Shown piece after piece: positions 1 to 64,000 of a stretch of 64,000 nt of DNA (position 1 is its first letter; each line of letters begins with the position of its first letter). The notes beneath the pieces were generated by a model. It had not been told where the DNA came from. It did no database searches and saw nothing but the letters and a program-made list of their open reading frames with translations. This DNA comes from a virus. The stretch covers positions 29,304 to 93,303 of IMG/VR virus record IMGVR_UViG_3300047476_001657; one strand, given 5' to 3'. The position numbers and the translations under genes were made by a program.

Positions 1-1173
1 AAAAATAATGTTGACTACAGAAAAAGAAGTGATGCTTTTGAACTAAGACGTGCCAGTGATAATCCATTGATTGAAAATCAAATAGGAAAAACAGATTGGG
101 ATATGTCAAATAAAGTAGTTGGTTTCAATGTTGATATTGGTCCTCAAAATCAAGGTATTTTTATAAGTTTCAATGTTGGACAAGATGCTGGTAAAGCAAC
201 ATCAGAATCTTTAGAAGCTACTAATATGTTAGCAAACCAAGGGAATAATAGAGCAGGTTCTTCTCAAAGTGTTTCATTATATAACTTATATAAAAATAGA
301 AGTTATAGTTGTGACGTTGATATGATGGGTAATGCTTTGATACAACCAACTATGTACTTCAATTTGAGAAATGTTCCAATGTTCAGTGGACCTTATATGA
401 TTTTAGAGGTTAATCATAGTATAAGACCTGGTATGTTTTCAACTAGATTTACAGGTATAAGACAACCAACAGCTGCGTTACCAAAAATTGATAATTTTTT
501 ACAATCTTTAAAACAAAATTTAGTAAAAACAATCATTGAAAAAAATAAACAAGAAAAAGATGCTGCTCAGAAAAAATTAAGTACTAATAGTGTAACAACA
601 AGAACAACAACACCAACTAAGTTGAACGCAGTTGGTTTAGACCAAAATTGTACAGCATCAACTAAATACAGTACTTATGTAGTTGGAACAGCACCTAGTA
701 GTTATGAAACACTACAAAATATTGTTAATCAAATTGCAAGTAAAACTGATAGTGTTCTACTAAGATATTGTATGTTTGCAAGGATTTATTTTATATCAGG
801 TGGAGAAACTATTATTGAGTCATTTGCAAATAATTTTGCTGGTATAACCTTAAATCAAGATTGGGGGCCATCAGAAGCTTATTTTTCAAAATCTAAAAAG
901 TTTTTCTGTACACCTCAAAAAAATCCTATGGTATTCTTTGACACCTTAAATGATCAACTTAATTTTATGTTTGAAAGATGGAGAGGATATCCTACTTCAT
1001 TGAAATTACAAAATAATACTGCTGACATAACAAAATTTGTTGTAATAACTCTCAGTGCTAATTTTAACGAAGGTGAAAACAACTACAAAGCTTATGTTGG
1101 TACTGAAGAATTGAAAAATTTTGAATCAATAGTACAAAAATCAATTGATTTATATAATTCAGTGACAAGATAA
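1..1173 (+). CDS. Baseplate hub-like virion protein, C-terminal part (5' truncated by window), with a possibly degenerate lysozyme/glucosaminidase-like C-terminal domain
   Basis: Frame is open from base 1. Segment CDVDMMGNALIQP...GPYMILEVNHSI...FSTRFTGIR resembles the gp27/VgrG hub C-terminal barrel. ANNFAGI...FFDTLNDQLNF resembles glucosaminidase-type motifs. Confidence 0.5.
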   Translation, partial: KNNVDYRKRSDAFELRRASDNPLIENQIGKTDWDMSNKVVGFNVDIGPQNQGIFISFNVGQDAGKATSESLEATNMLANQGNNRAGSSQSVSLYNLYKNRSYSCDVDMMGNALIQPTMYFNLRNVPMFSGPYMILEVNHSIRPGMFSTRFTGIRQPTAALPKIDNFLQSLKQNLVKTIIEKNKQEKDAAQKKLSTNSVTTRTTTPTKLNAVGLDQNCTASTKYSTYVVGTAPSSYETLQNIVNQIASKTDSVLLRYCMFARIYFISGGETIIESFANNFAGITLNQDWGPSEAYFSKSKKFFCTPQKNPMVFFDTLNDQLNFMFERWRGYPTSLKLQNNTADITKFVVITLSANFNEGENNYKAYVGTEELKNFESIVQKSIDLYNSVTR

Positions 1174-1191
1174 ATTTTTAATCAAATAAAG

Positions 1192-1200
1192 ATATTTATA
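1192..1200 (+). promoter_or_regulatory. Putative late promoter motif ATATTTATA
   Basis: Recurrent TATTTAT motif 12 nt before ATG 1213. Confidence 0.6.
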
Positions 1201-1212
1201 ATAAAAAACAAT

Positions 1213-1437
1213 ATGAGTGTAAAAACTATTCTAGAAAATTACTTAGGAAGACCTGCTCAAACAACTGAAAAAGATTTGGGTGATGGAACTAAACAAGTAT
1301 GTGATTTACAAACAGGTGAATGCTACACTGTTAGAATGAAAGATGGTCTAATTGAAAGAGTTGATAACACAATGAGAACACACAAAAAAATCCAAGTTGA
1401 AACAACAACAGGAATCAAACAATTATTAAACGGATAA
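1213..1437 (+). CDS. Hypothetical protein (74 aa)
   Basis: ATG after an A-rich leader and late motif; tightly packed ORF. Confidence 0.75.
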   Translation: MSVKTILENYLGRPAQTTEKDLGDGTKQVCDLQTGECYTVRMKDGLIERVDNTMRTHKKIQVETTTGIKQLLNG

Positions 1438-1441
1438 AAAA

Positions 1442-2137
1442 ATGAAAATTGATATTAAAATTCTTAACGAAATTAAAAGATATAAAGATATTAATTCTTA
1501 TATAACTGAACAAGATGTTCCACCACCACCTCCACCCGCTGAAGATTTGGGTGCTTTACCACCTCCACCAGCAGGGGATTTAGGGGGAACACCACCTCCT
1601 CCAGCACCAGGAATGGATGCTGCAGCCGGTGCACCTCCTACACCACCACCAGCTCCAGAACCAGTCAATGTTGAAAATGACCCTGAAGTTGAAAAGGTTG
1701 GGGATGAAACTAAAGAAAAGAAAATTAAAGTAACTGATTTAGTTAAAGGTCAAGAGAGTGTTGAGAAGAAACAAGAACAATATTTTGAAAATTTGTTCCA
1801 ACATTTGGATGATTTAGAAAATAAGTTATCTAATATGGATCAAATTATTGATAAGTTAAATTCTATTGAAACTAAAATAGAAAAGTATCGTGTAAAAACA
1901 CCTGAAGAAAAATTAGAACTTAGAACATTAGATTCTGGACCATTTAACCAAAAACTATCACAGTTTTTTGATGAAAAAGAAGATGAATTTGAAGAAACAG
2001 GGAAAGACCAATACATTCTAACCCCAGATGAAGTTGAAAATTATTCACCTAATGACATCAAAAAAAGTTTTAGAGATTTCGAAGATATTGCTGACACTGA
2101 TTCTTTCAATAACAGTGGATATCAAAAAATTTATTAA
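1442..2137 (+). CDS. Pro-rich, acidic coiled-coil protein (possibly head-associated)
   Basis: ILNEIKRYK/ITEQ N-terminus, poly-Pro tract, heptad region. Confidence 0.6.
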   Translation: MKIDIKILNEIKRYKDINSYITEQDVPPPPPPAEDLGALPPPPAGDLGGTPPPPAPGMDAAAGAPPTPPPAPEPVNVENDPEVEKVGDETKEKKIKVTDLVKGQESVEKKQEQYFENLFQHLDDLENKLSNMDQIIDKLNSIETKIEKYRVKTPEEKLELRTLDSGPFNQKLSQFFDEKEDEFEETGKDQYILTPDEVENYSPNDIKKSFRDFEDIADTDSFNNSGYQKIY

Positions 2138-2143
2138 AAGTCT

Positions 2144-2176
2144 ATTTGACAAACTCACGGCTGACACTTACTATTG
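2144..2176 (+). promoter_or_regulatory. Early/middle promoter ATTTGACAA-N16-TACTATTG
   Basis: Same 9-mer and spacing as at 41818, 52305 and 54583; resembles the Bacteroidota -33/-7 promoter; lies ahead of the SSB-RecA operon. Confidence 0.65.
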
Positions 2177-2212
2177 TGTATAATATTTTCTAATTAAAAA
2201 CTTTTTACAATT

Positions 2213-3064
2213 ATGGCGACAAATGCTTTAGATGCAATCTTGGCTCAGTATGAGCAATCACAAAAATCTAGTACACCAACTAACAAAATGTCTCAAGATG
2301 AGAGAATGAAGAAATACTTCGCAGCTCTTCTTAAAGACAATGAAAAACAAGGACAAAAGAGATTAAGAATTCTTCCAACTAGTGATGGTAGTTCCCCCTT
2401 TAAAGAGGTGTGGTTTCACGAAATCCAAGTTGATGGTAAATGGCAAAAATTTTATGACCCAGGAAAGAACGATAACGAACGTTCCCCACTTTCTGAGGTA
2501 TATGAAGAACTTATGGCAACTGGTAGAGATGCTGATAAAGAACTTGCTAAACAATATAAACCCCGAAAATTTTACATCGTTAAATTAATTGACCGTGACA
2601 ACGAACAAGATGGTGTAAAGTTTTGGAGGTTCAAACACAACTACAAAAACGAAGGTATATTAGACAAACTAATTCCTATCTTCCGTGCTAAAGGTGATGT
2701 AACTGACCCTGAAAAAGGAAGAGACATTATCCTTGAAATGACTAAGGCTAAAACCCCTAAAGGTGCCGCATACACTGTTATCCAAACAATTATGTATGAT
2801 GACCCAGCTCCTATTCACGAGAATAAAGAAACAGCAGATAGTTGGGTTAATGATGAATTAACTTGGGCTGATGTTTATTCTAAGAAACCAGTAGAGTACT
2901 TAGAAGCTATCGCAAAAGGTGAAACACCAAGATGGGATAGTGAAAAAGGTGGTTATGTTTATGGAAACTCTGATGCTGGTGAAGTATCTTTCGGTGGTAA
3001 ATCTACACCAACTTATATGGATGATTCTGATGACTTTGAAGTAAGTGGTGACCTACCTTTCTAA
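2213..3064 (+). CDS. Single-stranded DNA-binding protein (T4 gp32-like)
   Basis: LRILP...PFKEVWFH and DVTDPEKGRDI motifs typical of gp32-like SSBs; acidic tail ending DLPF; next to RecA. Confidence 0.8.
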   Translation: MATNALDAILAQYEQSQKSSTPTNKMSQDERMKKYFAALLKDNEKQGQKRLRILPTSDGSSPFKEVWFHEIQVDGKWQKFYDPGKNDNERSPLSEVYEELMATGRDADKELAKQYKPRKFYIVKLIDRDNEQDGVKFWRFKHNYKNEGILDKLIPIFRAKGDVTDPEKGRDIILEMTKAKTPKGAAYTVIQTIMYDDPAPIHENKETADSWVNDELTWADVYSKKPVEYLEAIAKGETPRWDSEKGGYVYGNSDAGEVSFGGKSTPTYMDDSDDFEVSGDLPF

Positions 3065-3079
3065 AATTATTATCTAACC

Positions 3080-3109
3080 TGAACCCCATCAAAAGTGGGG
3101 TTCAATTTT
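3080..3109 (+). terminator. Stem-loop TGAACCCCA/TGGGGTTCA (terminator/attenuator)
   Basis: 9-bp perfect stem followed by ATTTT, between ssb and recA. Confidence 0.65.
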
Positions 3110-3128
3110 ATTCCTTAAAAATAAAAAA

Positions 3129-4133
3129 ATGGCAATTAAGAAAAACGACTTTAGTAGTATAAAGAAGAAATTCTCGACTTCTGCTAAATACAAACCCCAA
3201 AGATACTTTGACTTGGGTACTGAATTTTTGGATGCTGTTGGATTACCAGGACCTGCAATAGGACATTTGAATATGTTATTGGGACACTCTGATACTGGTA
3301 AAACTACAGCACTTATTAAAACTGCTGTTGATGCTCAAAGAAAAGGTATCTTACCTGTTTTTATCATCACAGAACAAAAATGGAGTTTTGAACACGCAAA
3401 ACTTATGGGACTACAATGTGAAGAAGTTGTAGATGAAGAAACTGGTGAAATGGATTGGGATGGTTTCTATTTATTCAACAACTCGTTTGAATATATCGAA
3501 CAAATTACCGATTATATCAATGACTTATTAGATGCACAAGAGAAAGGAGATTTGGAATACAGTTTATGTTTTATGTGGGATTCTGTTGGTTCAGTTCCTT
3601 GTAAAATGACATATGAAGGTAAAGGTGGTAAACAACACAATGCTTCAGTCCTTGCTGATAAGATTGGTATGGGTATCAATCAAAGAATCTCAGGTAGTAG
3701 AAAAGCTGAATCCAAGTTTGAAAATACTTTAATTATTGTAAACCAACCTTGGGTAGAATTACCTGATAATCCATTTGGACAACCAAAGATTAAAGCAAAA
3801 GGTGGTGAAGCAATTTGGTTGAACTCTTCTTTGGTATTTTTGTTTGGTAATCAAAAAGGTGCTGGTACAACTAAGATTACAGCTACCAAAGACAAAAGAA
3901 CTGTTAAGTTTGCAAGTAGAACAAAAGTATCTGTATTGAAAAACCACATTAATGGTTTGGGTTATGACGATGGTAAAATTATTGTTACCCCTCATGGATT
4001 CTTATCAGGGAAAGATGCTGCTGAAGAAAAATCTTCTATTGAAAAATATAAGAAAGAGTATGCTGAATATTGGAAAGAATTGTTAGGTTTGGAAGGAGAT
4101 TTTGATTTAAAAGAAGAAAAAGAATATGAATAA
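3129..4133 (+). CDS. recA: RecA/UvsX-like recombinase
   Basis: Walker A GHSDTGKT, Walker B FMWDSVG, IIVNQ, KGGEAI, KVSVLKNH motifs. Confidence 0.9.
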   Translation: MAIKKNDFSSIKKKFSTSAKYKPQRYFDLGTEFLDAVGLPGPAIGHLNMLLGHSDTGKTTALIKTAVDAQRKGILPVFIITEQKWSFEHAKLMGLQCEEVVDEETGEMDWDGFYLFNNSFEYIEQITDYINDLLDAQEKGDLEYSLCFMWDSVGSVPCKMTYEGKGGKQHNASVLADKIGMGINQRISGSRKAESKFENTLIIVNQPWVELPDNPFGQPKIKAKGGEAIWLNSSLVFLFGNQKGAGTTKITATKDKRTVKFASRTKVSVLKNHINGLGYDDGKIIVTPHGFLSGKDAAEEKSSIEKYKKEYAEYWKELLGLEGDFDLKEEKEYE

Positions 4134-5130
4134 GTTAAAAGTTATATCACTATTTTCAGGTTATGGTACACAAGAATTGGCACTAAAATATATTGGTGTT
4201 GATTTTGAGAATGTTGCAAATTGTGACATACTTAAAACTGCGAATATTGCTTATGATTCTTTACACGAAACGACAATGGGTAACTTGGGGGACATCTCTA
4301 AAGTAAATGAGAATGAGTTCCCCCAATGTGACCTACTTACATACTCATTTCCTTGTCAAGACATTTCAATATCAGGTATTCAGAAGGGTATTCAAAAAGG
4401 TACAAGAAGTGGTTTGTTATATGAGGTTGAAAGAATCTTAACGAAGAATCAACCCAAGTATCTTTTGATGGAGAATGTTAAGAACTTGGTATCTCATAAC
4501 CACATTGATAACTTCAAAGCACATATTTCATTCTTAAATGAGTTAGGATATGGTTGTTCTTGGCAAGTATTAAATGGTGCTGACTATGGATGTCCACAAA
4601 ACAGAGAAAGAGTTTTTATGATGTCTGTTTATGGGATGACAAATGAAGAAGTGGAAACTAAAATGCTCAATGTTAATAGGTACAAAAAGGATAGAGTACC
4701 AATGAGACCATTCATAGAAAATGTTGTCATAGACGACTTATTTATTGAATGTGAGGTTACACCTAACAAACCAAAAAAAGATAGTGTGTGCAAACTTGTG
4801 GCAAGGAGAAACGATGTAAGTTACGACCAAGCAAGACGTATATATTCTATTGATGGTTGTTCACCTTGTTTAACAACCACTGGTTCACCACAAATTATTG
4901 TTGATGGAAGAATAAGAAGTATAACAGGAAGAGAAGCTTACAGATTTATGGGTGTTAGAGAAGAAGATATTGATTTATTGTTATCAACAAACTTGACAAT
5001 AAAGAATCACGTTGCTTTGGCAGGTAACTCCATTTGTGTTCCTGTCATGGAAGCAATCTTTACAGAGTTCTTAGGTGAGTATATCACAGAAACAAAAAAA
5101 TCGTTCACACAATTAAGTTTATTTAAATGA
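4126..5130 (+). CDS. DNA (cytosine-5)-methyltransferase
   Basis: Motif I LFSGYG, IV SFPCQ, VI ENV, VIII QNRER, X AGNSI; C-terminal QLSLF. Confidence 0.93.
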   Translation: MNKLKVISLFSGYGTQELALKYIGVDFENVANCDILKTANIAYDSLHETTMGNLGDISKVNENEFPQCDLLTYSFPCQDISISGIQKGIQKGTRSGLLYEVERILTKNQPKYLLMENVKNLVSHNHIDNFKAHISFLNELGYGCSWQVLNGADYGCPQNRERVFMMSVYGMTNEEVETKMLNVNRYKKDRVPMRPFIENVVIDDLFIECEVTPNKPKKDSVCKLVARRNDVSYDQARRIYSIDGCSPCLTTTGSPQIIVDGRIRSITGREAYRFMGVREEDIDLLLSTNLTIKNHVALAGNSICVPVMEAIFTEFLGEYITETKKSFTQLSLFK

Positions 5131-6134
5131 TTAAAACATTATTGGTTGATGGTAACAATCTTATGAAGATAGGTTTTCATGGGGTCAAAGATTATTATCA
5201 CAATGGTAATCATATTGGGGGTATATGGCACTTCCTAAATACAATTAGAAGATTCATTGAAGAACACAACTTTGATAAAATAGTTGTTTTTTGGGATGGC
5301 GAGGGAAACTCAAGCAAGAGAAAAATTTTATACCCCCAATATAAAGAAAACCGAATCCAAGAACAAAACGAGTTTAAAGTTCAATCTTTCACTTTCCAAA
5401 AAGAGAGGGTAAAACAATATTTGGAGGAAATGTTTGTAAGACAAGTTAATGTTGATAATAATGAAGCAGATGACTTGATTGCTTATTATTGTCAAATTGC
5501 TGAGAATGAAAAGATTACCATTTTTTCATCTGACAAAGATTTAACCCAACTTATATCCGAGAATGTTTCAATTTATTCCCCATCGGCAAAACAAATGTAT
5601 AGAAATGGGGACAAAATAAAATTGAAAGAACACGAGATTCCTCATAATAATATTTTAACTTACAAGATATTAACTGGTGATAAATCGGATAATATTGATG
5701 GAATATATTATTTGGGTGATAAAACTTTATTTAAATTATTTCCCGAACTACTTGAACAAGAACTTACAATTACCGATATTTTATCTAAGGCGGAAAACCT
5801 TTTAAAGGAGAATAAAGAAAACTCAGCTTTAAAAAATCTACTGACTGGAAAGACTAAATCAGGGATATATGGTGACGAATACTTTGAAATTAATAAAAAG
5901 ATTGTAGATTTGTCAGAACCAATGATTGATGATGAAGGAAAAGAAGTTGTAGAACTTTATTATACTGAAACATTAGACCCAGATGGTAGGGGACATCGTA
6001 ATCTGATAAAGATGATGATGGAAGATGGTTTCTTTAAATTCTTGCCGAAAGGGGATGACGCTTGGGTAAACTTTGTAAAACCATTTATGAAATTAACAAG
6101 AAAAGAAAAAAACAATTTTAAAACAAAAAAGTAA
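5127..6134 (+). CDS. 5'-3' exonuclease / T4 RNase H (FEN-like)
   Basis: LLVDGNN, VVFWDG, YPQYKENR, EADDLIA, SSDKDLTQL, GDKSDNIDGI motifs. Confidence 0.92.
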   Translation: MIKTLLVDGNNLMKIGFHGVKDYYHNGNHIGGIWHFLNTIRRFIEEHNFDKIVVFWDGEGNSSKRKILYPQYKENRIQEQNEFKVQSFTFQKERVKQYLEEMFVRQVNVDNNEADDLIAYYCQIAENEKITIFSSDKDLTQLISENVSIYSPSAKQMYRNGDKIKLKEHEIPHNNILTYKILTGDKSDNIDGIYYLGDKTLFKLFPELLEQELTITDILSKAENLLKENKENSALKNLLTGKTKSGIYGDEYFEINKKIVDLSEPMIDDEGKEVVELYYTETLDPDGRGHRNLIKMMMEDGFFKFLPKGDDAWVNFVKPFMKLTRKEKNNFKTKK

Positions 6135-6140
6135 AACACA

Positions 6141-6596
6141 ATGAGAGAAATGAATGATGTAACCAAATTGGAATTCTTAATGATGGTCAACGACAACATT
6201 ATTGTTCAAAGATTTTTCAATGTAAGAGATTACAATCCAGATGCAAGAAATTCAGTGGATTTCCATGATTATATGGACGATTTAGTTGGAAGATTGAATT
6301 ACCAACTAAAAATGAAAGCTGTAAGTTATCTATTGGAAAATCAATATGAAATTACAAACAACCCAAACATCCTAAACACTTCCTATGTCGATGGTCCTGA
6401 ATACTTTAACATTTATTTAAAACACGGAGATAGACTACTTTGTCACAGAAGATTCGATGCAAAAATCTACCCCCCAAAGGTTAGATACACAGTTGACATA
6501 AGACAAACAATCAAAGGAATCTTACAAGAATTGACCGGTATTTTCTCTGACAGAGACCTTTCTTACGACTACCTTGGACTTAATACAAGAGTGTAA
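6141..6596 (+). CDS. Hypothetical protein in replication operon
   Basis: 151-aa ORF packed between exonuclease and helicase. Confidence 0.75.
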   Translation: MREMNDVTKLEFLMMVNDNIIVQRFFNVRDYNPDARNSVDFHDYMDDLVGRLNYQLKMKAVSYLLENQYEITNNPNILNTSYVDGPEYFNIYLKHGDRLLCHRRFDAKIYPPKVRYTVDIRQTIKGILQELTGIFSDRDLSYDYLGLNTRV

Positions 6597-6603
6597 TATT
6601 TAT
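6596..6603 (+). promoter_or_regulatory. Putative late-type motif ATATTTAT
   Basis: Motif 20 nt before the helicase ATG. This is an exception, since it precedes a replication gene. Confidence 0.4.
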
Positions 6604-6623
6604 TCATACAGTAAACAAAAAAT

Positions 6624-8003
6624 ATGTCATCTAACAAAAATTTCGATTATTTAGGAAGTTCCTTTCAGATACAACTACTTAATCAAATTGTAGTGGATAA
6701 AGATTTCTCAAGGTCAATTATTGATGTAATAGAACCCAATTATTTTGATAACAAATACTTCAAAATCATCATACAGATGATTAAGGAGTATAGTAAAAAA
6801 TGGGATGGTATTCCTAGTTTTGATACATTGGAACAGATTACAAAATCCGAGTTCCAACAAGAAAATGTTGCCAAAGTGGTAATAGACACAATCAAAAAAA
6901 TTAAGGATGCTCCCATTGAAGGTGGTGATTTTGTACAAGAAAAAGCATTGAAGTTCTGTAAACAACAAGAACTACAAAAAGCGATTACAAAAGCACAGAA
7001 AGTTATTGATGGTGGTGAATTCGAGAGTTATGACACCCTTGAGGAAATGATTCGTGAAGCCTTACAAGTTGGTATTGTTGAAGATGGTATGTTAAACGTT
7101 TTCTCCAACTTGGATGAGGTATTAAATGAGGATTATAGACATCCGATACCAATGGGTATTCCAGGTATTGACAGGTTATTGAAAGGTGGTTTGGCTAAGG
7201 GTGAAATTGGTGTTGTATTAGCACCAACAGGTGTGGGTAAATCCACTATCCTAACCAAGATTGCTAACCACGCTTTCAACCTGGGATATAATGTTCTTCA
7301 AATATTTTTTGAGGATAATCCCAAGGTTATTCAAAGAAAACATTTTACCTTGTGGAGTAAAATCCATCCTGATGATATGTCTAATAAAAAGGAAGAAGTT
7401 TTGGCAAAAGTAAGAGAGATTGAAAGTAAAATGACTAATCACCTTATTTTGGAAAAACTTCCATCTGATACTATGTCAATGACACACATCAAAAATCTTA
7501 TTAGAAAAAAGATTGCAGATGGTATAAAAATAGACATGGTTTTATTAGATTACATTGATTGTGTTGTTCCTGAGAAAAACTTGGGTGATGAATGGAAATC
7601 AGAGGGGTCTGTAATGAGAGGATTTGAGGCAATGTGTCACGAACTTAATCTAGTAGGTTGGACTGCAACGCAGGGTAATAGAAGTTCAATATCTTCCGAA
7701 GTTGTAACAACAGACCAGATGGGTGGTTCTATTAAGAAAGCTCAAGTAGGACACGTAATCATATCGATTGCAAAAACCTTACAACAAAAAGAAATGAAGT
7801 TGGCAACAATTGCGATTACAAAATCAAGAATTGGTGATGATGGAATTATCTTTGAAAATTGTAAGTTTGATAATAGTATGTTGGAAATTGATACTGAATC
7901 TTCGGTAACCTTCTTAGGACACGAAGAACAAAAGGAAGAAAACAACAGACAGAGAATTAAAGATTTATTAGAAAAAAGAAAACAAAGAGAACAAAACATT
8001 TAA
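6624..8003 (+). CDS. dnaB: Replicative DnaB/gp41-like helicase
   Basis: Walker [30 protein letters not shown] (SF4 motifs). Confidence 0.92.
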
Positions 8004-8005
8004 CT

Positions 8006-8956
8006 ATGACTGAAAAAATATTAATGGAGAATCCGAATCGTTTTGTGATTTTCCCCATCCAATACCACGACATTTGGGAATACTATAAACAACACCAAGC
8101 GGCATTTTGGACTGCTGAGGAAGTTGATTTAACTGGTGATATCAGAGAGTGGCAGAACTTATCAGAGAACGAACAATATTTTATTAAAAATATTTTATCA
8201 TTCTTTGCTGCATCTGATGGTATTGTAAACGAGAATCTTGCTGAGAACTTTTACAGAGAGGTTCAATACCCTGAAGCTAAGTTTTTCTATGGATTTCAAT
8301 TAATGATGGAAAATATACATTCTTTAATGTATTCTTTATTAATAGATACTTATGTATCAAACCCAAAAGAAAAAGACGAATGTTTCAATGCGATTGACAG
8401 ATTACCTGCGGTTCAAAAGAAAGCTAAATGGGCTTTAGATTGGATAGAAAATGCTTCATTCCAAGAAAGATTGGTAGCTTTTGCTGCAGTGGAAGGTATA
8501 TTCTTTTCAGGTTCTTTTTGTTCAATCTTTTGGTTGAAATCAAGAGGAATTATGCAAGGACTTTGTAACGCCAACTCCTTGATTTTTAAGGATGAAAACT
8601 TACATTGTGATTTCGCAATTCACTTGTTAAACAACCACGTTGAGAACAAACCAAGTGAAAAAAGAATCAAAGAAATCTTGTTATCAGCACTTGAAATTGA
8701 AAAAGAATTCATCACAGAATCATTACCAGTTTCTTTAATTGGAATGAACTCAAACTTGATGAAACAATATCTAGAGTTTGTTGTTGATGGATTATTACTT
8801 AAATTGGGATGTAGTAAACACTTTAATGTGGAACAACCATTCAAGTTTATGGAACAAATTGCAGTTGAAACAAAAGGTAATTTCTTTGAATCTAGAACGG
8901 TTGAATACCAAAAAGCTAAATTGAACGAAACTATTTCATTCACAGACGATTTCTAA
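8006..8956 (+). CDS. nrdB: Ribonucleotide reductase class Ia beta subunit
   Basis: [48 protein letters not shown] diiron motifs. Confidence 0.97.
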
Positions 8957-8968
8957 AAATTAAAAAAA

Positions 8969-11386
8969 ATGTCATTAAGAATTCAAAAAAGAAATGGTGA
9001 GGTTGTGTCATTCAACCCCACCAAAATACAAACAAGGATTAAGAGAGCAAGTAAAAACTTAAATGTTAACGCAGACCAAATATTCATTAAGGTAATTACA
9101 TCAGTTCCTACTGAGGGTATAATTTCCACAAAACAACTTGATAAGTTGATTTATGAAATTGCTGCATCATATACAGGTAGCCACCACGATTATTCGAGGT
9201 TGGCTTCCTCTGTTGCTATATCTTCATACCATAAAGAAACTGACCCAAGTTTCTCAAATGTTATGCACACACTACACGTGGATGGTGTTGTAAATGACGA
9301 AATGATGAGAATTATTGAAAGTTATGGAGTTTCTAATATTGATAGTGTTATTAATCACGAGAATGATTACAACTTTGATTACTTTGCTTGGAGGTCTTTA
9401 TATGAGATGTACTTATTGAAAACCCCTCATGGTAAAACAATTGAAAGACCTCAACACATGTATATGAGGGTTGCACTATGGGTTACAAAATCATTTGAAG
9501 AAGCGGTAGAATATTACAAGTCACTGTCAACTCAACTTATCTCTCCTGCAACACCAATTATGATTAACTCTGGTACAAAGATACCACAGTTAGCCTCTTG
9601 TGTACTACATTACAATAACTCAGATTCAAGAGAAGGATTACTTAATACAATGACCGATATTTCAACTTATTCAGCTGATGCGGCAGGTATTGGACTTTGT
9701 ATGTCAAACATTAGAAGTAAAGAGAGTAGATTATCAACATCAGGTGGATTCGCTGGTGGGTTATTAAAATACCTTAAGATTGTAAATGAATCCCTAAGAT
9801 TCTTTAACCAACAAGGTAGAAGACCAGGTTCTGCAGCAATTTATCTTGAACCTTGGCACAAAGATATTATTGATTTGTTGGAGATTAAAAAGAATACTGG
9901 TGCAGAAGAATTAAGAGCAAGAGATTTATTTACAGCTCTATGGATTCCAGACAACTTTATGAAAGCTGTAAGAGAAAATGGTGATTGGTATTTATTCTGT
10001 CCTAATGACATCAAAAAAGCTGGATTACCTGCTTTACAAGAAGTCTATGGTGATGAATATGAATCAGTTTACAATAACGCTGTAAGTATGGGATTGGGTA
10101 AGAAAATTAAAGCACAAGATGTTTGGACAAAAGTTATTGAATCTCAAATTGAAACTGGTGTTCCTTACCTATGTTCAAAAGACAATGCAAACAAAAAGAC
10201 TAACCATCAAAATATTGGAGTTATTAAACAATCAAATCTTTGTAATGAGATTTATCAATATACTGATGAAACAACAACTGCCATTTGTACCCTATCTTCT
10301 ATGGTATTAAAGAACTTTGTACACGATGGTCAATTTGATTTTGAAGAACTTTACAACGAAACCTGTAAAGTAGTAAGAGCATTGAACAAAGTTGTTGACA
10401 TCAACAATTATTCAACAAGTAAGGGTGAAAAAGGTGGTAAAGAACAAAGAGCAATCGCTATTGGTACACAAGGCTTGGCCGATGTATTCTATCTGATGGA
10501 TTATGAGTTCACATCTGATGAAGCTAAAAAGTTAAACAAAGAAATATTTGAAACAATTTATTATGCAGCAATTAGTGAAAGTAATAAATTAGCTCACGAT
10601 GGAGAATATCCAAAATATGATTTTTTTGAAGGTTCACCAATGTCAAAAGGTATATTCCAATTTGATATGTGGGGACTAAACGAATCTGACTTATCAGGAA
10701 GATGGGATTGGAATGATTTGAAAGAAAATGTGAAGAAATATGGTGTTTGTAATTCATTATTTACGGCACAAATGCCAGTTGCAAGTTCTGCTAAGATTAC
10801 TGGTTCATACGAAATGACAGAACCAGCACACTCAGCAATCTTCAATAGAAGAGTAGTTGGTGGTGAGATTATGATTGTAAACAAATATCTAATAGCTGAC
10901 TTTGAGAAACTTGGTATTTGGGGAGAAGATTTGAAAAACGAGATTATATTAAATGAGGGTTCAATCCAAAACATTAACTTCAACAATTATCTAGACACAG
11001 AAGATAAAAAATACAATCAAAAGGTTAAACGTATTGAACATTTGATGAAGAAGTATAAAACGATTTGGGAAATCTCACAAAGAGAATTGATTGATATGGC
11101 GGCAGATAGAGGACCATTTATTGACCAATCACAATCAATGAATATCTATATGAGTAACCCAACCTTGTCAAAGATAACTTCATCACATTTCCATGCTTGG
11201 CAAAAAGGTTTAAAAACTCTTTGTTATTATGTAAGAACTAAGGCAATTTCAACTGGTGCAAAACACTTAGCGGTTGATATATCAAAAATAGACAAACCAA
11301 AAGTAACACCAACATTACCACATGTTGATATAATAACAGACAAACCAAGTGATTCACCTTTTGAATGTTTTGGTTGTTCAGCTTAA
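8969..11386 (+). CDS. nrdA: Ribonucleotide reductase class Ia alpha subunit with ATP cone
   Basis: N-terminal ATP cone (IQKRNG), QLASC, SNLCNEI, AICTL, DQSQSMN, YYVRT, C-terminal CFGC. Confidence 0.97.
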   Translation: MSLRIQKRNGEVVSFNPTKIQTRIKRASKNLNVNADQIFIKVITSVPTEGIISTKQLDKLIYEIAASYTGSHHDYSRLASSVAISSYHKETDPSFSNVMHTLHVDGVVNDEMMRIIESYGVSNIDSVINHENDYNFDYFAWRSLYEMYLLKTPHGKTIERPQHMYMRVALWVTKSFEEAVEYYKSLSTQLISPATPIMINSGTKIPQLASCVLHYNNSDSREGLLNTMTDISTYSADAAGIGLCMSNIRSKESRLSTSGGFAGGLLKYLKIVNESLRFFNQQGRRPGSAAIYLEPWHKDIIDLLEIKKNTGAEELRARDLFTALWIPDNFMKAVRENGDWYLFCPNDIKKAGLPALQEVYGDEYESVYNNAVSMGLGKKIKAQDVWTKVIESQIETGVPYLCSKDNANKKTNHQNIGVIKQSNLCNEIYQYTDETTTAICTLSSMVLKNFVHDGQFDFEELYNETCKVVRALNKVVDINNYSTSKGEKGGKEQRAIAIGTQGLADVFYLMDYEFTSDEAKKLNKEIFETIYYAAISESNKLAHDGEYPKYDFFEGSPMSKGIFQFDMWGLNESDLSGRWDWNDLKENVKKYGVCNSLFTAQMPVASSAKITGSYEMTEPAHSAIFNRRVVGGEIMIVNKYLIADFEKLGIWGEDLKNEIILNEGSIQNINFNNYLDTEDKKYNQKVKRIEHLMKKYKTIWEISQRELIDMAADRGPFIDQSQSMNIYMSNPTLSKITSSHFHAWQKGLKTLCYYVRTKAISTGAKHLAVDISKIDKPKVTPTLPHVDIITDKPSDSPFECFGCSA

Positions 11387-11393
11387 AAAATAG

Positions 11394-11421
11394 AAATCAC
11401 GACTCAATGTCGTGATTTTTT
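11394..11421 (+). terminator. Rho-independent terminator
   Basis: AAATCACGAC-tcaat-GTCGTGATTT followed by a T run, after nrdA. Confidence 0.85.
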
Positions 11422-11429
11422 GTTTTATG

Positions 11430-11463
11430 GTATTTATAGAAAACAAATACAATTTATATTTAT
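11430..11463 (+). promoter_or_regulatory. Two tandem late motifs (GTATTTATA, ATATTTAT)
   Basis: At the start of the baseplate operon; the second copy ends 4 nt before ATG 11468. Confidence 0.6.
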
Positions 11464-11467
11464 TGTT

Positions 11468-11926
11468 ATGGCTGAAGGTAAATCATATGGTATAAATTTT
11501 CCATTTAGGGACTCATATCAGGGTAATTATTTGTCTTTATCACAAACTAGTGATGAGGAAATTAGAAGTAACTTAGTTCATTTGTTATTAACAAGGAAAG
11601 GTACTAGATATTATTTACCAGACTTTGGTACTAGACTTTATGAGTATTTGTTTGAACCATTAGATGGTCCTACTTTTTCAGATTTGGAAGCTGAAATAAG
11701 AGATTCTGTTGGTGAATATTTACCAGGATTAACAATAACTAATATAACTATAACTGCGGCCTCTGATGGTGAGGAAAATAAAGGTACGTTTGTTAATGAT
11801 AGTAATGAAAGAGAATTTACTGTTACTAATATAGGGCAATTGGAACATACCGCAAAAATAAAAATTGACTACACGATTACTGATAGTGCTTTCAGTAGTA
11901 GTGATTTTGTAATTATCAACATATAA
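11468..11926 (+). CDS. Baseplate wedge / sheath initiator (T4 gp25-like)
   Basis: YGINFPF, IRSNLVHLLLTRKGTRYYLPDFGTRL. Start moved to ATG 11468 because the upstream TTG lies in the terminator/promoter region. Confidence 0.9.
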   Translation: MAEGKSYGINFPFRDSYQGNYLSLSQTSDEEIRSNLVHLLLTRKGTRYYLPDFGTRLYEYLFEPLDGPTFSDLEAEIRDSVGEYLPGLTITNITITAASDGEENKGTFVNDSNEREFTVTNIGQLEHTAKIKIDYTITDSAFSSSDFVIINI

Positions 11927-11930
11927 TTGT

Positions 11931-13769
11931 ATGGCAAACAAAAAAATATCATATACCACTAGGGATTTTCAGTCAATTAGAACTGAATTAATTAACTTTA
12001 CAAGAACATATTACCCTGAATTAGTTGACAATTTCAATGACGCATCGGTATTCTCGGCACTATTGGATTTAAATGCTGCAGTTTCAGATAACCTTCAATT
12101 TAATATTGATAGAAGTATTCAAGAAACTGTACTTCAGTATGCTCAACAAAGGTCTTCAATTTTTAACATTGCAAGAACTTATGGTTTAAAAGTACCTGGT
12201 CAAAGACCTTCTGTTGCTTTAGTTGATTTTAGTATTGTAGTCCCAGCTTTTGGAGATAAAGAAGATTTAAGATATTGTGGAATATTAAGAAGAGGTGCGC
12301 AAGTAAATGGTGCTGGACAAGTTTTTGAAACAGTTTATGATATTGATTTTGCCTCAGCGGTTGGTGGTGATGGTACACCAAATAGGTTAAAAATACCAAA
12401 TTTTGATAGTAACAACAAACTATTAAATTATACAATTACTAAAAGAGAAACTGTAGTAAATGGTACTACAAAGGTATTCAAAAGAGTTATTACACCAAAT
12501 GACGTAAGACCATTTTTTGAACTGTTTTTACCTGAAAGAAATGTATTAGGTATAACAAGTGTATTATTAAAAGATGGAACACAGTATGCTAGTGTTCCTT
12601 CACCTCAAGAATTTCAAGGTTTAGATAATAGATGGTACGAAGTTAAAGCATTAATTGAAGATAGAGTTTTTGTTGAAGACCCTACAAAAGTTTCAGATAA
12701 TCCAGGTATCAAAGTTGGAGCATATATACAAACTAGTAGTAAATTTATTACGGAATATACACCTGAAGGATTCTTAAAAATGACTTTTGGGGGTGGTAGT
12801 CAATCAGCTGACGAACAATTAGCTGAATTTGCAAGAAATGGATTTACATTAAACTTATACAAATACTCAGATAACTTAGCTTTAGGAAGTACACTGAAAG
12901 CTAACACAACATTGTTTGTACAATACAGAGTTGGTGGTGGTACTGGAAGTAATTTGGGTGTTAATGTTATCAATAATATAGGTACAGTAACATTTGCAGT
13001 TAATGGTCCTTCATCAAGTGTTAATACAAGTGTGGTTAATTCATTGTCATGTACAAATGTAACTGCGGCAATTGGTGGTGCGGGTTTCCCAACGACTGAA
13101 GAAGTAAGAAACTTAGTTGCATACAACTTTGCAGCACAAAATAGAGCGGTAACTATCAATGACTATGAATCAATTATTAGAACAATGCCATCACAATTTG
13201 GTGCTCCAGCAAAAGTATCGGTGACTGAAGAAAATAACAAACTTAAAGTTAAAATGTTATCTTATGATGATAGTGGTAGATTAACTGAAATTGTTTCCAA
13301 TACCCTTAAAAGTAATGTTGCTAACTATCTTTCAAACTATAGAATGATTAATGATTATATATCTGTAGAAGTTGCAAATGTAATTGATTTAGGTTTCAAT
13401 ATTGACGTAGTTTTGGATAATAGTCAAAATCAAGGTGCTTTTGTTACTCAAATAATTGATATCGTTTCTCAATATATGGATCCTGGAAGTAGACAAATGG
13501 GTCAAAATGTTAATGTCTCTGAAATAAGAAGACTTATTCAATCTCAAAACGGTGTTTTATCTGTATCGGATATTCAAGTTTTCAATAAAGTGGGAGGACA
13601 ATATTCTTCATCTCAAACATCACAAAGATATTCAGATTCTACTACAAGACAAATTGAGTTAATTGATGACACTATATTTGCAGAACCAAGTCAGACATAT
13701 CAAGTAAGATTTCCAAACAAGGATATTATTGTTAGGGTTAAAAATCTTAAAACAGTTAATTTCTCCTGA
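11931..13769 (+). CDS. Baseplate wedge protein (T4 gp6-like)
   Basis: RDFQSIRTELINF, DFNDAS-like segment, YRVGGG, AQNRAVTINDYE motifs; follows gp25. Confidence 0.88.
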   Translation: MANKKISYTTRDFQSIRTELINFTRTYYPELVDNFNDASVFSALLDLNAAVSDNLQFNIDRSIQETVLQYAQQRSSIFNIARTYGLKVPGQRPSVALVDFSIVVPAFGDKEDLRYCGILRRGAQVNGAGQVFETVYDIDFASAVGGDGTPNRLKIPNFDSNNKLLNYTITKRETVVNGTTKVFKRVITPNDVRPFFELFLPERNVLGITSVLLKDGTQYASVPSPQEFQGLDNRWYEVKALIEDRVFVEDPTKVSDNPGIKVGAYIQTSSKFITEYTPEGFLKMTFGGGSQSADEQLAEFARNGFTLNLYKYSDNLALGSTLKANTTLFVQYRVGGGTGSNLGVNVINNIGTVTFAVNGPSSSVNTSVVNSLSCTNVTAAIGGAGFPTTEEVRNLVAYNFAAQNRAVTINDYESIIRTMPSQFGAPAKVSVTEENNKLKVKMLSYDDSGRLTEIVSNTLKSNVANYLSNYRMINDYISVEVANVIDLGFNIDVVLDNSQNQGAFVTQIIDIVSQYMDPGSRQMGQNVNVSEIRRLIQSQNGVLSVSDIQVFNKVGGQYSSSQTSQRYSDSTTRQIELIDDTIFAEPSQTYQVRFPNKDIIVRVKNLKTVNFS

Positions 13770-13821
13770 TAATTTATTTATTTAGGTTATAAGTTATCTT
13801 TTATTGAAAATAGCAAATAAA

Positions 13822-13829
13822 CTATTTAT
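13822..13829 (+). promoter_or_regulatory. Putative late motif CTATTTAT
   Basis: 15 nt before ATG 13845. Confidence 0.55.
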
Positions 13830-13844
13830 CTAAAAAGGTAATTA

Positions 13845-16800
13845 ATGTCTAACTCATATAGAATAAGAACCCAAGTTGGGGTTGACAAAGCGATTAATGT
13901 ACATCTAGACCAAGATTTTGAATCGTTAGAAATACTTTCTTTAAAGATTTTACAAAGTGAAATTTATACCAGACAATGTGCTGATTATGGAGTTGTTATT
14001 GGTAGAATTAGTATTAATAATGGTTTTGGTCTGCCAAATTGTAAGGTATCAATTTTCGTACCTTTAGCAACTGAAGATGAAAATAATCCAATAGTTTCTG
14101 CAATATATCCATATAAATCTGTTGCGGATATAAATGATGTTGGTTATAGATATAATCTTCTACCATATGTTCCATCTTATTCAGCTCATATACCTACCGG
14201 TTCTTTTTTTGATAAAGAAGACATTTTAATTAATCAAAGTTATATTGAGGTTTTTGACAAATATTATAAGTACACTGCGGTAACAAACGAAAGTGGTGAC
14301 TTTATGATTTTTGGAGTACCAATCGGTGTACAAACAATACACGTTGATGTTGACCTTTCAGACATTGGTGAATTTTCATTAGCACCACAAGATTTAATAA
14401 GAACCGGATTAGCTACAGAAGCTCAAGTTTCTGGAACAAGATTCAAGTCTTCAAGTAATTTAAATGAACTTCCACAAATTGTTTCAATTAATAGAGTAAT
14501 AACTGTTGAACCTTTATGGGGTCAACCTGATTTATGTAATATTGGTATTAATAGAACTGACTTTGATTTGTCGGCAGAAGCAAATGTTGTTATTGAACCT
14601 ACTGCAATTTTTATGGGGTCAATGTTTTCTGATGTTGATAATTTAGCTTTAAAAAGAAATTGTAAACCCAAAGTAGCACAAGGGGAATTGTGTAGTTTAA
14701 CAACAAGTCCTGGTGAAATCTTAGCTATAAGACAAACAATTTTAAATGATGACATTGGATTACCAATATTGGAACAATACGAACTTGAAAGTGGTGGACA
14801 AGTAATTGATGAGAATGGAACTTGGTTATTAGATTTACCAATGAATTTGGATTTTGTTACAACTAATGAGTTTGGTGAAAGAGTTTTTTCTAATGACCCT
14901 GAAATTGGAATTCCAACGAGAGCGAAATATCGTTTTAAAATTAAATGGAATCAATCTCCAAGTTTAGACGAAAATGTAAAAAGGGGGTATTTTTTAGTTC
15001 CTAATGTTAGAGAATATGGGTGGACTAGTTCAGCAAGTAATCCTAATCCGATAGAACAAAAAAAATCTTATGCGTTTAGTTTGGATTGGAATGATTATGT
15101 TGACCCTCAAGTTGCAATAAATTGTGAAGATACATTTTACCAATTTTCATATAATAAAGTATATACAGTATCACAGTTAATTGACCAATATAGAAATGGA
15201 GTAATTGCAAATAAAATTGTTTCTATTAAAAACATATTAGACAACACATGTGAAAGTGTTAATAACAAATTCCCAACTAATGATTCTTCATTTAGATGGG
15301 ATTTCATTTTCCTTTTATATACTTTCGCATCTTATGTTTTCAGACCAATTTTAGTTGCATTAGTACCTGTAATTCATATGTTATTCTTCCTAATAATTTT
15401 ATTGAGGGTTGCATTAATCCCTCTGTTAATAACATATTTATCTGGTTTGTTATTCGTTGCATTACCCATTAAAATAGCTGGAGCTGCTGCAGGTGTTGTT
15501 AGTGCTGGTATGGTTTTTGGTTTTATTGCAGAAGGTGTGTCATTAATAATAGCAATTGTCGCACTAGGTCTATTACTAAGAGAATTATTTAAGATGAAAT
15601 TAAAAGGTATTAATTTACCTTTACTATTATATGATCAATGTGAATTTTGTTCATGTAAAGATGCTGATGGTTTAACTGAAGATGGTGTTAATTTACAAAC
15701 ATCATCATCATCATTAACACCACCTCCACCACCACTACCAAATGCGTCGGGAATACAAATAACTAATTTTGAGGGAGGTTCATATAATTCATCGTTAATT
15801 GAAAACGAACCTAATTATTCGTACTATAATTTATTGTTAAGTGGATACTTTGTAAAATATCCACCTAGAAATCCAACAGCTACAAGTAAAACACCATACC
15901 CTATAACTAGGGCTATTTACACATATCCTGATGGTTCAATAAAAGATGCCGCTTATAGAACAAGAAGTATTACACCTGCTGAAAGAATTAATTTATTTAA
16001 TGTTAAAGCGAAATATTTTGATGAGTCTATCGATAATCCAAATGGTGGTATAAATCAAGTTTATGTATCTATTGAACCAACATTAAATGGAGGAGGATAT
16101 ACGTATAACGGAAACCCATCCCAACCTTATACAAATGCTAGTCAAAAATATCATACTGATAATGTCATTGTGTTATTGATGACTCCTGATAGTTTGTCAG
16201 CTTTACCAATAGGAAGTTTACTTACATTTGTAAGTCCGAATACAACTTCAGATATAAATTATTCTGGGGCAACTTTAAATGATTATGGTAATAATGCAAT
16301 ATCAGGTGGTAGTTATTTGAATCTAACCTACCCTAACGCGACAAGTGTACCAATTTCTATGACTTACACTTTACCTAATGGGAGTCAACGAACTACAACT
16401 TATCAAATACCGATGCCTGATGGAAGTATTACTGGGAATACAAATTGTCATAAGTTTCCTACTGATATTGAGTATTTCCAAGTTATTACTGCAATGACTT
16501 ATACTAATTTTGAAACGAATGCTAATTTAGCACAATTCAATGCGGTAATTAACGGAAGTCAAGTTTTACCACAAAGTTTTAGAACTAGATTTTTGAACAA
16601 CGATACATTTATTAACATTGAAATAAAGGACAATCCCGACCAAGTAATATCAATACCTTCTATACAATCTCTTGATGATTATGATAAACAAGTTATTGTA
16701 ATATTACAAAGAGGTGTTGATCCTTATACAACAAGAGTTAAAACAAGATTTGATTTAGGAAGAATATTTGGAGTTAATGACCCTACATTGGTTTCTGTTG

Positions 16801-19145
16801 AGGGTAATTACCATTTAAACATCCCAATTCAAGGTGGATTTCTTAATGTAAAACATGATGGTTTATCTTCTTTAGATGCTAATGGAATTGATTCTTATAG
16901 TGGTAGTAAACTCTATTATCAAAACTACGATTATGTACCAGCACCAAATCCATCAATTCAAAGTTTTAGTGCTTTTACAAGTGCTTTGCCTCGTTATTAC
17001 TCATCATTAGATAACACAAATGTTCAAACAATAACTTGGATAAATTGTCCTACAACACAATCTCCACAACCAATTGATGGATATCCTGGAGCACTTATCG
17101 GAAATAAAGGTGCTGCAATTACAAGTCAACCTGAAAATAACCAATTTATTATTGAATACAACATTCCCATTTCTGGTGTGTACTTAACAGATATTACTAA
17201 CTTAAATTCAAGTAACCAAAATAGAGGGTATTATGGGAATGAAATAGTTGAAGGTGGTGGTTATATGAGGAATTTCTCTACATGGTGGACTTTCGGTACT
17301 AACTATCGTTATAACATATCATTAGTAGATTTAAACAGTCAGACTGGACAACCATTTGGTTATGAGAGTGGTGTTTATGTAGCTCCAATTTATTCATTCT
17401 TTAATCTCAATTTCACGAATACTCAATTAAGTAATAGAGAACTAGTAATGAGATCTGATAGACTTCCTACCTCAGATAGATTATTAAATAATTGTGAAAA
17501 CTCATTTGTTCTCCAACAGAATCAAAACCTAGGAATGTATTTAATCCCTGATGAAGGTGCTTTCGATGTTGCCTTTAATACTGGAGGAGCAACTTTTGGT
17601 AGCCAACCATATGAAGAGGATACTGAATTACAAAATTTTACAGCTGAATTATTAAGAAGTACAAATAGTTGTGTTGACAGTAGAAATCTAAGTTGTTATG
17701 AATTCCAAGCGAATAGAACATTACGAGATGGTACAAATCCAGGTGGTGGTGATTATATAATTAATTCAGGTAATTGTCAAAGATATTTAGGAAAACAAAT
17801 TTTTGAAAATGGTTGTTATAAATTAGTTACAACTGTTTTTGGGTCTTTAGTTTATGATATTGGTTTAGTTACTGAATGGTTATCTAGATTAAATATTACT
17901 TTTGGTGCTTGTAGAAACGTTTTTTCACATTTATTTACACATAATTGGATAAATGGTAGTTTGTACGCTTTCGCATTCAAAAATAATAAATTTGTTGACA
18001 ACAATGGTAATCCTCAACCTAGTTTTTGTACTGATTTAGTTTATTACGATTCAGATACTAATAATTTCTATTATAGAAGTAGTCCGTATCGTTCAACCAA
18101 TAACCCTGGTTTTATAGGTAAAAGAGCACCACAACCATCTCCTAATCGTAAAAACTTGTTATTCCCAACAACAATTATAGATTTGGGACCTAGAACTGAC
18201 TTTTTACAAGAAATCATTTTTTCTGATGAATATGATGGATATATTATGAATAGATTGAGTAGTACATCATATCAAGATGTTTCTGAACTATTAAATTTAC
18301 TCATAATTACCAGATTAGCGAATACGAGTTTTATAGCAATACTTCTTGGTGTTAACGGTGGTAGTATATTTCAATATTTCACAAGAGTACCCTTAATAAG
18401 TCCTAATCAAAGATTAAAGGTAGATGCCGATTACGCTCAAATGATTTCTATTAATTCAGAATTGGGTATAGTTCCATTTGAATCCTCAGCTTATCCTAAT
18501 TTACCAGCACCACCAGCACCTCAAGTAGTAATAGACCCAGTTTATTTCAACACTGGTCAATATTCTGACACTGTATTTGGTATTTTTTATTCTTCTGATA
18601 CTCAAATTAGGGATTTCATAACGCCAAAAAGAACAATTATAAATAATCAAGCCTTGTTAACTGATAGTTGTGCATTTAATAATTTTTATACCTATTCACA
18701 AGAAGTTCCATTTTATCAGTGGAAAATTGAAGATAATAGAAATACACCACCACCTGCGAATAGTATTTTTGGTTCTCAAAGAAATGATTGGTATTCAGAT
18801 TCAGTTCTTCCAAACAATCGTTTCCATAGTCATAAATATCAATCTATGGATAGAGCTAATCCAACATCAAGATACTTTAGAACAAATACAAGTCAATTTG
18901 CTGGAGATTTGAAGGGTTATATATATTCAATTGATACTAGGGATGTTCCTCCTTTTGGTTCATCACCATTTTGGAATACCCCATCACTTAATCCATTGAA
19001 TAACTCTTGGGCTCGTAACACACCGAATGATAATTTAATCACTGTTGGTGCACCATTTTATTTTTATTTCGGACTAAGGAAGGGTGCTAGTGCATGGGAT
19101 AGATTTGCCAAAAAATGGATAAACACTGAACCAATAACACAATAA
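13845..19145 (+). CDS. Very large putative virion/baseplate protein with an internal hydrophobic (TM-like) block
   Basis: 1766 aa in the structural operon. N-terminal beta-sandwich-like region (TNESGDFMIFGVPIG); ~95-aa hydrophobic stretch at ~15297-15590. Confidence 0.65.
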   Translation: MSNSYRIRTQVGVDKAINVHLDQDFESLEILSLKILQSEIYTRQCADYGVVIGRISINNGFGLPNCKVSIFVPLATEDENNPIVSAIYPYKSVADINDVGYRYNLLPYVPSYSAHIPTGSFFDKEDILINQSYIEVFDKYYKYTAVTNESGDFMIFGVPIGVQTIHVDVDLSDIGEFSLAPQDLIRTGLATEAQVSGTRFKSSSNLNELPQIVSINRVITVEPLWGQPDLCNIGINRTDFDLSAEANVVIEPTAIFMGSMFSDVDNLALKRNCKPKVAQGELCSLTTSPGEILAIRQTILNDDIGLPILEQYELESGGQVIDENGTWLLDLPMNLDFVTTNEFGERVFSNDPEIGIPTRAKYRFKIKWNQSPSLDENVKRGYFLVPNVREYGWTSSASNPNPIEQKKSYAFSLDWNDYVDPQVAINCEDTFYQFSYNKVYTVSQLIDQYRNGVIANKIVSIKNILDNTCESVNNKFPTNDSSFRWDFIFLLYTFASYVFRPILVALVPVIHMLFFLIILLRVALIPLLITYLSGLLFVALPIKIAGAAAGVVSAGMVFGFIAEGVSLIIAIVALGLLLRELFKMKLKGINLPLLLYDQCEFCSCKDADGLTEDGVNLQTSSSSLTPPPPPLPNASGIQITNFEGGSYNSSLIENEPNYSYYNLLLSGYFVKYPPRNPTATSKTPYPITRAIYTYPDGSIKDAAYRTRSITPAERINLFNVKAKYFDESIDNPNGGINQVYVSIEPTLNGGGYTYNGNPSQPYTNASQKYHTDNVIVLLMTPDSLSALPIGSLLTFVSPNTTSDINYSGATLNDYGNNAISGGSYLNLTYPNATSVPISMTYTLPNGSQRTTTYQIPMPDGSITGNTNCHKFPTDIEYFQVITAMTYTNFETNANLAQFNAVINGSQVLPQSFRTRFLNNDTFINIEIKDNPDQVISIPSIQSLDDYDKQVIVILQRGVDPYTTRVKTRFDLGRIFGVNDPTLVSVEGNYHLNIPIQGGFLNVKHDGLSSLDANGIDSYSGSKLYYQNYDYVPAPNPSIQSFSAFTSALPRYYSSLDNTNVQTITWINCPTTQSPQPIDGYPGALIGNKGAAITSQPENNQFIIEYNIPISGVYLTDITNLNSSNQNRGYYGNEIVEGGGYMRNFSTWWTFGTNYRYNISLVDLNSQTGQPFGYESGVYVAPIYSFFNLNFTNTQLSNRELVMRSDRLPTSDRLLNNCENSFVLQQNQNLGMYLIPDEGAFDVAFNTGGATFGSQPYEEDTELQNFTAELLRSTNSCVDSRNLSCYEFQANRTLRDGTNPGGGDYIINSGNCQRYLGKQIFENGCYKLVTTVFGSLVYDIGLVTEWLSRLNITFGACRNVFSHLFTHNWINGSLYAFAFKNNKFVDNNGNPQPSFCTDLVYYDSDTNNFYYRSSPYRSTNNPGFIGKRAPQPSPNRKNLLFPTTIIDLGPRTDFLQEIIFSDEYDGYIMNRLSSTSYQDVSELLNLLIITRLANTSFIAILLGVNGGSIFQYFTRVPLISPNQRLKVDADYAQMISINSELGIVPFESSAYPNLPAPPAPQVVIDPVYFNTGQYSDTVFGIFYSSDTQIRDFITPKRTIINNQALLTDSCAFNNFYTYSQEVPFYQWKIEDNRNTPPPANSIFGSQRNDWYSDSVLPNNRFHSHKYQSMDRANPTSRYFRTNTSQFAGDLKGYIYSIDTRDVPPFGSSPFWNTPSLNPLNNSWARNTPNDNLITVGAPFYFYFGLRKGASAWDRFAKKWINTEPITQ

Positions 19146-20905
19146 TGGGTAATGTAGATAATTTTAGAGTTGTATTAGGTTCACTTAGGTACAAAGCAGC
19201 ACCTAATACTAACCTATTTTTCCAAGTTCCATTCTTTCAAACGAGTAAGGAAATGGATGAATTTGATAGGACTGTTGATGTTGCCTTGGAACAAGTATTT
19301 GACGATGAAAGACAAATTTCAGATTCATTTAGACCATCCTGTAAGTTCTCTTTAATTTTTAAAAATAAGTTTAGTGGGACTACTAATTATCCGCCTTTTG
19401 AAAATAACCTATACTATATTAATTCTGATGTAGCCGCAGCAGCTCAGTGTGAATTTGGTACATCAACAGTTTGGTCAGGTTATCCACAATTTGAGGAATT
19501 TAATTTTGTGAGAAATGATTATAATGTTTCTGGTTATACTATTCCATCAGGAAATACTCTACCACATGTGAATTTTATAGCAAAAAGTGCAAACTCTTAT
19601 AATTGGAATTTTTATATGAGTTACGCATTTGATAATATAGACAAACAACTTGAAGCTGTTGATTCATCAAACATCACACATCTTTGGTCGGCCTCAACAG
19701 GAATACCATTTACAATACAAAAGAGAGTAGTCAATGGAAAACCTTTAATATCGTTTAATTGTCCTATGAAACATGGTTTATCTATTGGAGAATATGTGAT
19801 GTTAAGTTTTTCATACAACAACAGAAATACATTCCAAGTTTATTCTTTGGGAAACAATATATTCAATTCAGAAGAATTTACATTTAATATAATTGACACT
19901 GGATTTACTGGTACTACCTTCAATAATAATACAATAGGTACATTCAAAAGAGTAATCAATCTTTCAAATACTGGTGATACAATATCTAAATATTATATAA
20001 GAAGACACAAGATTTTAACGAATCCTAAAGATGCTAATATGGTAAAAGCAGGATTTGAACAAAATATATTTGGGTCAAAGAAAAAATATGAAAGTTCAGG
20101 ATTTACTCCAAATTATGTTGCTAGAGTTTCTGTTTTGGAAGGTTCACAATCCTTTACTCTTTCTTACAACTCAGATTTGAAAATTGGTTCATTGTTAGAT
20201 AATCATCAAAGACCTTTGACTGAACTATTTTTTAGTGTTATTTGGAGAGGTTATTTTGGTTGGACATTAGGAAAAGACCAACAAGGAAATTATAGAAAAT
20301 TAAAACAAGGGTATCAATTTAACTTACCTAATGGTGGAACTCCAACCAATTGGTGGAGTTTTAATAACACAAAATCAAATACTAATTTTACATATGGTGA
20401 ATACTCAGATAGTAGTCTTACATATACTTTTACTTATGTAAATCCTTTACAACAAGGTGATTTAATTGATGGTGCTTTTTGTGAATGGAATGATTATGAA
20501 CAAAAAGAACGTGTAATATCAAATATATACCATAAAATAACTTATAACCCAACTGTATTTAACTTAAATGATTTGTCGGTAAATACAAATCCAAAAGGTT
20601 ATTACTATGAACCACACTACCCATTAACAATTAGAGTTTTTTCTGATTACATAGAAGAAGCTCCACCACAAAACAATTATGACATTCCAAATTACTCGTA
20701 TTTCTCACAACTTAATAATGCTTTCAGATGGAGAGATATATATTCATATGGGTACATAGATACCACTGGTTTAGGTGTTAACTACCCATTTTTAAATGGA
20801 TTTCATTATCCATTTGCAAATTATATATTTAGAATCATTCCGGAAGGTTCTGATTTTGTAGAACAAACCATAATCGAAGACCCAACAACTGATCCTTGTG
20901 AGTAA
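19145..20905 (+). CDS. Putative virion structural protein
   Basis: Coupled TAATG junction; beta-rich, aromatic composition; structural operon. Confidence 0.6.
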   Translation: MGNVDNFRVVLGSLRYKAAPNTNLFFQVPFFQTSKEMDEFDRTVDVALEQVFDDERQISDSFRPSCKFSLIFKNKFSGTTNYPPFENNLYYINSDVAAAAQCEFGTSTVWSGYPQFEEFNFVRNDYNVSGYTIPSGNTLPHVNFIAKSANSYNWNFYMSYAFDNIDKQLEAVDSSNITHLWSASTGIPFTIQKRVVNGKPLISFNCPMKHGLSIGEYVMLSFSYNNRNTFQVYSLGNNIFNSEEFTFNIIDTGFTGTTFNNNTIGTFKRVINLSNTGDTISKYYIRRHKILTNPKDANMVKAGFEQNIFGSKKKYESSGFTPNYVARVSVLEGSQSFTLSYNSDLKIGSLLDNHQRPLTELFFSVIWRGYFGWTLGKDQQGNYRKLKQGYQFNLPNGGTPTNWWSFNNTKSNTNFTYGEYSDSSLTYTFTYVNPLQQGDLIDGAFCEWNDYEQKERVISNIYHKITYNPTVFNLNDLSVNTNPKGYYYEPHYPLTIRVFSDYIEEAPPQNNYDIPNYSYFSQLNNAFRWRDIYSYGYIDTTGLGVNYPFLNGFHYPFANYIFRIIPEGSDFVEQTIIEDPTTDPCE

Positions 20906-21716
20906 CAAATATTATTTCAAATTACCAACAACTAATCAGACAATTCAATTGCCTATTGAAATTCAGTGGGATTTTTTGGATAGATCCGATAGTATAGAAA
21001 TATATCAAAATGAAATTGTCAAAGAAGTTATTGGTTCTGCTGAAGATTTTGAAATAGCACAATTTGCACACGATGTGGTTTCACCTTTAGATTTATCAAC
21101 TAGTGTCAATTATGAGTTCTATTTTTACAATACTGGTTCACCAACAAGTATTTCCGCAACTACAACATCAAATGATTGGATTAACTCATATATAACTGAG
21201 GGATTTACAAGTAAAGAGATATATTATAATAGTAACTCATTTACTAAATCTTTTTTCAAATTGGATTTTTATGATAACCCAAACCCTAAGAATCAAGTAA
21301 ATTATTTTACAATTATTATACCAACTCAACAAGGTCTTACGATGACTGCATCAACCTCACCATATCTACCAACAGTTTTAATTAGAAAACCTAAATTTAA
21401 ACTTGATTATGTTGGAGATAAGGAGGGATTCTTTATTTATTGGTTGAGAAATACAAATTACTTGAATATAGACACTTTTTATATGAGTGCTAAATTCTTT
21501 GATGCTAAAATAGGTGTTTTTGTTAAAATGATGAATCAACCACAATCCAATTTACCAATTGGTAATGGAAGATTTAATTTTTTAGGTTCAACATATTTTT
21601 ATAATAAAGTTGTTTTGGATTACGAAAACAAGACTTACCAAGTTTTTAATAGTTCAAATCAAAGAATAGGGATTTCAAATAATCCAATAAAATGGTATGA
21701 ATATATTAGTCAATAA
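20898..21716 (+). CDS. Putative virion structural protein
   Basis: Overlapping GTG start; structural operon. Confidence 0.55.
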   Translation: MSNKYYFKLPTTNQTIQLPIEIQWDFLDRSDSIEIYQNEIVKEVIGSAEDFEIAQFAHDVVSPLDLSTSVNYEFYFYNTGSPTSISATTTSNDWINSYITEGFTSKEIYYNSNSFTKSFFKLDFYDNPNPKNQVNYFTIIIPTQQGLTMTASTSPYLPTVLIRKPKFKLDYVGDKEGFFIYWLRNTNYLNIDTFYMSAKFFDAKIGVFVKMMNQPQSNLPIGNGRFNFLGSTYFYNKVVLDYENKTYQVFNSSNQRIGISNNPIKWYEYISQ

Positions 21717-22894
21717 TGCAAAGTAGAAATTTTCATATTAAAATTTCACCAGAATTTATAAATGGGGATAAATTTTTTGTAAAATACAACGCTGGTACAT
21801 CACCAACAGGTGTAACAATAGACCCTTGTTGTGAAATAACAACCCCACCTACAATTGAAAATTATATAGGATACACAATAGCATATTCTGCTATGTCTCA
21901 AGTACTTTCAGGTGGAACTAAGGGTACTTCACTATTGACTGGATTAACAGTTCCAATCTTTTTAACACAAACGGCTGTTGATTTTGGGTACTATTCAGTA
22001 TTTGATGGATTTATATCTCAAAAAGACACAATGTTGAATTTTTTAGTTTCAGGTAGTACGAACCCACCATTTTATGATTGTTATTTTTATAACACATCAG
22101 AAGTTGAACTAAAAAAATATTTAAGTTTTACTGATTACTATCTTGATTGGGGTGATGGAAGTTCGGTACAAATTATCGGACCGAATTTACCAATGCCATA
22201 TCAACATACATACCAACAACCTGGTGAATATACAATAACATTTAGAGGTCTTAGTCCTTGGGGGAATAACTTGATTAAGAAAAAAGTTTACGTACCATTT
22301 ACTGGTGTTACAATAGATAACCCAAACGGTACAGCATATTTTACACCACAAGGTGGAAGTTGGTCAGGTACTGCCTTAGAATATGATTTTCTATATAGTG
22401 GTGATACGACTTGTGAAATTTATCAAGGGGGTGTTAATCCTTATTTATCAAGTCCTTTAGTAATATCAGGATATACTAAATCATCAATTGAAGATTTATC
22501 GGTTTATGGTCCTAAAAACAGTTTGTTTGGTGGTAAATTTAAACCTGATGTACAAGTGACAGGTACAACAGGTGTTGTTGGTACTGTATTTTCTGGTAAT
22601 CCAAGTTTACCATATACTGCATATACAATAAATGGAATGGATTATTATGATTATAATGATGGTACTACATTATTTATTGTTTCTGGTGTTACACCAATTG
22701 ATGTAATCTGTTCCGCAATAACCAAACAAGAATTTTTATTAAATGTTGTTGATGAACCTGAAATACAGTCTGATGTCTATATAGAAAGAGGAAAAAATTC
22801 AGCATTAGAACGACTTGTAAGATTGGGAGAGGTTGACAATGTTGGAGACTTAACCAAATATGGTTATGGTTTCTTTAATGTTATAAAAACATAA
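21716..22894 (+). CDS. Putative virion protein with PKD-like domain
   Basis: DWGDGS...HTYQQPGEYTI PKD signature. Confidence 0.65.
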   Translation: MQSRNFHIKISPEFINGDKFFVKYNAGTSPTGVTIDPCCEITTPPTIENYIGYTIAYSAMSQVLSGGTKGTSLLTGLTVPIFLTQTAVDFGYYSVFDGFISQKDTMLNFLVSGSTNPPFYDCYFYNTSEVELKKYLSFTDYYLDWGDGSSVQIIGPNLPMPYQHTYQQPGEYTITFRGLSPWGNNLIKKKVYVPFTGVTIDNPNGTAYFTPQGGSWSGTALEYDFLYSGDTTCEIYQGGVNPYLSSPLVISGYTKSSIEDLSVYGPKNSLFGGKFKPDVQVTGTTGVVGTVFSGNPSLPYTAYTINGMDYYDYNDGTTLFIVSGVTPIDVICSAITKQEFLLNVVDEPEIQSDVYIERGKNSALERLVRLGEVDNVGDLTKYGYGFFNVIKT

Positions 22895-22899
22895 AATTG

Positions 22900-22907
22900 A
22901 TATTTAT
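22900..22907 (+). promoter_or_regulatory. Putative late motif ATATTTAT
   Basis: 19 nt before ATG 22927. Confidence 0.6.
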
Positions 22908-22926
22908 TAAAAAAGAAGTTATATAA

Positions 22927-23835
22927 ATGGCAATAGGTAATTATGGTACGATAAGACCAGCAGATGTTTCACCAGAAGATGTTGAAATCATATTAAATTA
23001 TACTCCAACTAGAGATGAAACTCAAAACTTTTTGTTGACTAAGTTAGATGCTAAATCAATATTAAGACCATATTTCAATAACTCTGACACTGGTGGTAAT
23101 GCTAATGTTGAAATATTAGGGGGGTTGTATAATCTTACACTTCCTGCTGAACAATTCAATAGAGTGGGGATATACACCCTAATGATAAGACCTGCTCAAA
23201 TTAGAACAACAATATTAGATTGTGGTATTTTATCAGCATTACCGAATGTTAAAGGGTTAGTAATTGATTTAAACTCAGTACCAAATGAATTTATTAACAA
23301 ATTCGTTAATCAAGGTTTAGTTGGATTTAGAGTGGAATATCTTAATGACGATGGCTCAAAAATACCTAACTTTTTTAGGATTATTACATCATCTTTTTTC
23401 TGTGAACCAGTTGTTCAAAACTTGACAAACACGTCACAAAAATCAATCAGATATAGATATACAGATTCAAATACTAACTTGATATTTTGTACTTTATCAC
23501 CTTCTACAGCACCAACTAATAAACCTAATGCAATACCTTTTATAGGTCAACCAAATCAGAATATTATAATCACTAATACGTTCTTTAATCCAATTGTTTT
23601 GGACATTGAAATTGGTGAACATGACTTCTCAACATTGGCAATTGGATTGTTTGGAAATCAAACTAAGTCAATTGATGATGGTATTTACACACTTTACGAT
23701 AGTGAAAACAACATTTATAAACAATACAACTTATACGAAATTAGAGATCAATTCAATGACTTACTATTTGAAGTTAGACAAGATAGAGGTGATAACATTG
23801 ATTTTAGTAAAAACTTTACAAATATAACACAATAA
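22927..23835 (+). CDS. Putative virion structural protein
   Basis: 302-aa ORF with its own late motif, coupled to the next gene. Confidence 0.6.
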   Translation: MAIGNYGTIRPADVSPEDVEIILNYTPTRDETQNFLLTKLDAKSILRPYFNNSDTGGNANVEILGGLYNLTLPAEQFNRVGIYTLMIRPAQIRTTILDCGILSALPNVKGLVIDLNSVPNEFINKFVNQGLVGFRVEYLNDDGSKIPNFFRIITSSFFCEPVVQNLTNTSQKSIRYRYTDSNTNLIFCTLSPSTAPTNKPNAIPFIGQPNQNIIITNTFFNPIVLDIEIGEHDFSTLAIGLFGNQTKSIDDGIYTLYDSENNIYKQYNLYEIRDQFNDLLFEVRQDRGDNIDFSKNFTNITQ

Positions 23836-26800
23836 TGGCCAATAAATTTACTTGTCCACCTCAAGCGGTGTCTGGTTCAGATACTTTTTCAGATAATTTA
23901 GTTGGAGTACAACTAGTTAATGGAGGTGGATTAACGTTAGGTAATTTTAACTTTACTACAACTGTAACTGAAAAGGTTAATAGAAATTTCAGTATCGGTG
24001 TATTTTCAAATCCAATGAGTTTAGACTCAATGGGTGTTTCAGACGTTAATCAGGCCAAAAGTGTTGTTCAAAATAATTTTAAGGTATTTCCTAATTATGA
24101 TTTATCACAAGTAACAAATTTTACTTTATATGGTTCGTTGACTAAAAGAATGTCAGCAGCAATCACACAAATAATTAGTTATTTCCCAGCTGGTTTAGAA
24201 TCAAATAAAGTAGGTATTAATTATACTTCTGGAGTAACTGCTTCAGATATTTTTTACGATGATGTTACTAAACAAACAAAACTAAGTTTAGATGTTTCTA
24301 GATTAAGAAACCCATTTGAAGTTGATTTTACAGTAAATTCAACGAGAAATTTACAATTAAGAGAAATACAAGTATCTCCTTTGAGAGATATGACATTAGA
24401 ATATGCAAAGTATTCATTATATTACTTAGGTAGTGGTTTTAATGTAACTAGAATAGAACCCACACAATCATTGAATAGTGGAACTTTAGTTCTTTATGTT
24501 TCAGGAAATCCATTTTCTGGACAGTCTGAAGTTTATGAGGATATTATAGTAAGACCGAATGATTTAATTGTATCACAGACTTTCAATGAAGATTTAGACG
24601 AAGTTGAGAAGTTTTTACTAAATAGAAATATAAATCCAATTTATACTTCAAGTTTTAGAGTACCAAAAGAAAACGAAGATGGTACGTTTTATATTGAAAA
24701 TCAACTAGTTACTTGGCCACTTTACGGTAGATGGAATTTAGATATTATCACAGCTAATTTCCAACAATATTTAAGTAATTTAAATAGTATAAGTGAATAT
24801 TATGATAATTTAAGTACTAACTTAATATCAAGATTTTTAACACCAGAATCATTTACTGAATTTGATACAATTGACAGAAAAATTGAAAAAATATTACAAT
24901 TGTATGGTAGAAGTTTTGATGAGATTCAAAAATATGTAACACCACTATCTTTCATTAACTCAGTAAATTATAATGTTGGAAATGATATATCATCACAACT
25001 ACTTCGTAATTTGGCTTTAACATTAGGTTGGAGTACAAACATATCACCAATTTCCGATTCACAATTTTTGACTTCGGTATATGGCCAAATAAACAACGAT
25101 GTGTCAAAATATTCAGGAATTTCAACACAACCGACACCTGATGAATTAAATTATCAATTTTATAGAAATATTATTTTAAATTCAGCGTATCTTTTCAAAT
25201 CAAAAGGGACAAGAAAATCAATTGAAGGTCTTTTGAGAATGATAGGTGCACCAGAGGCTTTAACTGAATTTAATGAATTTGTATATACTGCTGACCAACC
25301 AATAAATCTTGATGAATTTAACACTTATTGGGCGAGTATTTCGGGTGGTACTTATATATCTGAAAGTCCAATCTTAGAAGAAGGTAATGTATTTTCAATT
25401 CAAGGAATTGACTATACAGGATTTACAACAACTAATTCAATTACTAGTGTAAATTTGTCTTTATCTGATTATCCTATTGATAGTGAAGGATACCCATCAG
25501 CTCCGGTGGACTCTGAAAGTTATTTTTTCCAAATAGGTGGTGGTTGGTTTGAACAAACACCGCAACACAGAGGTCCTGAAGTTGTCGTACCCACATTCAA
25601 CACTTTCACGGGTCAAAATACAAATATACAAACAAGTTTACTCCCCCCAACATATGGTCAAATCTATTTGAATAGATTTAGAAAATTTCCATTTATGAAC
25701 TTAGGGTTTGTTTTAATACCTCAAGTTGATAATAACAAAAGTTGGTATACATCTGAAACAGGTCTTAGAGTAAATCTTGATGCAAATTTAAATGCTAGAT
25801 ACTTTGTTGATGATGAGAAATTGGTAATGAATGTCAAAAATGTTGACATTTTTATGAATCCAGCTCAAGGTATTGCTTATGATATTTGGTCAATGTCAAG
25901 AGCATTTAATTATCCAATACCTAACGAGGGTTTAAATTATGTACAACCAACTTATTGTGACCCTAATCCATATACTATTTATCCTGATAAAGGTGGAGTG
26001 GATTGGACTGTAATTAATCCTGAACCTAAGTTAAAAACTTTTTTTGAATTTGCTCAAACATTTTGGCAAAACACAATTAATGTAAGAAATAGACAATTTT
26101 CATCTAATGGAAAAACAGGTGGTTACCCAACATTAGAATCTATATTTTGGAGATATATTGAATCTGAAGAAATTGCCAATTTACCTAATAACAACTTTAA
26201 ATATGAAAATATGATTGAGTATGTTAATGGTATGGGTGATTATTGGATTAGATTAATTGAACAAATGATACCAGCAACAACAATTTGGAATACTGGTATC
26301 AAAATGGAAAACTCTATTTTCCACAGACAAAAATTTGTATGGAGAAGACAAGAAGGTTGTAAATTAATTCCTGGTGATAAAGGTGGTACTCAATCAACAC
26401 CACCAATACGAAATCCTAAAGGGGGAGTGTTAGTTCAAACTCCACCAGCTGGAATTTCAGTACCGACTATCCAATTTAAACCAAGTGATTCTGAGGAAGG
26501 ACCTATTGGTTTCAAAGGTATGCCACCACTTTGTAGACCTTGTGCTTTAATTACAAACGTATTTGAGTATGATTGTGCTGTAGAGTCAATTGAATGTCCT
26601 ATATATCCTTGGGAATCTGACCCACAAGTTACAACAATAACTGGGGTTTTAGGAAAAGTACTTAATACTTATCTTATTAATAATGGGTATGAACTCAATG
26701 ATTGTGTTTTGAATTCACTTACTAGTGAATGGTACATACAATTAAAAATTAACAATATTGTTGTTATTGAAACCCCATTTTTCAATGGTACAACTTATTC

Positions 26801-27005
26801 TTTTGCACCATTAAATGCACCAACTGAATCACAATACTATACGGCTTTGATTTCATCTTTAAATTCATTGAAGACGATGGGTTATGATTATTACATAACA
26901 GAAAATAACACTGTTGTTGTTTTCAACCAATTATGTCAAACAAATGAAAATGGTTTTGTATTCACTATTGACATTGGTATAAACTTTCAAATATTTTGTA
27001 GTTAA
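23835..27005 (+). CDS. Baseplate wedge protein (gp7 / P2 gpI-like domain)
   Basis: LLRNLALTLGW...AYLFKSKGTRKSIEGLLRMIG matches the KGT motif of gpI/gp7-type wedge proteins. Confidence 0.65.
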   Translation: MANKFTCPPQAVSGSDTFSDNLVGVQLVNGGGLTLGNFNFTTTVTEKVNRNFSIGVFSNPMSLDSMGVSDVNQAKSVVQNNFKVFPNYDLSQVTNFTLYGSLTKRMSAAITQIISYFPAGLESNKVGINYTSGVTASDIFYDDVTKQTKLSLDVSRLRNPFEVDFTVNSTRNLQLREIQVSPLRDMTLEYAKYSLYYLGSGFNVTRIEPTQSLNSGTLVLYVSGNPFSGQSEVYEDIIVRPNDLIVSQTFNEDLDEVEKFLLNRNINPIYTSSFRVPKENEDGTFYIENQLVTWPLYGRWNLDIITANFQQYLSNLNSISEYYDNLSTNLISRFLTPESFTEFDTIDRKIEKILQLYGRSFDEIQKYVTPLSFINSVNYNVGNDISSQLLRNLALTLGWSTNISPISDSQFLTSVYGQINNDVSKYSGISTQPTPDELNYQFYRNIILNSAYLFKSKGTRKSIEGLLRMIGAPEALTEFNEFVYTADQPINLDEFNTYWASISGGTYISESPILEEGNVFSIQGIDYTGFTTTNSITSVNLSLSDYPIDSEGYPSAPVDSESYFFQIGGGWFEQTPQHRGPEVVVPTFNTFTGQNTNIQTSLLPPTYGQIYLNRFRKFPFMNLGFVLIPQVDNNKSWYTSETGLRVNLDANLNARYFVDDEKLVMNVKNVDIFMNPAQGIAYDIWSMSRAFNYPIPNEGLNYVQPTYCDPNPYTIYPDKGGVDWTVINPEPKLKTFFEFAQTFWQNTINVRNRQFSSNGKTGGYPTLESIFWRYIESEEIANLPNNNFKYENMIEYVNGMGDYWIRLIEQMIPATTIWNTGIKMENSIFHRQKFVWRRQEGCKLIPGDKGGTQSTPPIRNPKGGVLVQTPPAGISVPTIQFKPSDSEEGPIGFKGMPPLCRPCALITNVFEYDCAVESIECPIYPWESDPQVTTITGVLGKVLNTYLINNGYELNDCVLNSLTSEWYIQLKINNIVVIETPFFNGTTYSFAPLNAPTESQYYTALISSLNSLKTMGYDYYITENNTVVVFNQLCQTNENGFVFTIDIGINFQIFCS

Positions 27006-29176
27006 TGAGTTGTTTTTTAAATGTTACATTAACTGGGTTTACTGGAGATTGTTTTAACACAAATAGTGGTTCTTTTGGTATTACAATTGATGGTAGTGCA
27101 CCTGATTATACAATCCAATGGATAAATCCTACGTATGGAACATTCCCTTTGGGAGCTGGTGTTACAGGATATTCATTAAATTCCCTTTCGGCCGGTACTT
27201 ATACATTTAATGTTATTGATAGTTGTCCATCAGGAAACACCAACAGTTTAATAAATGTTTATATATCATCAGGAACTTGTGTTTCTATATTGGATTCATC
27301 TAATACTAGTTGTGGATTCAATAATGGGTCTATTACAGCATCAACATCTAATTTATATTTTGCTTCAACATATAACTTATATGAGTTAACAAGTGGATTT
27401 ATAACTTCAGGTACAACAGCTGCACCATATTACATTTTTACTTCACTTTCAGCTGGAACTTATTATGTAATTGCTGATGATGGAGGTGGATGTTCGGGTA
27501 AAAGTGAAAGTTGTATTATAAAAAGTTCAACAACTCTAAACTTTGGGTTATATCAAATTAACAACTCAGCTTGTGTTAATAGTTTGGGTTCACTATATGT
27601 TACCGGATTGACAGGTACACCACCTTACACATACTCTTGGCTACCAAATGGTGAAACAACATCGTCTATAACTGGTTTAACCAATGGTTCATATTCAGTG
27701 ACAGTAACTGATGGTTTGGGTTGTACAACATCACAAGGTGCAATAATTGGACAAGTTCCAGTTTTAAATACGATTTTACTTAATGATGTACAACCAACTT
27801 GTTTTACGGCTAATGGTGAAAGTACATTATATATTTCAGGTGGTACTGCACCATATCATTTACAAGCATCAAATGGTGAAATTGTTATAACTTTTTCACA
27901 ATCATATATTTTTACTGGTTTATCATCAGGATATTTTTCAGTGACAGTAACCGATGCTGGATTATGTCAATCTACAGCGTACACAACATTACAAACACCT
28001 AGTGCTTTGTCAGTTATATCAATTGATGTTAGTAATTCTAATTGTAATAATTCTGATGGACAGATTTCTGTTTCAGTTTTTGGTGGTGCTGCACCTTATA
28101 CTTACACTTTAACAGATTCATCAAATTTCCAACAAATAGGAATACAACCAACACAAAATGCGGGATTTATATTTACATCTTTGAGTTCTGATACATATAC
28201 TTTGACAATTACAGACTCAAGTAATTTATGTCCTTATTCTGGAAGTGTGGTCGTTAATAATAACGTCTTGTTTAGTTTATCTGCAACACCAATTAATTCA
28301 TATTGCAATCAAGCAAACGGTGAAGTGTTTTTAAGTATTTCAAGTGGAGGAACACCTCCATACAGATATCAAATAAATGGTTTTGATATTTTGAATGTGA
28401 CAGGACAAACATACAATTTTACAAATTTACTACCAGGTAATTACACTGCTATAGTTACAGATGCTAATTTATGTTCTCAAACTTTACCATTTACAATAAA
28501 TAATGTAGGTTCATTAGATTTTGTATTCACAAGTGTAAATCCTACAATAGGTAATACTGGTGAAATAAGTACATTTTTAACTGAAGTTACACCCCCCTAT
28601 ACTTTATTTTGGAGTCCGAATGTAAATGGTCAAACAGGTCTAACAGTTACTGGTCTCACAGCTGGTACATATACCCTAACAGTAATAGATTATTGGGGTT
28701 GTACAAAAACTAGAAGTATTACTTTAACTGGATTAAATTTAGTTTCCTCTTTTGAAAGTTATACAATATGTCAAGGTTTACTTATTGATACTGGTACATT
28801 TATACGAAAAGGACCACAACAAATGTTGTTAGAAGGATTTACGGATTTAACATCAGGTGATACGAATTGTATTTTAAATCAAGCAGTATTTGAAGTTGTT
28901 GTAACTTTAACAGGAGTAACATCAGTAACAACTGCCACAACATTTTTCACAGGAACTAGTTTAAATGATTTCCCAAGTGATGATGATTATTATAATGTGG
29001 TAGAATCATTACTTTTGAGTTTCACTGGAATTACTGAAGTTATTGTAGAACCTATTGAAAATAAAATAACAATAGCTACTATTTGTAACCCCTCTGATGA
29101 ATATATAGATACTGATGTTTTGATAGAAATTAAAATCTATTATGATATAAGTTGTGAAAACATCGGTCCTCCATAA
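27005..29176 (+). CDS. SprB-repeat, Cys-rich fibre/adhesin-like virion protein
   Basis: About 7 repeats of C..nG.i...sGGtpPYtY.W..g......GL..GtY.vtVtD..gC. Confidence 0.75.
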   Translation: MSCFLNVTLTGFTGDCFNTNSGSFGITIDGSAPDYTIQWINPTYGTFPLGAGVTGYSLNSLSAGTYTFNVIDSCPSGNTNSLINVYISSGTCVSILDSSNTSCGFNNGSITASTSNLYFASTYNLYELTSGFITSGTTAAPYYIFTSLSAGTYYVIADDGGGCSGKSESCIIKSSTTLNFGLYQINNSACVNSLGSLYVTGLTGTPPYTYSWLPNGETTSSITGLTNGSYSVTVTDGLGCTTSQGAIIGQVPVLNTILLNDVQPTCFTANGESTLYISGGTAPYHLQASNGEIVITFSQSYIFTGLSSGYFSVTVTDAGLCQSTAYTTLQTPSALSVISIDVSNSNCNNSDGQISVSVFGGAAPYTYTLTDSSNFQQIGIQPTQNAGFIFTSLSSDTYTLTITDSSNLCPYSGSVVVNNNVLFSLSATPINSYCNQANGEVFLSISSGGTPPYRYQINGFDILNVTGQTYNFTNLLPGNYTAIVTDANLCSQTLPFTINNVGSLDFVFTSVNPTIGNTGEISTFLTEVTPPYTLFWSPNVNGQTGLTVTGLTAGTYTLTVIDYWGCTKTRSITLTGLNLVSSFESYTICQGLLIDTGTFIRKGPQQMLLEGFTDLTSGDTNCILNQAVFEVVVTLTGVTSVTTATTFFTGTSLNDFPSDDDYYNVVESLLLSFTGITEVIVEPIENKITIATICNPSDEYIDTDVLIEIKIYYDISCENIGPP

Positions 29177-29180
29177 TAAA

Positions 29181-29205
29181 AAACCCCACCTAAAAAGTGG
29201 GGTTT
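29181..29205. terminator. Bidirectional terminator between convergent structural operons
   Basis: AAACCCCAC-ctaaaaa-GTGGGGTTT flanked by A and T runs. Confidence 0.85.
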
Positions 29206-29209
29206 AATT

Positions 29210-29809
29210 TTACCATAAGTTTTCTTGTTTCATATAACCTAAAACACAACAATAGGCATCACTCATATCAAAGTTCTCTTTTTTGAGTGTATTATTTTTA
29301 GTATATACCCAATTGATTTGAGGTTCACGTTTTGCAACTTGCTCCCAAATTATTTGTTTCTTATCACAATCTTTGGGGAATCCACCAAATAAAACAAACT
29401 TACCTTTACCATTGTCTTTGACTAACCAAGGAAAAGCAAACTTTCTAGAATTATAAGTTGATATATATTCAGGAACAATCCCCAATATATCATAAATCTC
29501 TTTGGAAATGAGAGTGTTATACCTCATCAATGTTTGAATGGTGTAAACATTATTTGAGTTTAATAATGGTTCTTCAATTACAACCTTTGTAATACCTAAA
29601 TTTCTATACTCTAATAATTTTGTTTTAAATATTTCAGATTTACAAAACAATTCCTTAATTTTGTTATCCTCTTTTGGTTTAACAATTGGTGAGACATGGG
29701 TTAACTCTAATAGTTCCTTACTATTAATGTCAAAAAGTGCCCAACCAATTGTTTTGGTGGACACATCAAGACCCAATATCTTTGGGGTAGTTTCTATATC
29801 TTTTGTCAT
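29210..29809 (-). CDS. ruvC: RuvC-like Holliday junction resolvase
   Basis: ILGLDVSTKTIGW, VVIEEP, DMSDAY acidic catalytic motifs. Confidence 0.82.
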   Translation of the reverse strand: MTKDIETTPKILGLDVSTKTIGWALFDINSKELLELTHVSPIVKPKEDNKIKELFCKSEIFKTKLLEYRNLGITKVVIEEPLLNSNNVYTIQTLMRYNTLISKEIYDILGIVPEYISTYNSRKFAFPWLVKDNGKGKFVLFGGFPKDCDKKQIIWEQVAKREPQINWVYTKNNTLKKENFDMSDAYCCVLGYMKQENLW

Positions 29810-29812
29810 AAA

Positions 29813-32800
29813 TTAGAAGTCAAATTTCACTACAAATTGTTGAATACCAGTTCTTGGATAAGGTGATTGTAGCTTAGAAACAATCATAAGTGTTTTATCA
29901 GAATCGTAAAGACCTATCTCACTTATGTGAACTTTTTTAGTATTATCCCAAGTTGGATTTGAAGATGCTAAAAATTCCGATTGACCCAAATTTATTTTGT
30001 ATCTCATTTCATAAATCGTTGCTTGAATATCTGTTTCAATGTTTCCATAAAAATAGTATTCATCTCCGAAATTAAGATTAGTAGTTGTACCTGATGGTAA
30101 ATCTATGTAGTCTGTAAGAACATAATTATTTGCATTGTCATACAAGTCTTGAGTTATAACAAAAGTATTACCAGTTAGACCTGATGCTGTTAAAAATCCA
30201 TTAATTGTAGAACCTGTTAATTGGTCTGTAAAATCTATTATTTTCCATTCTGTAGGTTCTGGTCTTTGATTACCAAAAACCTTTTGACAAATAATTTCAA
30301 ATTTATTAGCGACAAAACCAGTACCAACATTACATACTTGAGTACAAGCTGAGGTAGTAGCAGTAATTGTTGGACAAGTGCCTGTAGTTATACCAAATTC
30401 AGTTGTACCTGATACTTCTATCACAGATGAATCTAACAGTCCATCTATTGTTATAACACACCCACTATAGGTTGATGCTGAAGTAATTGAAATTTCACTA
30501 GAAATTATAAAATTACAATCTACTGTTTTTATTGTTGTTGAATCCCCAGTTGTTGTTGCACTAAATGGTTCACAATTGAATGTAAGACAACTTTCATACA
30601 ATGATGTTGTTAGACCGGTTACTCCAGAAAAATCAGGAATCCATGTACCAATTGGAACATCATTATTGGTTAGACCAGTTAAAATAGCGATTCTTGTATC
30701 TGCTGAATAAATTTCCCAATTTGAGTTAAAATAAACTAATCGTTCTGTTTGACTAAAATTACTTGGTAAATAACTATAAGTTGAAGCTGAAAGTGTTTCA
30801 TAATAACCTTGAGTAACACAAGTTGAACCTGATTCACAGATGTTTACACATAATATAGGTCTATAACTACATTCAGTGAAACCTGTTATAACCTCAACTC
30901 CAGTATCAAATGTAAAATTAGATATAAGTGAGTTATTTGTTGTTAGTAAAGGTGAATCAGGAAAAGGGGTATTTTGAGATACCATCCACTGACTTCCATC
31001 CCAATAAATATTTAGAATCAAACCATTAATACTTAATGATTTAAATATAGGATATCCATTAACTAGTTGTTCTGTATTATAGAATGGATAAGCAACAGAC
31101 AAATTGGGATATGATATTGGGTCAGGTAAAAACCAAAAAGTAAATCCTGAATACCAACAAGGTGTAATGTTTGAATTGGATAAACAAGACAATTCATCAC
31201 CAAATCTAACACTAACATTTTGAGATGGTAATGAGTTACAACTCACATTAGGACCAGTAATATTTTGATAGTAATTACAGTGTAAAGAATTAGTGAAACC
31301 AAAATCATTTGACAATCTATATGTTACATATAAACTTTCTGAATTACCAGTCAAAATACCCTCAACTGAATTGTTGTCCAAACCACATATGTTAGGTGTA
31401 ATTAAAGAAACTTTTGGTGCTGGTAAAGTCCAATTTCTATTAGATTTATATGACATAGCTGCAAGTAATTCCTCATCGTCAATTATAATAACTTTTAAGT
31501 CAGGAAATACTTTACCAACTCTATTTGGTAAATTAGGAATTATTGCATTAACATTTGGGTTATTATCCCAAAGGTGGAAATATCTAATTCCAGGTTCATT
31601 CATATCAACATTTTTAGTTGATTTGATGTAATTTACTTGAAATAAACCTAAATCCTCAAATCCTGGAGGGTCAACCCAAAATGTTTGACCTAAACAACAG
31701 TTAGGATTCTTATGCCACATCAACCAAGGTAAGTGTAACTTAAAGTTTCTTGCTTGACCAGTTGTATCATTTACACTATCATCAAAGGGTTGCATTGCAA
31801 ATTTCTCACCATAGAATAAATCCACAGTTTGATTTGTATAATGTATAACCCCTATTGCTTTTTGTTCTTCAGGTAAAACATTCACTATTTCATCAAAAGA
31901 ATTGAAATAGAATGTTGAACTCGTATCAGTTTGTCCACTACTTGAAGCGTAACCTAAATATTCCTTAGTACCCAAGTAATTAACCGAACCGAATTTAGTA
32001 TAATCATTTGATGTTGATGAGTCTAATCCTGCTGGATTTTCAGACCAAGGAATATTCATATTCCAAATCTTCACATCAAATTGGTCAGTATAACAAACCG
32101 ACTCAAAATTTATAACATTATCATTCCAATGTCTAAATGGTGTTATACTATCATAAATTTCAGTAATTTTTGATGGATAGATAATTGTTCTTGCAAAACA
32201 ATCACTTCCTAAATAACTGAAGTCTGGTGTTGCTCTATCTAAAGTGATTGTATTTTGACATACATTTACTATTCTATAAGTCAATATAGGATAACAACTA
32301 CTGATACTTACAACACAATTTGGTGGTGGTGTTGCTGGACAAGCATTACTTGGAGTTGGTGTTGGACAGAACGTAGCACTCGGAGTTGGTGTTGGAGTAG
32401 GTGATGCACAAGGATCCAAAGGTGTAGAAGTCGGTGTTGGTGTTGGACTTGAACCTATAGTTGGAGATGGTGTGGGCGAACTTGTTATTGATGGTGTTGG
32501 TGTAGGTGTTGGTAAATTTGAACAATTACAATCAACTAAACCAGTTCCATCATAATATATTGTGATTATATCACCTACAGCAAAACTTCTAACAACACTA
32601 GGGTTACAGTTATTATAAATTAAATTTACTGTATTAGTCCCCACCAATGTATTCATTTGGACAACATAGTTGGAGTTAATTGCATATAAATTGTTAGTCA
32701 AAGCACTCCAAGTATATGTTGCAGTATCACCTATTGGTGTACCTGAAAAAAATCCCCTTTCTGCAGCTGTATTAAATACAGATTCTATAAATGAATCCAT

Positions 32801-33085
32801 ATATGGAATACCATAAGTATTTCCACCAGCCTCATCAACATAAATTGGATACTTTATGTTTTCTTTGTTTGATTGTGGAACACCCGCAATACTTTGAGCT
32901 CCGAAACTTGGGTCAAAAACAAAGTAATTTGTTGGATTAAAATTTGGAATCACACTATAACTAACTTCACTATCACCAATTTGGAAATATGAAATATTAA
33001 AGTTACCTTGAGATAATTTTTGTCTCCCTGCGTCAGTTAATCTTGTATTTATTAAACCAGATGTATTTTTAAGTATATAGCCCAT
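29813..33085 (-). CDS. Tail/baseplate-associated structural protein with Pro-Thr linker
   Basis: N-terminal LTDAGRQKL..FQIGDSE and C-terminal ISEIGLYD...IVSKL resemble tail-fibre attachment domains; PT repeats and many Cys. Confidence 0.65.
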   Translation of the reverse strand: MGYILKNTSGLINTRLTDAGRQKLSQGNFNISYFQIGDSEVSYSVIPNFNPTNYFVFDPSFGAQSIAGVPQSNKENIKYPIYVDEAGGNTYGIPYMDSFIESVFNTAAERGFFSGTPIGDTATYTWSALTNNLYAINSNYVVQMNTLVGTNTVNLIYNNCNPSVVRSFAVGDIITIYYDGTGLVDCNCSNLPTPTPTPSITSSPTPSPTIGSSPTPTPTSTPLDPCASPTPTPTPSATFCPTPTPSNACPATPPPNCVVSISSCYPILTYRIVNVCQNTITLDRATPDFSYLGSDCFARTIIYPSKITEIYDSITPFRHWNDNVINFESVCYTDQFDVKIWNMNIPWSENPAGLDSSTSNDYTKFGSVNYLGTKEYLGYASSSGQTDTSSTFYFNSFDEIVNVLPEEQKAIGVIHYTNQTVDLFYGEKFAMQPFDDSVNDTTGQARNFKLHLPWLMWHKNPNCCLGQTFWVDPPGFEDLGLFQVNYIKSTKNVDMNEPGIRYFHLWDNNPNVNAIIPNLPNRVGKVFPDLKVIIIDDEELLAAMSYKSNRNWTLPAPKVSLITPNICGLDNNSVEGILTGNSESLYVTYRLSNDFGFTNSLHCNYYQNITGPNVSCNSLPSQNVSVRFGDELSCLSNSNITPCWYSGFTFWFLPDPISYPNLSVAYPFYNTEQLVNGYPIFKSLSINGLILNIYWDGSQWMVSQNTPFPDSPLLTTNNSLISNFTFDTGVEVITGFTECSYRPILCVNICESGSTCVTQGYYETLSASTYSYLPSNFSQTERLVYFNSNWEIYSADTRIAILTGLTNNDVPIGTWIPDFSGVTGLTTSLYESCLTFNCEPFSATTTGDSTTIKTVDCNFIISSEISITSASTYSGCVITIDGLLDSSVIEVSGTTEFGITTGTCPTITATTSACTQVCNVGTGFVANKFEIICQKVFGNQRPEPTEWKIIDFTDQLTGSTINGFLTASGLTGNTFVITQDLYDNANNYVLTDYIDLPSGTTTNLNFGDEYYFYGNIETDIQATIYEMRYKINLGQSEFLASSNPTWDNTKKVHISEIGLYDSDKTLMIVSKLQSPYPRTGIQQFVVKFDF

Positions 33086-33089
33086 ATTA

Positions 33090-33097
33090 ATAAATAT
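33090..33097 (-). promoter_or_regulatory. Putative late motif (ATATTTAT on - strand)
   Basis: Ends 4 nt before the ATG at 33085. Confidence 0.55.
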
Positions 33098-33111
33098 GTA
33101 AAATAGAATTT

Positions 33112-33837
33112 TTATGTGGTAATGATATTACAACAATCACAACCATTTATGGTCAAATTTGATAATGAAAAAGTATGTATCCCATCCCCAACGTAACAAT
33201 CAACGAAATCATTTTTATAAAGTGTTGTTGTAGTTATTAAACTAAATGAATCACCGAAATTGTAATTAATACTTGGCCAAGTTTCGTTGAATGTTTCTAA
33301 AAATAACGTTTGACCTTGACAACCAGGTATCGGATTATATGTTGAACCAGTTGTTATCCCACTTGTTGAAGCCGAAAGTATTGTTGAATTAATACTAAGT
33401 TGAGAAACAGATGTTGTCGTTGTTGAACTAAAATTTGGGGACGACTTAGTAAGGAAAGAATGATTTAGAGTAAAGTTTAAATTTATATTATTAACCAAAC
33501 TCGGAAATACATTCAAAGTGGTTAAATATTCTGTTGTTGTTTCTGATGGTGATGAACTTATAACATTAGATGTCGTATTCAAATAGACTTGATATGTTAC
33601 AGAATCTTGTGGTTGTTGTAAAGTAACAACGTTAGTTGTAGTTTCACCCGATATATCATTTACTATAACAACATAATTTCCTTCACATAAATTTGAGTAA
33701 ATTGGGAAACTATTAAAAGTTAATCCATTATCTATTGAGTACGAATAAGGTGGATTCCCACCTGACGAGTAAATAGTTAAACCCCCATCACATCCACATA
33801 TTGTTTGATTTGTTGTTATGTTTGTTACTAATGCCAT
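33112..33837 (-). CDS. SprB-repeat-containing virion protein
   Basis: CGCDGGLTIYSSGGNPPYSYSID...NLCEGNYVVIVND. Confidence 0.65.
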   Translation of the reverse strand: MALVTNITTNQTICGCDGGLTIYSSGGNPPYSYSIDNGLTFNSFPIYSNLCEGNYVVIVNDISGETTTNVVTLQQPQDSVTYQVYLNTTSNVISSSPSETTTEYLTTLNVFPSLVNNINLNFTLNHSFLTKSSPNFSSTTTTSVSQLSINSTILSASTSGITTGSTYNPIPGCQGQTLFLETFNETWPSINYNFGDSFSLITTTTLYKNDFVDCYVGDGIHTFSLSNLTINGCDCCNIITT

Positions 33838-33847
33838 ATATTATTTT

Positions 33848-36079
33848 TTATACACCTGTATCACCAACAATATTCCAATTATAAGGTGGTGATGTTAATA
33901 TTGCTCTTGCTGCTCCAGCACCGATTATACTATATGTCAATCCTTGAACCCCAAGATTCACATTTGATTGTAAACTTGGTAAAACTGACCAATTCACTAA
34001 TAAATTATCGTAATTTGTTTGACTCATACTAGTGTTGTCTAACATTTTACTCATGTTTGTTACATTTGATACATCCCAACTACTTATGTCATCGTCAAAA
34101 GAAGTACAACCTAAAAAAGTGCTAAACAAACTAGTTGTTGATGACAAATCCCAACTAGAAATATTATTAATAGTCGTTAAAGAAATACAATTTTGGAATG
34201 TATTTCTTAACCCAACAGAAATTATAGGAGTATCAATTACTGTATTTAAGGTAAGATTCCTACAACCCCAGAAACCACCAGTTGATAAAACAAAACAACC
34301 ACCCCATTGATTCACTGATAATATTTTTGTGATGTCCCCAACACCGTTAAATGCCCATTCCCCTAGATTACCATATATTTTTATAGTATATACACCAGGT
34401 ATTGAATAAGTATGAATAGGATAAGATGGGAATGTTGTTATATTTTCAGTTACACCATCACCCCAATCAACAATACAATTTCTTGTTGTTGAATATGGTA
34501 AAGGTAATTTAATTTGATTAGCATTTGTTGTTATATTTGGTTTTACCTTAGTAGTATCCCATACACTTTCAAAATAAGTTGATGGGGAACAAGAAATTGG
34601 TAAAAATGGTGTACTTGTTGGAGTCGGTGTTGGTGAAAAACTTGGTGTTGGGGTACAAGAGCCTTCACTTACTGAATTTAAAACTTGTACTGATCCACCT
34701 ACATTCAATCCAATCCAATTTTTGAAACCTAATAGTTGGTTGTAAATACTCTGATAACTTCCACTAACATCAATTGCTGGAGCATAAATCCTATTACAAG
34801 GAACTTGTGTTGATGGATTAACAAATCCTGGTTGATTGAGAATACTTGATGTAGACCCTGAAACTCTATAACCTAACATTGGGTCATAGTAAACAAGTTC
34901 GTTACCTGTTGAAGAAGTCCAAGATGGTAAACTATTAATCAAAGAACCTGAACAGAAAGTCCAAGAAAATTTAATATACTCAACCACCTTACAGTCCCAA
35001 ATTCTTCCTATCATACAAAAGCACGTAGGTGCTAATGGTGGTGTTTGTGTTGGTGTTGGAGTTGGTGTAGGTGTTGGAGTATCAATTGTACAATTAATCA
35101 ATACTTGGAAATCACCAAATTGGTCAGTAATTTCTAAGAAATATGTACTAGGTAAAAGATTAGTTATGTTAGTTTGATTTGAATTGAACGGTGGTATATT
35201 TCTTAAAATATTTCCTGTTGAATTGAGTAATGTAACACTGTATGGTGGAGTGCCACCAGTTATTTTAATACTCAAACTACCAAATCCTCCAGTTGTTGTT
35301 GGTGGAGTTGGATTACAAATAACTCCCATAGGATAAATTGTTAATACCCCACACTCATTGACTGGTAAATAATTAGTTTGTAAGTAACTTCTAGGTGTTG
35401 GAGTCGGTGTTGGTTTAATACAAGAACCAAAAGATGAACTTGTAATTTTAAAACCAGTTGGTAAAGGATAAACATCTACCCAAGGATATGTTGAATTACT
35501 TATTGGATAAAAAGATGGATTTTCACAATACCCTAATAAAATTGAAGAAGAAATTATCATATGTTCCCACCTATCTACGGTAGAATTCCAATAAACAACA
35601 CTACCTGTTGGTGTTGTACAATTTGAAACGAACATAATATAATATGGTTTCCCATTTACAAAACTAGTATGTTGTATAGAACAAGTCCAAAAAAAAGAAC
35701 TAACAAGTTGATTTTGATAACTGAAACACATATCCAAGTTACAAGAAGTACCTGAAGTTTGATATACACTAATTGAAGGATTAGAATTAACCCAAGTGTT
35801 TCCTGATGGGCAATCACTTGAACTTGATATTGTACTACCACTTACATTATTGTAATATATTTCCCATTGTGTTGCACCAGAATTATATTCTAACTCAATA
35901 GGTATGTTAGTACCACAACATGGGTCATAACCTATATAGGAATATTTTCCATCTATTTCACCATTAGGAATCAATGATGTATTTATTACACCAGATTCTG
36001 AAGTTGAAGCTGATAATTGGATACAAGTACACATTGAGTTTATTGTACTTAATGCTTGAAAGGCGAAAAGTGTATACAT
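33848..36079 (-). CDS. Modular fibre-like protein (Cys-rich, SprB-like, PT linkers, PKD, BspA/DUF285-type repeats)
   Basis: VDWGDG...HTYSIPGVYTI; ISSWDLSSTTSLFSTF and ISSWDVSNVTNMSKM repeats; YDNLLVNW. ATG 36079 preferred over TTG 36082. Confidence 0.7.
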   Translation of the reverse strand: MYTLFAFQALSTINSMCTCIQLSASTSESGVINTSLIPNGEIDGKYSYIGYDPCCGTNIPIELEYNSGATQWEIYYNNVSGSTISSSSDCPSGNTWVNSNPSISVYQTSGTSCNLDMCFSYQNQLVSSFFWTCSIQHTSFVNGKPYYIMFVSNCTTPTGSVVYWNSTVDRWEHMIISSSILLGYCENPSFYPISNSTYPWVDVYPLPTGFKITSSSFGSCIKPTPTPTPRSYLQTNYLPVNECGVLTIYPMGVICNPTPPTTTGGFGSLSIKITGGTPPYSVTLLNSTGNILRNIPPFNSNQTNITNLLPSTYFLEITDQFGDFQVLINCTIDTPTPTPTPTPTQTPPLAPTCFCMIGRIWDCKVVEYIKFSWTFCSGSLINSLPSWTSSTGNELVYYDPMLGYRVSGSTSSILNQPGFVNPSTQVPCNRIYAPAIDVSGSYQSIYNQLLGFKNWIGLNVGGSVQVLNSVSEGSCTPTPSFSPTPTPTSTPFLPISCSPSTYFESVWDTTKVKPNITTNANQIKLPLPYSTTRNCIVDWGDGVTENITTFPSYPIHTYSIPGVYTIKIYGNLGEWAFNGVGDITKILSVNQWGGCFVLSTGGFWGCRNLTLNTVIDTPIISVGLRNTFQNCISLTTINNISSWDLSSTTSLFSTFLGCTSFDDDISSWDVSNVTNMSKMLDNTSMSQTNYDNLLVNWSVLPSLQSNVNLGVQGLTYSIIGAGAARAILTSPPYNWNIVGDTGV

Positions 36080-36101
36080 CAAAATTGATTAATCTTATTA
36101 C

Positions 36102-36112
36102 ATAAATAAATA
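36102..36112 (-). promoter_or_regulatory. Overlapping late motifs (TATTTATTTAT on - strand)
   Basis: About 22 nt upstream of ATG 36079. Confidence 0.5.
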
Positions 36113-36229
36113 CAATAAGAGATATTTTATGATACTCTTATTATATCTAATATATTTTTTATTAGAAAACTATCTTATATATAAAAAATAAATCCTCCAT
36201 AATAAAAAAATATACAGAACAATTTGACT

Positions 36230-37447
36230 TTATAAATAATATAGAATGTCCGCAGAACCATTAAATGTTGCAGTATTACTCAATGGTGTAATACACAACC
36301 ACATTTCATCTCTTGTACCATTGACATTTGAACCAACTCTAATTTGGTTGTCATCAAGTTTTGTTGTAGTCAAGGCTGATGTACCTGCTTGACCAATTAA
36401 AGATGTCATAACGTGACCGGGTGATGTTATAGTATGTGTGTTTCCAGTACCCAAACTATATTGGAATGGTGAATTTGGAATATCTACCCAAGTTGGGGTA
36501 TAAGATAAAGTTGGATTAAATTCCATAGTCAATAAGTAATTGTCGTTGGACGTATTAAGAATACTAATTGAATCATATTGAGATGTAACTGATTTATAAG
36601 ACTCTTTCAATCGATAACCAATGTAAGGATACTTAACACCTGAATCGTTCAAAGTTGTGTTTGCTGTATAGGGTATTGATACTGTTGAATATAATCCATT
36701 GAGTGCACCTTCGGTGGAAACTTGTGAACATATCATATCAAAGTAACCTGAACCAACACCAACTTGTCTTATTTCATATCTTATTGGTTGATTTGGTGAG
36801 GACATATAAACCGTGGTTATATTGTTTGCGGCAGTATAATCAACAAAATATATTGTTTGTCCTGATAAAACCATACCAAATCTTACCCTACCAACACCTA
36901 ACCATTGATAATCTATGGTCATTAAGTTTACATCAGCCCAATTAAAGTTGTTAGGGTCAAATTGTGTATTATTCCAAACTGAAGTATCTGCACTATATGT
37001 ACAAGAACCACTTAGGTACACATTGAAAGTAATTGCACTTGTAACACCATTACTTTCCAAAAACAAACCATCAAAAACCGAATTATACGGAGAACCAGTT
37101 GTTGATTGAAAAACGCCAACTCTTTTAATCACATTAGTTTCAATTGTAAAGTTAGCAAAACTTGCCTCAAATAATTGACTTTTACCTGGTTGATAAATTG
37201 GATGTGTTTTTGATTGACGAATAACTAAATCATTATTTGCTGAAGTAGACATTCTAACTCTTGCAAATTGTTGATTGAATACTGATGTGGCAGTACCAGC
37301 AGTTACTTCATTTACTTGAAGAGGATTTTTATCGTAAGTGTGTTTGATATCTAAAAGATTAGTTACTGCTGCAGTTCTTAGTCTACCAAACGCATCTAAG
37401 TTTGGACTATCTGAGTATTTTATCGAATTATTAAAAATGTATGCCAT
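36230..37447 (-). CDS. Putative virion protein (DAFGRLR / YQPGK type)
   Basis: NLDAFGRLR, YQPGKSQL, DYQWLGVGRVRFG motifs; beta-rich; structural operon. Confidence 0.6.
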   Translation of the reverse strand: MAYIFNNSIKYSDSPNLDAFGRLRTAAVTNLLDIKHTYDKNPLQVNEVTAGTATSVFNQQFARVRMSTSANNDLVIRQSKTHPIYQPGKSQLFEASFANFTIETNVIKRVGVFQSTTGSPYNSVFDGLFLESNGVTSAITFNVYLSGSCTYSADTSVWNNTQFDPNNFNWADVNLMTIDYQWLGVGRVRFGMVLSGQTIYFVDYTAANNITTVYMSSPNQPIRYEIRQVGVGSGYFDMICSQVSTEGALNGLYSTVSIPYTANTTLNDSGVKYPYIGYRLKESYKSVTSQYDSISILNTSNDNYLLTMEFNPTLSYTPTWVDIPNSPFQYSLGTGNTHTITSPGHVMTSLIGQAGTSALTTTKLDDNQIRVGSNVNGTRDEMWLCITPLSNTATFNGSADILYYL

Positions 37448-37448
37448 A

Positions 37449-39215
37449 TTATATTATCCACCAATTATTATTTCTTGCCACCAATGTTAGTGACATATAG
37501 TTTATGTTCATATCAACGTAGGAGTTTCCATCTATTGTTCCTGCTATTGGGGTTAACCTTATTCTATAAGAACCTGAATAACCACCTTCATCTTTTATTA
37601 TTATTTTTAATCCATCATAACCAGTTGGGTTAGGTACTGAAACATCAACATTACCATTGTAATTGATTCCCCAATATGTTGTACCAGTTGTAATTGTAAA
37701 TGCTGAAGTTGTTAAACCTGTTGTTGAAATAATTTGAGTTGAGGCCGAAAAAACACCAATTACATTTAGGTTACCAAAAACATTGAATTCGTTATTTTCA
37801 CCAACAATCAAATTACTTCTGTTCAAATCATTTGTACCATTACCAATTATGAAAGCACCATCAGAAAATCCTGTAATATTATATTTACCTTGTACGTGTT
37901 GATAGTTTGATATTGCAATAGTTCCCCATCCCTCTGCGTGACCGAAGTTACCAAAAACCTTGGTTTCTCTACCTTCTGCATGTGAACCTTCACCAAACAC
38001 ATACGTGAGATATCCCTCAGCATGAGAATATTGTGTGATTGCGGATGTTTGGTACCCCTCAGTGTGAGACCCAGCTCCAAATGCTAAAGTTTGAACACCT
38101 TCTGAGTGAGCATACAAGGTTGTTGCCGAAGTTTGGTACCCCTCAGAATGTGAACCACCGCCTGATGCTAAAGTTTGAACACCTTCTGAGTGTGCATACA
38201 AGGTTGTTGCCGAAGTTTGAGAACCCTCAGAATGTGAATATATACCCGTTGCAATTGTATTGATTCCTTCAGAGTGAGCACCAGTTGCTGAAGCTAAAGT
38301 TTGTCTTCCTTCGGCATGTGAACCAATACCGGAAGAAATTGTAAAAACACCTTCTGCATGAGAACCCAAACCACTCGATGTACCCCCACTAAAAACACCG
38401 GCACTAAAATAACCTCCTTCAGCATGTGAATAATTACCAGAAGCCAAAGATCCAAAACCTTCAGCATGAGAATATAACCCCAACGAAATATTTGAAGCAC
38501 CCTCACTATGAGAATAATCACCAATAGCAATACTATTTATACCTTCAGCGTGAGCACCACTTCCTGATGCTAAAGTACCGGAACCCTCAGAGTGTGAGTG
38601 AAGTCCACTTGAAGTAGTAGAAGAACCTTCTGCATGTGAATCAATACCTGAAGAAATTGTTGACTTTCCTTCGGCATGAGAAAAAGAACCTGATGCAAGA
38701 CTTTGTCTACCTTGAGAATGTGAATATATAGTTGTTGCACTTGTTGAAAAACCTTGGGCGAATGAATAATTTCCTGATGCTATAACTGTTTGACCGAAAG
38801 CAAAACTATTAAGACCACTTGCGGTTGAACCAGTTGATTGTAAAAATCCGTTGAAAGTCATACCAGTAACAACATTTATACTTGTACTATATGTTGTACT
38901 ATCAGTTTCTGTGATAGTGAAAGTGTTAGCATCATTATATGTGAAAGCTGTGACACTTACATCAGTATAACCAGTAAGAAGACCTGTCACATTGAAACTT
39001 CCACCACTATCATTGTAGAATGTAATTGTACCTGTGGCAGGGTCATAAGTACCACCAGTTATAGTTGTCGGATTAATTAAATCCAAAACTTGACCCATAG
39101 TTGCTTTATATGATGAACCTGCGGGATTTTGAGATGTATCAGCGGTTATAACTATATGAATCAAATCATTAGCTGTAACACCAGTTGCTAAAACCCTATC
39201 AGTAAGAAATGCCAT
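37449..39215 (-). CDS. Tail-fibre-like protein with YadA-head-type (S/A)H(A/S)EG repeats
   Basis: About 20 tandem ~14-aa repeats xxSGxxSHAEGxxT followed by AFIIGNG...RSN. Confidence 0.78.
   Translation of the reverse strand: MAFLTDRVLATGVTANDLIHIVITADTSQNPAGSSYKATMGQVLDLINPTTITGGTYDPATGTITFYNDSGGSFNVTGLLTGYTDVSVTAFTYNDANTFTITETDSTTYSTSINVVTGMTFNGFLQSTGSTASGLNSFAFGQTVIASGNYSFAQGFSTSATTIYSHSQGRQSLASGSFSHAEGKSTISSGIDSHAEGSSTTSSGLHSHSEGSGTLASGSGAHAEGINSIAIGDYSHSEGASNISLGLYSHAEGFGSLASGNYSHAEGGYFSAGVFSGGTSSGLGSHAEGVFTISSGIGSHAEGRQTLASATGAHSEGINTIATGIYSHSEGSQTSATTLYAHSEGVQTLASGGGSHSEGYQTSATTLYAHSEGVQTLAFGAGSHTEGYQTSAITQYSHAEGYLTYVFGEGSHAEGRETKVFGNFGHAEGWGTIAISNYQHVQGKYNITGFSDGAFIIGNGTNDLNRSNLIVGENNEFNVFGNLNVIGVFSASTQIISTTGLTTSAFTITTGTTYWGINYNGNVDVSVPNPTGYDGLKIIIKDEGGYSGSYRIRLTPIAGTIDGNSYVDMNINYMSLTLVARNNNWWII
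38047..38238. repeat. Near-identical 84-bp tandem duplication inside the fibre gene
   Basis: atgctaaagtttgaacaccttctgagtg at 38081 and 38165; gtttggtacccctcag at 38047 and 38131. Confidence 0.85.
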
Positions 39216-39228
39216 TTTATATTTTTAA

Positions 39229-39236
39229 TATAAATA
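39229..39236 (-). promoter_or_regulatory. Putative late motif (TATTTATA on - strand)
   Basis: 13 nt before ATG 39215. Confidence 0.6.
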
Positions 39237-39237
39237 G

Positions 39238-39537
39238 TTATGACATAAAGAAATATCCAACACCATCCATAAAATAAAAGTCTTCTAAATCCATAAATTC
39301 TTTTATATCTTCACTACAATATAATACTTTGAACCTTTCACACCCATCACTTGTTATAACTTTAACACCTATTGCTGGTGCTGAGTTAAATTGTTGTGGT
39401 AGAATTATTGTGTTTATTGATGGTACAGTTGTAGAAATATAAGCTAAAAGAACACACTGATTTCCAAATACGTCACAAACATATATGGTATAGGGTTCAT
39501 TTAACCCAAAAATACTGTTAAAAATTAGTACATTCAT
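39238..39537 (-). CDS. Small Cys-containing protein, paralog of 41601-41819
   Basis: Shared IY.CD.....C and K.I.S.GCE pattern. Confidence 0.7.
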   Translation of the reverse strand: MNVLIFNSIFGLNEPYTIYVCDVFGNQCVLLAYISTTVPSINTIILPQQFNSAPAIGVKVITSDGCERFKVLYCSEDIKEFMDLEDFYFMDGVGYFFMS

Positions 39538-39554
39538 CCAATTGTTATATTAAC

Positions 39555-39562
39555 TATAAATA
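39555..39562 (-). promoter_or_regulatory. Putative late motif (TATTTATA on - strand)
   Basis: 17 nt before ATG 39537. Confidence 0.6.
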
Positions 39563-39569
39563 TAACAAA

Positions 39570-41597
39570 TTACAAACTACTTAAACAATTAGAACAATCA
39601 TTAAAGAAGGTATTACCTGTATAAGGGAAAAAACTTCCTGAAATAAATGTAAAAGTAGAACCCAAAGGTAATGTTGGATATGTTGCAGAATAGTACATAA
39701 ATTCCCAACAATAATTGTTATCTGTAGTTTTAAATACATCACCTAGTATAAATGTAGGAACACCTAACGTTTGAATGATGTATTCAGTTGGATTACCGCA
39801 TTGTCTATAAACGTAATAACCTGGAGTCATAGAAGGTGTTGGTGAAGGTGTTATTGTTGGTGTTATAGATGGAGTAACTGTTGGAGTTGGTGTCGGTGAA
39901 ACATTAGGTGTACAAAGTACACATTCACCTAAGTTAGAATAACCTAAAGGACCATCAATCAAATTAATATCATCAACTCCAATTGTATCCAAATTATAAC
40001 CAACAAATGAAATACATTTTGATACTCCATTAACATCAGCCTTGAAAATCATAAATTGATTGATACTTCCACCTGAAGGTAATGGTATGTTGTTGGTTGT
40101 ATAAAACATCTCACCATTAAAACAATCTTGAAATTGTTTACTATTAGGACATTTAATTTCTCCATTGATAGTATTAAATGATACTGAACCGGAAACACTG
40201 AATGGTCTTGTTATTTGTGGTGTTGGTGTAGGTGTTGTTGTTATCGTAGGTGTTGGTGTCGGAGTATAACCAGTGATTGTTACATCAACTACAATAATAG
40301 AACAAGGATTGCTTGAAGTTGGTGTTGGTGTCGTTGTTGGTGATACACTTACAGTTGGTGTAGGAGTTGGTGTTGGAATAAAATCACAATCAAAAACAGC
40401 ATTAAAGTCCAATACTGAACAATTAACTGTTGGTGTAGGAGTTGGTGTTGGACACGTACCACTAAAAACATATGTATCACATAAATCAGGACAAGATGAA
40501 TTACAAGGGTATGGGCCTTCCAAAAAACAAGTTCCACCTAAACTTGATGACATACACCAAGTACCATCGTTGGAAAAAAATATGAAATAGCCAGTTGATT
40601 CACCTAACCAATATGGATAACCATTATAGTCACCACCATACTTGAAATTGTCATCATAACCCAAACCAGTGTTACTTATACAATAATTTACTATGTCTGT
40701 TTTATCTATGAAAACACAATATGGTGAACCACTACAAGTGTATAATGTATAACCACTTGGACAACTATATCCACTTGTAGATAAAGGAACTTCTTGTCCT
40801 ATTAAATCCAAAGTACTAAAAATTGTGTCTGCACTTAATTGTGTTGTATTAGTGTAACCACTTAATGTTGAAACTGAACCAGAATATATCTCAAATGCGA
40901 AAGCAGCATCACTACCATAGTTTAACCCTTTCATCTCTATAATGTTAAGTCCTGATGAAAATGTGTAAGGTAAAATTGACCAAGTGTTTATAATTAAACC
41001 TTGGGCTAAACATGGGTTAACCCCTATAATTGGACTTGTTTCAAAAATTAAATTATTATTAATTCTTAGTTCGATTTCATTGTCTGCAGCAAATCCGATA
41101 AAGTAAGTACCACCACTTGGAATATCCAAACAATAAGAAAAACCTAACCATTCATTGATTGGATTTGGTGGCGTCCCAACCCAAACACCTGCGTTATTTA
41201 ATCTCCCCCAATATGTCCCTAAAGGAGGTGCTGGAAATGCTTGTCCCCATAATTGATTTTGCAATGGTGTTGGATTAGGTGGAGATGGAAAACAACCAGT
41301 ACCACCTACTTGAATATTCAATATTCTACCACTATTATCTATTAAAAATTGAGTATTGGTTAATAGTGTACCATTTTCAGTGGATACAGTACCTGTTGTA
41401 CCTGAATTAGTTATTGGAAAAGATAAATTAGTAACATCTTCATAAAATATAGCTCCCAAAACACAATAAGAGTTATTTTGACTACCCGTTGTTGCTGTAT
41501 AAAAATATGAACCACCACTTGTTGCTGCGGTAATTGTTAAAATACAAGCATCTGAATCTATGGTTGGGGTATAACCCGATGGACAAGGACAACTCAT
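39570..41597 (-). CDS. Cys-rich modular virion protein with CPSGY repeats, PA14/lectin-like domain and PT linkers
   Basis: CPCPSGY and SCPSGY; YFIGFAADNEIELRINN; four PT tracts. Confidence 0.65.
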   Translation of the reverse strand: MSCPCPSGYTPTIDSDACILTITAATSGGSYFYTATTGSQNNSYCVLGAIFYEDVTNLSFPITNSGTTGTVSTENGTLLTNTQFLIDNSGRILNIQVGGTGCFPSPPNPTPLQNQLWGQAFPAPPLGTYWGRLNNAGVWVGTPPNPINEWLGFSYCLDIPSGGTYFIGFAADNEIELRINNNLIFETSPIIGVNPCLAQGLIINTWSILPYTFSSGLNIIEMKGLNYGSDAAFAFEIYSGSVSTLSGYTNTTQLSADTIFSTLDLIGQEVPLSTSGYSCPSGYTLYTCSGSPYCVFIDKTDIVNYCISNTGLGYDDNFKYGGDYNGYPYWLGESTGYFIFFSNDGTWCMSSSLGGTCFLEGPYPCNSSCPDLCDTYVFSGTCPTPTPTPTVNCSVLDFNAVFDCDFIPTPTPTPTVSVSPTTTPTPTSSNPCSIIVVDVTITGYTPTPTPTITTTPTPTPQITRPFSVSGSVSFNTINGEIKCPNSKQFQDCFNGEMFYTTNNIPLPSGGSINQFMIFKADVNGVSKCISFVGYNLDTIGVDDINLIDGPLGYSNLGECVLCTPNVSPTPTPTVTPSITPTITPSPTPSMTPGYYVYRQCGNPTEYIIQTLGVPTFILGDVFKTTDNNYCWEFMYYSATYPTLPLGSTFTFISGSFFPYTGNTFFNDCSNCLSSL

Positions 41598-41600
41598 TCG

Positions 41601-41819
41601 TTATGGAACTATTAAATTATTTATAACCTCACAACCATTACTATCAATTGTTTTCAGATTATATGATAGTTGACCATCCAAAATAGATGGAACATCAAAT
41701 GAATATGGAAAAACTGAAACCGTATCAACAAATATACAAGTCGTAATTAGTTGGTCACAAAGATAAATGTTACAAGGTGTTGAACCCGTTATATCATTTA
41801 TAGTTATTGTTGTTGGCAT
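41601..41819 (-). CDS. Small Cys-containing protein, first gene of the minus-strand structural operon
   Basis: Paralog of 39238-39537; late motif upstream. Confidence 0.7.
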   Translation of the reverse strand: MPTTITINDITGSTPCNIYLCDQLITTCIFVDTVSVFPYSFDVPSILDGQLSYNLKTIDSNGCEVINNLIVP

Positions 41820-41850
41820 TTGACAAAATTGTTTTTAATAAATATATTAG
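41818..41850. promoter_or_regulatory. Overlapping divergent promoters (+: ATTTGACAA-N16-TATATTAG; -: ATATTTAT at 41838-41845)
   Basis: Both motif classes lie in the short gap between the divergent structural and primase operons. Confidence 0.6.
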
Positions 41851-41872
41851 GTAGAGAAACTTTGTGAATATT

Positions 41873-42775
41873 ATGTCAGATGATAGTGAAATAATCGTAG
41901 ACCTTCTACGAGATATATTTGGGGATGAAAAACAACACTATGAGTCCAAAGGACAAATTAGTCATCATTGTCCGGAATGTGATGAGGGAAGAAAAAAAGG
42001 CAATTTGGAAATAAATTATTTTCAACATGTATTTCATTGTTGGAGTTGTGGTGATACGAATAATATGCACGGAACACTACATAAGTTGATTAAAAAGTAT
42101 GGAAAAAAATCCCATCTTAAAACTTATTCTATATTAGCTCCAGAAGAAAACAAACCAACACAAAGAAAAAAAGTTAACAAACTTAAATTACCTGAATATT
42201 TCAAAAAGTTTAATGAAGTATCATCAATATATCCAGTAAGAAGACAAGCATACAATTATTTAACCAATAGAGGTATTACAGATGAAATAATAGAAAGATA
42301 TGGAATTGGTTTTTGTGATAATGGAAGTCATGCTGGTAGAATAATAATTCCATCCTATGATAAAAAAGGGGAATTAAATTACTATATTGCCAGAAGTTGG
42401 GATTTACATACAAGAGCCAAATACAAAAATCCCGAGGCTGAAAAAGATAAAATAATATTCTTTGAAAGTTTGATTGATTGGAATAAAGACATTACCTTGG
42501 TTGAAGGAGCATTTGACTCAATATTCATTCCAAATAGTATTCCAATGTTGGGAAAACATATGAGTTCATTATTATTTGACACCTTATATGAAAAAACTAA
42601 AGGTAACATAACAATAGCTTTGGATGGTGATGCTTTTGACAATGCAGTTAAATTATATCACGAGTTGAATGGGGGTAACCTCTATGGAAGAATTAAAATC
42701 GTTAAGTTACCTTTGGATAAAGATATTGCTGATTTGAGGGGACAAATAAATGAATATTATATAGAAATAAAATGA
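41873..42775 (+). CDS. DNA primase (Zn finger + TOPRIM)
   Basis: CPEC...HCWSC, YLTNRGI, RIIIP, YYIARS, LVEGAFD, IALDGDA. ATG 41873 preferred over GTG 41864. Confidence 0.9.
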   Translation: MSDDSEIIVDLLRDIFGDEKQHYESKGQISHHCPECDEGRKKGNLEINYFQHVFHCWSCGDTNNMHGTLHKLIKKYGKKSHLKTYSILAPEENKPTQRKKVNKLKLPEYFKKFNEVSSIYPVRRQAYNYLTNRGITDEIIERYGIGFCDNGSHAGRIIIPSYDKKGELNYYIARSWDLHTRAKYKNPEAEKDKIIFFESLIDWNKDITLVEGAFDSIFIPNSIPMLGKHMSSLLFDTLYEKTKGNITIALDGDAFDNAVKLYHELNGGNLYGRIKIVKLPLDKDIADLRGQINEYYIEIK

Positions 42776-43617
42776 CAGATTTATACAAAGTAAGAGACGA
42801 AATACTAGAAATAGTTAAAAAAAGGCAAGAAGAATTACAACTAACATTTGAGGAAGAATCCCACAAATACACAATGTTAGATAAAGAGGGTAATTTAAGA
42901 GATGATTGGTATTCGGTATCAAAAATCTTGAAGAATTATTATGACCCATTCCCAGCTGAAGAAATTGCATTAAAGAAAGCAAAAGGAGATGTTGAAGAAC
43001 AACAAAAACTATTAAAAGAATGGGCTGATGCTGGAACTTATTCAACCAACCTTGGTTCAAGAACCCACTTTTTATTGGAACAAAAATCACTTGAAATGTT
43101 TGACATCAAAAAGGAGGTTAGACAACCAATATTTGATTGTGATTTTGAACAAATATTAAAGAGTGATAGAATGGTGAGTGGGGGAATGAAATGTTTGGAA
43201 TTGATGAAAGAAAGGGGTGGTGTGTTACTTGATACAGAAATGGTATTGGGTGATAATGAGTTGGGTTATGTTGGACAACCTGATAAAATGTGGTTGATTG
43301 AAAATAAAGAAAAAAATCAAATTGGAATATTTTGCACTGATTGGAAAACAAACAAGAGTAAAAACTTTGAGTCCAATCATTTTACAAAATCAATGAAATA
43401 TCCTTTTAATAAACTACCAGACAATGCGTTGGGACATTATTATTTACAACTTCCATTATATTTAAGATTGTTATTCAAAATGTTGAAAGGAAGTAAGTAT
43501 GAAAATATTGGACTTTTTGGGGCAATAATAGTATTATTGAAGGAAGATGGAACATTCGAGGAGTTTAGAATACCATCATCAGTTATTAACCAAGTAATGA
43601 ATTTGAAAATCTTTTAA
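42772..43617 (+). CDS. PD-(D/E)xK exonuclease (lambda-exo/Cas4-like)
   Basis: FEEESHKY, SVSKIL, GSRTH, GQPD, DWKTNK, YYLQLPLY. Confidence 0.8.
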   Translation: MTDLYKVRDEILEIVKKRQEELQLTFEEESHKYTMLDKEGNLRDDWYSVSKILKNYYDPFPAEEIALKKAKGDVEEQQKLLKEWADAGTYSTNLGSRTHFLLEQKSLEMFDIKKEVRQPIFDCDFEQILKSDRMVSGGMKCLELMKERGGVLLDTEMVLGDNELGYVGQPDKMWLIENKEKNQIGIFCTDWKTNKSKNFESNHFTKSMKYPFNKLPDNALGHYYLQLPLYLRLLFKMLKGSKYENIGLFGAIIVLLKEDGTFEEFRIPSSVINQVMNLKIF

Positions 43618-43626
43618 ATATTAATT

Positions 43627-43812
43627 ATGGAATTAGAAAACGAAGTATTAACAGAAAAAGAAAAGGATTATTTAGATGACTTGAAATTTATTTTGGGTAA
43701 AATGAAAAAGAAATTCTCTTTTGAATATAACGGAGTTAAGTTTGTATCAAATAGGGAAATAATTGGTGTTGAACCAGAAACTTATAAATTAATTTACAAA
43801 AACAATAATTAA
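43627..43812 (+). CDS. Hypothetical protein
   Basis: Short ORF packed in operon. Confidence 0.6.
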   Translation: MELENEVLTEKEKDYLDDLKFILGKMKKKFSFEYNGVKFVSNREIIGVEPETYKLIYKNNN

Positions 43813-43815
43813 AAA

Positions 43816-44088
43816 ATGGAAAATCAAAAATTAGAAAGTGTTGAAGTTTCAGTTTATGAATCTTACACAACTTATCTTAGAAAAAAACCTTTAACAATTA
43901 ACATCTCAGATTATCCTGAATTAGAAGGTATGAATGAAGATGAAATTCAAAGTTATATACTTGAAAATGGTGATGAAATGAAACCAATGAATGATGATGT
44001 TTATGAAAGTTTAATGGGTGAATTAATAGACCAAGATATAGATTGGGATAAACTTGATAACGAAGATTTTAATATAATTGTAGAATAA
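43816..44088 (+). CDS. Acidic hypothetical protein
   Basis: Packed ORF with A-rich leader. Confidence 0.65.
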   Translation: MENQKLESVEVSVYESYTTYLRKKPLTINISDYPELEGMNEDEIQSYILENGDEMKPMNDDVYESLMGELIDQDIDWDKLDNEDFNIIVE

Positions 44089-44089
44089 T

Positions 44090-44314
44090 ATGGATAACTT
44101 AATTAATACAGAAAAGAACTTACCGAGAATTGACTTAAAAGAACAACCAACATTAACTTGTGAGAAATGTGAATCCAAGTTTTTTGAAGAAGTTGTTATG
44201 GTAAAAAAAGTATCAAAACTTTTAACTGGAAGTATGGAAGATACTATTGTACCTTTCCCAACCTATCGTTGTGCTGATTGTAAACACGTTAACTCTGACT
44301 TTGAATTATTTTAA
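44090..44314 (+). CDS. Small zinc-ribbon protein
   Basis: CEKC...CADC pairs. Confidence 0.72.
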   Translation: MDNLINTEKNLPRIDLKEQPTLTCEKCESKFFEEVVMVKKVSKLLTGSMEDTIVPFPTYRCADCKHVNSDFELF

Positions 44315-44317
44315 TTT

Positions 44318-45097
44318 ATGATAAACAAACTTGTCCATTTCTCGGACTTACATTTGAGATTGATTAAAGACCACGATTTATATAAATCCGTGTTGTCTGA
44401 TATGTTCAATCAATTTAAGGAAATACAACCTGATAGAGTCGTATTCACCGGTGATTTAGTTCATAGCAAAAACCAAGTCAGTCCAGAATTAATTGAAATG
44501 GTTAGATGGACATTGGAAGAATGTTCCAAAATTGCCAAGACAATCATTATTATTGGTAATCACGATATGTTAGAAAACAACTTATCAAGATTAGATACCT
44601 TAACACCCATCATTGAATCAATGAATAATGATAACATTGTTTATTACAAAGATAGAGGTGTATATGTTGATGAGAATATTGATTGGGTTGTGTATTCCTT
44701 ATTTGAACATAATATTCCACCAGTCATTGAGAAATCAAATAACCTAAAAATTGGATTATTTCACGGACCTATTATAGGGTTATATACAGACATTGGATAT
44801 AAGTTTGAAACAGGATATGAGGTGAGTAAATTTGATGGTTGTAATCTTGTTTTATGTGGGGATATTCATAAGAGACAAGTATTTGATATTCCTAATAATA
44901 AGAAAGCATATATGGTGGGTTCAACCATCCAACAAAACTATGGGGAAACAATTAAAAAACACGGATTTGGTGTTTATGATGTTGTTAAAGATGAATATAG
45001 ATTTGTTGACTTGAATAACCCCAAACCTTTTCTTAAATTTGAAATAAGTTCATTTGAAGATATAATTGATGGAAAAGAAAAACTCATTAACACTTAA
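44318..45097 (+). CDS. sbcD: Mre11/SbcD (gp47-like) metallophosphoesterase nuclease, short form
   Basis: SDLH, GDLVH, GNHD, FHG, GDIH, GSTIQQNYGE motifs. Confidence 0.85.
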   Translation: MINKLVHFSDLHLRLIKDHDLYKSVLSDMFNQFKEIQPDRVVFTGDLVHSKNQVSPELIEMVRWTLEECSKIAKTIIIIGNHDMLENNLSRLDTLTPIIESMNNDNIVYYKDRGVYVDENIDWVVYSLFEHNIPPVIEKSNNLKIGLFHGPIIGLYTDIGYKFETGYEVSKFDGCNLVLCGDIHKRQVFDIPNNKKAYMVGSTIQQNYGETIKKHGFGVYDVVKDEYRFVDLNNPKPFLKFEISSFEDIIDGKEKLINT

Positions 45098-45788
45098 CAA
45101 ACAAAATCAAAAAGATTTAACTGATTATTGTAAGTTGAATGATATTGAGGATGTTGATAAGTTTTTTCAACAATGTTTCAAACAAGGGTTTGATATTAAA
45201 AAATATGGTTTATTAGGTGAAAATAATGAAAGAGTTGTTGAATACATCGAAAAAGAAGTTCCGATTGAGGTTATCAAATATATTGAAAAGGAAACGATTA
45301 GAGAAGTCCCCATCGAAGTTATTAAAGAGGTTGAAAAAATTGTCGTTGTCGAGAAAGAAATCCCAATTGAGAAGATAGTTGAAAAAACTATTGAAGTACC
45401 AGTTGAGGTTATTAAAGAGGTTGAGAAGATTGTTGAGGTAACTAAGGAAGTACCAATTGAATCTAAAAATATTTCTCAAAATGAGATTATAGTGGAAAAA
45501 ATTATCCAAGTACCCATTGAAGTTGAGAAGATAGTCGAAAAAATTGTCGAAGTTCCAATTGAAGTAGTTAAAGAAATTATTAAAGAAGTTGAGGTAATTA
45601 AAGAGGTTGAAAAACCAAATGAAAAGATGGGAATGTTACAAGACACTTTGATGAAGTTAAGAAGGGAAATGGGAGATAAAGACAAAACTATAACTGAACT
45701 TAATAATAAAATAGAACAACTTGAAAAATTGGTATCAAATACTGGTGCTGTTTATATGAAGGGTTCTAATTTATCTCAAAATTTATAA
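45069..45788 (+). CDS. EKIVEVP-repeat (alveolin/articulin-like) coiled-coil protein
   Basis: Many V/I-E-K-I-V-E-V-P repeats then a C-terminal heptad region; ATG 45069. Confidence 0.75.
   Translation: MEKKNSLTLNKQNQKDLTDYCKLNDIEDVDKFFQQCFKQGFDIKKYGLLGENNERVVEYIEKEVPIEVIKYIEKETIREVPIEVIKEVEKIVVVEKEIPIEKIVEKTIEVPVEVIKEVEKIVEVTKEVPIESKNISQNEIIVEKIIQVPIEVEKIVEKIVEVPIEVVKEIIKEVEVIKEVEKPNEKMGMLQDTLMKLRREMGDKDKTITELNNKIEQLEKLVSNTGAVYMKGSNLSQNL
45750..45788 (+). repeat. Direct repeat copy 1 (3' end of the repeat-protein gene)
   Basis: 33/39 identical to 47282-47320. Confidence 0.85.
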
Positions 45789-45796
45789 ATAAAATA

Positions 45797-46663
45797 ATGT
45801 ATACAAATACTGATTGGAACAAATTTCATTTAATTGATGTTGTTGAAGGATTAAAAAAAATTGAATCAAATTCCGTTGATATTGTATTGTCAGATCCACC
45901 ATATAACATTGGTAAGGATTTTGGACTTTGTAAAGACAATTTAGAGTTAAACACCTACTTACAATGGTGTGATGAGTGGATAAATGAAAGTATTAGAATT
46001 TTAAAACCATCTGGGTCACTGTTTATCTATGGTTTCAGTGAAATCTTAGCTCATTTGTCAGTTAGGATTAATTTAGATAAAAGATGGTTAATTTGGCACT
46101 ATACCAACAAAACAGTTCCAAGTTATAATGGATGGCAAAGAAGTCACGAAAGTATTCTTTATTGTTGGAAAGAGAAACCCGTATTCAATAGAGATGAAAT
46201 TAGAATTCCTTACACTGAAACTTTCCTTAAAAACTCGGCAGGTAAAACAAGAAAAAAAAGTAACACTGCAAGATTTGGGGGTAAAGAAGAAACTACATAT
46301 ACAGCACATGAAAATGGAGCACTCCCAAGAGATGTTTTTACTGATGTTTCTACTTTAGCAGGTGGTGCAGGTAAAGAGAGATATTTTTTATATGATGGTG
46401 AAGTCTATCCTGGTACGGAAATAAAAAACTTTGACATTGAAAAATGTCTTAAACACCCAACACAAAAACCTTCAAAATTGACTCAAAAATTATTACTTTC
46501 AGCTAAAACTGATGGTTGTAAAGTAGTTATCCCATTTGGAGGTTCAGGTTCTGAAGGTGTTGTTTCTAAAAAATTGGGTTTAGATTTTATTGGGTTTGAA
46601 ATAAATGAGGATTATTTAAAACTAGCAAATGGGGCTGTAAATAAATTTCAAGATATATTTTAA
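45797..46663 (+). CDS. DNA amino-methyltransferase (N6-A/N4-C, beta class)
   Basis: SDPPY precedes HPTQKP and PFGGSGS. Confidence 0.92.
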   Translation: MYTNTDWNKFHLIDVVEGLKKIESNSVDIVLSDPPYNIGKDFGLCKDNLELNTYLQWCDEWINESIRILKPSGSLFIYGFSEILAHLSVRINLDKRWLIWHYTNKTVPSYNGWQRSHESILYCWKEKPVFNRDEIRIPYTETFLKNSAGKTRKKSNTARFGGKEETTYTAHENGALPRDVFTDVSTLAGGAGKERYFLYDGEVYPGTEIKNFDIEKCLKHPTQKPSKLTQKLLLSAKTDGCKVVIPFGGSGSEGVVSKKLGLDFIGFEINEDYLKLANGAVNKFQDIF

Positions 46664-46698
46664 ATAACTTTGTGAGTTAACTCACAAAGTTATTTAAA
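46659..46698. repeat. Perfect 40-bp palindrome spanning both stop codons
   Basis: TTTAAATAACTTTGTGAGTT followed directly by AACTCACAAAGTTATTTAAA. Confidence 0.95.
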
Positions 46699-47195
46699 TC
46701 TTCAACATTTCTAATTGGTGTTAAATAGTTTTTTATGTTTTTATAATTACACCAAAGTCCTTGTCCTTCGGCACCACCTTGTTGTGTGACCAATCCCTTA
46801 GACTTCAAATTAAGTAAGTCTGATTTACTTATGATGAACACATCAATACTATTGAAATTAACACCACAGAATAGTAGATAATCATATTCGTGATCCTCCA
46901 TTATATGTTGCCATTTCCAATCACCATTAGTGACCCAAAATCTTGAAGATTTAACTTCAAAGTTTTTACCTGATAATATTTGACGTAAATCGTGACCTGT
47001 ATTAGTTGGCTTATCAAGGGATAAACATTCCTTAATAATTCTTTGTATTTTTTCCCCAAACGATTTATTACTAAGAGAAACGATTTTTAGTATGTCTGGA
47101 TGTGCATTGTTTTCAACATAATAATCTAATTGAGTTTTTACAGTTTTTATACTTTCAAAAGTTTTAGTTTTACTTATTTGTTCTATTGATATCAT
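46677..47195 (-). CDS. PD-(D/E)xK endonuclease, putative restriction enzyme
   Basis: FGE...GHD-x9-FEVKSS...YDYLLF pattern; adjacent to the MTase; the only likely minus-strand gene in this + block. Confidence 0.7.
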   Translation of the reverse strand: MISIEQISKTKTFESIKTVKTQLDYYVENNAHPDILKIVSLSNKSFGEKIQRIIKECLSLDKPTNTGHDLRQILSGKNFEVKSSRFWVTNGDWKWQHIMEDHEYDYLLFCGVNFNSIDVFIISKSDLLNLKSKGLVTQQGGAEGQGLWCNYKNIKNYLTPIRNVEDLNNFVS

Positions 47196-47281
47196 ATTAC
47201 TTATTTTTATTTAATGTAAACATAATTAAAAATTTTGAATTGTAAAAAAAAATAATTAATTTCTTTAAAAAGGATAATTGG

Positions 47282-47320
47282 GTTTATATGAAAGGTTCTA
47301 ACCTATCTAAAAATCTGTAA
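47282..47320 (+). repeat. Direct repeat copy 2 (orphaned gene 3' end, VYMKGSNLSKNL*)
   Basis: Encodes nearly the same C-terminal peptide and stop as 45750-45788. Confidence 0.85.
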
Positions 47321-47327
47321 TATTTAT
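47320..47327 (+). promoter_or_regulatory. Putative late motif ATATTTAT
   Basis: 11 nt before ATG 47339. Confidence 0.5.
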
Positions 47328-47338
47328 TGTAAAAAAAT

Positions 47339-47666
47339 ATGGAAAAGTTAATTAAAAGAGTTTTTGGAAGATAGAATTGATTTTGAGGGATATGATATCA
47401 GAGTTAATCCAAACAGAAAAATTAGTCAGTTATATGATGTATTTGAAGATGAATATGGCTGGGCTATCAAAAGAATGGGAGAAAAGGAAGCTATAATTGA
47501 ATGGTTACGAGGATTACCTAGTGTATTAGATATCCCCTTCTATTACTATGATATCAGTAATTTATTATATGCTTTAGGTTTTGATGAAGTTAAGGAAATG
47601 GAAGATACAGAAATTGGTGATTTATACTATGACTTACTCGCAAAAACCATTATGGAAAACAAGTAA
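47339..47666 (+). pseudogene. Hypothetical gene with an apparent +1 frameshift near its start
   Basis: The ATG 47339 frame stops at 47374. Removing one A from attAAAAgag joins MEKLIK to EFLEDRIDF (the 47364 frame). Confidence 0.5.
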
Positions 47667-47691
47667 ATAATTTAACATTTAATTTTTACAG

Positions 47692-47729
47692 AACCCCACT
47701 ATTTTAATTAAAAAAAAGATAGTGGGGTT
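47692..47729 (+). promoter_or_regulatory. 11-bp hairpin covering the GTG start of the nuclease gene
   Basis: AACCCCACTAT / ATAGTGGGGTT. Confidence 0.65.
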
Positions 47730-48018
47730 TATTTACTTTATCAAAGATAATTCCAATCAAGTCAAAATCGGATATACAAATAGGGATGTACAAAAGAGGG
47801 TGAAAGAATTGAATTCACCCAATTTAAGTATTATCCTTGAATTTGAGTCCAAACATCCCACCAAATTAGAAAAGGCCTTACATTTTAGATTCAAACAATA
47901 TAATATTGAGAGGGAGTGGTTTAATTTAACAGATTTCAGTATTGAAGAATTGAAGAAAATTTGTTATACTCTTGAAGAGGGTATTAACACTATAAAACAA
48001 AATAATAATTTTTTATGA
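47722..48018 (+). CDS. GIY-YIG family nuclease (T5orf172/MUG113-like)
   Basis: GFIYFI...VKIGYT...KRVKEL...LEKALH...REWF. Confidence 0.8.
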   Translation: MGFIYFIKDNSNQVKIGYTNRDVQKRVKELNSPNLSIILEFESKHPTKLEKALHFRFKQYNIEREWFNLTDFSIEELKKICYTLEEGINTIKQNNNFL

Positions 48019-48218
48019 AAAACATTTTAGTAAAAATTGGATTTAGAATAGCAAGTTGGCTATACAAACAAGGAATTATCGCACCACAACTTTTATCACA
48101 CGAAGATGGAGCTCCAGTGGAGTATATTAAAGTTCTAACATCAAATGAAAGTGAAGAACTTAAAAACAATGGGAAATTGAAAGGGGATTGGTCTTGGGAA
48201 ATAAACTATCAAAAATAA
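48015..48218 (+). CDS. Hypothetical protein
   Basis: ATGA overlap with the upstream gene. Confidence 0.6.
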   Translation: MKNILVKIGFRIASWLYKQGIIAPQLLSHEDGAPVEYIKVLTSNESEELKNNGKLKGDWSWEINYQK

Positions 48219-48227
48219 TAATTTTTT

Positions 48228-48572
48228 ATGATGACATTAATTGCTTGGTTTGTTATGGCCTATGGGTTCACAAACATTATGGTTTATGGAAGTATTTTTC
48301 AGGGATTGAGAGATACTATTAAAAATTGGGGGAATAACCCATATTTTCCACTTAACTTCTTATTCAATTTTATAGATGGGATTCTGTCTTGTGTAATGTG
48401 CTGCTCAGTTTGGATCGGATTTTTCATTGGTTTGGTAATTTGGTCACCCAATAGTCATTTATTTGGAATGCCAATATACACATCTTGGTTTTTTGATGGA
48501 TTAATGGCGTCAGGTGCAGTATGGGCAATTAATGCTATTGTTGAATATTTTGAAGAGAATAGACCCAAATGA
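48228..48572 (+). CDS. Small membrane protein (DUF1360-like)
   Basis: Three hydrophobic segments with a CVMCCSVW motif. Confidence 0.65.
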   Translation: MMTLIAWFVMAYGFTNIMVYGSIFQGLRDTIKNWGNNPYFPLNFLFNFIDGILSCVMCCSVWIGFFIGLVIWSPNSHLFGMPIYTSWFFDGLMASGAVWAINAIVEYFEENRPK

Positions 48573-49189
48573 AAAAAGTATTAGAATTATTTGCTGGTAG
48601 TCGTTCTATTGGTAAAGCTGCTGAATCACTTGGAATGGAAGTATTTTCAGTTGATTGGGAACAATATGAGGGTATTAATTTATCAAAAGATATTGGACAA
48701 TTAACAATGGAAGATGTACCTTTTGTTCCTGATGTTGTTTGGGCTTCACCAGATTGTACAACATATACCATTGCGGCAATATCACACCACAGAAATGGAA
48801 CTGAACCAAAGAGTGAATATGCCATCAAATGTGATGGAGTTAATCAACATTTTATATCTTTGATAAAAGAATGGTTAAACATTAATCCAAATATGGTGTT
48901 CTTTATTGAGAATCCAAGGGGTATGTTAAGAAAGATGCCTTGGATGCAAGAGTTTACAAGACATACAATATGGTATTGTAAGTATGGGGATGAAAGAGCA
49001 AAACCCACCGATATATGGACAAATAGCACAACTTGGATTCCAAGACCGATATGTCACAATGGTAATAAAGAATGTCATCACCAACCAGCACCAAGGGGCA
49101 GTAAAACAGGAACACAAGGTAGAAAGGGAAGTTATGAAAGAAGTAAGATACCGGAACAACTTTGTATGGAAATATTAACATCCTTTTAA
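48569..49189 (+). CDS. Short phage-type C5-cytosine methyltransferase-like protein
   Basis: LELFAGS, WASPDC, IENP, KPTDIW, RSKIP. Confidence 0.75.
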   Translation: MKKVLELFAGSRSIGKAAESLGMEVFSVDWEQYEGINLSKDIGQLTMEDVPFVPDVVWASPDCTTYTIAAISHHRNGTEPKSEYAIKCDGVNQHFISLIKEWLNINPNMVFFIENPRGMLRKMPWMQEFTRHTIWYCKYGDERAKPTDIWTNSTTWIPRPICHNGNKECHHQPAPRGSKTGTQGRKGSYERSKIPEQLCMEILTSF

Positions 49190-49271
49190 TGTTGTTTATC
49201 ATTTGTTATGTATAGGCACGGTGAATTACAGATGGACTTAATTAAATGAACGAAACTAATAATTTTTAAAA

Positions 49272-50012
49272 ATGTGGGATGGTAAATATACTTTTGAAAA
49301 AAGTAAAATAATACAAGGTGATAGTTTAGATAAAATGAAATATATACCAAATGGTAGTGTTGATTTAATTGTAACTGACCCACCATATAAAATGACAAAA
49401 CAAGGAAATTCTTGTAGACCAAATTATATGAAAAGTGGAATGGGTGAAAATTTATTTGATGGGGAATTACCAAATACAAAAGAGTGGATGAACCTATGTT
49501 TTGATAAATTAAGAGATGACGCACATTTTTATGTTTTTACAAATATCAATAGTTTACACGAATATTTAGATGTGGCAAAAGAATGTGGATTTAAATTACA
49601 CAACATAATTTCTATGATTAAAGACACTAAAATGCCAAATAGGTGGTATTTGAAATATACGGAATTTGTTTTGTTTTTCCGAAAAGGTAGAGCATTTCCA
49701 ATAAATGATATGACAAGTAGGGATTATGAATTTGTAGAAACACCAACACTAAAAAATGGTAAAATACATATATCACAGAAACCATTAAATTTTATTGAGA
49801 AATTAATAACTAATTCATCAAAAGAAGGTGAAATATGTTTGGATTTATTTAGTGGTAGTGGAACTCTTGCAGAGGCGTGTTTAAATACAAATAGGGATTT
49901 TATCATTATAGAGAAAAATCCAAATGACTTTGAAAAAGGCAAAAAGAGGGTTGAAGAAATTTTTAAAAATTATGGATTTAACCCACAAAGTTTATTAGAC
50001 ACACAAATGTAG
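49272..50012 (+). CDS. DNA amino-methyltransferase (beta class), orphan
   Basis: TDPPY, HISQKP, LDLFSGSGT. Confidence 0.9.
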   Translation: MWDGKYTFEKSKIIQGDSLDKMKYIPNGSVDLIVTDPPYKMTKQGNSCRPNYMKSGMGENLFDGELPNTKEWMNLCFDKLRDDAHFYVFTNINSLHEYLDVAKECGFKLHNIISMIKDTKMPNRWYLKYTEFVLFFRKGRAFPINDMTSRDYEFVETPTLKNGKIHISQKPLNFIEKLITNSSKEGEICLDLFSGSGTLAEACLNTNRDFIIIEKNPNDFEKGKKRVEEIFKNYGFNPQSLLDTQM

Positions 50013-50114
50013 TGTTTGCACTTAACTAGAATATATACGTAAGTCGCTATAACAGATTATTATTCAATCACTTAAAAGACCCAACTATAAGGATTCGTAA
50101 ACAAAAGTTAAATT

Positions 50115-50261
50115 ATGAAAGAGAAAAGATTAGTAAGATTCCCAAATGAAAGTGAGTTTTTGGAAATTGAGATTGAAATGGATGATTTCAATATGGTAAC
50201 AATATTCCAAGATGAAGTGTTTGGGTGGTATAAAGGAACATATATTTCAATAAAACTATAA
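50115..50261 (+). CDS. Small hypothetical protein (48 aa; not in the ORF track)
   Basis: MKEKRLVRFPNESEF...YISIKL; its TAA overlaps the next ATG. Confidence 0.6.
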   Translation: MKEKRLVRFPNESEFLEIEIEMDDFNMVTIFQDEVFGWYKGTYISIKL

Positions 50262-50692
50262 TGGAATTAATAACAACTTATATTTGTAAATTATCGGACA
50301 CTGGTGTTCACGATAATATATTTGGTGGAACAATACTTGGATTGATTGACCAAAGTGCTGGTGCTTATGCTGCTCAAATTTGCGACACACCTAGAATGGT
50401 TACAGTTAAAATTGATGAATTGGTTTTCAAGAATCCAGTTAAAGCTGGAACAATCATCAAAATATATGGAACTGTAAAAGAATTTGGCAATTCATCGATT
50501 ACTTTATATGTTGAAGTCAGAAAACACAATGTTTATACTGGTAAACAAGAGGTTGTGGTTTCAACTAATATAAAGTTTGTTAGAATAGATGAAGAAGGAT
50601 ATCCAATACCAATCTCGGAACGAATTAAAATTAGATACAATGAAAGATTTGAGAAATATGGTAAAGGATTATTAAACCCCGATGAAAAATAA
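50261..50692 (+). CDS. Acyl-CoA thioesterase (hotdog fold, YciA-like)
   Basis: DTGVHDNIFGGTILGLID, MVTVKIDELVFKNPV, GNSSIT, FVRIDEEG.P. Confidence 0.85.
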   Translation: MELITTYICKLSDTGVHDNIFGGTILGLIDQSAGAYAAQICDTPRMVTVKIDELVFKNPVKAGTIIKIYGTVKEFGNSSITLYVEVRKHNVYTGKQEVVVSTNIKFVRIDEEGYPIPISERIKIRYNERFEKYGKGLLNPDEK

Positions 50693-51530
50693 AGTTATGA
50701 ATAAGGCTGATAAATACTATATCCAAAATATATCCAAAATTATGTCAGAGGGTTCTTGGGATGAGAATCCTAGGCCAAAATATAAAGATGGAACACCAGC
50801 ACATTCCAAATTCATAACCCAAGTTTGGGAAGAATATGATATTTCAAAAGGTGAATTTCCAATAACTACACTAAGACCAACGGCAATTAAAACTGGGATT
50901 AAAGAAATATTATGGATTTACCAAAAACAAACTTCGTCATTACAAGTTGCTCGTGAGATGGGTATTAATTGGTGGGATGAATGGAATATTGGTGATGACA
51001 CAATTGGTAGAAGATATGGGTCAACAATTGGTAAATATGCTTTAATGGATGGATTGTTGGGTGGATTAATGAAAGACCCATTCAGTAGAAGACATATTAT
51101 GAATATGTACCAATATACTGATTTGAACGAAACAAAAGGGTTATATCCTTGTGCTTATGAAACTATTTGGTCGGTAAGAAAAGTTGATGACAAATTATGT
51201 TTGGATTTAACTTTAATCCAGAGATCAAATGACTACTTGGTTGCTGGCTACATAAATAAAATCCAATATGTTGCCTTACAAATGATGGTTGCAAAACATT
51301 GTGGTTTTGAAGTTGGTAAGTTTTGTCACTTGGTTCAAAATCTCCACATATATGATAGACACTTTGATGTTGTTACTGAGTTGATAAATAAAGAACCATC
51401 CAAAGACAATTATCCATTTATTGAATTGTTAACTGATAAAAACTTCTATGATTATACAATAGATGACTTTAAGATTCACAATATGAGTGGTATAACTAAA
51501 ATTAATTCAAAATTAGAGTTAGCGATATAA
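50682..51530 (+). CDS. thyA: Thymidylate synthase
   Basis: SRRHI, LYPC, QRSND-x7-N, NLHIYDRH, C-terminal LAI. Confidence 0.92.
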   Translation: MKNKVMNKADKYYIQNISKIMSEGSWDENPRPKYKDGTPAHSKFITQVWEEYDISKGEFPITTLRPTAIKTGIKEILWIYQKQTSSLQVAREMGINWWDEWNIGDDTIGRRYGSTIGKYALMDGLLGGLMKDPFSRRHIMNMYQYTDLNETKGLYPCAYETIWSVRKVDDKLCLDLTLIQRSNDYLVAGYINKIQYVALQMMVAKHCGFEVGKFCHLVQNLHIYDRHFDVVTELINKEPSKDNYPFIELLTDKNFYDYTIDDFKIHNMSGITKINSKLELAI

Positions 51531-51550
51531 GGTTTTTCTGATATATTTAG

Positions 51551-51582
51551 ATATTTATATGGTAAGGAGGTAAAACCATATG
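51551..51582 (+). promoter_or_regulatory. Late motif plus a hairpin over the start codon with AGGAGG in the loop
   Basis: ATATTTATA 51551-51559; stem ATATGGT/ACCATAT; loop AAGGAGGTAAA. Confidence 0.65.
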
Positions 51583-52332
51583 ATAATCTACAGAACAACA
51601 AATTTAATAAATCAAAAATTTTATATCGGTAAAGATACTCATAATAACCCAAACTATTATGGGTCTGGAAAAAAAATGAAGTTAGCAATCAAAAAATATG
51701 GAAAAGAAAACTTCAAAAAGGAAATATTAGAAATTTGTGAAACAAAAGAGCAATTAAACGAAAGGGAAAAATATTGGATTGAAAAATTAAATGCGATTAA
51801 TGAGGGTTACAATATTTCTTTGGGTGGTGATGGTGGAGATACAATCTCAAATAATCCAAAAAAACATGAGATTGCTAAAATCCATAGTGAAAAAATGAAA
51901 ATGGAAAAATTTAACAAAAAAAAAGGAACAAAAGTTGTTAAATTAAAAAAAAGAGATGATTCTAATTGGGTTAATCCAAATAAAGGTAAAGTTAGTCCAT
52001 TAAAAGGGAAATCAACAGGTAAAAAAGGAATACCCAATCCAACACATTCTGAATGGATGAAAAAAAATAACCCCTTCAAAGGAAAAACACATACTAAAGA
52101 AGTTAGAGAAATTTTGAGTAAAATTAATTCTAAACCAAAAAGTGAAGAACATAAACGAAAAATATCTGAAACATTAAAGGGGAATAAACCTAGTAATATG
52201 AGGAAAGTTATTGTTGATGATATAGAATATGAAAGTTTAAGTTTTGCGGCAAGAAAAATAGGAATACCTATTTCTACTATGAAAAATAGATTAAAATCCC
52301 CAAAATTTGACAATTACAGATACAAAGATTAA
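51580..52332 (+). CDS. Free-standing GIY-YIG homing endonuclease (Seg-like) with NUMOD3-type repeats
   Basis: IIYRTTNLINQKFYIG...YYGSG...LNERE...GYNI; NPFKGKTHT and KSEEHKRKISE repeats; C-terminal HTH. Confidence 0.9.
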   Translation: MIIYRTTNLINQKFYIGKDTHNNPNYYGSGKKMKLAIKKYGKENFKKEILEICETKEQLNEREKYWIEKLNAINEGYNISLGGDGGDTISNNPKKHEIAKIHSEKMKMEKFNKKKGTKVVKLKKRDDSNWVNPNKGKVSPLKGKSTGKKGIPNPTHSEWMKKNNPFKGKTHTKEVREILSKINSKPKSEEHKRKISETLKGNKPSNMRKVIVDDIEYESLSFAARKIGIPISTMKNRLKSPKFDNYRYKD

Positions 52333-52337
52333 ATTTC
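52305..52337 (+). promoter_or_regulatory. Early/middle promoter ATTTGACAA-N16-TAAATTTC within the 3' end of the endonuclease gene
   Basis: Same motif and spacing as at 2144, 41818 and 54583; 18 nt before ATG 52356. Confidence 0.6.
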
Positions 52338-52355
52338 CTTTATCAAATTAATAAT

Positions 52356-52598
52356 ATGAAAACAATCAAAATTAGATTTATCTATTATCCAAATCGTGAT
52401 AGATACACTATCCAAAGAAAAACTTTATTTGGTTGGAAAGATATTACACGTAGAATAGATTTTGGGTATGGTAGTGGTATTGAGTATTACGCTGGAAGTA
52501 CAAAAGAAGATTTATTGAATGTTGTATTGGATGATTATTATATAGTTAATAAAAAACATATTAGAATTGTTGAATATCCCGAATTAAAATTTTATTAA
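52356..52598 (+). CDS. Hypothetical protein
   Basis: Packed small ORF (YTIQRKTLFGW). Confidence 0.65.
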   Translation: MKTIKIRFIYYPNRDRYTIQRKTLFGWKDITRRIDFGYGSGIEYYAGSTKEDLLNVVLDDYYIVNKKHIRIVEYPELKFY

Positions 52599-52599
52599 T

Positions 52600-52863
52600 A
52601 TGAAAACAGAAACATTAAAAAAACTGATACAAAATGTCTTTGATAAGACAGATGACAAAGAAGAAATATATAGTGAAATTATGGCGTTGATTACATTATA
52701 CGAATTGGATCAACCAGAACCTAAATTTCTAAACAACAAGTTCAACTATAAAACATTTGAAAATCCATATTACATTAATTGTAGTTGTAATCCAATTAAT
52801 GGTGGTGATGGAGTTTGTGGATGTACACTTGGGGGACAATATTATTCAACTTCAACAATATAA
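52600..52863 (+). CDS. Hypothetical protein with CSCNP..GG.GVCGC motif
   Basis: Cys cluster near the C-terminus. Confidence 0.65.
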   Translation: MKTETLKKLIQNVFDKTDDKEEIYSEIMALITLYELDQPEPKFLNNKFNYKTFENPYYINCSCNPINGGDGVCGCTLGGQYYSTSTI

Positions 52864-52869
52864 AAACAA

Positions 52870-53433
52870 ATGGGACTAGTAGATTACGCAAAATTAGAAT
52901 TACAAATGGCTGGATATTTTGATGAAGATTCAGATTATGGTGGAGCTTTAGGTGAAGCTGTTATGGAACTTATTGAAGTATTTGCAAAACAAGGACATTC
53001 AGGTATGTCAGCAGCAATGGTAAATGGGTTATTTACAACATTAGCTGACTACAAACCTCTATTACCAATCACAGGGAAAGATGAAGAGTGGGGTGATATA
53101 AGGGATTATAGTGATGACCCTTATTATCAAAACAAAAGAGAAAGTGCTTTATTCAAGTATAGTGATGGTAGTGTTCATTACATAAATGCAATTGTTAAAA
53201 GAACTCCTAATGGATTAACTTGGACAGGCCCATTATATCTTACAAGAGAAGATGCTATTAATTGTGTAAATAGAATCGGTAGTAGTTTAGAAATAAAAGG
53301 ATTTCCATTCATACCAAAGACATTTTACATTGATGTATTAGAAGAAGAAATTGAAAAGGATGATTGGATTATGTGGTGTAAAGACCCCTCTCAATTAGAT
53401 GAAGTTTGGGAATACTATAAAAAACCTTATTAA
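52870..53433 (+). CDS. Phage hypothetical protein (GHSG motif)
   Basis: FAKQGHSGMSA...PLLPITG.DEEW...QNKR. Confidence 0.75.
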   Translation: MGLVDYAKLELQMAGYFDEDSDYGGALGEAVMELIEVFAKQGHSGMSAAMVNGLFTTLADYKPLLPITGKDEEWGDIRDYSDDPYYQNKRESALFKYSDGSVHYINAIVKRTPNGLTWTGPLYLTREDAINCVNRIGSSLEIKGFPFIPKTFYIDVLEEEIEKDDWIMWCKDPSQLDEVWEYYKKPY

Positions 53434-53445
53434 TACTGAAATAAT

Positions 53446-53976
53446 ATGAAACAAACACCAGTAGAATGGTTAGTTAATGAGTTACGAAAACTCTCTCACA
53501 ATAAAAATTACCATTTAGGAATGGGTGATATTAGGATTACTCAAGGAATGTTAGATGACTTATCTGAACAAGCCAAAGTAATGGAAAAAACACAATCTAT
53601 CATCACAGAAGATACTTCAGATGGATATCACACATTCAAGGAACTATACGAGTTTAGAAAGGCATATAATGTTGCTCTTTTCAATGAATGGGGAACACAA
53701 CAAGTAAGAAATCCAAAATGGGCAAGTGAAGATAACCAACCAGTTAATTTACCAAAGTATGATGTTCACAAAAGTTGGAGATATAATGATGGTGAATTAT
53801 GTGGTGGTGGAGGATGGTTTATAGTAGTAGCGGTATTACCTACTGGACAAATTAGTAATCACTATCAAGCACAAGATTGGGAATTATTCAATATACCATC
53901 ATATGAAAAGGCAAAATATCCTTTTGATGGACATACTCCAAAGGATGTTATGGATAGATTACTTAAACTTAAATAA
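53446..53976 (+). CDS. Phage hypothetical protein (DGYHTF / FDGH type)
   Basis: SDGYHTFKELYEFR, GWFIV, GQISNHY, FDGHT. Confidence 0.75.
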   Translation: MKQTPVEWLVNELRKLSHNKNYHLGMGDIRITQGMLDDLSEQAKVMEKTQSIITEDTSDGYHTFKELYEFRKAYNVALFNEWGTQQVRNPKWASEDNQPVNLPKYDVHKSWRYNDGELCGGGGWFIVVAVLPTGQISNHYQAQDWELFNIPSYEKAKYPFDGHTPKDVMDRLLKLK

Positions 53977-53977
53977 T

Positions 53978-54253
53978 ATGAAAAAATTATTTAATATACT
54001 TAAACGATTTTTTTGTAGGATAAATGTTGATAGTAGTAATCCTATCTCCGATTTAGAAAAAAGAATTGTAAAAGCAAAAGAAATAGTAAATTATAGTTTC
54101 TCATATGAAAATAGGATATTTGTTGAGAACTATTATGAAGTACTAGATGTATTGCAATATGAAGACACACTTGGAATGAGGTTATTTGTTCGTGACTTTA
54201 TTGCAAGAAAAGTTGATACAGATGAATGTGTTAAACATCTACAACACAAATAA
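53978..54253 (+). CDS. Hypothetical protein
   Basis: Likely start MKKLFNIL at ATG 53978, just after the upstream stop. Confidence 0.55.
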   Translation: MKKLFNILKRFFCRINVDSSNPISDLEKRIVKAKEIVNYSFSYENRIFVENYYEVLDVLQYEDTLGMRLFVRDFIARKVDTDECVKHLQHK

Positions 54254-54281
54254 TCGGTTAATTAATAAAAAACCTTATTAG

Positions 54282-54518
54282 ATGAAAACCTACATCCACG
54301 TCAACCAACATAATGTCCGTTCCAATAAAACAAAAGGAACGGATTTACCTGTTATCTCAATCAAACAAGGAAGAAAAAACACTTATTGTAATGAAGTTGA
54401 AATATTAGGTCCGAGTAAAGTTATATATGGTGGTGAAGGTTGTGATGCAAAACCAATATTAGCTTGTGGTGCAAGGGTGGTTATTGAAACTGAAGCTGAA
54501 ATAAAAATAATAAAGTAA
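54282..54518 (+). CDS. Small phage hypothetical protein
   Basis: IHVNQH...PVISIK...EVEILGPS...CGARV. Confidence 0.72.
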   Translation: MKTYIHVNQHNVRSNKTKGTDLPVISIKQGRKNTYCNEVEILGPSKVIYGGEGCDAKPILACGARVVIETEAEIKIIK

Positions 54519-54531
54519 AGTTATGTTCAAC

Positions 54532-54568
54532 TTCGCCAAAACTCATAAATTCAACCACATTTGGCGAA
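54532..54568. repeat. 9-bp inverted repeat TTCGCCAAA/TTTGGCGAA with a 19-nt spacer
   Basis: Intergenic, just upstream of a promoter. Confidence 0.6.
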
Positions 54569-54582
54569 ATATAAATTTCACC

Positions 54583-54615
54583 ATTTGACAATCCAAGGTT
54601 GATTTCATACATTTC
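54583..54615 (+). promoter_or_regulatory. Early/middle promoter ATTTGACAA-N16-TACATTTC
   Basis: Same motif family; upstream of the 54628-Rad50 operon. Confidence 0.65.
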
Positions 54616-54627
54616 AATAAAAAAGAT

Positions 54628-54837
54628 ATGATATTAGTACAATTTACAATCAAGGATAAGCCAATCTATATCAATCCAAAAACTATTGTATCAATTTCAC
54701 CAAGAGAAGAAGGAACAGAGATAACAACGGTGAATTACAATGAGTTTTACGTGGTTGACCAAAAGATTGATGCAATTATCAAAACATTCAAAACACATTC
54801 ATTAACCAAACAAATTATCAATACAACAAATGGGTAA
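54628..54837 (+). CDS. Small protein, FlbD-like
   Basis: PIYINPKTIVSI...TEIT...VVDQKIDAI pattern. Confidence 0.5.
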   Translation: MILVQFTIKDKPIYINPKTIVSISPREEGTEITTVNYNEFYVVDQKIDAIIKTFKTHSLTKQIINTTNG

Positions 54838-55075
54838 GAAAGAAAAAGAACACCGCAAAAAAGTAGCAAAGAGAAACGAAAGAATTGCTGCAGAAAAGAA
54901 AGAATTCCAAAAACAATACACACAACTTTTGGAACAAAAATTGAAGGAATATCAAGCAAAACTTAAAGAAAACGAACAACTTGAAAACGACCTTAAAATT
55001 AGTTTAGGTGGACAAGATTTAGGTTTCTCAATTGTTGACCCAAGTGAATTAGAACAACCCACAACCGAAGAATAG
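54830..55075 (+). CDS. Basic/coiled-coil hypothetical protein
   Basis: MGKKEKEHRKKVAKRN... Confidence 0.65.
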   Translation: MGKKEKEHRKKVAKRNERIAAEKKEFQKQYTQLLEQKLKEYQAKLKENEQLENDLKISLGGQDLGFSIVDPSELEQPTTEE

Positions 55076-55078
55076 AAA

Positions 55079-57451
55079 ATGGATTTATTCAATCCACCAC
55101 CAAATTTCAATTACAATTTTATGATTAAAGATATTGATTTTAACAAGTTTGATAACCCATACATTCAGGTTATATGGGAAGATTTTGCTGAAAACTTTAC
55201 TCAAGAGAAGATAAAGAGTGTAAGACATTATTTTCAAAAGAAATATAACACAACGAATGTTAATGTAATAACCAAAACTAAATCCATTGATGTTGTAAAT
55301 CAAAATGTTGATGTATCATTTAACATTCTTGATAAGAACTATCAGTACGAACTTGTTAAGTCATATTTGGAAAACAAAGGTTTAACTAATATCACAGAAG
55401 AGATTGTTAAATTAGATAATGTTGTAGATAACAAGATTTTACTAGAAGATAGTGAAATCACCCCATTCAAAAGATGGTATATCAAAAACATTGAGTTTTC
55501 CAATTTCTTATCGTATGGTGAAAATCAAAAGTTAGATTTTGAGAAATGTAATGGAATATCTGTTGTGGAATCCAATCCACCAAATTTTGGAGGAAAGACA
55601 GTATTGACTGTGGATTTACTTCTATTCTTATTCTTCAATGAAACAACAAAGACATCAAAAGCTGAAGAGATATTTAACCGATTCTCTAATAAAGATAAGG
55701 TTTATGTCAAAGGTGAAATCATCATTGATGGTGATGAATATGTAATAGTTAGAAACATAGAAAGAAAGAAGAAAAAAGATGGTGAATGGAATGTGAAAAC
55801 TGAATTGGATTTCTTTAAGAAACTAAGTGATGGGTCATTACAGAACTTCACTGGTGAACAAAGGAGAGAAACTGAAAAGTTTATCAAAACCTCCATTGGT
55901 TCAAAAGATGATTTCTTAATGACAATCTTGACAACCGCAACCAATTTGGAAGAATTAATTGATTCCAAACCAACGGCAAGGGGACAAGTATTATCCAGAT
56001 TTATGGGATTGGATTTCTTGAAAAAGAAAGAAGATACCGCAAAAGAAATCTATTCGGAGTTTTCCAAATCAATGTTATCAAATGTTTATTCAAGTGAAAA
56101 GTTAAAAACTGATAATGATAGTTACAAAGCAAGAATTATTGACCTTGAACTGGATAATAGAAAACAACAAGAAAATCTAATTGATGTTCAAAATAGAATT
56201 ATCAAAGGACAAGAATATAGAGATAACTTGTTGAAATCAAAACATACGGACATTGATGTCGAGATTGCCAATCTTAATACAGCATCGGTTGAATCGGAAA
56301 TCATTGGATTAAAAACCCAAAGACAAAGTGTTGAAAGACAATTAAAAGAACTTAAAGTGGTTGAACCCACAGAGTTTTACTCGGAACAAGAACACGACTG
56401 GTTAAAAGATGAACACAAGTTGTATTACAAAAAGATTGTTCAATTGGAACAAACAATTAAATCTATTGAAGACCTAAAATCTTCTGTTAATGGGGGAATC
56501 AAATGTGAACATTGTGGAATTGAATTAATAACCGCAGCAATAACCCAAAACAAAATATCCGAACTTGAAGGACATATCAGTCAAAAGAGTGAATATGAGG
56601 GGTTAATGAATGATTTATTAATTAGAGAAGCCAAATATGTTCTATTGAAAAAAGAATTTGATGAGTATGAAAAGAACAAACTTATTAAAGAAAAGTACGA
56701 GTTGACAATTGAGGGTTATGAATTAAAAATCAAGGGTTTGGAAGATAAGTTGGAAAAGTTCAATTCGTTACAGGATAAGATATCCACCAATAACAAAATT
56801 GAAACCCAACTTATTAAAGCCAACCTCAGAATTGATGAGTTAGATAGAGAGAAAAGTTCAGTTCAAAGAATAATTGATTCAAACAATTATCAAATTGAAA
56901 GTTTGAAGGAGAAGATTGAACAGAATATCCAAATGATTGAGAAAATCAAAATAGAATCTGAAAAGGAAAAAATCTACAAGGTATATTTGGAAATCTTCGG
57001 AAAGAATGGTGTATCAAAAATGATTATGAAAACAATGATTCCGATGTTGAATAATGAATTACAGAGATTGTTGGAAGATAGTTGTCATTTCAGATTGGAG
57101 ATTAACATTAATGATAAGAATGAGGTTGAATTTTTGATGATTGATAACAATACTCAGGTTGAAAAATTAATGTCATCTGGGTCAGGATATGAAAGGACTA
57201 TCGCATCATTGGCATTGAGAGCTGTGTTAACAAAAATATGTTCTTTACCGAAACCTAATATAGTGGTGATGGACGAAGTGTTTGGAAAGATATCAAATGA
57301 AAATCTTGAAATGGTTGGTGAGTTTTTTACTAAAATAAAGAATTATTTTGAAAAGATATTCGTTATCACTCACAATCCACTGGTTAGTAATTGGGCTGAC
57401 AATATTGTGAAAATCACCAAAGAGAATAACATCAGTAGTGTAACACAATAA
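55079..57451 (+). CDS. sbcC: Rad50/SbcC (gp46-like) ATPase with N-terminal extension
   Basis: IEFSNFLSYG, Walker A variant NPPNFGGKT, zinc hook CEHC, signature SGSGYE, VMDEVFG, VITH. Confidence 0.88.
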   Translation: MDLFNPPPNFNYNFMIKDIDFNKFDNPYIQVIWEDFAENFTQEKIKSVRHYFQKKYNTTNVNVITKTKSIDVVNQNVDVSFNILDKNYQYELVKSYLENKGLTNITEEIVKLDNVVDNKILLEDSEITPFKRWYIKNIEFSNFLSYGENQKLDFEKCNGISVVESNPPNFGGKTVLTVDLLLFLFFNETTKTSKAEEIFNRFSNKDKVYVKGEIIIDGDEYVIVRNIERKKKKDGEWNVKTELDFFKKLSDGSLQNFTGEQRRETEKFIKTSIGSKDDFLMTILTTATNLEELIDSKPTARGQVLSRFMGLDFLKKKEDTAKEIYSEFSKSMLSNVYSSEKLKTDNDSYKARIIDLELDNRKQQENLIDVQNRIIKGQEYRDNLLKSKHTDIDVEIANLNTASVESEIIGLKTQRQSVERQLKELKVVEPTEFYSEQEHDWLKDEHKLYYKKIVQLEQTIKSIEDLKSSVNGGIKCEHCGIELITAAITQNKISELEGHISQKSEYEGLMNDLLIREAKYVLLKKEFDEYEKNKLIKEKYELTIEGYELKIKGLEDKLEKFNSLQDKISTNNKIETQLIKANLRIDELDREKSSVQRIIDSNNYQIESLKEKIEQNIQMIEKIKIESEKEKIYKVYLEIFGKNGVSKMIMKTMIPMLNNELQRLLEDSCHFRLEININDKNEVEFLMIDNNTQVEKLMSSGSGYERTIASLALRAVLTKICSLPKPNIVVMDEVFGKISNENLEMVGEFFTKIKNYFEKIFVITHNPLVSNWADNIVKITKENNISSVTQ

Positions 57452-57458
57452 AAAGATT

Positions 57459-57490
57459 AAACTCACCGAAAAAAAAAGGTGGGTTTTTTT
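57459..57490 (+). terminator. Rho-independent terminator
   Basis: AAACTCACC / GGTGGGTTT followed by a T run, after sbcC. Confidence 0.75.
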
Positions 57491-57518
57491 GTTTTATTGA
57501 AAAATGGTTATATCTTTG
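57488..57518 (+). promoter_or_regulatory. Bacteroidota sigma-A consensus promoter TTTG-N19-TATCTTTG
   Basis: Exact match to the -33 TTTG / -7 TAnnTTTG consensus with 19-nt spacing. Confidence 0.8.
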
Positions 57519-57544
57519 TACTCAACAAAAAATCCCAATAGAAT

Positions 57545-58093
57545 ATGAAATACTTACTGACAGTTTTTATAGCACATGAAAATCAAGATTTATTTGCTCA
57601 ATCAGTTGCAATGGAGATTAGCCAACTTACAAAGGTGAATGGTGTTAAATACCACTACGGTCCTCAAGCTGTAATTTACACCTTTGAAACAAAAACAAAG
57701 TTTGAAACGGTAAAGTCATTCTTTGACACAATCTTAGGTGACTTATCAATTACACACATCTTAGTACCAATAAAAACTGACAAAATGTCATATTGGTTTG
57801 AAAAACAATTTGAAAAACATCTATTTGGTACGGATATTTGTAAGTCAAATGAAGAGTACTCAAAAGAAGAACAAGAAATGTTACAAGACCAAATGTTTGG
57901 TGGAACAAATATTTTTGATGACATTGATGAAGATGATGAGGATGAAGATGAAATCCAAAAAATTGTCAAAAAATCTATGGAAGTAGAAAAGAAATCCCCA
58001 TCTTTGGATGACATTTTAGACAAGATAAATGAAAAGGGGATGTCCTCCTTAACTAAGATTGAAAAAGATTTATTAAAACAATATTCAAACTAA
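57545..58093 (+). CDS. Hypothetical protein with acidic linker and C-terminal DUF6576-like domain
   Basis: SLDDILDKINEKGMSSLTKIEKDLL. Confidence 0.7.
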   Translation: MKYLLTVFIAHENQDLFAQSVAMEISQLTKVNGVKYHYGPQAVIYTFETKTKFETVKSFFDTILGDLSITHILVPIKTDKMSYWFEKQFEKHLFGTDICKSNEEYSKEEQEMLQDQMFGGTNIFDDIDEDDEDEDEIQKIVKKSMEVEKKSPSLDDILDKINEKGMSSLTKIEKDLLKQYSN

Positions 58094-58094
58094 T

Positions 58095-58895
58095 ATGAAA
58101 GAGAAAAACACAGGTATGCCAATCAATCAAGAAGAAATTCAACAATATCTTAAGGATATTAGAAAGAAAAGAGTTATGACTCCTGAAAGGGAGAAAGAAC
58201 TTGCAGTTTTAATGAAGTCAGGTGAACTAACCCCTAAACAAGTGGAACAAGTAAATAAAGAATTATTGGAGGGTAATCTAAGATTCGTTATTACTGTGGC
58301 CAAACAATATCAAAATCAAGGATTAGATTTATCCGATCTTATTGCTGAGGGTAATTTGGGATTGATGAAAGCTATCAAGAACTTTGATTGGAACAAAGAT
58401 TTAAGATTTATTTCCTATGCTGTATGGTGGGTTAAACAATCTATTCTTCAAAGTTTGAATGACAATGCAAGAACCATTCGTCTCCCAGTGAATGTTGTTC
58501 AAGATTTACATAGAGCAAAAAAAGAAATTGATGCGAAAGGTGGTGAATTGGAAAGTAAGTTTGCTAATCTTCCATCTATGATTGATTTGGATATGGATAT
58601 CAATGAAGAAGGTGATACATTATTTGATGTATTAAAAAATGATGAGGCAGACATGCCTGATGAATCCTTTAACACGAAGGATATTCTTAAAACCAAGTTG
58701 TTAGGACTATTAACTTGTTTGGATGATAGGGAACGAGCAATTGTTGAAGATTATTTCGGATTGTCAGGTTCGCCAAGAACATTGGAAGACATTGGTGGTG
58801 ACTTTAATCTTACCAAGGAAAGAGTTCGTCAAATCAAAGAAAAATCATTGAGAAAGTTGAGAAACTTATCAGGTGATTTGTTTGAGTGGATGTAA
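58095..58895 (+). CDS. RNA polymerase sigma-70 family factor (Bacteroidota RpoD-like, short)
   Basis: QQYLKDI, NLRFVITVAKQYQNQG, EGNLGLMKA, FISYAVWWVKQSILQ, RTIRLPVN, TLEDIG..FNLTKERVRQIKEK. Confidence 0.93.
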   Translation: MKEKNTGMPINQEEIQQYLKDIRKKRVMTPEREKELAVLMKSGELTPKQVEQVNKELLEGNLRFVITVAKQYQNQGLDLSDLIAEGNLGLMKAIKNFDWNKDLRFISYAVWWVKQSILQSLNDNARTIRLPVNVVQDLHRAKKEIDAKGGELESKFANLPSMIDLDMDINEEGDTLFDVLKNDEADMPDESFNTKDILKTKLLGLLTCLDDRERAIVEDYFGLSGSPRTLEDIGGDFNLTKERVRQIKEKSLRKLRNLSGDLFEWM

Positions 58896-58909
58896 TAAAC
58901 AATTAAATA

Positions 58910-58918
58910 ATATTTATA
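58910..58918 (+). promoter_or_regulatory. Putative late motif ATATTTATA
   Basis: 9 nt before ATG 58928 (putative lysis cassette). Confidence 0.6.
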
Positions 58919-58927
58919 AAATAAAAG

Positions 58928-59227
58928 ATGATGGACAAAATCGGAAAGTTTATTCAAAAACACGGACTGTTGATTGTATTATTATTGGTCGTGTTAAATA
59001 CTTGTACTGGTAGTATGAGTAAAAAAAGATTTGAAAAGAAGGTAATGGGTGAATTTGATAGTTTGAAAACTGAAATCAAAGTATTGAAACAAGAACTCCA
59101 AAAAGAAATCAAAGTTGAGGGATTGAAAGTTGAAAAAAGAATGATTCAATCAACAGACAGAAAAATTCTTGATGTTAATAGACAAGCTGAAATTGACAAA
59201 GAAATTCAACAATTAGAAAAACAATAG
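58928..59227 (+). CDS. Membrane-anchored coiled-coil protein (spanin-like)
   Basis: N-terminal hydrophobic segment ending LNTC, followed by heptads. Confidence 0.5.
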   Translation: MMDKIGKFIQKHGLLIVLLLVVLNTCTGSMSKKRFEKKVMGEFDSLKTEIKVLKQELQKEIKVEGLKVEKRMIQSTDRKILDVNRQAEIDKEIQQLEKQ

Positions 59228-60034
59228 ATGAATAACTTACTAACTTGGATTAAAGATAATCCCATCCGTTCAATGTTCCTTGTACCCATCTTTTTGGTTG
59301 CGGGAATTTCAATCTCTCACGTTGTTGCGTGGTATGATATCACAAACCCAATTAGTTGGGCAATCTATCTATCAATTGCAATTGAGATTGGTGCTATTAC
59401 AGCCCTCATTGCCGCCACACAAAGAATTAAAGGTGGAGTGTGGTTTATGTTTGGATTGGTAACATTCGTTCAAATGGTGGGAAATATATTCTATTCATAT
59501 AAAGAGATTGACCCAACAGGAGATTTATTCAAAGCGTGGGTTGAATTAACTTCACCAATCTTTGAGATGTTTGGAACTGAACCAACAGATATTATTGCAC
59601 ATAAAAGATGGTTGGCAATATTAGGTGGGGGTTTATTACCTGTAATATCATTGACATCTCTACACTTCTTTGTAAAATATGAAGAACCAAAAAAACCTAA
59701 TTTTGAGAACGATAGAGATTTGGAAATCGTATCATTAATGGATTTGGAAACTTTGGAAAAAGAAGAGGAAGTTGAAAAACCTAAAACAAAGAGGGGTAGA
59801 AAGAAAAAAGAAGTTGAAGAACCAAAAGTAGAAGATAAGGAAATTGTTTTACCTGAACCGATAGAACCTATTACTGATGATGAAATTGAAAAGTTTTGGG
59901 TTGATGAAGTAGAGATATCAAATAATGAAGAAAAAAAAGAGGTAACAGAAACTCCAATAGTTGAAACACCAAAACCAACACGTCCTACTAAACTGACATA
60001 CACAAAACCAAATGTTTCCATAGATAGAATATAA
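59228..60034 (+). CDS. Multi-pass membrane protein (holin-like candidate)
   Basis: About 4 TM segments plus a charged disordered tail; immediately before the amidase. Confidence 0.5.
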   Translation: MNNLLTWIKDNPIRSMFLVPIFLVAGISISHVVAWYDITNPISWAIYLSIAIEIGAITALIAATQRIKGGVWFMFGLVTFVQMVGNIFYSYKEIDPTGDLFKAWVELTSPIFEMFGTEPTDIIAHKRWLAILGGGLLPVISLTSLHFFVKYEEPKKPNFENDRDLEIVSLMDLETLEKEEEVEKPKTKRGRKKKEVEEPKVEDKEIVLPEPIEPITDDEIEKFWVDEVEISNNEEKKEVTETPIVETPKPTRPTKLTYTKPNVSIDRI

Positions 60035-60624
60035 TGGACATAATAAAATACGGAGACTTTAAACCATTAGGTAAACAAAAAAAGAAGAGTCAAATAATTC
60101 TCACACATACTAGTAGAAATGTTGAGAGTTATTTGGCTTCTCTTCGTTATAGATATAATGGAAAATTTAATAGAATACCAAACTATGTAATAACTAAAGA
60201 AGGTAAAATTTTACAACTTTTAGAAAACATAGAACACACGAATTATTTCAGTGAAACTAACATCAATAGAAATGCAATAATTGTGAGTTTAGAAAATCTT
60301 GGATGGTTAGAAAAACAACCACTTCAAGACCACTACATTAATTGGATAGGTGATATTTATAAAGGAAAACCATTTGAAAGAAAATGGCGAGATTATTTTT
60401 TTTGGGATTCTTATACTGAAAAACAAATGACTAGTTTAATTTTTTTATGTAAAGAAATTTCAAATAAAATGAATATAAAAAAAGAAGTTATTGGACATAA
60501 TACAAAGATAAGTGGAATTCAAAGATTTGAAGGTATAATAACTAGAAGTAATTTGGACTCTAATTTTACGGACGTAAATCCATCATTCAATTTCGATACT
60601 TTAGAAAAAATGTTAAACTTATGA
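60034..60624 (+). CDS. N-acetylmuramoyl-L-alanine amidase-like protein (endolysin candidate)
   Basis: IILTHT, NYVITKEGKILQL, NRNAIIVSLEN, YTEKQMTSL, TDVNPSF (Amidase_2 layout). Confidence 0.72.
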   Translation: MDIIKYGDFKPLGKQKKKSQIILTHTSRNVESYLASLRYRYNGKFNRIPNYVITKEGKILQLLENIEHTNYFSETNINRNAIIVSLENLGWLEKQPLQDHYINWIGDIYKGKPFERKWRDYFFWDSYTEKQMTSLIFLCKEISNKMNIKKEVIGHNTKISGIQRFEGIITRSNLDSNFTDVNPSFNFDTLEKMLNL

Positions 60625-61232
60625 TGAACAAACATGATGAAATTAAAAAGTTATTAAAGGCAACAAAAAATATGTTAATGTCTGATAACCAACTTATTGA
60701 ATCCATTGAAATAAAAAAACAATATAATATCATTTCAGAACAAGAAATTGTATCAACATCAGGAAATATTACTAAAAAAATTGATGTAGGTTCTGCAATT
60801 GAAGACGAAATAGAATCCGATGAACTAAAATATAAAAAAAGTGGAAAGGATAAAAAACAAGCATTCAGAATATCTGGAGGGATCTTAGTTCTTCACGGTA
60901 AGAAACAATCAGAATTAGAATTAACTACTGATGAAAAAGTGGCATTCCAAGAAACAATGAATGAATTTATTGCTGAAGTTTCAGACTTAGTGGAATTTAA
61001 CCAATTGAATGTATATCACAATACTGTTGAATGGTCTGGGAAATTACTAGAGTTTAATATAGATTTTATATATATCATTGGTGAAGAGAATGGAATTTAT
61101 ATAAAAGGTGATATGATTAATGCTGATGATGAATTTTTAGATTTCATACAAAAACTTAAATCTTACTATGAAAAATTTAAATCAAAGTGGGCAAAAGTAT
61201 TAGGTAATAGAAAATTAACTAAAGTTTCTTAA
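60621..61232 (+). CDS. Hypothetical protein (possibly head-associated)
   Basis: HDEIKKLL and IISEQ motifs. Confidence 0.65.
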   Translation: MMNKHDEIKKLLKATKNMLMSDNQLIESIEIKKQYNIISEQEIVSTSGNITKKIDVGSAIEDEIESDELKYKKSGKDKKQAFRISGGILVLHGKKQSELELTTDEKVAFQETMNEFIAEVSDLVEFNQLNVYHNTVEWSGKLLEFNIDFIYIIGEENGIYIKGDMINADDEFLDFIQKLKSYYEKFKSKWAKVLGNRKLTKVS

Positions 61233-61234
61233 AT

Positions 61235-61957
61235 ATGAGTTTAAATACTGATTTAGCTAAAAAGGTGAATAGTATGATTGGTTCTGAAATGGGTTCTTCA
61301 GTTGATACTGGGGAATTTATAAAATCAATGAATAGTGTTATGTCAACTCTTGAACAATCTGAACAAACAATTATTAAAAAAAAATTAAAAAAATCAGATA
61401 TGATTAAAAATTTATCCAAAAATCAAGGAATGACTACCCCTATTGGTAAAATATATAGTATGGGTAAAAGTGAAAATAAAGAAGCAACATCGGCTGGTGC
61501 AGCTGGTGGATTCACACCAGCATTATCGGGAGAAATGAAAGAAAAGTGGAGTCAAAAATATAAAGATTCTATTGATTGTGATAATCCAAAAGGGTTTAGT
61601 CAAAGAGCACATTGTGCTGGGAAGAAGAAATCAGATAATTTAAAAAAGGTAGAAACTAAGGAAGCTACAAGCTCAGCTTCAGCAGGTTCTTATGTTACTA
61701 CTGCGGCTTGGGCCAAATCAACAAAAAAGAAAGATTGGAGAGGTAAGAGTAAAACACAAATACCTGGTGGTAGTTTTGTTCAAGTTAAGAAAAAATGTAA
61801 AAAATTTCCTTATTGTAATCAAGGTGATATCAATGCTTTAAATATAACAAACGAGGAAAAAATGAATAAAATCATTAAGTCTTTGAGTAAAAAACATAAC
61901 ATTAGTGAGACAGTGATTAAAGATATTCTGAAAAAAGATTATTTCAAAAACAAATAA
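61235..61957 (+). CDS. Low-complexity basic protein with two Cys-pair mini-domains
   Basis: KEATS repeats; KWSQKYKDSIDCDNPKGFSQRAHC; KCKKFPYCNQG. Confidence 0.65.
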   Translation: MSLNTDLAKKVNSMIGSEMGSSVDTGEFIKSMNSVMSTLEQSEQTIIKKKLKKSDMIKNLSKNQGMTTPIGKIYSMGKSENKEATSAGAAGGFTPALSGEMKEKWSQKYKDSIDCDNPKGFSQRAHCAGKKKSDNLKKVETKEATSSASAGSYVTTAAWAKSTKKKDWRGKSKTQIPGGSFVQVKKKCKKFPYCNQGDINALNITNEEKMNKIIKSLSKKHNISETVIKDILKKDYFKNK

Positions 61958-61959
61958 AG

Positions 61960-61968
61960 ATATTTATA
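61960..61968 (+). promoter_or_regulatory. Putative late motif ATATTTATA
   Basis: 14 nt before ATG 61983. Confidence 0.6.
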
Positions 61969-61982
61969 TTAAAAAACAAAAA

Positions 61983-63734
61983 ATGAAAAATTCAGAACAA
62001 TATTTAAAAAATATTTTAAGAAAAACCTTGAACGAAACCTTAGATGAAAAGGCTGATAAATTAATGGATAAAATCAAAAAGGCTGAAATGGAAGAAGGAT
62101 TTGATTCTCCTGAAATTAAATTAGATAGAGGTGGTAGAGATTATGACAAAGATGAGTTCAAAAAAATGAGATTTAGACCATACGAATTTGAAAAAGATTA
62201 TGATTTAGATTCAACAACTGAGGATGAATTTGAATATCGTTTAAACACTAGAGATATTAATTTGGATGATGAATTATATGGCGATGATGAAGATTTAGAC
62301 TTTTTTACAAGAGAAGATGACGACATCGAACCAATTAATGAAGGTCAAATGTGTGAACAATGTGGTTCAGGTAATATAAGTGAAGGGGAATGTAATGAAT
62401 GTGGTTACAAAAGAATGGACGAAGGAATATATGATGTTGATGATATTGATGACGAAAATGAATTCGATTATGTAGAAGAACAAGATGAAGATGAATTACC
62501 TTCAGATGAAGAAATTTTAGCTAGACATTGTAAATCAAATACAGATGAAGATATTAAAATATGTAATGACCGTAAAGAAATGATGGGTATGGAAATTAAA
62601 GAAAAATTATATGGTAAACAACATAAGTTGGATAAAAATAAAAACGGAAAAATAGATTCTGAAGATTTTGCTATGTTAAGAAAAGAAGAAATTTCTGAAA
62701 AATGGAAAGGTGATGTTGAAGTTGAAAAAACTGGTGAATATGCTGATATGACAATTGAAGAAATTAATTCAGCTATTAAGAAGTTAAAAAAACAAAACGA
62801 GAAATATAAAGAAGATGGAAAAAAAGTTCCTCAAAAAAATAGAGAAAAAATGAGTGAACTTTATTTTGCTAAAAGGGCTAAGCAAGGATGGAAGGGTAAA
62901 GGAAAAGCCGAAGTAGATGAAGAAGTTGAGGAAGGTAATAAATTTACTGGTATGTTAGCAAAAGCTCGTAAAGGGGATAAGTTTACAATTGATGGTAAAT
63001 CTTATACTGACACTTCAGATTATGATGTAAACGAGAGTATTGAATATCGTATTAAGGATAACTTTGGTTCATATATCAAATTAAATGAAAATGAAATGGT
63101 TGAATTAATTGAGAATATCGTTTCAGAACAAAAAACTAAATTAAAAGTAATTGGTAAACCAAAAGGCTTAACTACTTACGAAAAAGCCCACAAAGGGTCA
63201 GGTGAGGAAAATAATGAATATTTGAAATCGGTAAATAAAAAAATGAAAGACTATCTTAAAGATGGATCAAAAGGTGAATATGATATGAATCCAAAAATAT
63301 TCCCTAAAGGAAATGGTGAATTGGGTAAAATGGATAAGAAAGCTTTCAAAATGACAGATGATTTAGAAGATTTCAATTATGAAATTGCCGGTCAAAACTT
63401 CCCAGTTCCTGATGCAATTGATTACAATGAAGAATGGATGGAAAAATTGTTTAAAGGTGACTCTATGACTGGAAATGCACCTGGTGGTAATGCTTTAGAA
63501 TCAGATACTAATGAAAGATTTAATAAAATGAGAAAGAAAAATACTCTTAAAAAATTGAAAGACCAATCATATAAGAGAGTACCACAACCAGTATATAATG
63601 AAAAAACAGGGACTGATGTAGGTAAAGGTTTGAGTATTAAATTAGAAACTATAGAAGCTAAAAAAACACACCAACTTAATGAAGAATTTGATAGAATAAA
63701 AAATCTATTTTCTTATAGTAAAAAAACACAATAA
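61983..63734 (+). CDS. Acidic modular protein with Zn ribbon and EF-hand (scaffold/internal head protein candidate)
   Basis: CEQC...CNEC; DKNKNGKIDSED EF-hand loop; C-terminal LNEEFDRIKNLF. Confidence 0.65.
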   Translation: MKNSEQYLKNILRKTLNETLDEKADKLMDKIKKAEMEEGFDSPEIKLDRGGRDYDKDEFKKMRFRPYEFEKDYDLDSTTEDEFEYRLNTRDINLDDELYGDDEDLDFFTREDDDIEPINEGQMCEQCGSGNISEGECNECGYKRMDEGIYDVDDIDDENEFDYVEEQDEDELPSDEEILARHCKSNTDEDIKICNDRKEMMGMEIKEKLYGKQHKLDKNKNGKIDSEDFAMLRKEEISEKWKGDVEVEKTGEYADMTIEEINSAIKKLKKQNEKYKEDGKKVPQKNREKMSELYFAKRAKQGWKGKGKAEVDEEVEEGNKFTGMLAKARKGDKFTIDGKSYTDTSDYDVNESIEYRIKDNFGSYIKLNENEMVELIENIVSEQKTKLKVIGKPKGLTTYEKAHKGSGEENNEYLKSVNKKMKDYLKDGSKGEYDMNPKIFPKGNGELGKMDKKAFKMTDDLEDFNYEIAGQNFPVPDAIDYNEEWMEKLFKGDSMTGNAPGGNALESDTNERFNKMRKKNTLKKLKDQSYKRVPQPVYNEKTGTDVGKGLSIKLETIEAKKTHQLNEEFDRIKNLFSYSKKTQ

Positions 63735-63762
63735 TATACATTTCTAAAAAAGGTGTTATAAT

Positions 63763-63790
63763 TTCTCCATAAGTTAATTCTTATGGAGAA
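63763..63790 (+). promoter_or_regulatory. 11-bp hairpin containing the next start codon
   Basis: TTCTCCATAAG-ttaatt-CTTATGGAGAA. Confidence 0.65.
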
Positions 63791-64000
63791 TTTTTTTAAT
63801 TACATAACAAAGCCCATTCCACCTGATGAAGTGGAAATTTATTTCAGAGTTAATAATATGATTCCTGAAAAAATGGAATTATTTTCTGATTTCTGTCAAT
63901 CACTAAATTTATTAGTATTTGAAACTTATTTGGGAGAACAAAAAGATAGGAATGAAACTAAAATACATTTATCTGAAGAGGATAATATAAAACATTTTGA
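63783..64000 (+). CDS. Hypothetical protein, 3' truncated by window
   Basis: MENFFNYITKPIPPDEVEIYF..., open to the end of the window. Confidence 0.7.
   Translation, partial: MENFFNYITKPIPPDEVEIYFRVNNMIPEKMELFSDFCQSLNLLVFETYLGEQKDRNETKIHLSEEDNIKHF

What the first reader, a model, noticed from the sequence alone, without database searches (positions are those of the whole stretch)
45750..47320. Integrase-less R-M-like cassette that appears to carry a replacement 3' end for the gene it inserted into
Seen: the last 13 codons of the EKIVEVP-repeat gene (GTT TAT ATG AAG GGT TCT AAT TTA TCT CAA AAT TTA TAA, 45750-45788) recur 1.5 kb later as GTT TAT ATG AAA GGT TCT AAC CTA TCT AAA AAT CTG TAA (47282-47320). 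The copies are 33/39 identical and 5 of the 6 differences are synonymous. Between them sit only a beta-class MTase and a convergent PD-(D/E)xK nuclease. Inference: synonymous divergence means both copies evolved as coding sequence in different phage alleles, so this is not a fresh target-site duplication. The cassette probably arrived by recombination from a relative, bringing its own version of the gene end and leaving the old end orphaned. With no integrase or transposase present, it could be a selfish R-M element spreading by cut-and-recombine between co-infecting phages, an anti-competitor weapon, or a tool for degrading host DNA.
Basis: partly seen in the sequence, partly recalled or inferred. 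Interest (0 to 1): 0.8.

Follow-up and report, generated by a model that had tools for sequence, protein, structure and literature searches.

The report
Mobile restriction-modification cassette in jumbo phage
A two-gene restriction-modification cassette sits at the end of a jumbo-phage gene between two copies of that gene's last 39 bases, the recombinase-free "insertion with long target duplication" already described for such cassettes in bacteria, here seen at two different sites in freshwater phages.

Summary
The last 13 codons of the repeat-protein gene (45750-45788) recur at 47282-47320, 33/39 identical. Only a beta-class DNA methyltransferase and a convergent 172-aa nuclease lie between them. 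The nuclease is PD-(D/E)xK, PvuII/NhoI-like.

All 20 related IMG/VR phage contigs in which this gene end could be found carry it once, and none carries the cassette. Three read gene end, TATTTAT, next gene, which is the predicted empty site.

The same cassette (about 70% aa identity) sits in an unrelated 282-kb phage. There it is flanked by a perfect 30-nt duplication of an intergenic terminator, and a relative shows the empty site. This fits the "insertion with long target duplication" described by Nobusato 2000 and Furuta 2010 for bacterial R-M systems, whose repeats often span a stop codon and so keep the target gene whole.

The six differences between the window's copies leave one amino-acid change and the stop codon (P about 0.002-0.009). 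The two copies are therefore probably different alleles. A later crossover inside the repeat between a cassette-bearing and a cassette-free phage is the simplest explanation.

I rate this a new member of a known kind, of moderate interest. Enzyme activity, recognition site and benefit to the phage are untested.

The parts
45069..45788 (+). Target gene 'rep' (EKIVEVP-repeat protein), intact through its conserved C-terminus
   Evidence: ORF. Homologues follow the SbcD-like gene in 33 related contigs. The C-terminal peptide (V/I/A)(Y/F)MKGSNLxxN(L/I)* was found in 20 of them.
45750..45788 (+). Repeat copy a: the live last 13 codons of rep, including the stop
   Evidence: (D7).
45789..47281 (.). 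Inserted segment of 1,493 bp. With one repeat it forms a 1,532-bp unit.
   Evidence: Absent from all 36 related contigs. Repeat spacing is 1532 here and 1534 at the second site.
45797..46663 (+). Beta-class N6-adenine/N4-cytosine DNA methyltransferase. It starts 8 nt after the rep stop, so it is probably co-transcribed with rep (inference).
   Evidence: PF01555 2.9e-36; PADLOC MTase_II 8e-49; PDB sequence hits MboIIA, CcrM, RsrI; motif order DPPY then FGGSGS.
46659..46698 (.). Perfect 40-nt palindrome between the convergent stop codons; probable bidirectional terminator
   Evidence: I1. Fold -21.4 kcal/mol, z -8.1. Hairpins of different sequence occupy the same place in L039 and L043. Metagenome contigs break here.
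46677..47195 (-). 172-aa PD-(D/E)xK nuclease, PvuII/NhoI-like; putative Type II restriction enzyme
   Evidence: D69, E80 and K82 are invariant in 21 homologues. Model pLDDT 92.9. VIA Z 11.1 Eco15I-N, 11.0 NhoI, 10.4 I-Ssp6803I, 8.3 PvuII. PADLOC REase_II 7.5e-8.
47196..47281 (.). Nuclease leader plus filler. About 35 nt next to the ATG are shared with other cassettes. The rest is about 50 nt of unrelated filler holding a leader-like ATTGTAAAAAAA motif.
   Evidence: Alignment A2.
47282..47320 (+). Repeat copy b: orphaned gene end, non-coding
   Evidence: Homology to rep ends of relatives starts exactly at 47282 and runs to 47326. There is no ORF.
47321..47666 (+). Downstream module 'g100' with its own TATTTAT... 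leader. Its 5' end is broken by a 47-nt deletion.

Best explanation
The segment is a small Type II-like restriction-modification cassette: a beta-class methyltransferase, a hairpin, and a convergent PvuII/NhoI-like PD-(D/E)xK nuclease. It belongs to a family found so far only in phage and metagenome DNA.

The cassette entered a hypervariable spot of a freshwater jumbo phage (probably of Bacteroidota) without any recombinase of its own. It did so by 'insertion with long target duplication': about 30-40 bp of the target ends up on both sides of the insert. Because the duplicated stretch spans the stop codon of the repeat-protein gene, that gene keeps its conserved C-terminus. The second copy is left as an orphan in front of the next gene.

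Shown:
- the anatomy of the cassette;
- empty sites in relatives;
- a second, independent insertion of the same cassette family with a perfect 30-nt duplication.

Inferred:
- The two copies in the window are different natural alleles. After a primary insertion, a cassette-bearing genome probably crossed over with a cassette-free relative inside the repeat, most easily in its first 11 identical bases. That joined donor rep, copy a and the cassette to recipient copy b and g100. The repeat thus works as a portable homology arm.
- The methyltransferase protects phage DNA and the nuclease cuts unmethylated DNA of the host or of competing phages.
For: - Repeat and anatomy.
- One gene end only, and no cassette, in related contigs: 36 contigs, no cassette; gene end found once in each of 20.
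- Empty site in L002-L004 reads stop, TATTTAT, g100 homologue.
- The same cassette (nuclease 71%, MTase 70% aa) in a 282-kb phage lies between perfect 30-nt copies of a terminator, spacing 1534. Four independent assemblies show it. The empty site in L056/L057 has one hairpin.
- The cassette occurs in at least five different contexts (window, L039, L041, L043, L046).
- No terminal inverted repeats were seen at the ends and no recombinase is in the insert.
- Furuta 2010 (PMC2853133) defines the class as R and M both in the insert, insert under 20 kb, duplication over 30 bp. It notes that repeats often span start or stop codons, leaving the target gene intact.
- Two-allele inference: six random substitutions leave at most one aa change and the stop with P 0.0015-0.0085. 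Every variant in either copy also occurs in natural alleles.
- Orphan homology begins exactly at the repeat edge.
- Nuclease and MTase identity.
Against: - Only two flanked insertions are available. L043 shows no flanking repeat, and L041 and L046 are too short to tell.
- The 30-nt repeat in L039 equals Furuta's cut-off of 'longer than 30 bp' and does not exceed it.
- No primary insertion with identical repeats at the rep site was found, and no contig shows excision or a 1,532-bp skip.
- The two-allele argument rests on only 39 nt.
- No enzyme activity, recognition site or methylation was tested.
- One phage (223 kb, 76% complete) has the nuclease but no MTase of this family. A strictly paired toxic R-M would not predict that.
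- The best structural matches, NhoI and Eco15I, are methylation-directed enzymes.
Confidence: 0.7

Rival explanations
1. Module shuffling by illegitimate recombination in a hot spot. One phage carried rep, cassette and other genes. Another carried rep then g100. They were joined once at a non-homologous point that happened to lie 39 nt before the second phage's rep stop. The orphan is then a linker that travelled with the g100 module, and no target-duplicating mechanism is involved.
For: The rep-to-g114 interval has at least six different gene contents among relatives. The left and right flanks have different nearest relatives: the rep C-terminus is 97% to L016, while g100 and g114 are closest to L007. 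The cassette ends are not conserved between sites. The two copies look like two alleles.
Against: It does not explain why the same cassette at an unrelated site is also flanked by a direct repeat of similar length (30 nt, perfect) with a clean empty site. Two such coincidences are unlikely.
Confidence: 0.15
2. An old target duplication that diverged in place. Both copies come from one allele, all six changes arose after the insertion, and there was no second recombination event.
For: The closest available relatives are only about 86% identical in SbcD protein, so the insertion could be old. No close cassette-free sister is available.
Against: Five synonymous changes in 12 codons imply heavy divergence at silent sites. 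An unconstrained orphan of the same age should by then carry many changes that would alter the encoded peptide, plus indels, yet it still reads as a valid allele with its stop (P 0.002-0.009). The second-site repeat is 30/30.
Confidence: 0.08
3. A homing-type element. The nuclease cuts the cassette-free gene end specifically, and repair copies the cassette in. The synonymous changes in copy a make the carrier allele immune. The MTase is an accessory.
For: The fold is also close to the PD-(D/E)xK homing endonuclease I-Ssp6803I (Z 10.4). The nuclease occurs without the MTase in one phage. A T5orf172/GIY-YIG-like gene lies 400 bp away.
Against: The two known targets, a gene end and a GC-rich terminator, share no sequence. 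The orphan copy would remain a cleavable target. The nuclease is linked to the MTase in five contexts and two gene orders. PADLOC models match Type II REases.
Confidence: 0.05
4. Integration by a site-specific recombinase or a transposase acting in trans, with the repeats being att sites or a long transposon target duplication such as IS1630 makes at inverted repeats.
For: The L039 target is an inverted repeat, and IS1630 duplicates such targets over 19-26 bp (cited in PMC2853133).
Against: There is no integrase or transposase in or beside the insert. The cassette has no terminal inverted repeats or conserved ends. The rep target is not an inverted repeat, and the two targets share no core sequence.
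Confidence: 0.02

Closest known systems
Insertion of R-M gene complexes with long target duplication (Nobusato et al. 2000 Gene 259:99; Furuta, Abe & Kobayashi 2010, PMC2853133)
   Same: R and M genes alone form a small insert. There is no mobility gene. Direct repeats of 30 bp or more come from the target, and an empty site exists in a relative. The repeat spans a stop codon, so the target gene stays whole. In their H. influenzae cases 46-bp repeats overlap a gene's 3' end.
   Different: The host genome here is a virus (freshwater jumbo phages), not a bacterium. One cassette family is seen at two sites. The repeats in the window are 15% diverged with a coding-type pattern, whereas the bacterial repeats in their Table 2 are near-identical. 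That suggests later spread by crossover within the repeat.
PvuII / NhoI / Eco15I-N / EcoRV branch of PD-(D/E)xK restriction endonucleases
   Same: Small single-domain enzyme (172 aa against 157 aa for PvuII). The D...ExK motif has similar spacing. Structural Z is 8-11. It is paired with a PF01555 beta-class MTase, as R.PvuII is (one search lists M.PvuII).
   Different: No sequence family match: no Pfam or NCBIfam hit and identity to solved structures is 8-15%. Recognition site unknown. The MTase motif DPPY points to N6-adenine rather than the N4-cytosine of M.PvuII; that reading rests on my own knowledge of the motif rules.
Integrative elements that carry a replacement 3' end of their target (tRNA-gene integration)
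   Same: After insertion the target gene is completed by one repeat copy and the displaced native end lies at the far side of the insert.
   Different: Those elements use an integrase and a fixed att core. Here there is no recombinase, and a different target is duplicated at the second site.
Free-standing homing endonuclease genes of T4-like phages (intronless homing)
   Same: A nuclease gene inserted between conserved phage genes in a variable hot spot, spreading between co-infecting relatives by recombination.
   Different: Here the nuclease is paired with a methyltransferase, the targets differ between sites, and the target is duplicated.
Virus-encoded R-M systems (chloroviruses, phage P1) - from my own knowledge
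   Same: A virus carries both the nuclease and the protecting methyltransferase. Proposed uses are host-DNA breakdown or exclusion of competitors.
   Different: No functional data here. The cassette is strain-specific and clearly mobile.

Membership tests
R-M insertion with long target duplication (Furuta 2010 criteria) | Both an R and an M homologue lie in the inserted sequence | tested here: met
   MTase PF01555 2.9e-36. Nuclease PD-(D/E)xK fold and PADLOC REase_II 7.5e-8.
R-M insertion with long target duplication (Furuta 2010 criteria) | Insert shorter than 20 kb with no other mobility genes | tested here: met
   The insert is 1,493 bp and holds only two genes.
R-M insertion with long target duplication (Furuta 2010 criteria) | Flanking direct repeat longer than 30 bp | tested here: met
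   39 nt at 33/39 in the window. The second site has exactly 30 nt, 30/30, which is borderline.
R-M insertion with long target duplication (Furuta 2010 criteria) | A related genome has an empty site carrying the repeated sequence once | tested here: met
   L002-L004 for the window. L056/L057 for L039.
Type II restriction-modification system | MTase with a SAM-binding motif and the catalytic (D/N/S)PP(Y/F) motif | tested here: met
   SDPPY and FGGSGS are read from the translation.
Type II restriction-modification system | Endonuclease with a catalytic PD-(D/E)xK or other nuclease core | tested here: met
   D69, E80 and K82 are invariant in 21 sequences.
Type II restriction-modification system | Nuclease and MTase recognise the same site, and methylation blocks cleavage | not testable with these tools
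   Only linkage is shown: the pair is adjacent in 5 contexts and 2 gene orders with similar divergence. One phage has the nuclease alone.
PvuII family (Pfam PF09225) | Sequence match to the family model | tested here: not met
   No Pfam hit at E up to 0.1 other than a weak DUF match. The similarity is structural only.
Homing endonuclease gene | One long specific target at the cognate empty allele | tested here: inconclusive
   The two insertion targets are unrelated in sequence. Cleavage was not tested.
Integrase- or transposase-borne element | A recombinase gene and defined element ends (att core or terminal inverted repeats) | tested here: not met
   Neither is present.

The most novel reading that the evidence does not exclude
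A virus-restricted R-M cassette family moves among jumbo phages with no recombinase in two steps. First, a primary insertion duplicates 30-40 bp of the target. Second, the duplicated gene end serves as a portable homology arm that carries the cassette into any co-infecting relative with that conserved gene end. The footprint is a pair of repeats from two different alleles. This would be natural evidence for the 'release and re-invasion' half of Kobayashi's proposed R-M life cycle, which Furuta 2010 says lacks evidence.
Probability: 0.3. Interest if true: 0.6.

Novelty: new member of a known kind. Interest (0 to 1): 0.45.

Why it matters
It extends a recombinase-free way of moving R-M genes, known from bacterial chromosomes, to virus genomes. 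One cassette family is caught at two sites, each with a clean empty-site comparison. It explains how an insertion at a gene's end can leave the gene whole.

The diverged, coding-type repeat hints that the duplication later helps the cassette spread by homologous recombination among co-infecting phages.

It also flags an uncharacterised family of small restriction-enzyme-like nucleases. This family matches no Pfam family and was not found in about 185,000 bacterial and archaeal species genomes by a pattern scan. Its specificity could be worth determining.

Tried and rejected
- blastn of the locus against 50,697 phage records: no match.
The contexts of the closest nuclease homologues (P0002, P0003, 77-79% identity) could not be read.
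- Sequence search of the nuclease profile against PDB: nothing meaningful.
- Pfam and NCBIfam: no family for the nuclease.
- Pattern scan of the genome-contig collection (one genome per bacterial and archaeal species): no relative. This is a scan with two peptide patterns, not proof of absence.
- Further viral-contig scans with the nuclease profile gave the same two other phages.
- Flanking repeats were sought around L043, L041, L046 and the nuclease-only L037. None was convincing, and most of these contigs are too short.
- Terminal inverted repeats at the cassette ends: none.
- Extended homology upstream of the orphan: none.
- The leader-like stretch before the orphan (47239-47281) against the g100 leader is not significant (P 0.13). 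It resembles generic A-rich gene leaders.
- I tried to guess the recognition site from palindrome avoidance. TCGA is wholly absent from the MTase-less, nuclease-bearing 223-kb phage (0 against 173 expected). But TCGA, GATC and CATG are also avoided in cassette-free relatives, so no site can be assigned.
- Metagenome contigs show no joint skipping the 1,532 bp, that is, no excised or empty form. Contigs drop rare variants, so this says little.
- GC content of the insert does not differ from the flanks.
Full report
**1. The observation**

The window is part of a 93,303-bp virus record (G000:C1:29304-93303). CheckV estimates it at 32% complete, so the whole phage is probably a jumbo phage of roughly 290 kb.

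The last 13 codons of the 240-aa EKIVEVP-repeat gene ('rep', 45069-45788) occupy 45750-45788. They recur at 47282-47320 with 33/39 identity. The translations are VYMKGSNLSQNL* and VYMKGSNLSKNL*.

The second copy is not part of any ORF. A stop lies in frame at 47243.

Only five 39-mer pairs within 3 kb reach this identity in the whole window. The other four are tandem repeats inside genes. Ten Markov simulations gave none.

Contigs from two unrelated studies (runs X5, X6) match both junctions without a single difference. The arrangement is therefore real DNA.

**2. What lies between the copies**

ORF 45797-46663 (+) is a PF01555 DNA methyltransferase.
- Pfam scores 2.9e-36 and PADLOC MTase_II scores 8e-49.
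- Its relatives among solved structures are MboIIA, CcrM and RsrI.
- SDPPY lies near the N-terminus and FGGSGS near the C-terminus. That order marks the beta class, and the DPPY form suggests N6-adenine; both rules are from my own knowledge.
- It starts 8 nt after the rep stop.

ORF 46677-47195 (-) has no Pfam or NCBIfam family, but several lines identify it as a nuclease.
- 38 metagenomic clusters of homologues exist.
- Their alignment has invariant D69, E80 and K82.
- The AlphaFold model is confident, with pLDDT 92.9.
- It matches restriction-enzyme folds: Eco15I N-domain Z 11.1, NhoI 11.0, I-Ssp6803I 10.4, PvuII 8.3.
- PADLOC Type II REase models match at 7.5e-8 and 1.2e-4.

The two genes converge on a perfect 40-nt palindrome (46659-46698). 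It folds at -21.4 kcal/mol with z -8. Cassettes in L039 and L043 carry equally strong hairpins of different sequence at the same place. This is probably a bidirectional terminator.

**3. Relatives and the empty site**

The neighbouring SbcD-like protein found 36 related IMG/VR contigs. None carries the cassette. The conserved gene end was found in 20 of them, always as a single copy, with many synonymous variants.

The interval between rep and a conserved membrane-protein gene ('g114') is a hot spot:
- Distant relatives go straight from rep to g114 (L018, L020, L022, L033).
- L001 and L009-L017 have only a T5orf172 gene there (L012 and L019 end too early to tell).
- L002-L004 have g100 then T5orf172.
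- L005-L008 and L021 have other inserts of 1-1.5 kb.

In L002-L004 the rep stop is followed by TATTTAT and, 20 nt later, by the ATG of the g100 homologue.

In the window, homology to rep ends begins exactly at 47282 and continues to 47326. The g100 module follows from 47330.

**4. The cassette is mobile and duplicates its target**

The nuclease occurs in other contexts.
- L039, L040, L044 and L045 are four independent assemblies of one 282-kb phage. They carry nuclease (71% aa) plus MTase (70% aa) between two convergent phage genes.
- There the cassette is flanked by two perfect copies of a 30-nt terminator hairpin, AAAAATCCCCTCTTTACCGGAGGGGTTTTT. The spacing is 1534 nt, against 1532 in the window.
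- Relatives L056 and L057 have the same two flanking genes separated by a single hairpin. This is a clean insertion with a 30-bp target duplication.
- Further cassettes lie in yet other contexts. L041 follows a lysine-rich ORF. L043 has an HNH gene next to the MTase. L046 has the two genes co-directional.
- The cassette ends are not conserved beyond about 35 nt upstream of the nuclease ATG. No inverted terminal repeats or recombinase genes are present.

**5. Comparison with what is known**

Furuta, Abe and Kobayashi (PMC2853133), following Nobusato et al. 2000, describe 'insertion with long target duplication' of R-M systems in bacteria.
- Their criteria are R and M both in the insert, an insert under 20 kb, and a duplication over 30 bp, found by comparison with an empty site in another genome.
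- They note that the repeats often span a start or stop codon, leaving the target gene intact.
- All criteria are met by the window. The second site is borderline only on repeat length.
- They suggest the mechanism rests on a property common to all R-M types, such as double-strand breakage. It has not been shown.

**6. Why the two copies differ**

The six differences give one amino-acid change and keep the stop. Six random substitutions do that with P 0.0015-0.0085, depending on transition bias. Each variant in either copy is also seen in natural alleles.

Five silent changes in 12 codons mean divergence typical of different phage lineages. Yet the orphan has not decayed. The two copies are therefore most simply two alleles.

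I infer two steps. First came a primary insertion with a 39-bp duplication. Later, the right repeat of a cassette-bearing genome crossed over with the gene end of a cassette-free relative that had rep next to g100. The crossover was most easily in the first 11 identical bases.

This also explains why the orphan's homology starts exactly at the repeat edge. It fits the flanks having different nearest relatives: the rep C-terminus is 97% to L016, while g100 and g114 are closest to L007.

A single illegitimate joint in a mixed infection remains possible, as does in-place divergence. Both are less likely, for the reasons given under the rival explanations.

**7. Function**

Nothing was tested. The layout fits an R-M pair: the MTase is probably read through from rep, and the nuclease sits on the opposite strand with its own leader.

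A pattern scan of one genome per bacterial and archaeal species found no relative of the nuclease. The family may therefore be virus-borne.

One 223-kb phage (76% complete) has the nuclease without this MTase, so the pairing is not absolute.

An attempt to read the recognition site from palindrome avoidance failed. TCGA, GATC and CATG are strongly avoided in these phages whether or not they carry the cassette.

**8. Verdict**

This is a new, viral example of a known kind of R-M mobility. The two-allele repeat is a modestly novel twist that deserves a population-level check.

Noticed in passing
window 47339-47372 (and L007:10741-10812): The gene after the orphan is damaged at its 5' end. ATG 47339 reads MEKLIKRVFGR* and the main ORF (47364-47666, TTG start) is in another frame. 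Against the 124-aa L007 homologue there is a 47-nt deletion. Contigs of runs X5 and X6 stop at 47322 and 47359 and give almost no cover over 47387-47650, so this gene may vary in the population.
   Followed up: partly
window 45789-48227; loci L001-L033: The interval between rep and the membrane-protein gene (48228-48572) is a hot spot with at least six different gene contents among relatives. A T5orf172/MUG113 (GIY-YIG-like) gene (47722-48018) is preceded by a hairpin (47695-47730, CCCCACTAT...ATAGTGGGG) whose right arm holds its GTG start. A similar hairpin precedes the gene in L001, L009 and L016.
   Followed up: partly
G000 (whole record), G001 = L143-L154, G002 = L155-L169: These freshwater jumbo phages show extreme palindrome avoidance. 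TCGA is 0 observed against 173 expected in G001. GATC is 0 against 715 in G002 and 26 against 271 in the window's genome. CATG is 53 against 583 in G001. GCGC is 1 against 11 in the window's genome. The avoided set differs between lineages, suggesting different host restriction pressures.
   Followed up: partly
L037:5001-5507 (IMGVR_UViG_3300008117_000011): The nuclease homologue (75% aa) stands alone, tightly packed between unrelated genes. No MTase of this family is present anywhere in the 223-kb record. Distant homologues in cyanophages (S-ShM2, S-RIM14, S-SSM2; 34% identity) also have no adjacent MTase.
   Followed up: partly
window 47239-47250 and 47326-47337: The exact 12-mer ATTGTAAAAAAA occurs only twice in the window, on either side of the orphan. 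The first copy resembles A-rich gene-start leaders (for example L007:14629, window 43792, 44077, 47989). It may be a scrap of a former neighbouring gene's leader carried along with the cassette.
   Followed up: partly
window 48569-49189 and 49272-50012: Two further DNA methyltransferase genes lie within 3 kb. One (phrog_757) is conserved in relatives at 89-94%. The second, a beta-class PF01555 gene, is absent from the fetched flanks of relatives and may be another mobile insert.
   Followed up: no
L043:1742-2476 and L046:1-1016: The cassette varies. In L043 an HNH endonuclease gene abuts the MTase start. In L046 the MTase and nuclease are co-directional rather than convergent.
   Followed up: no
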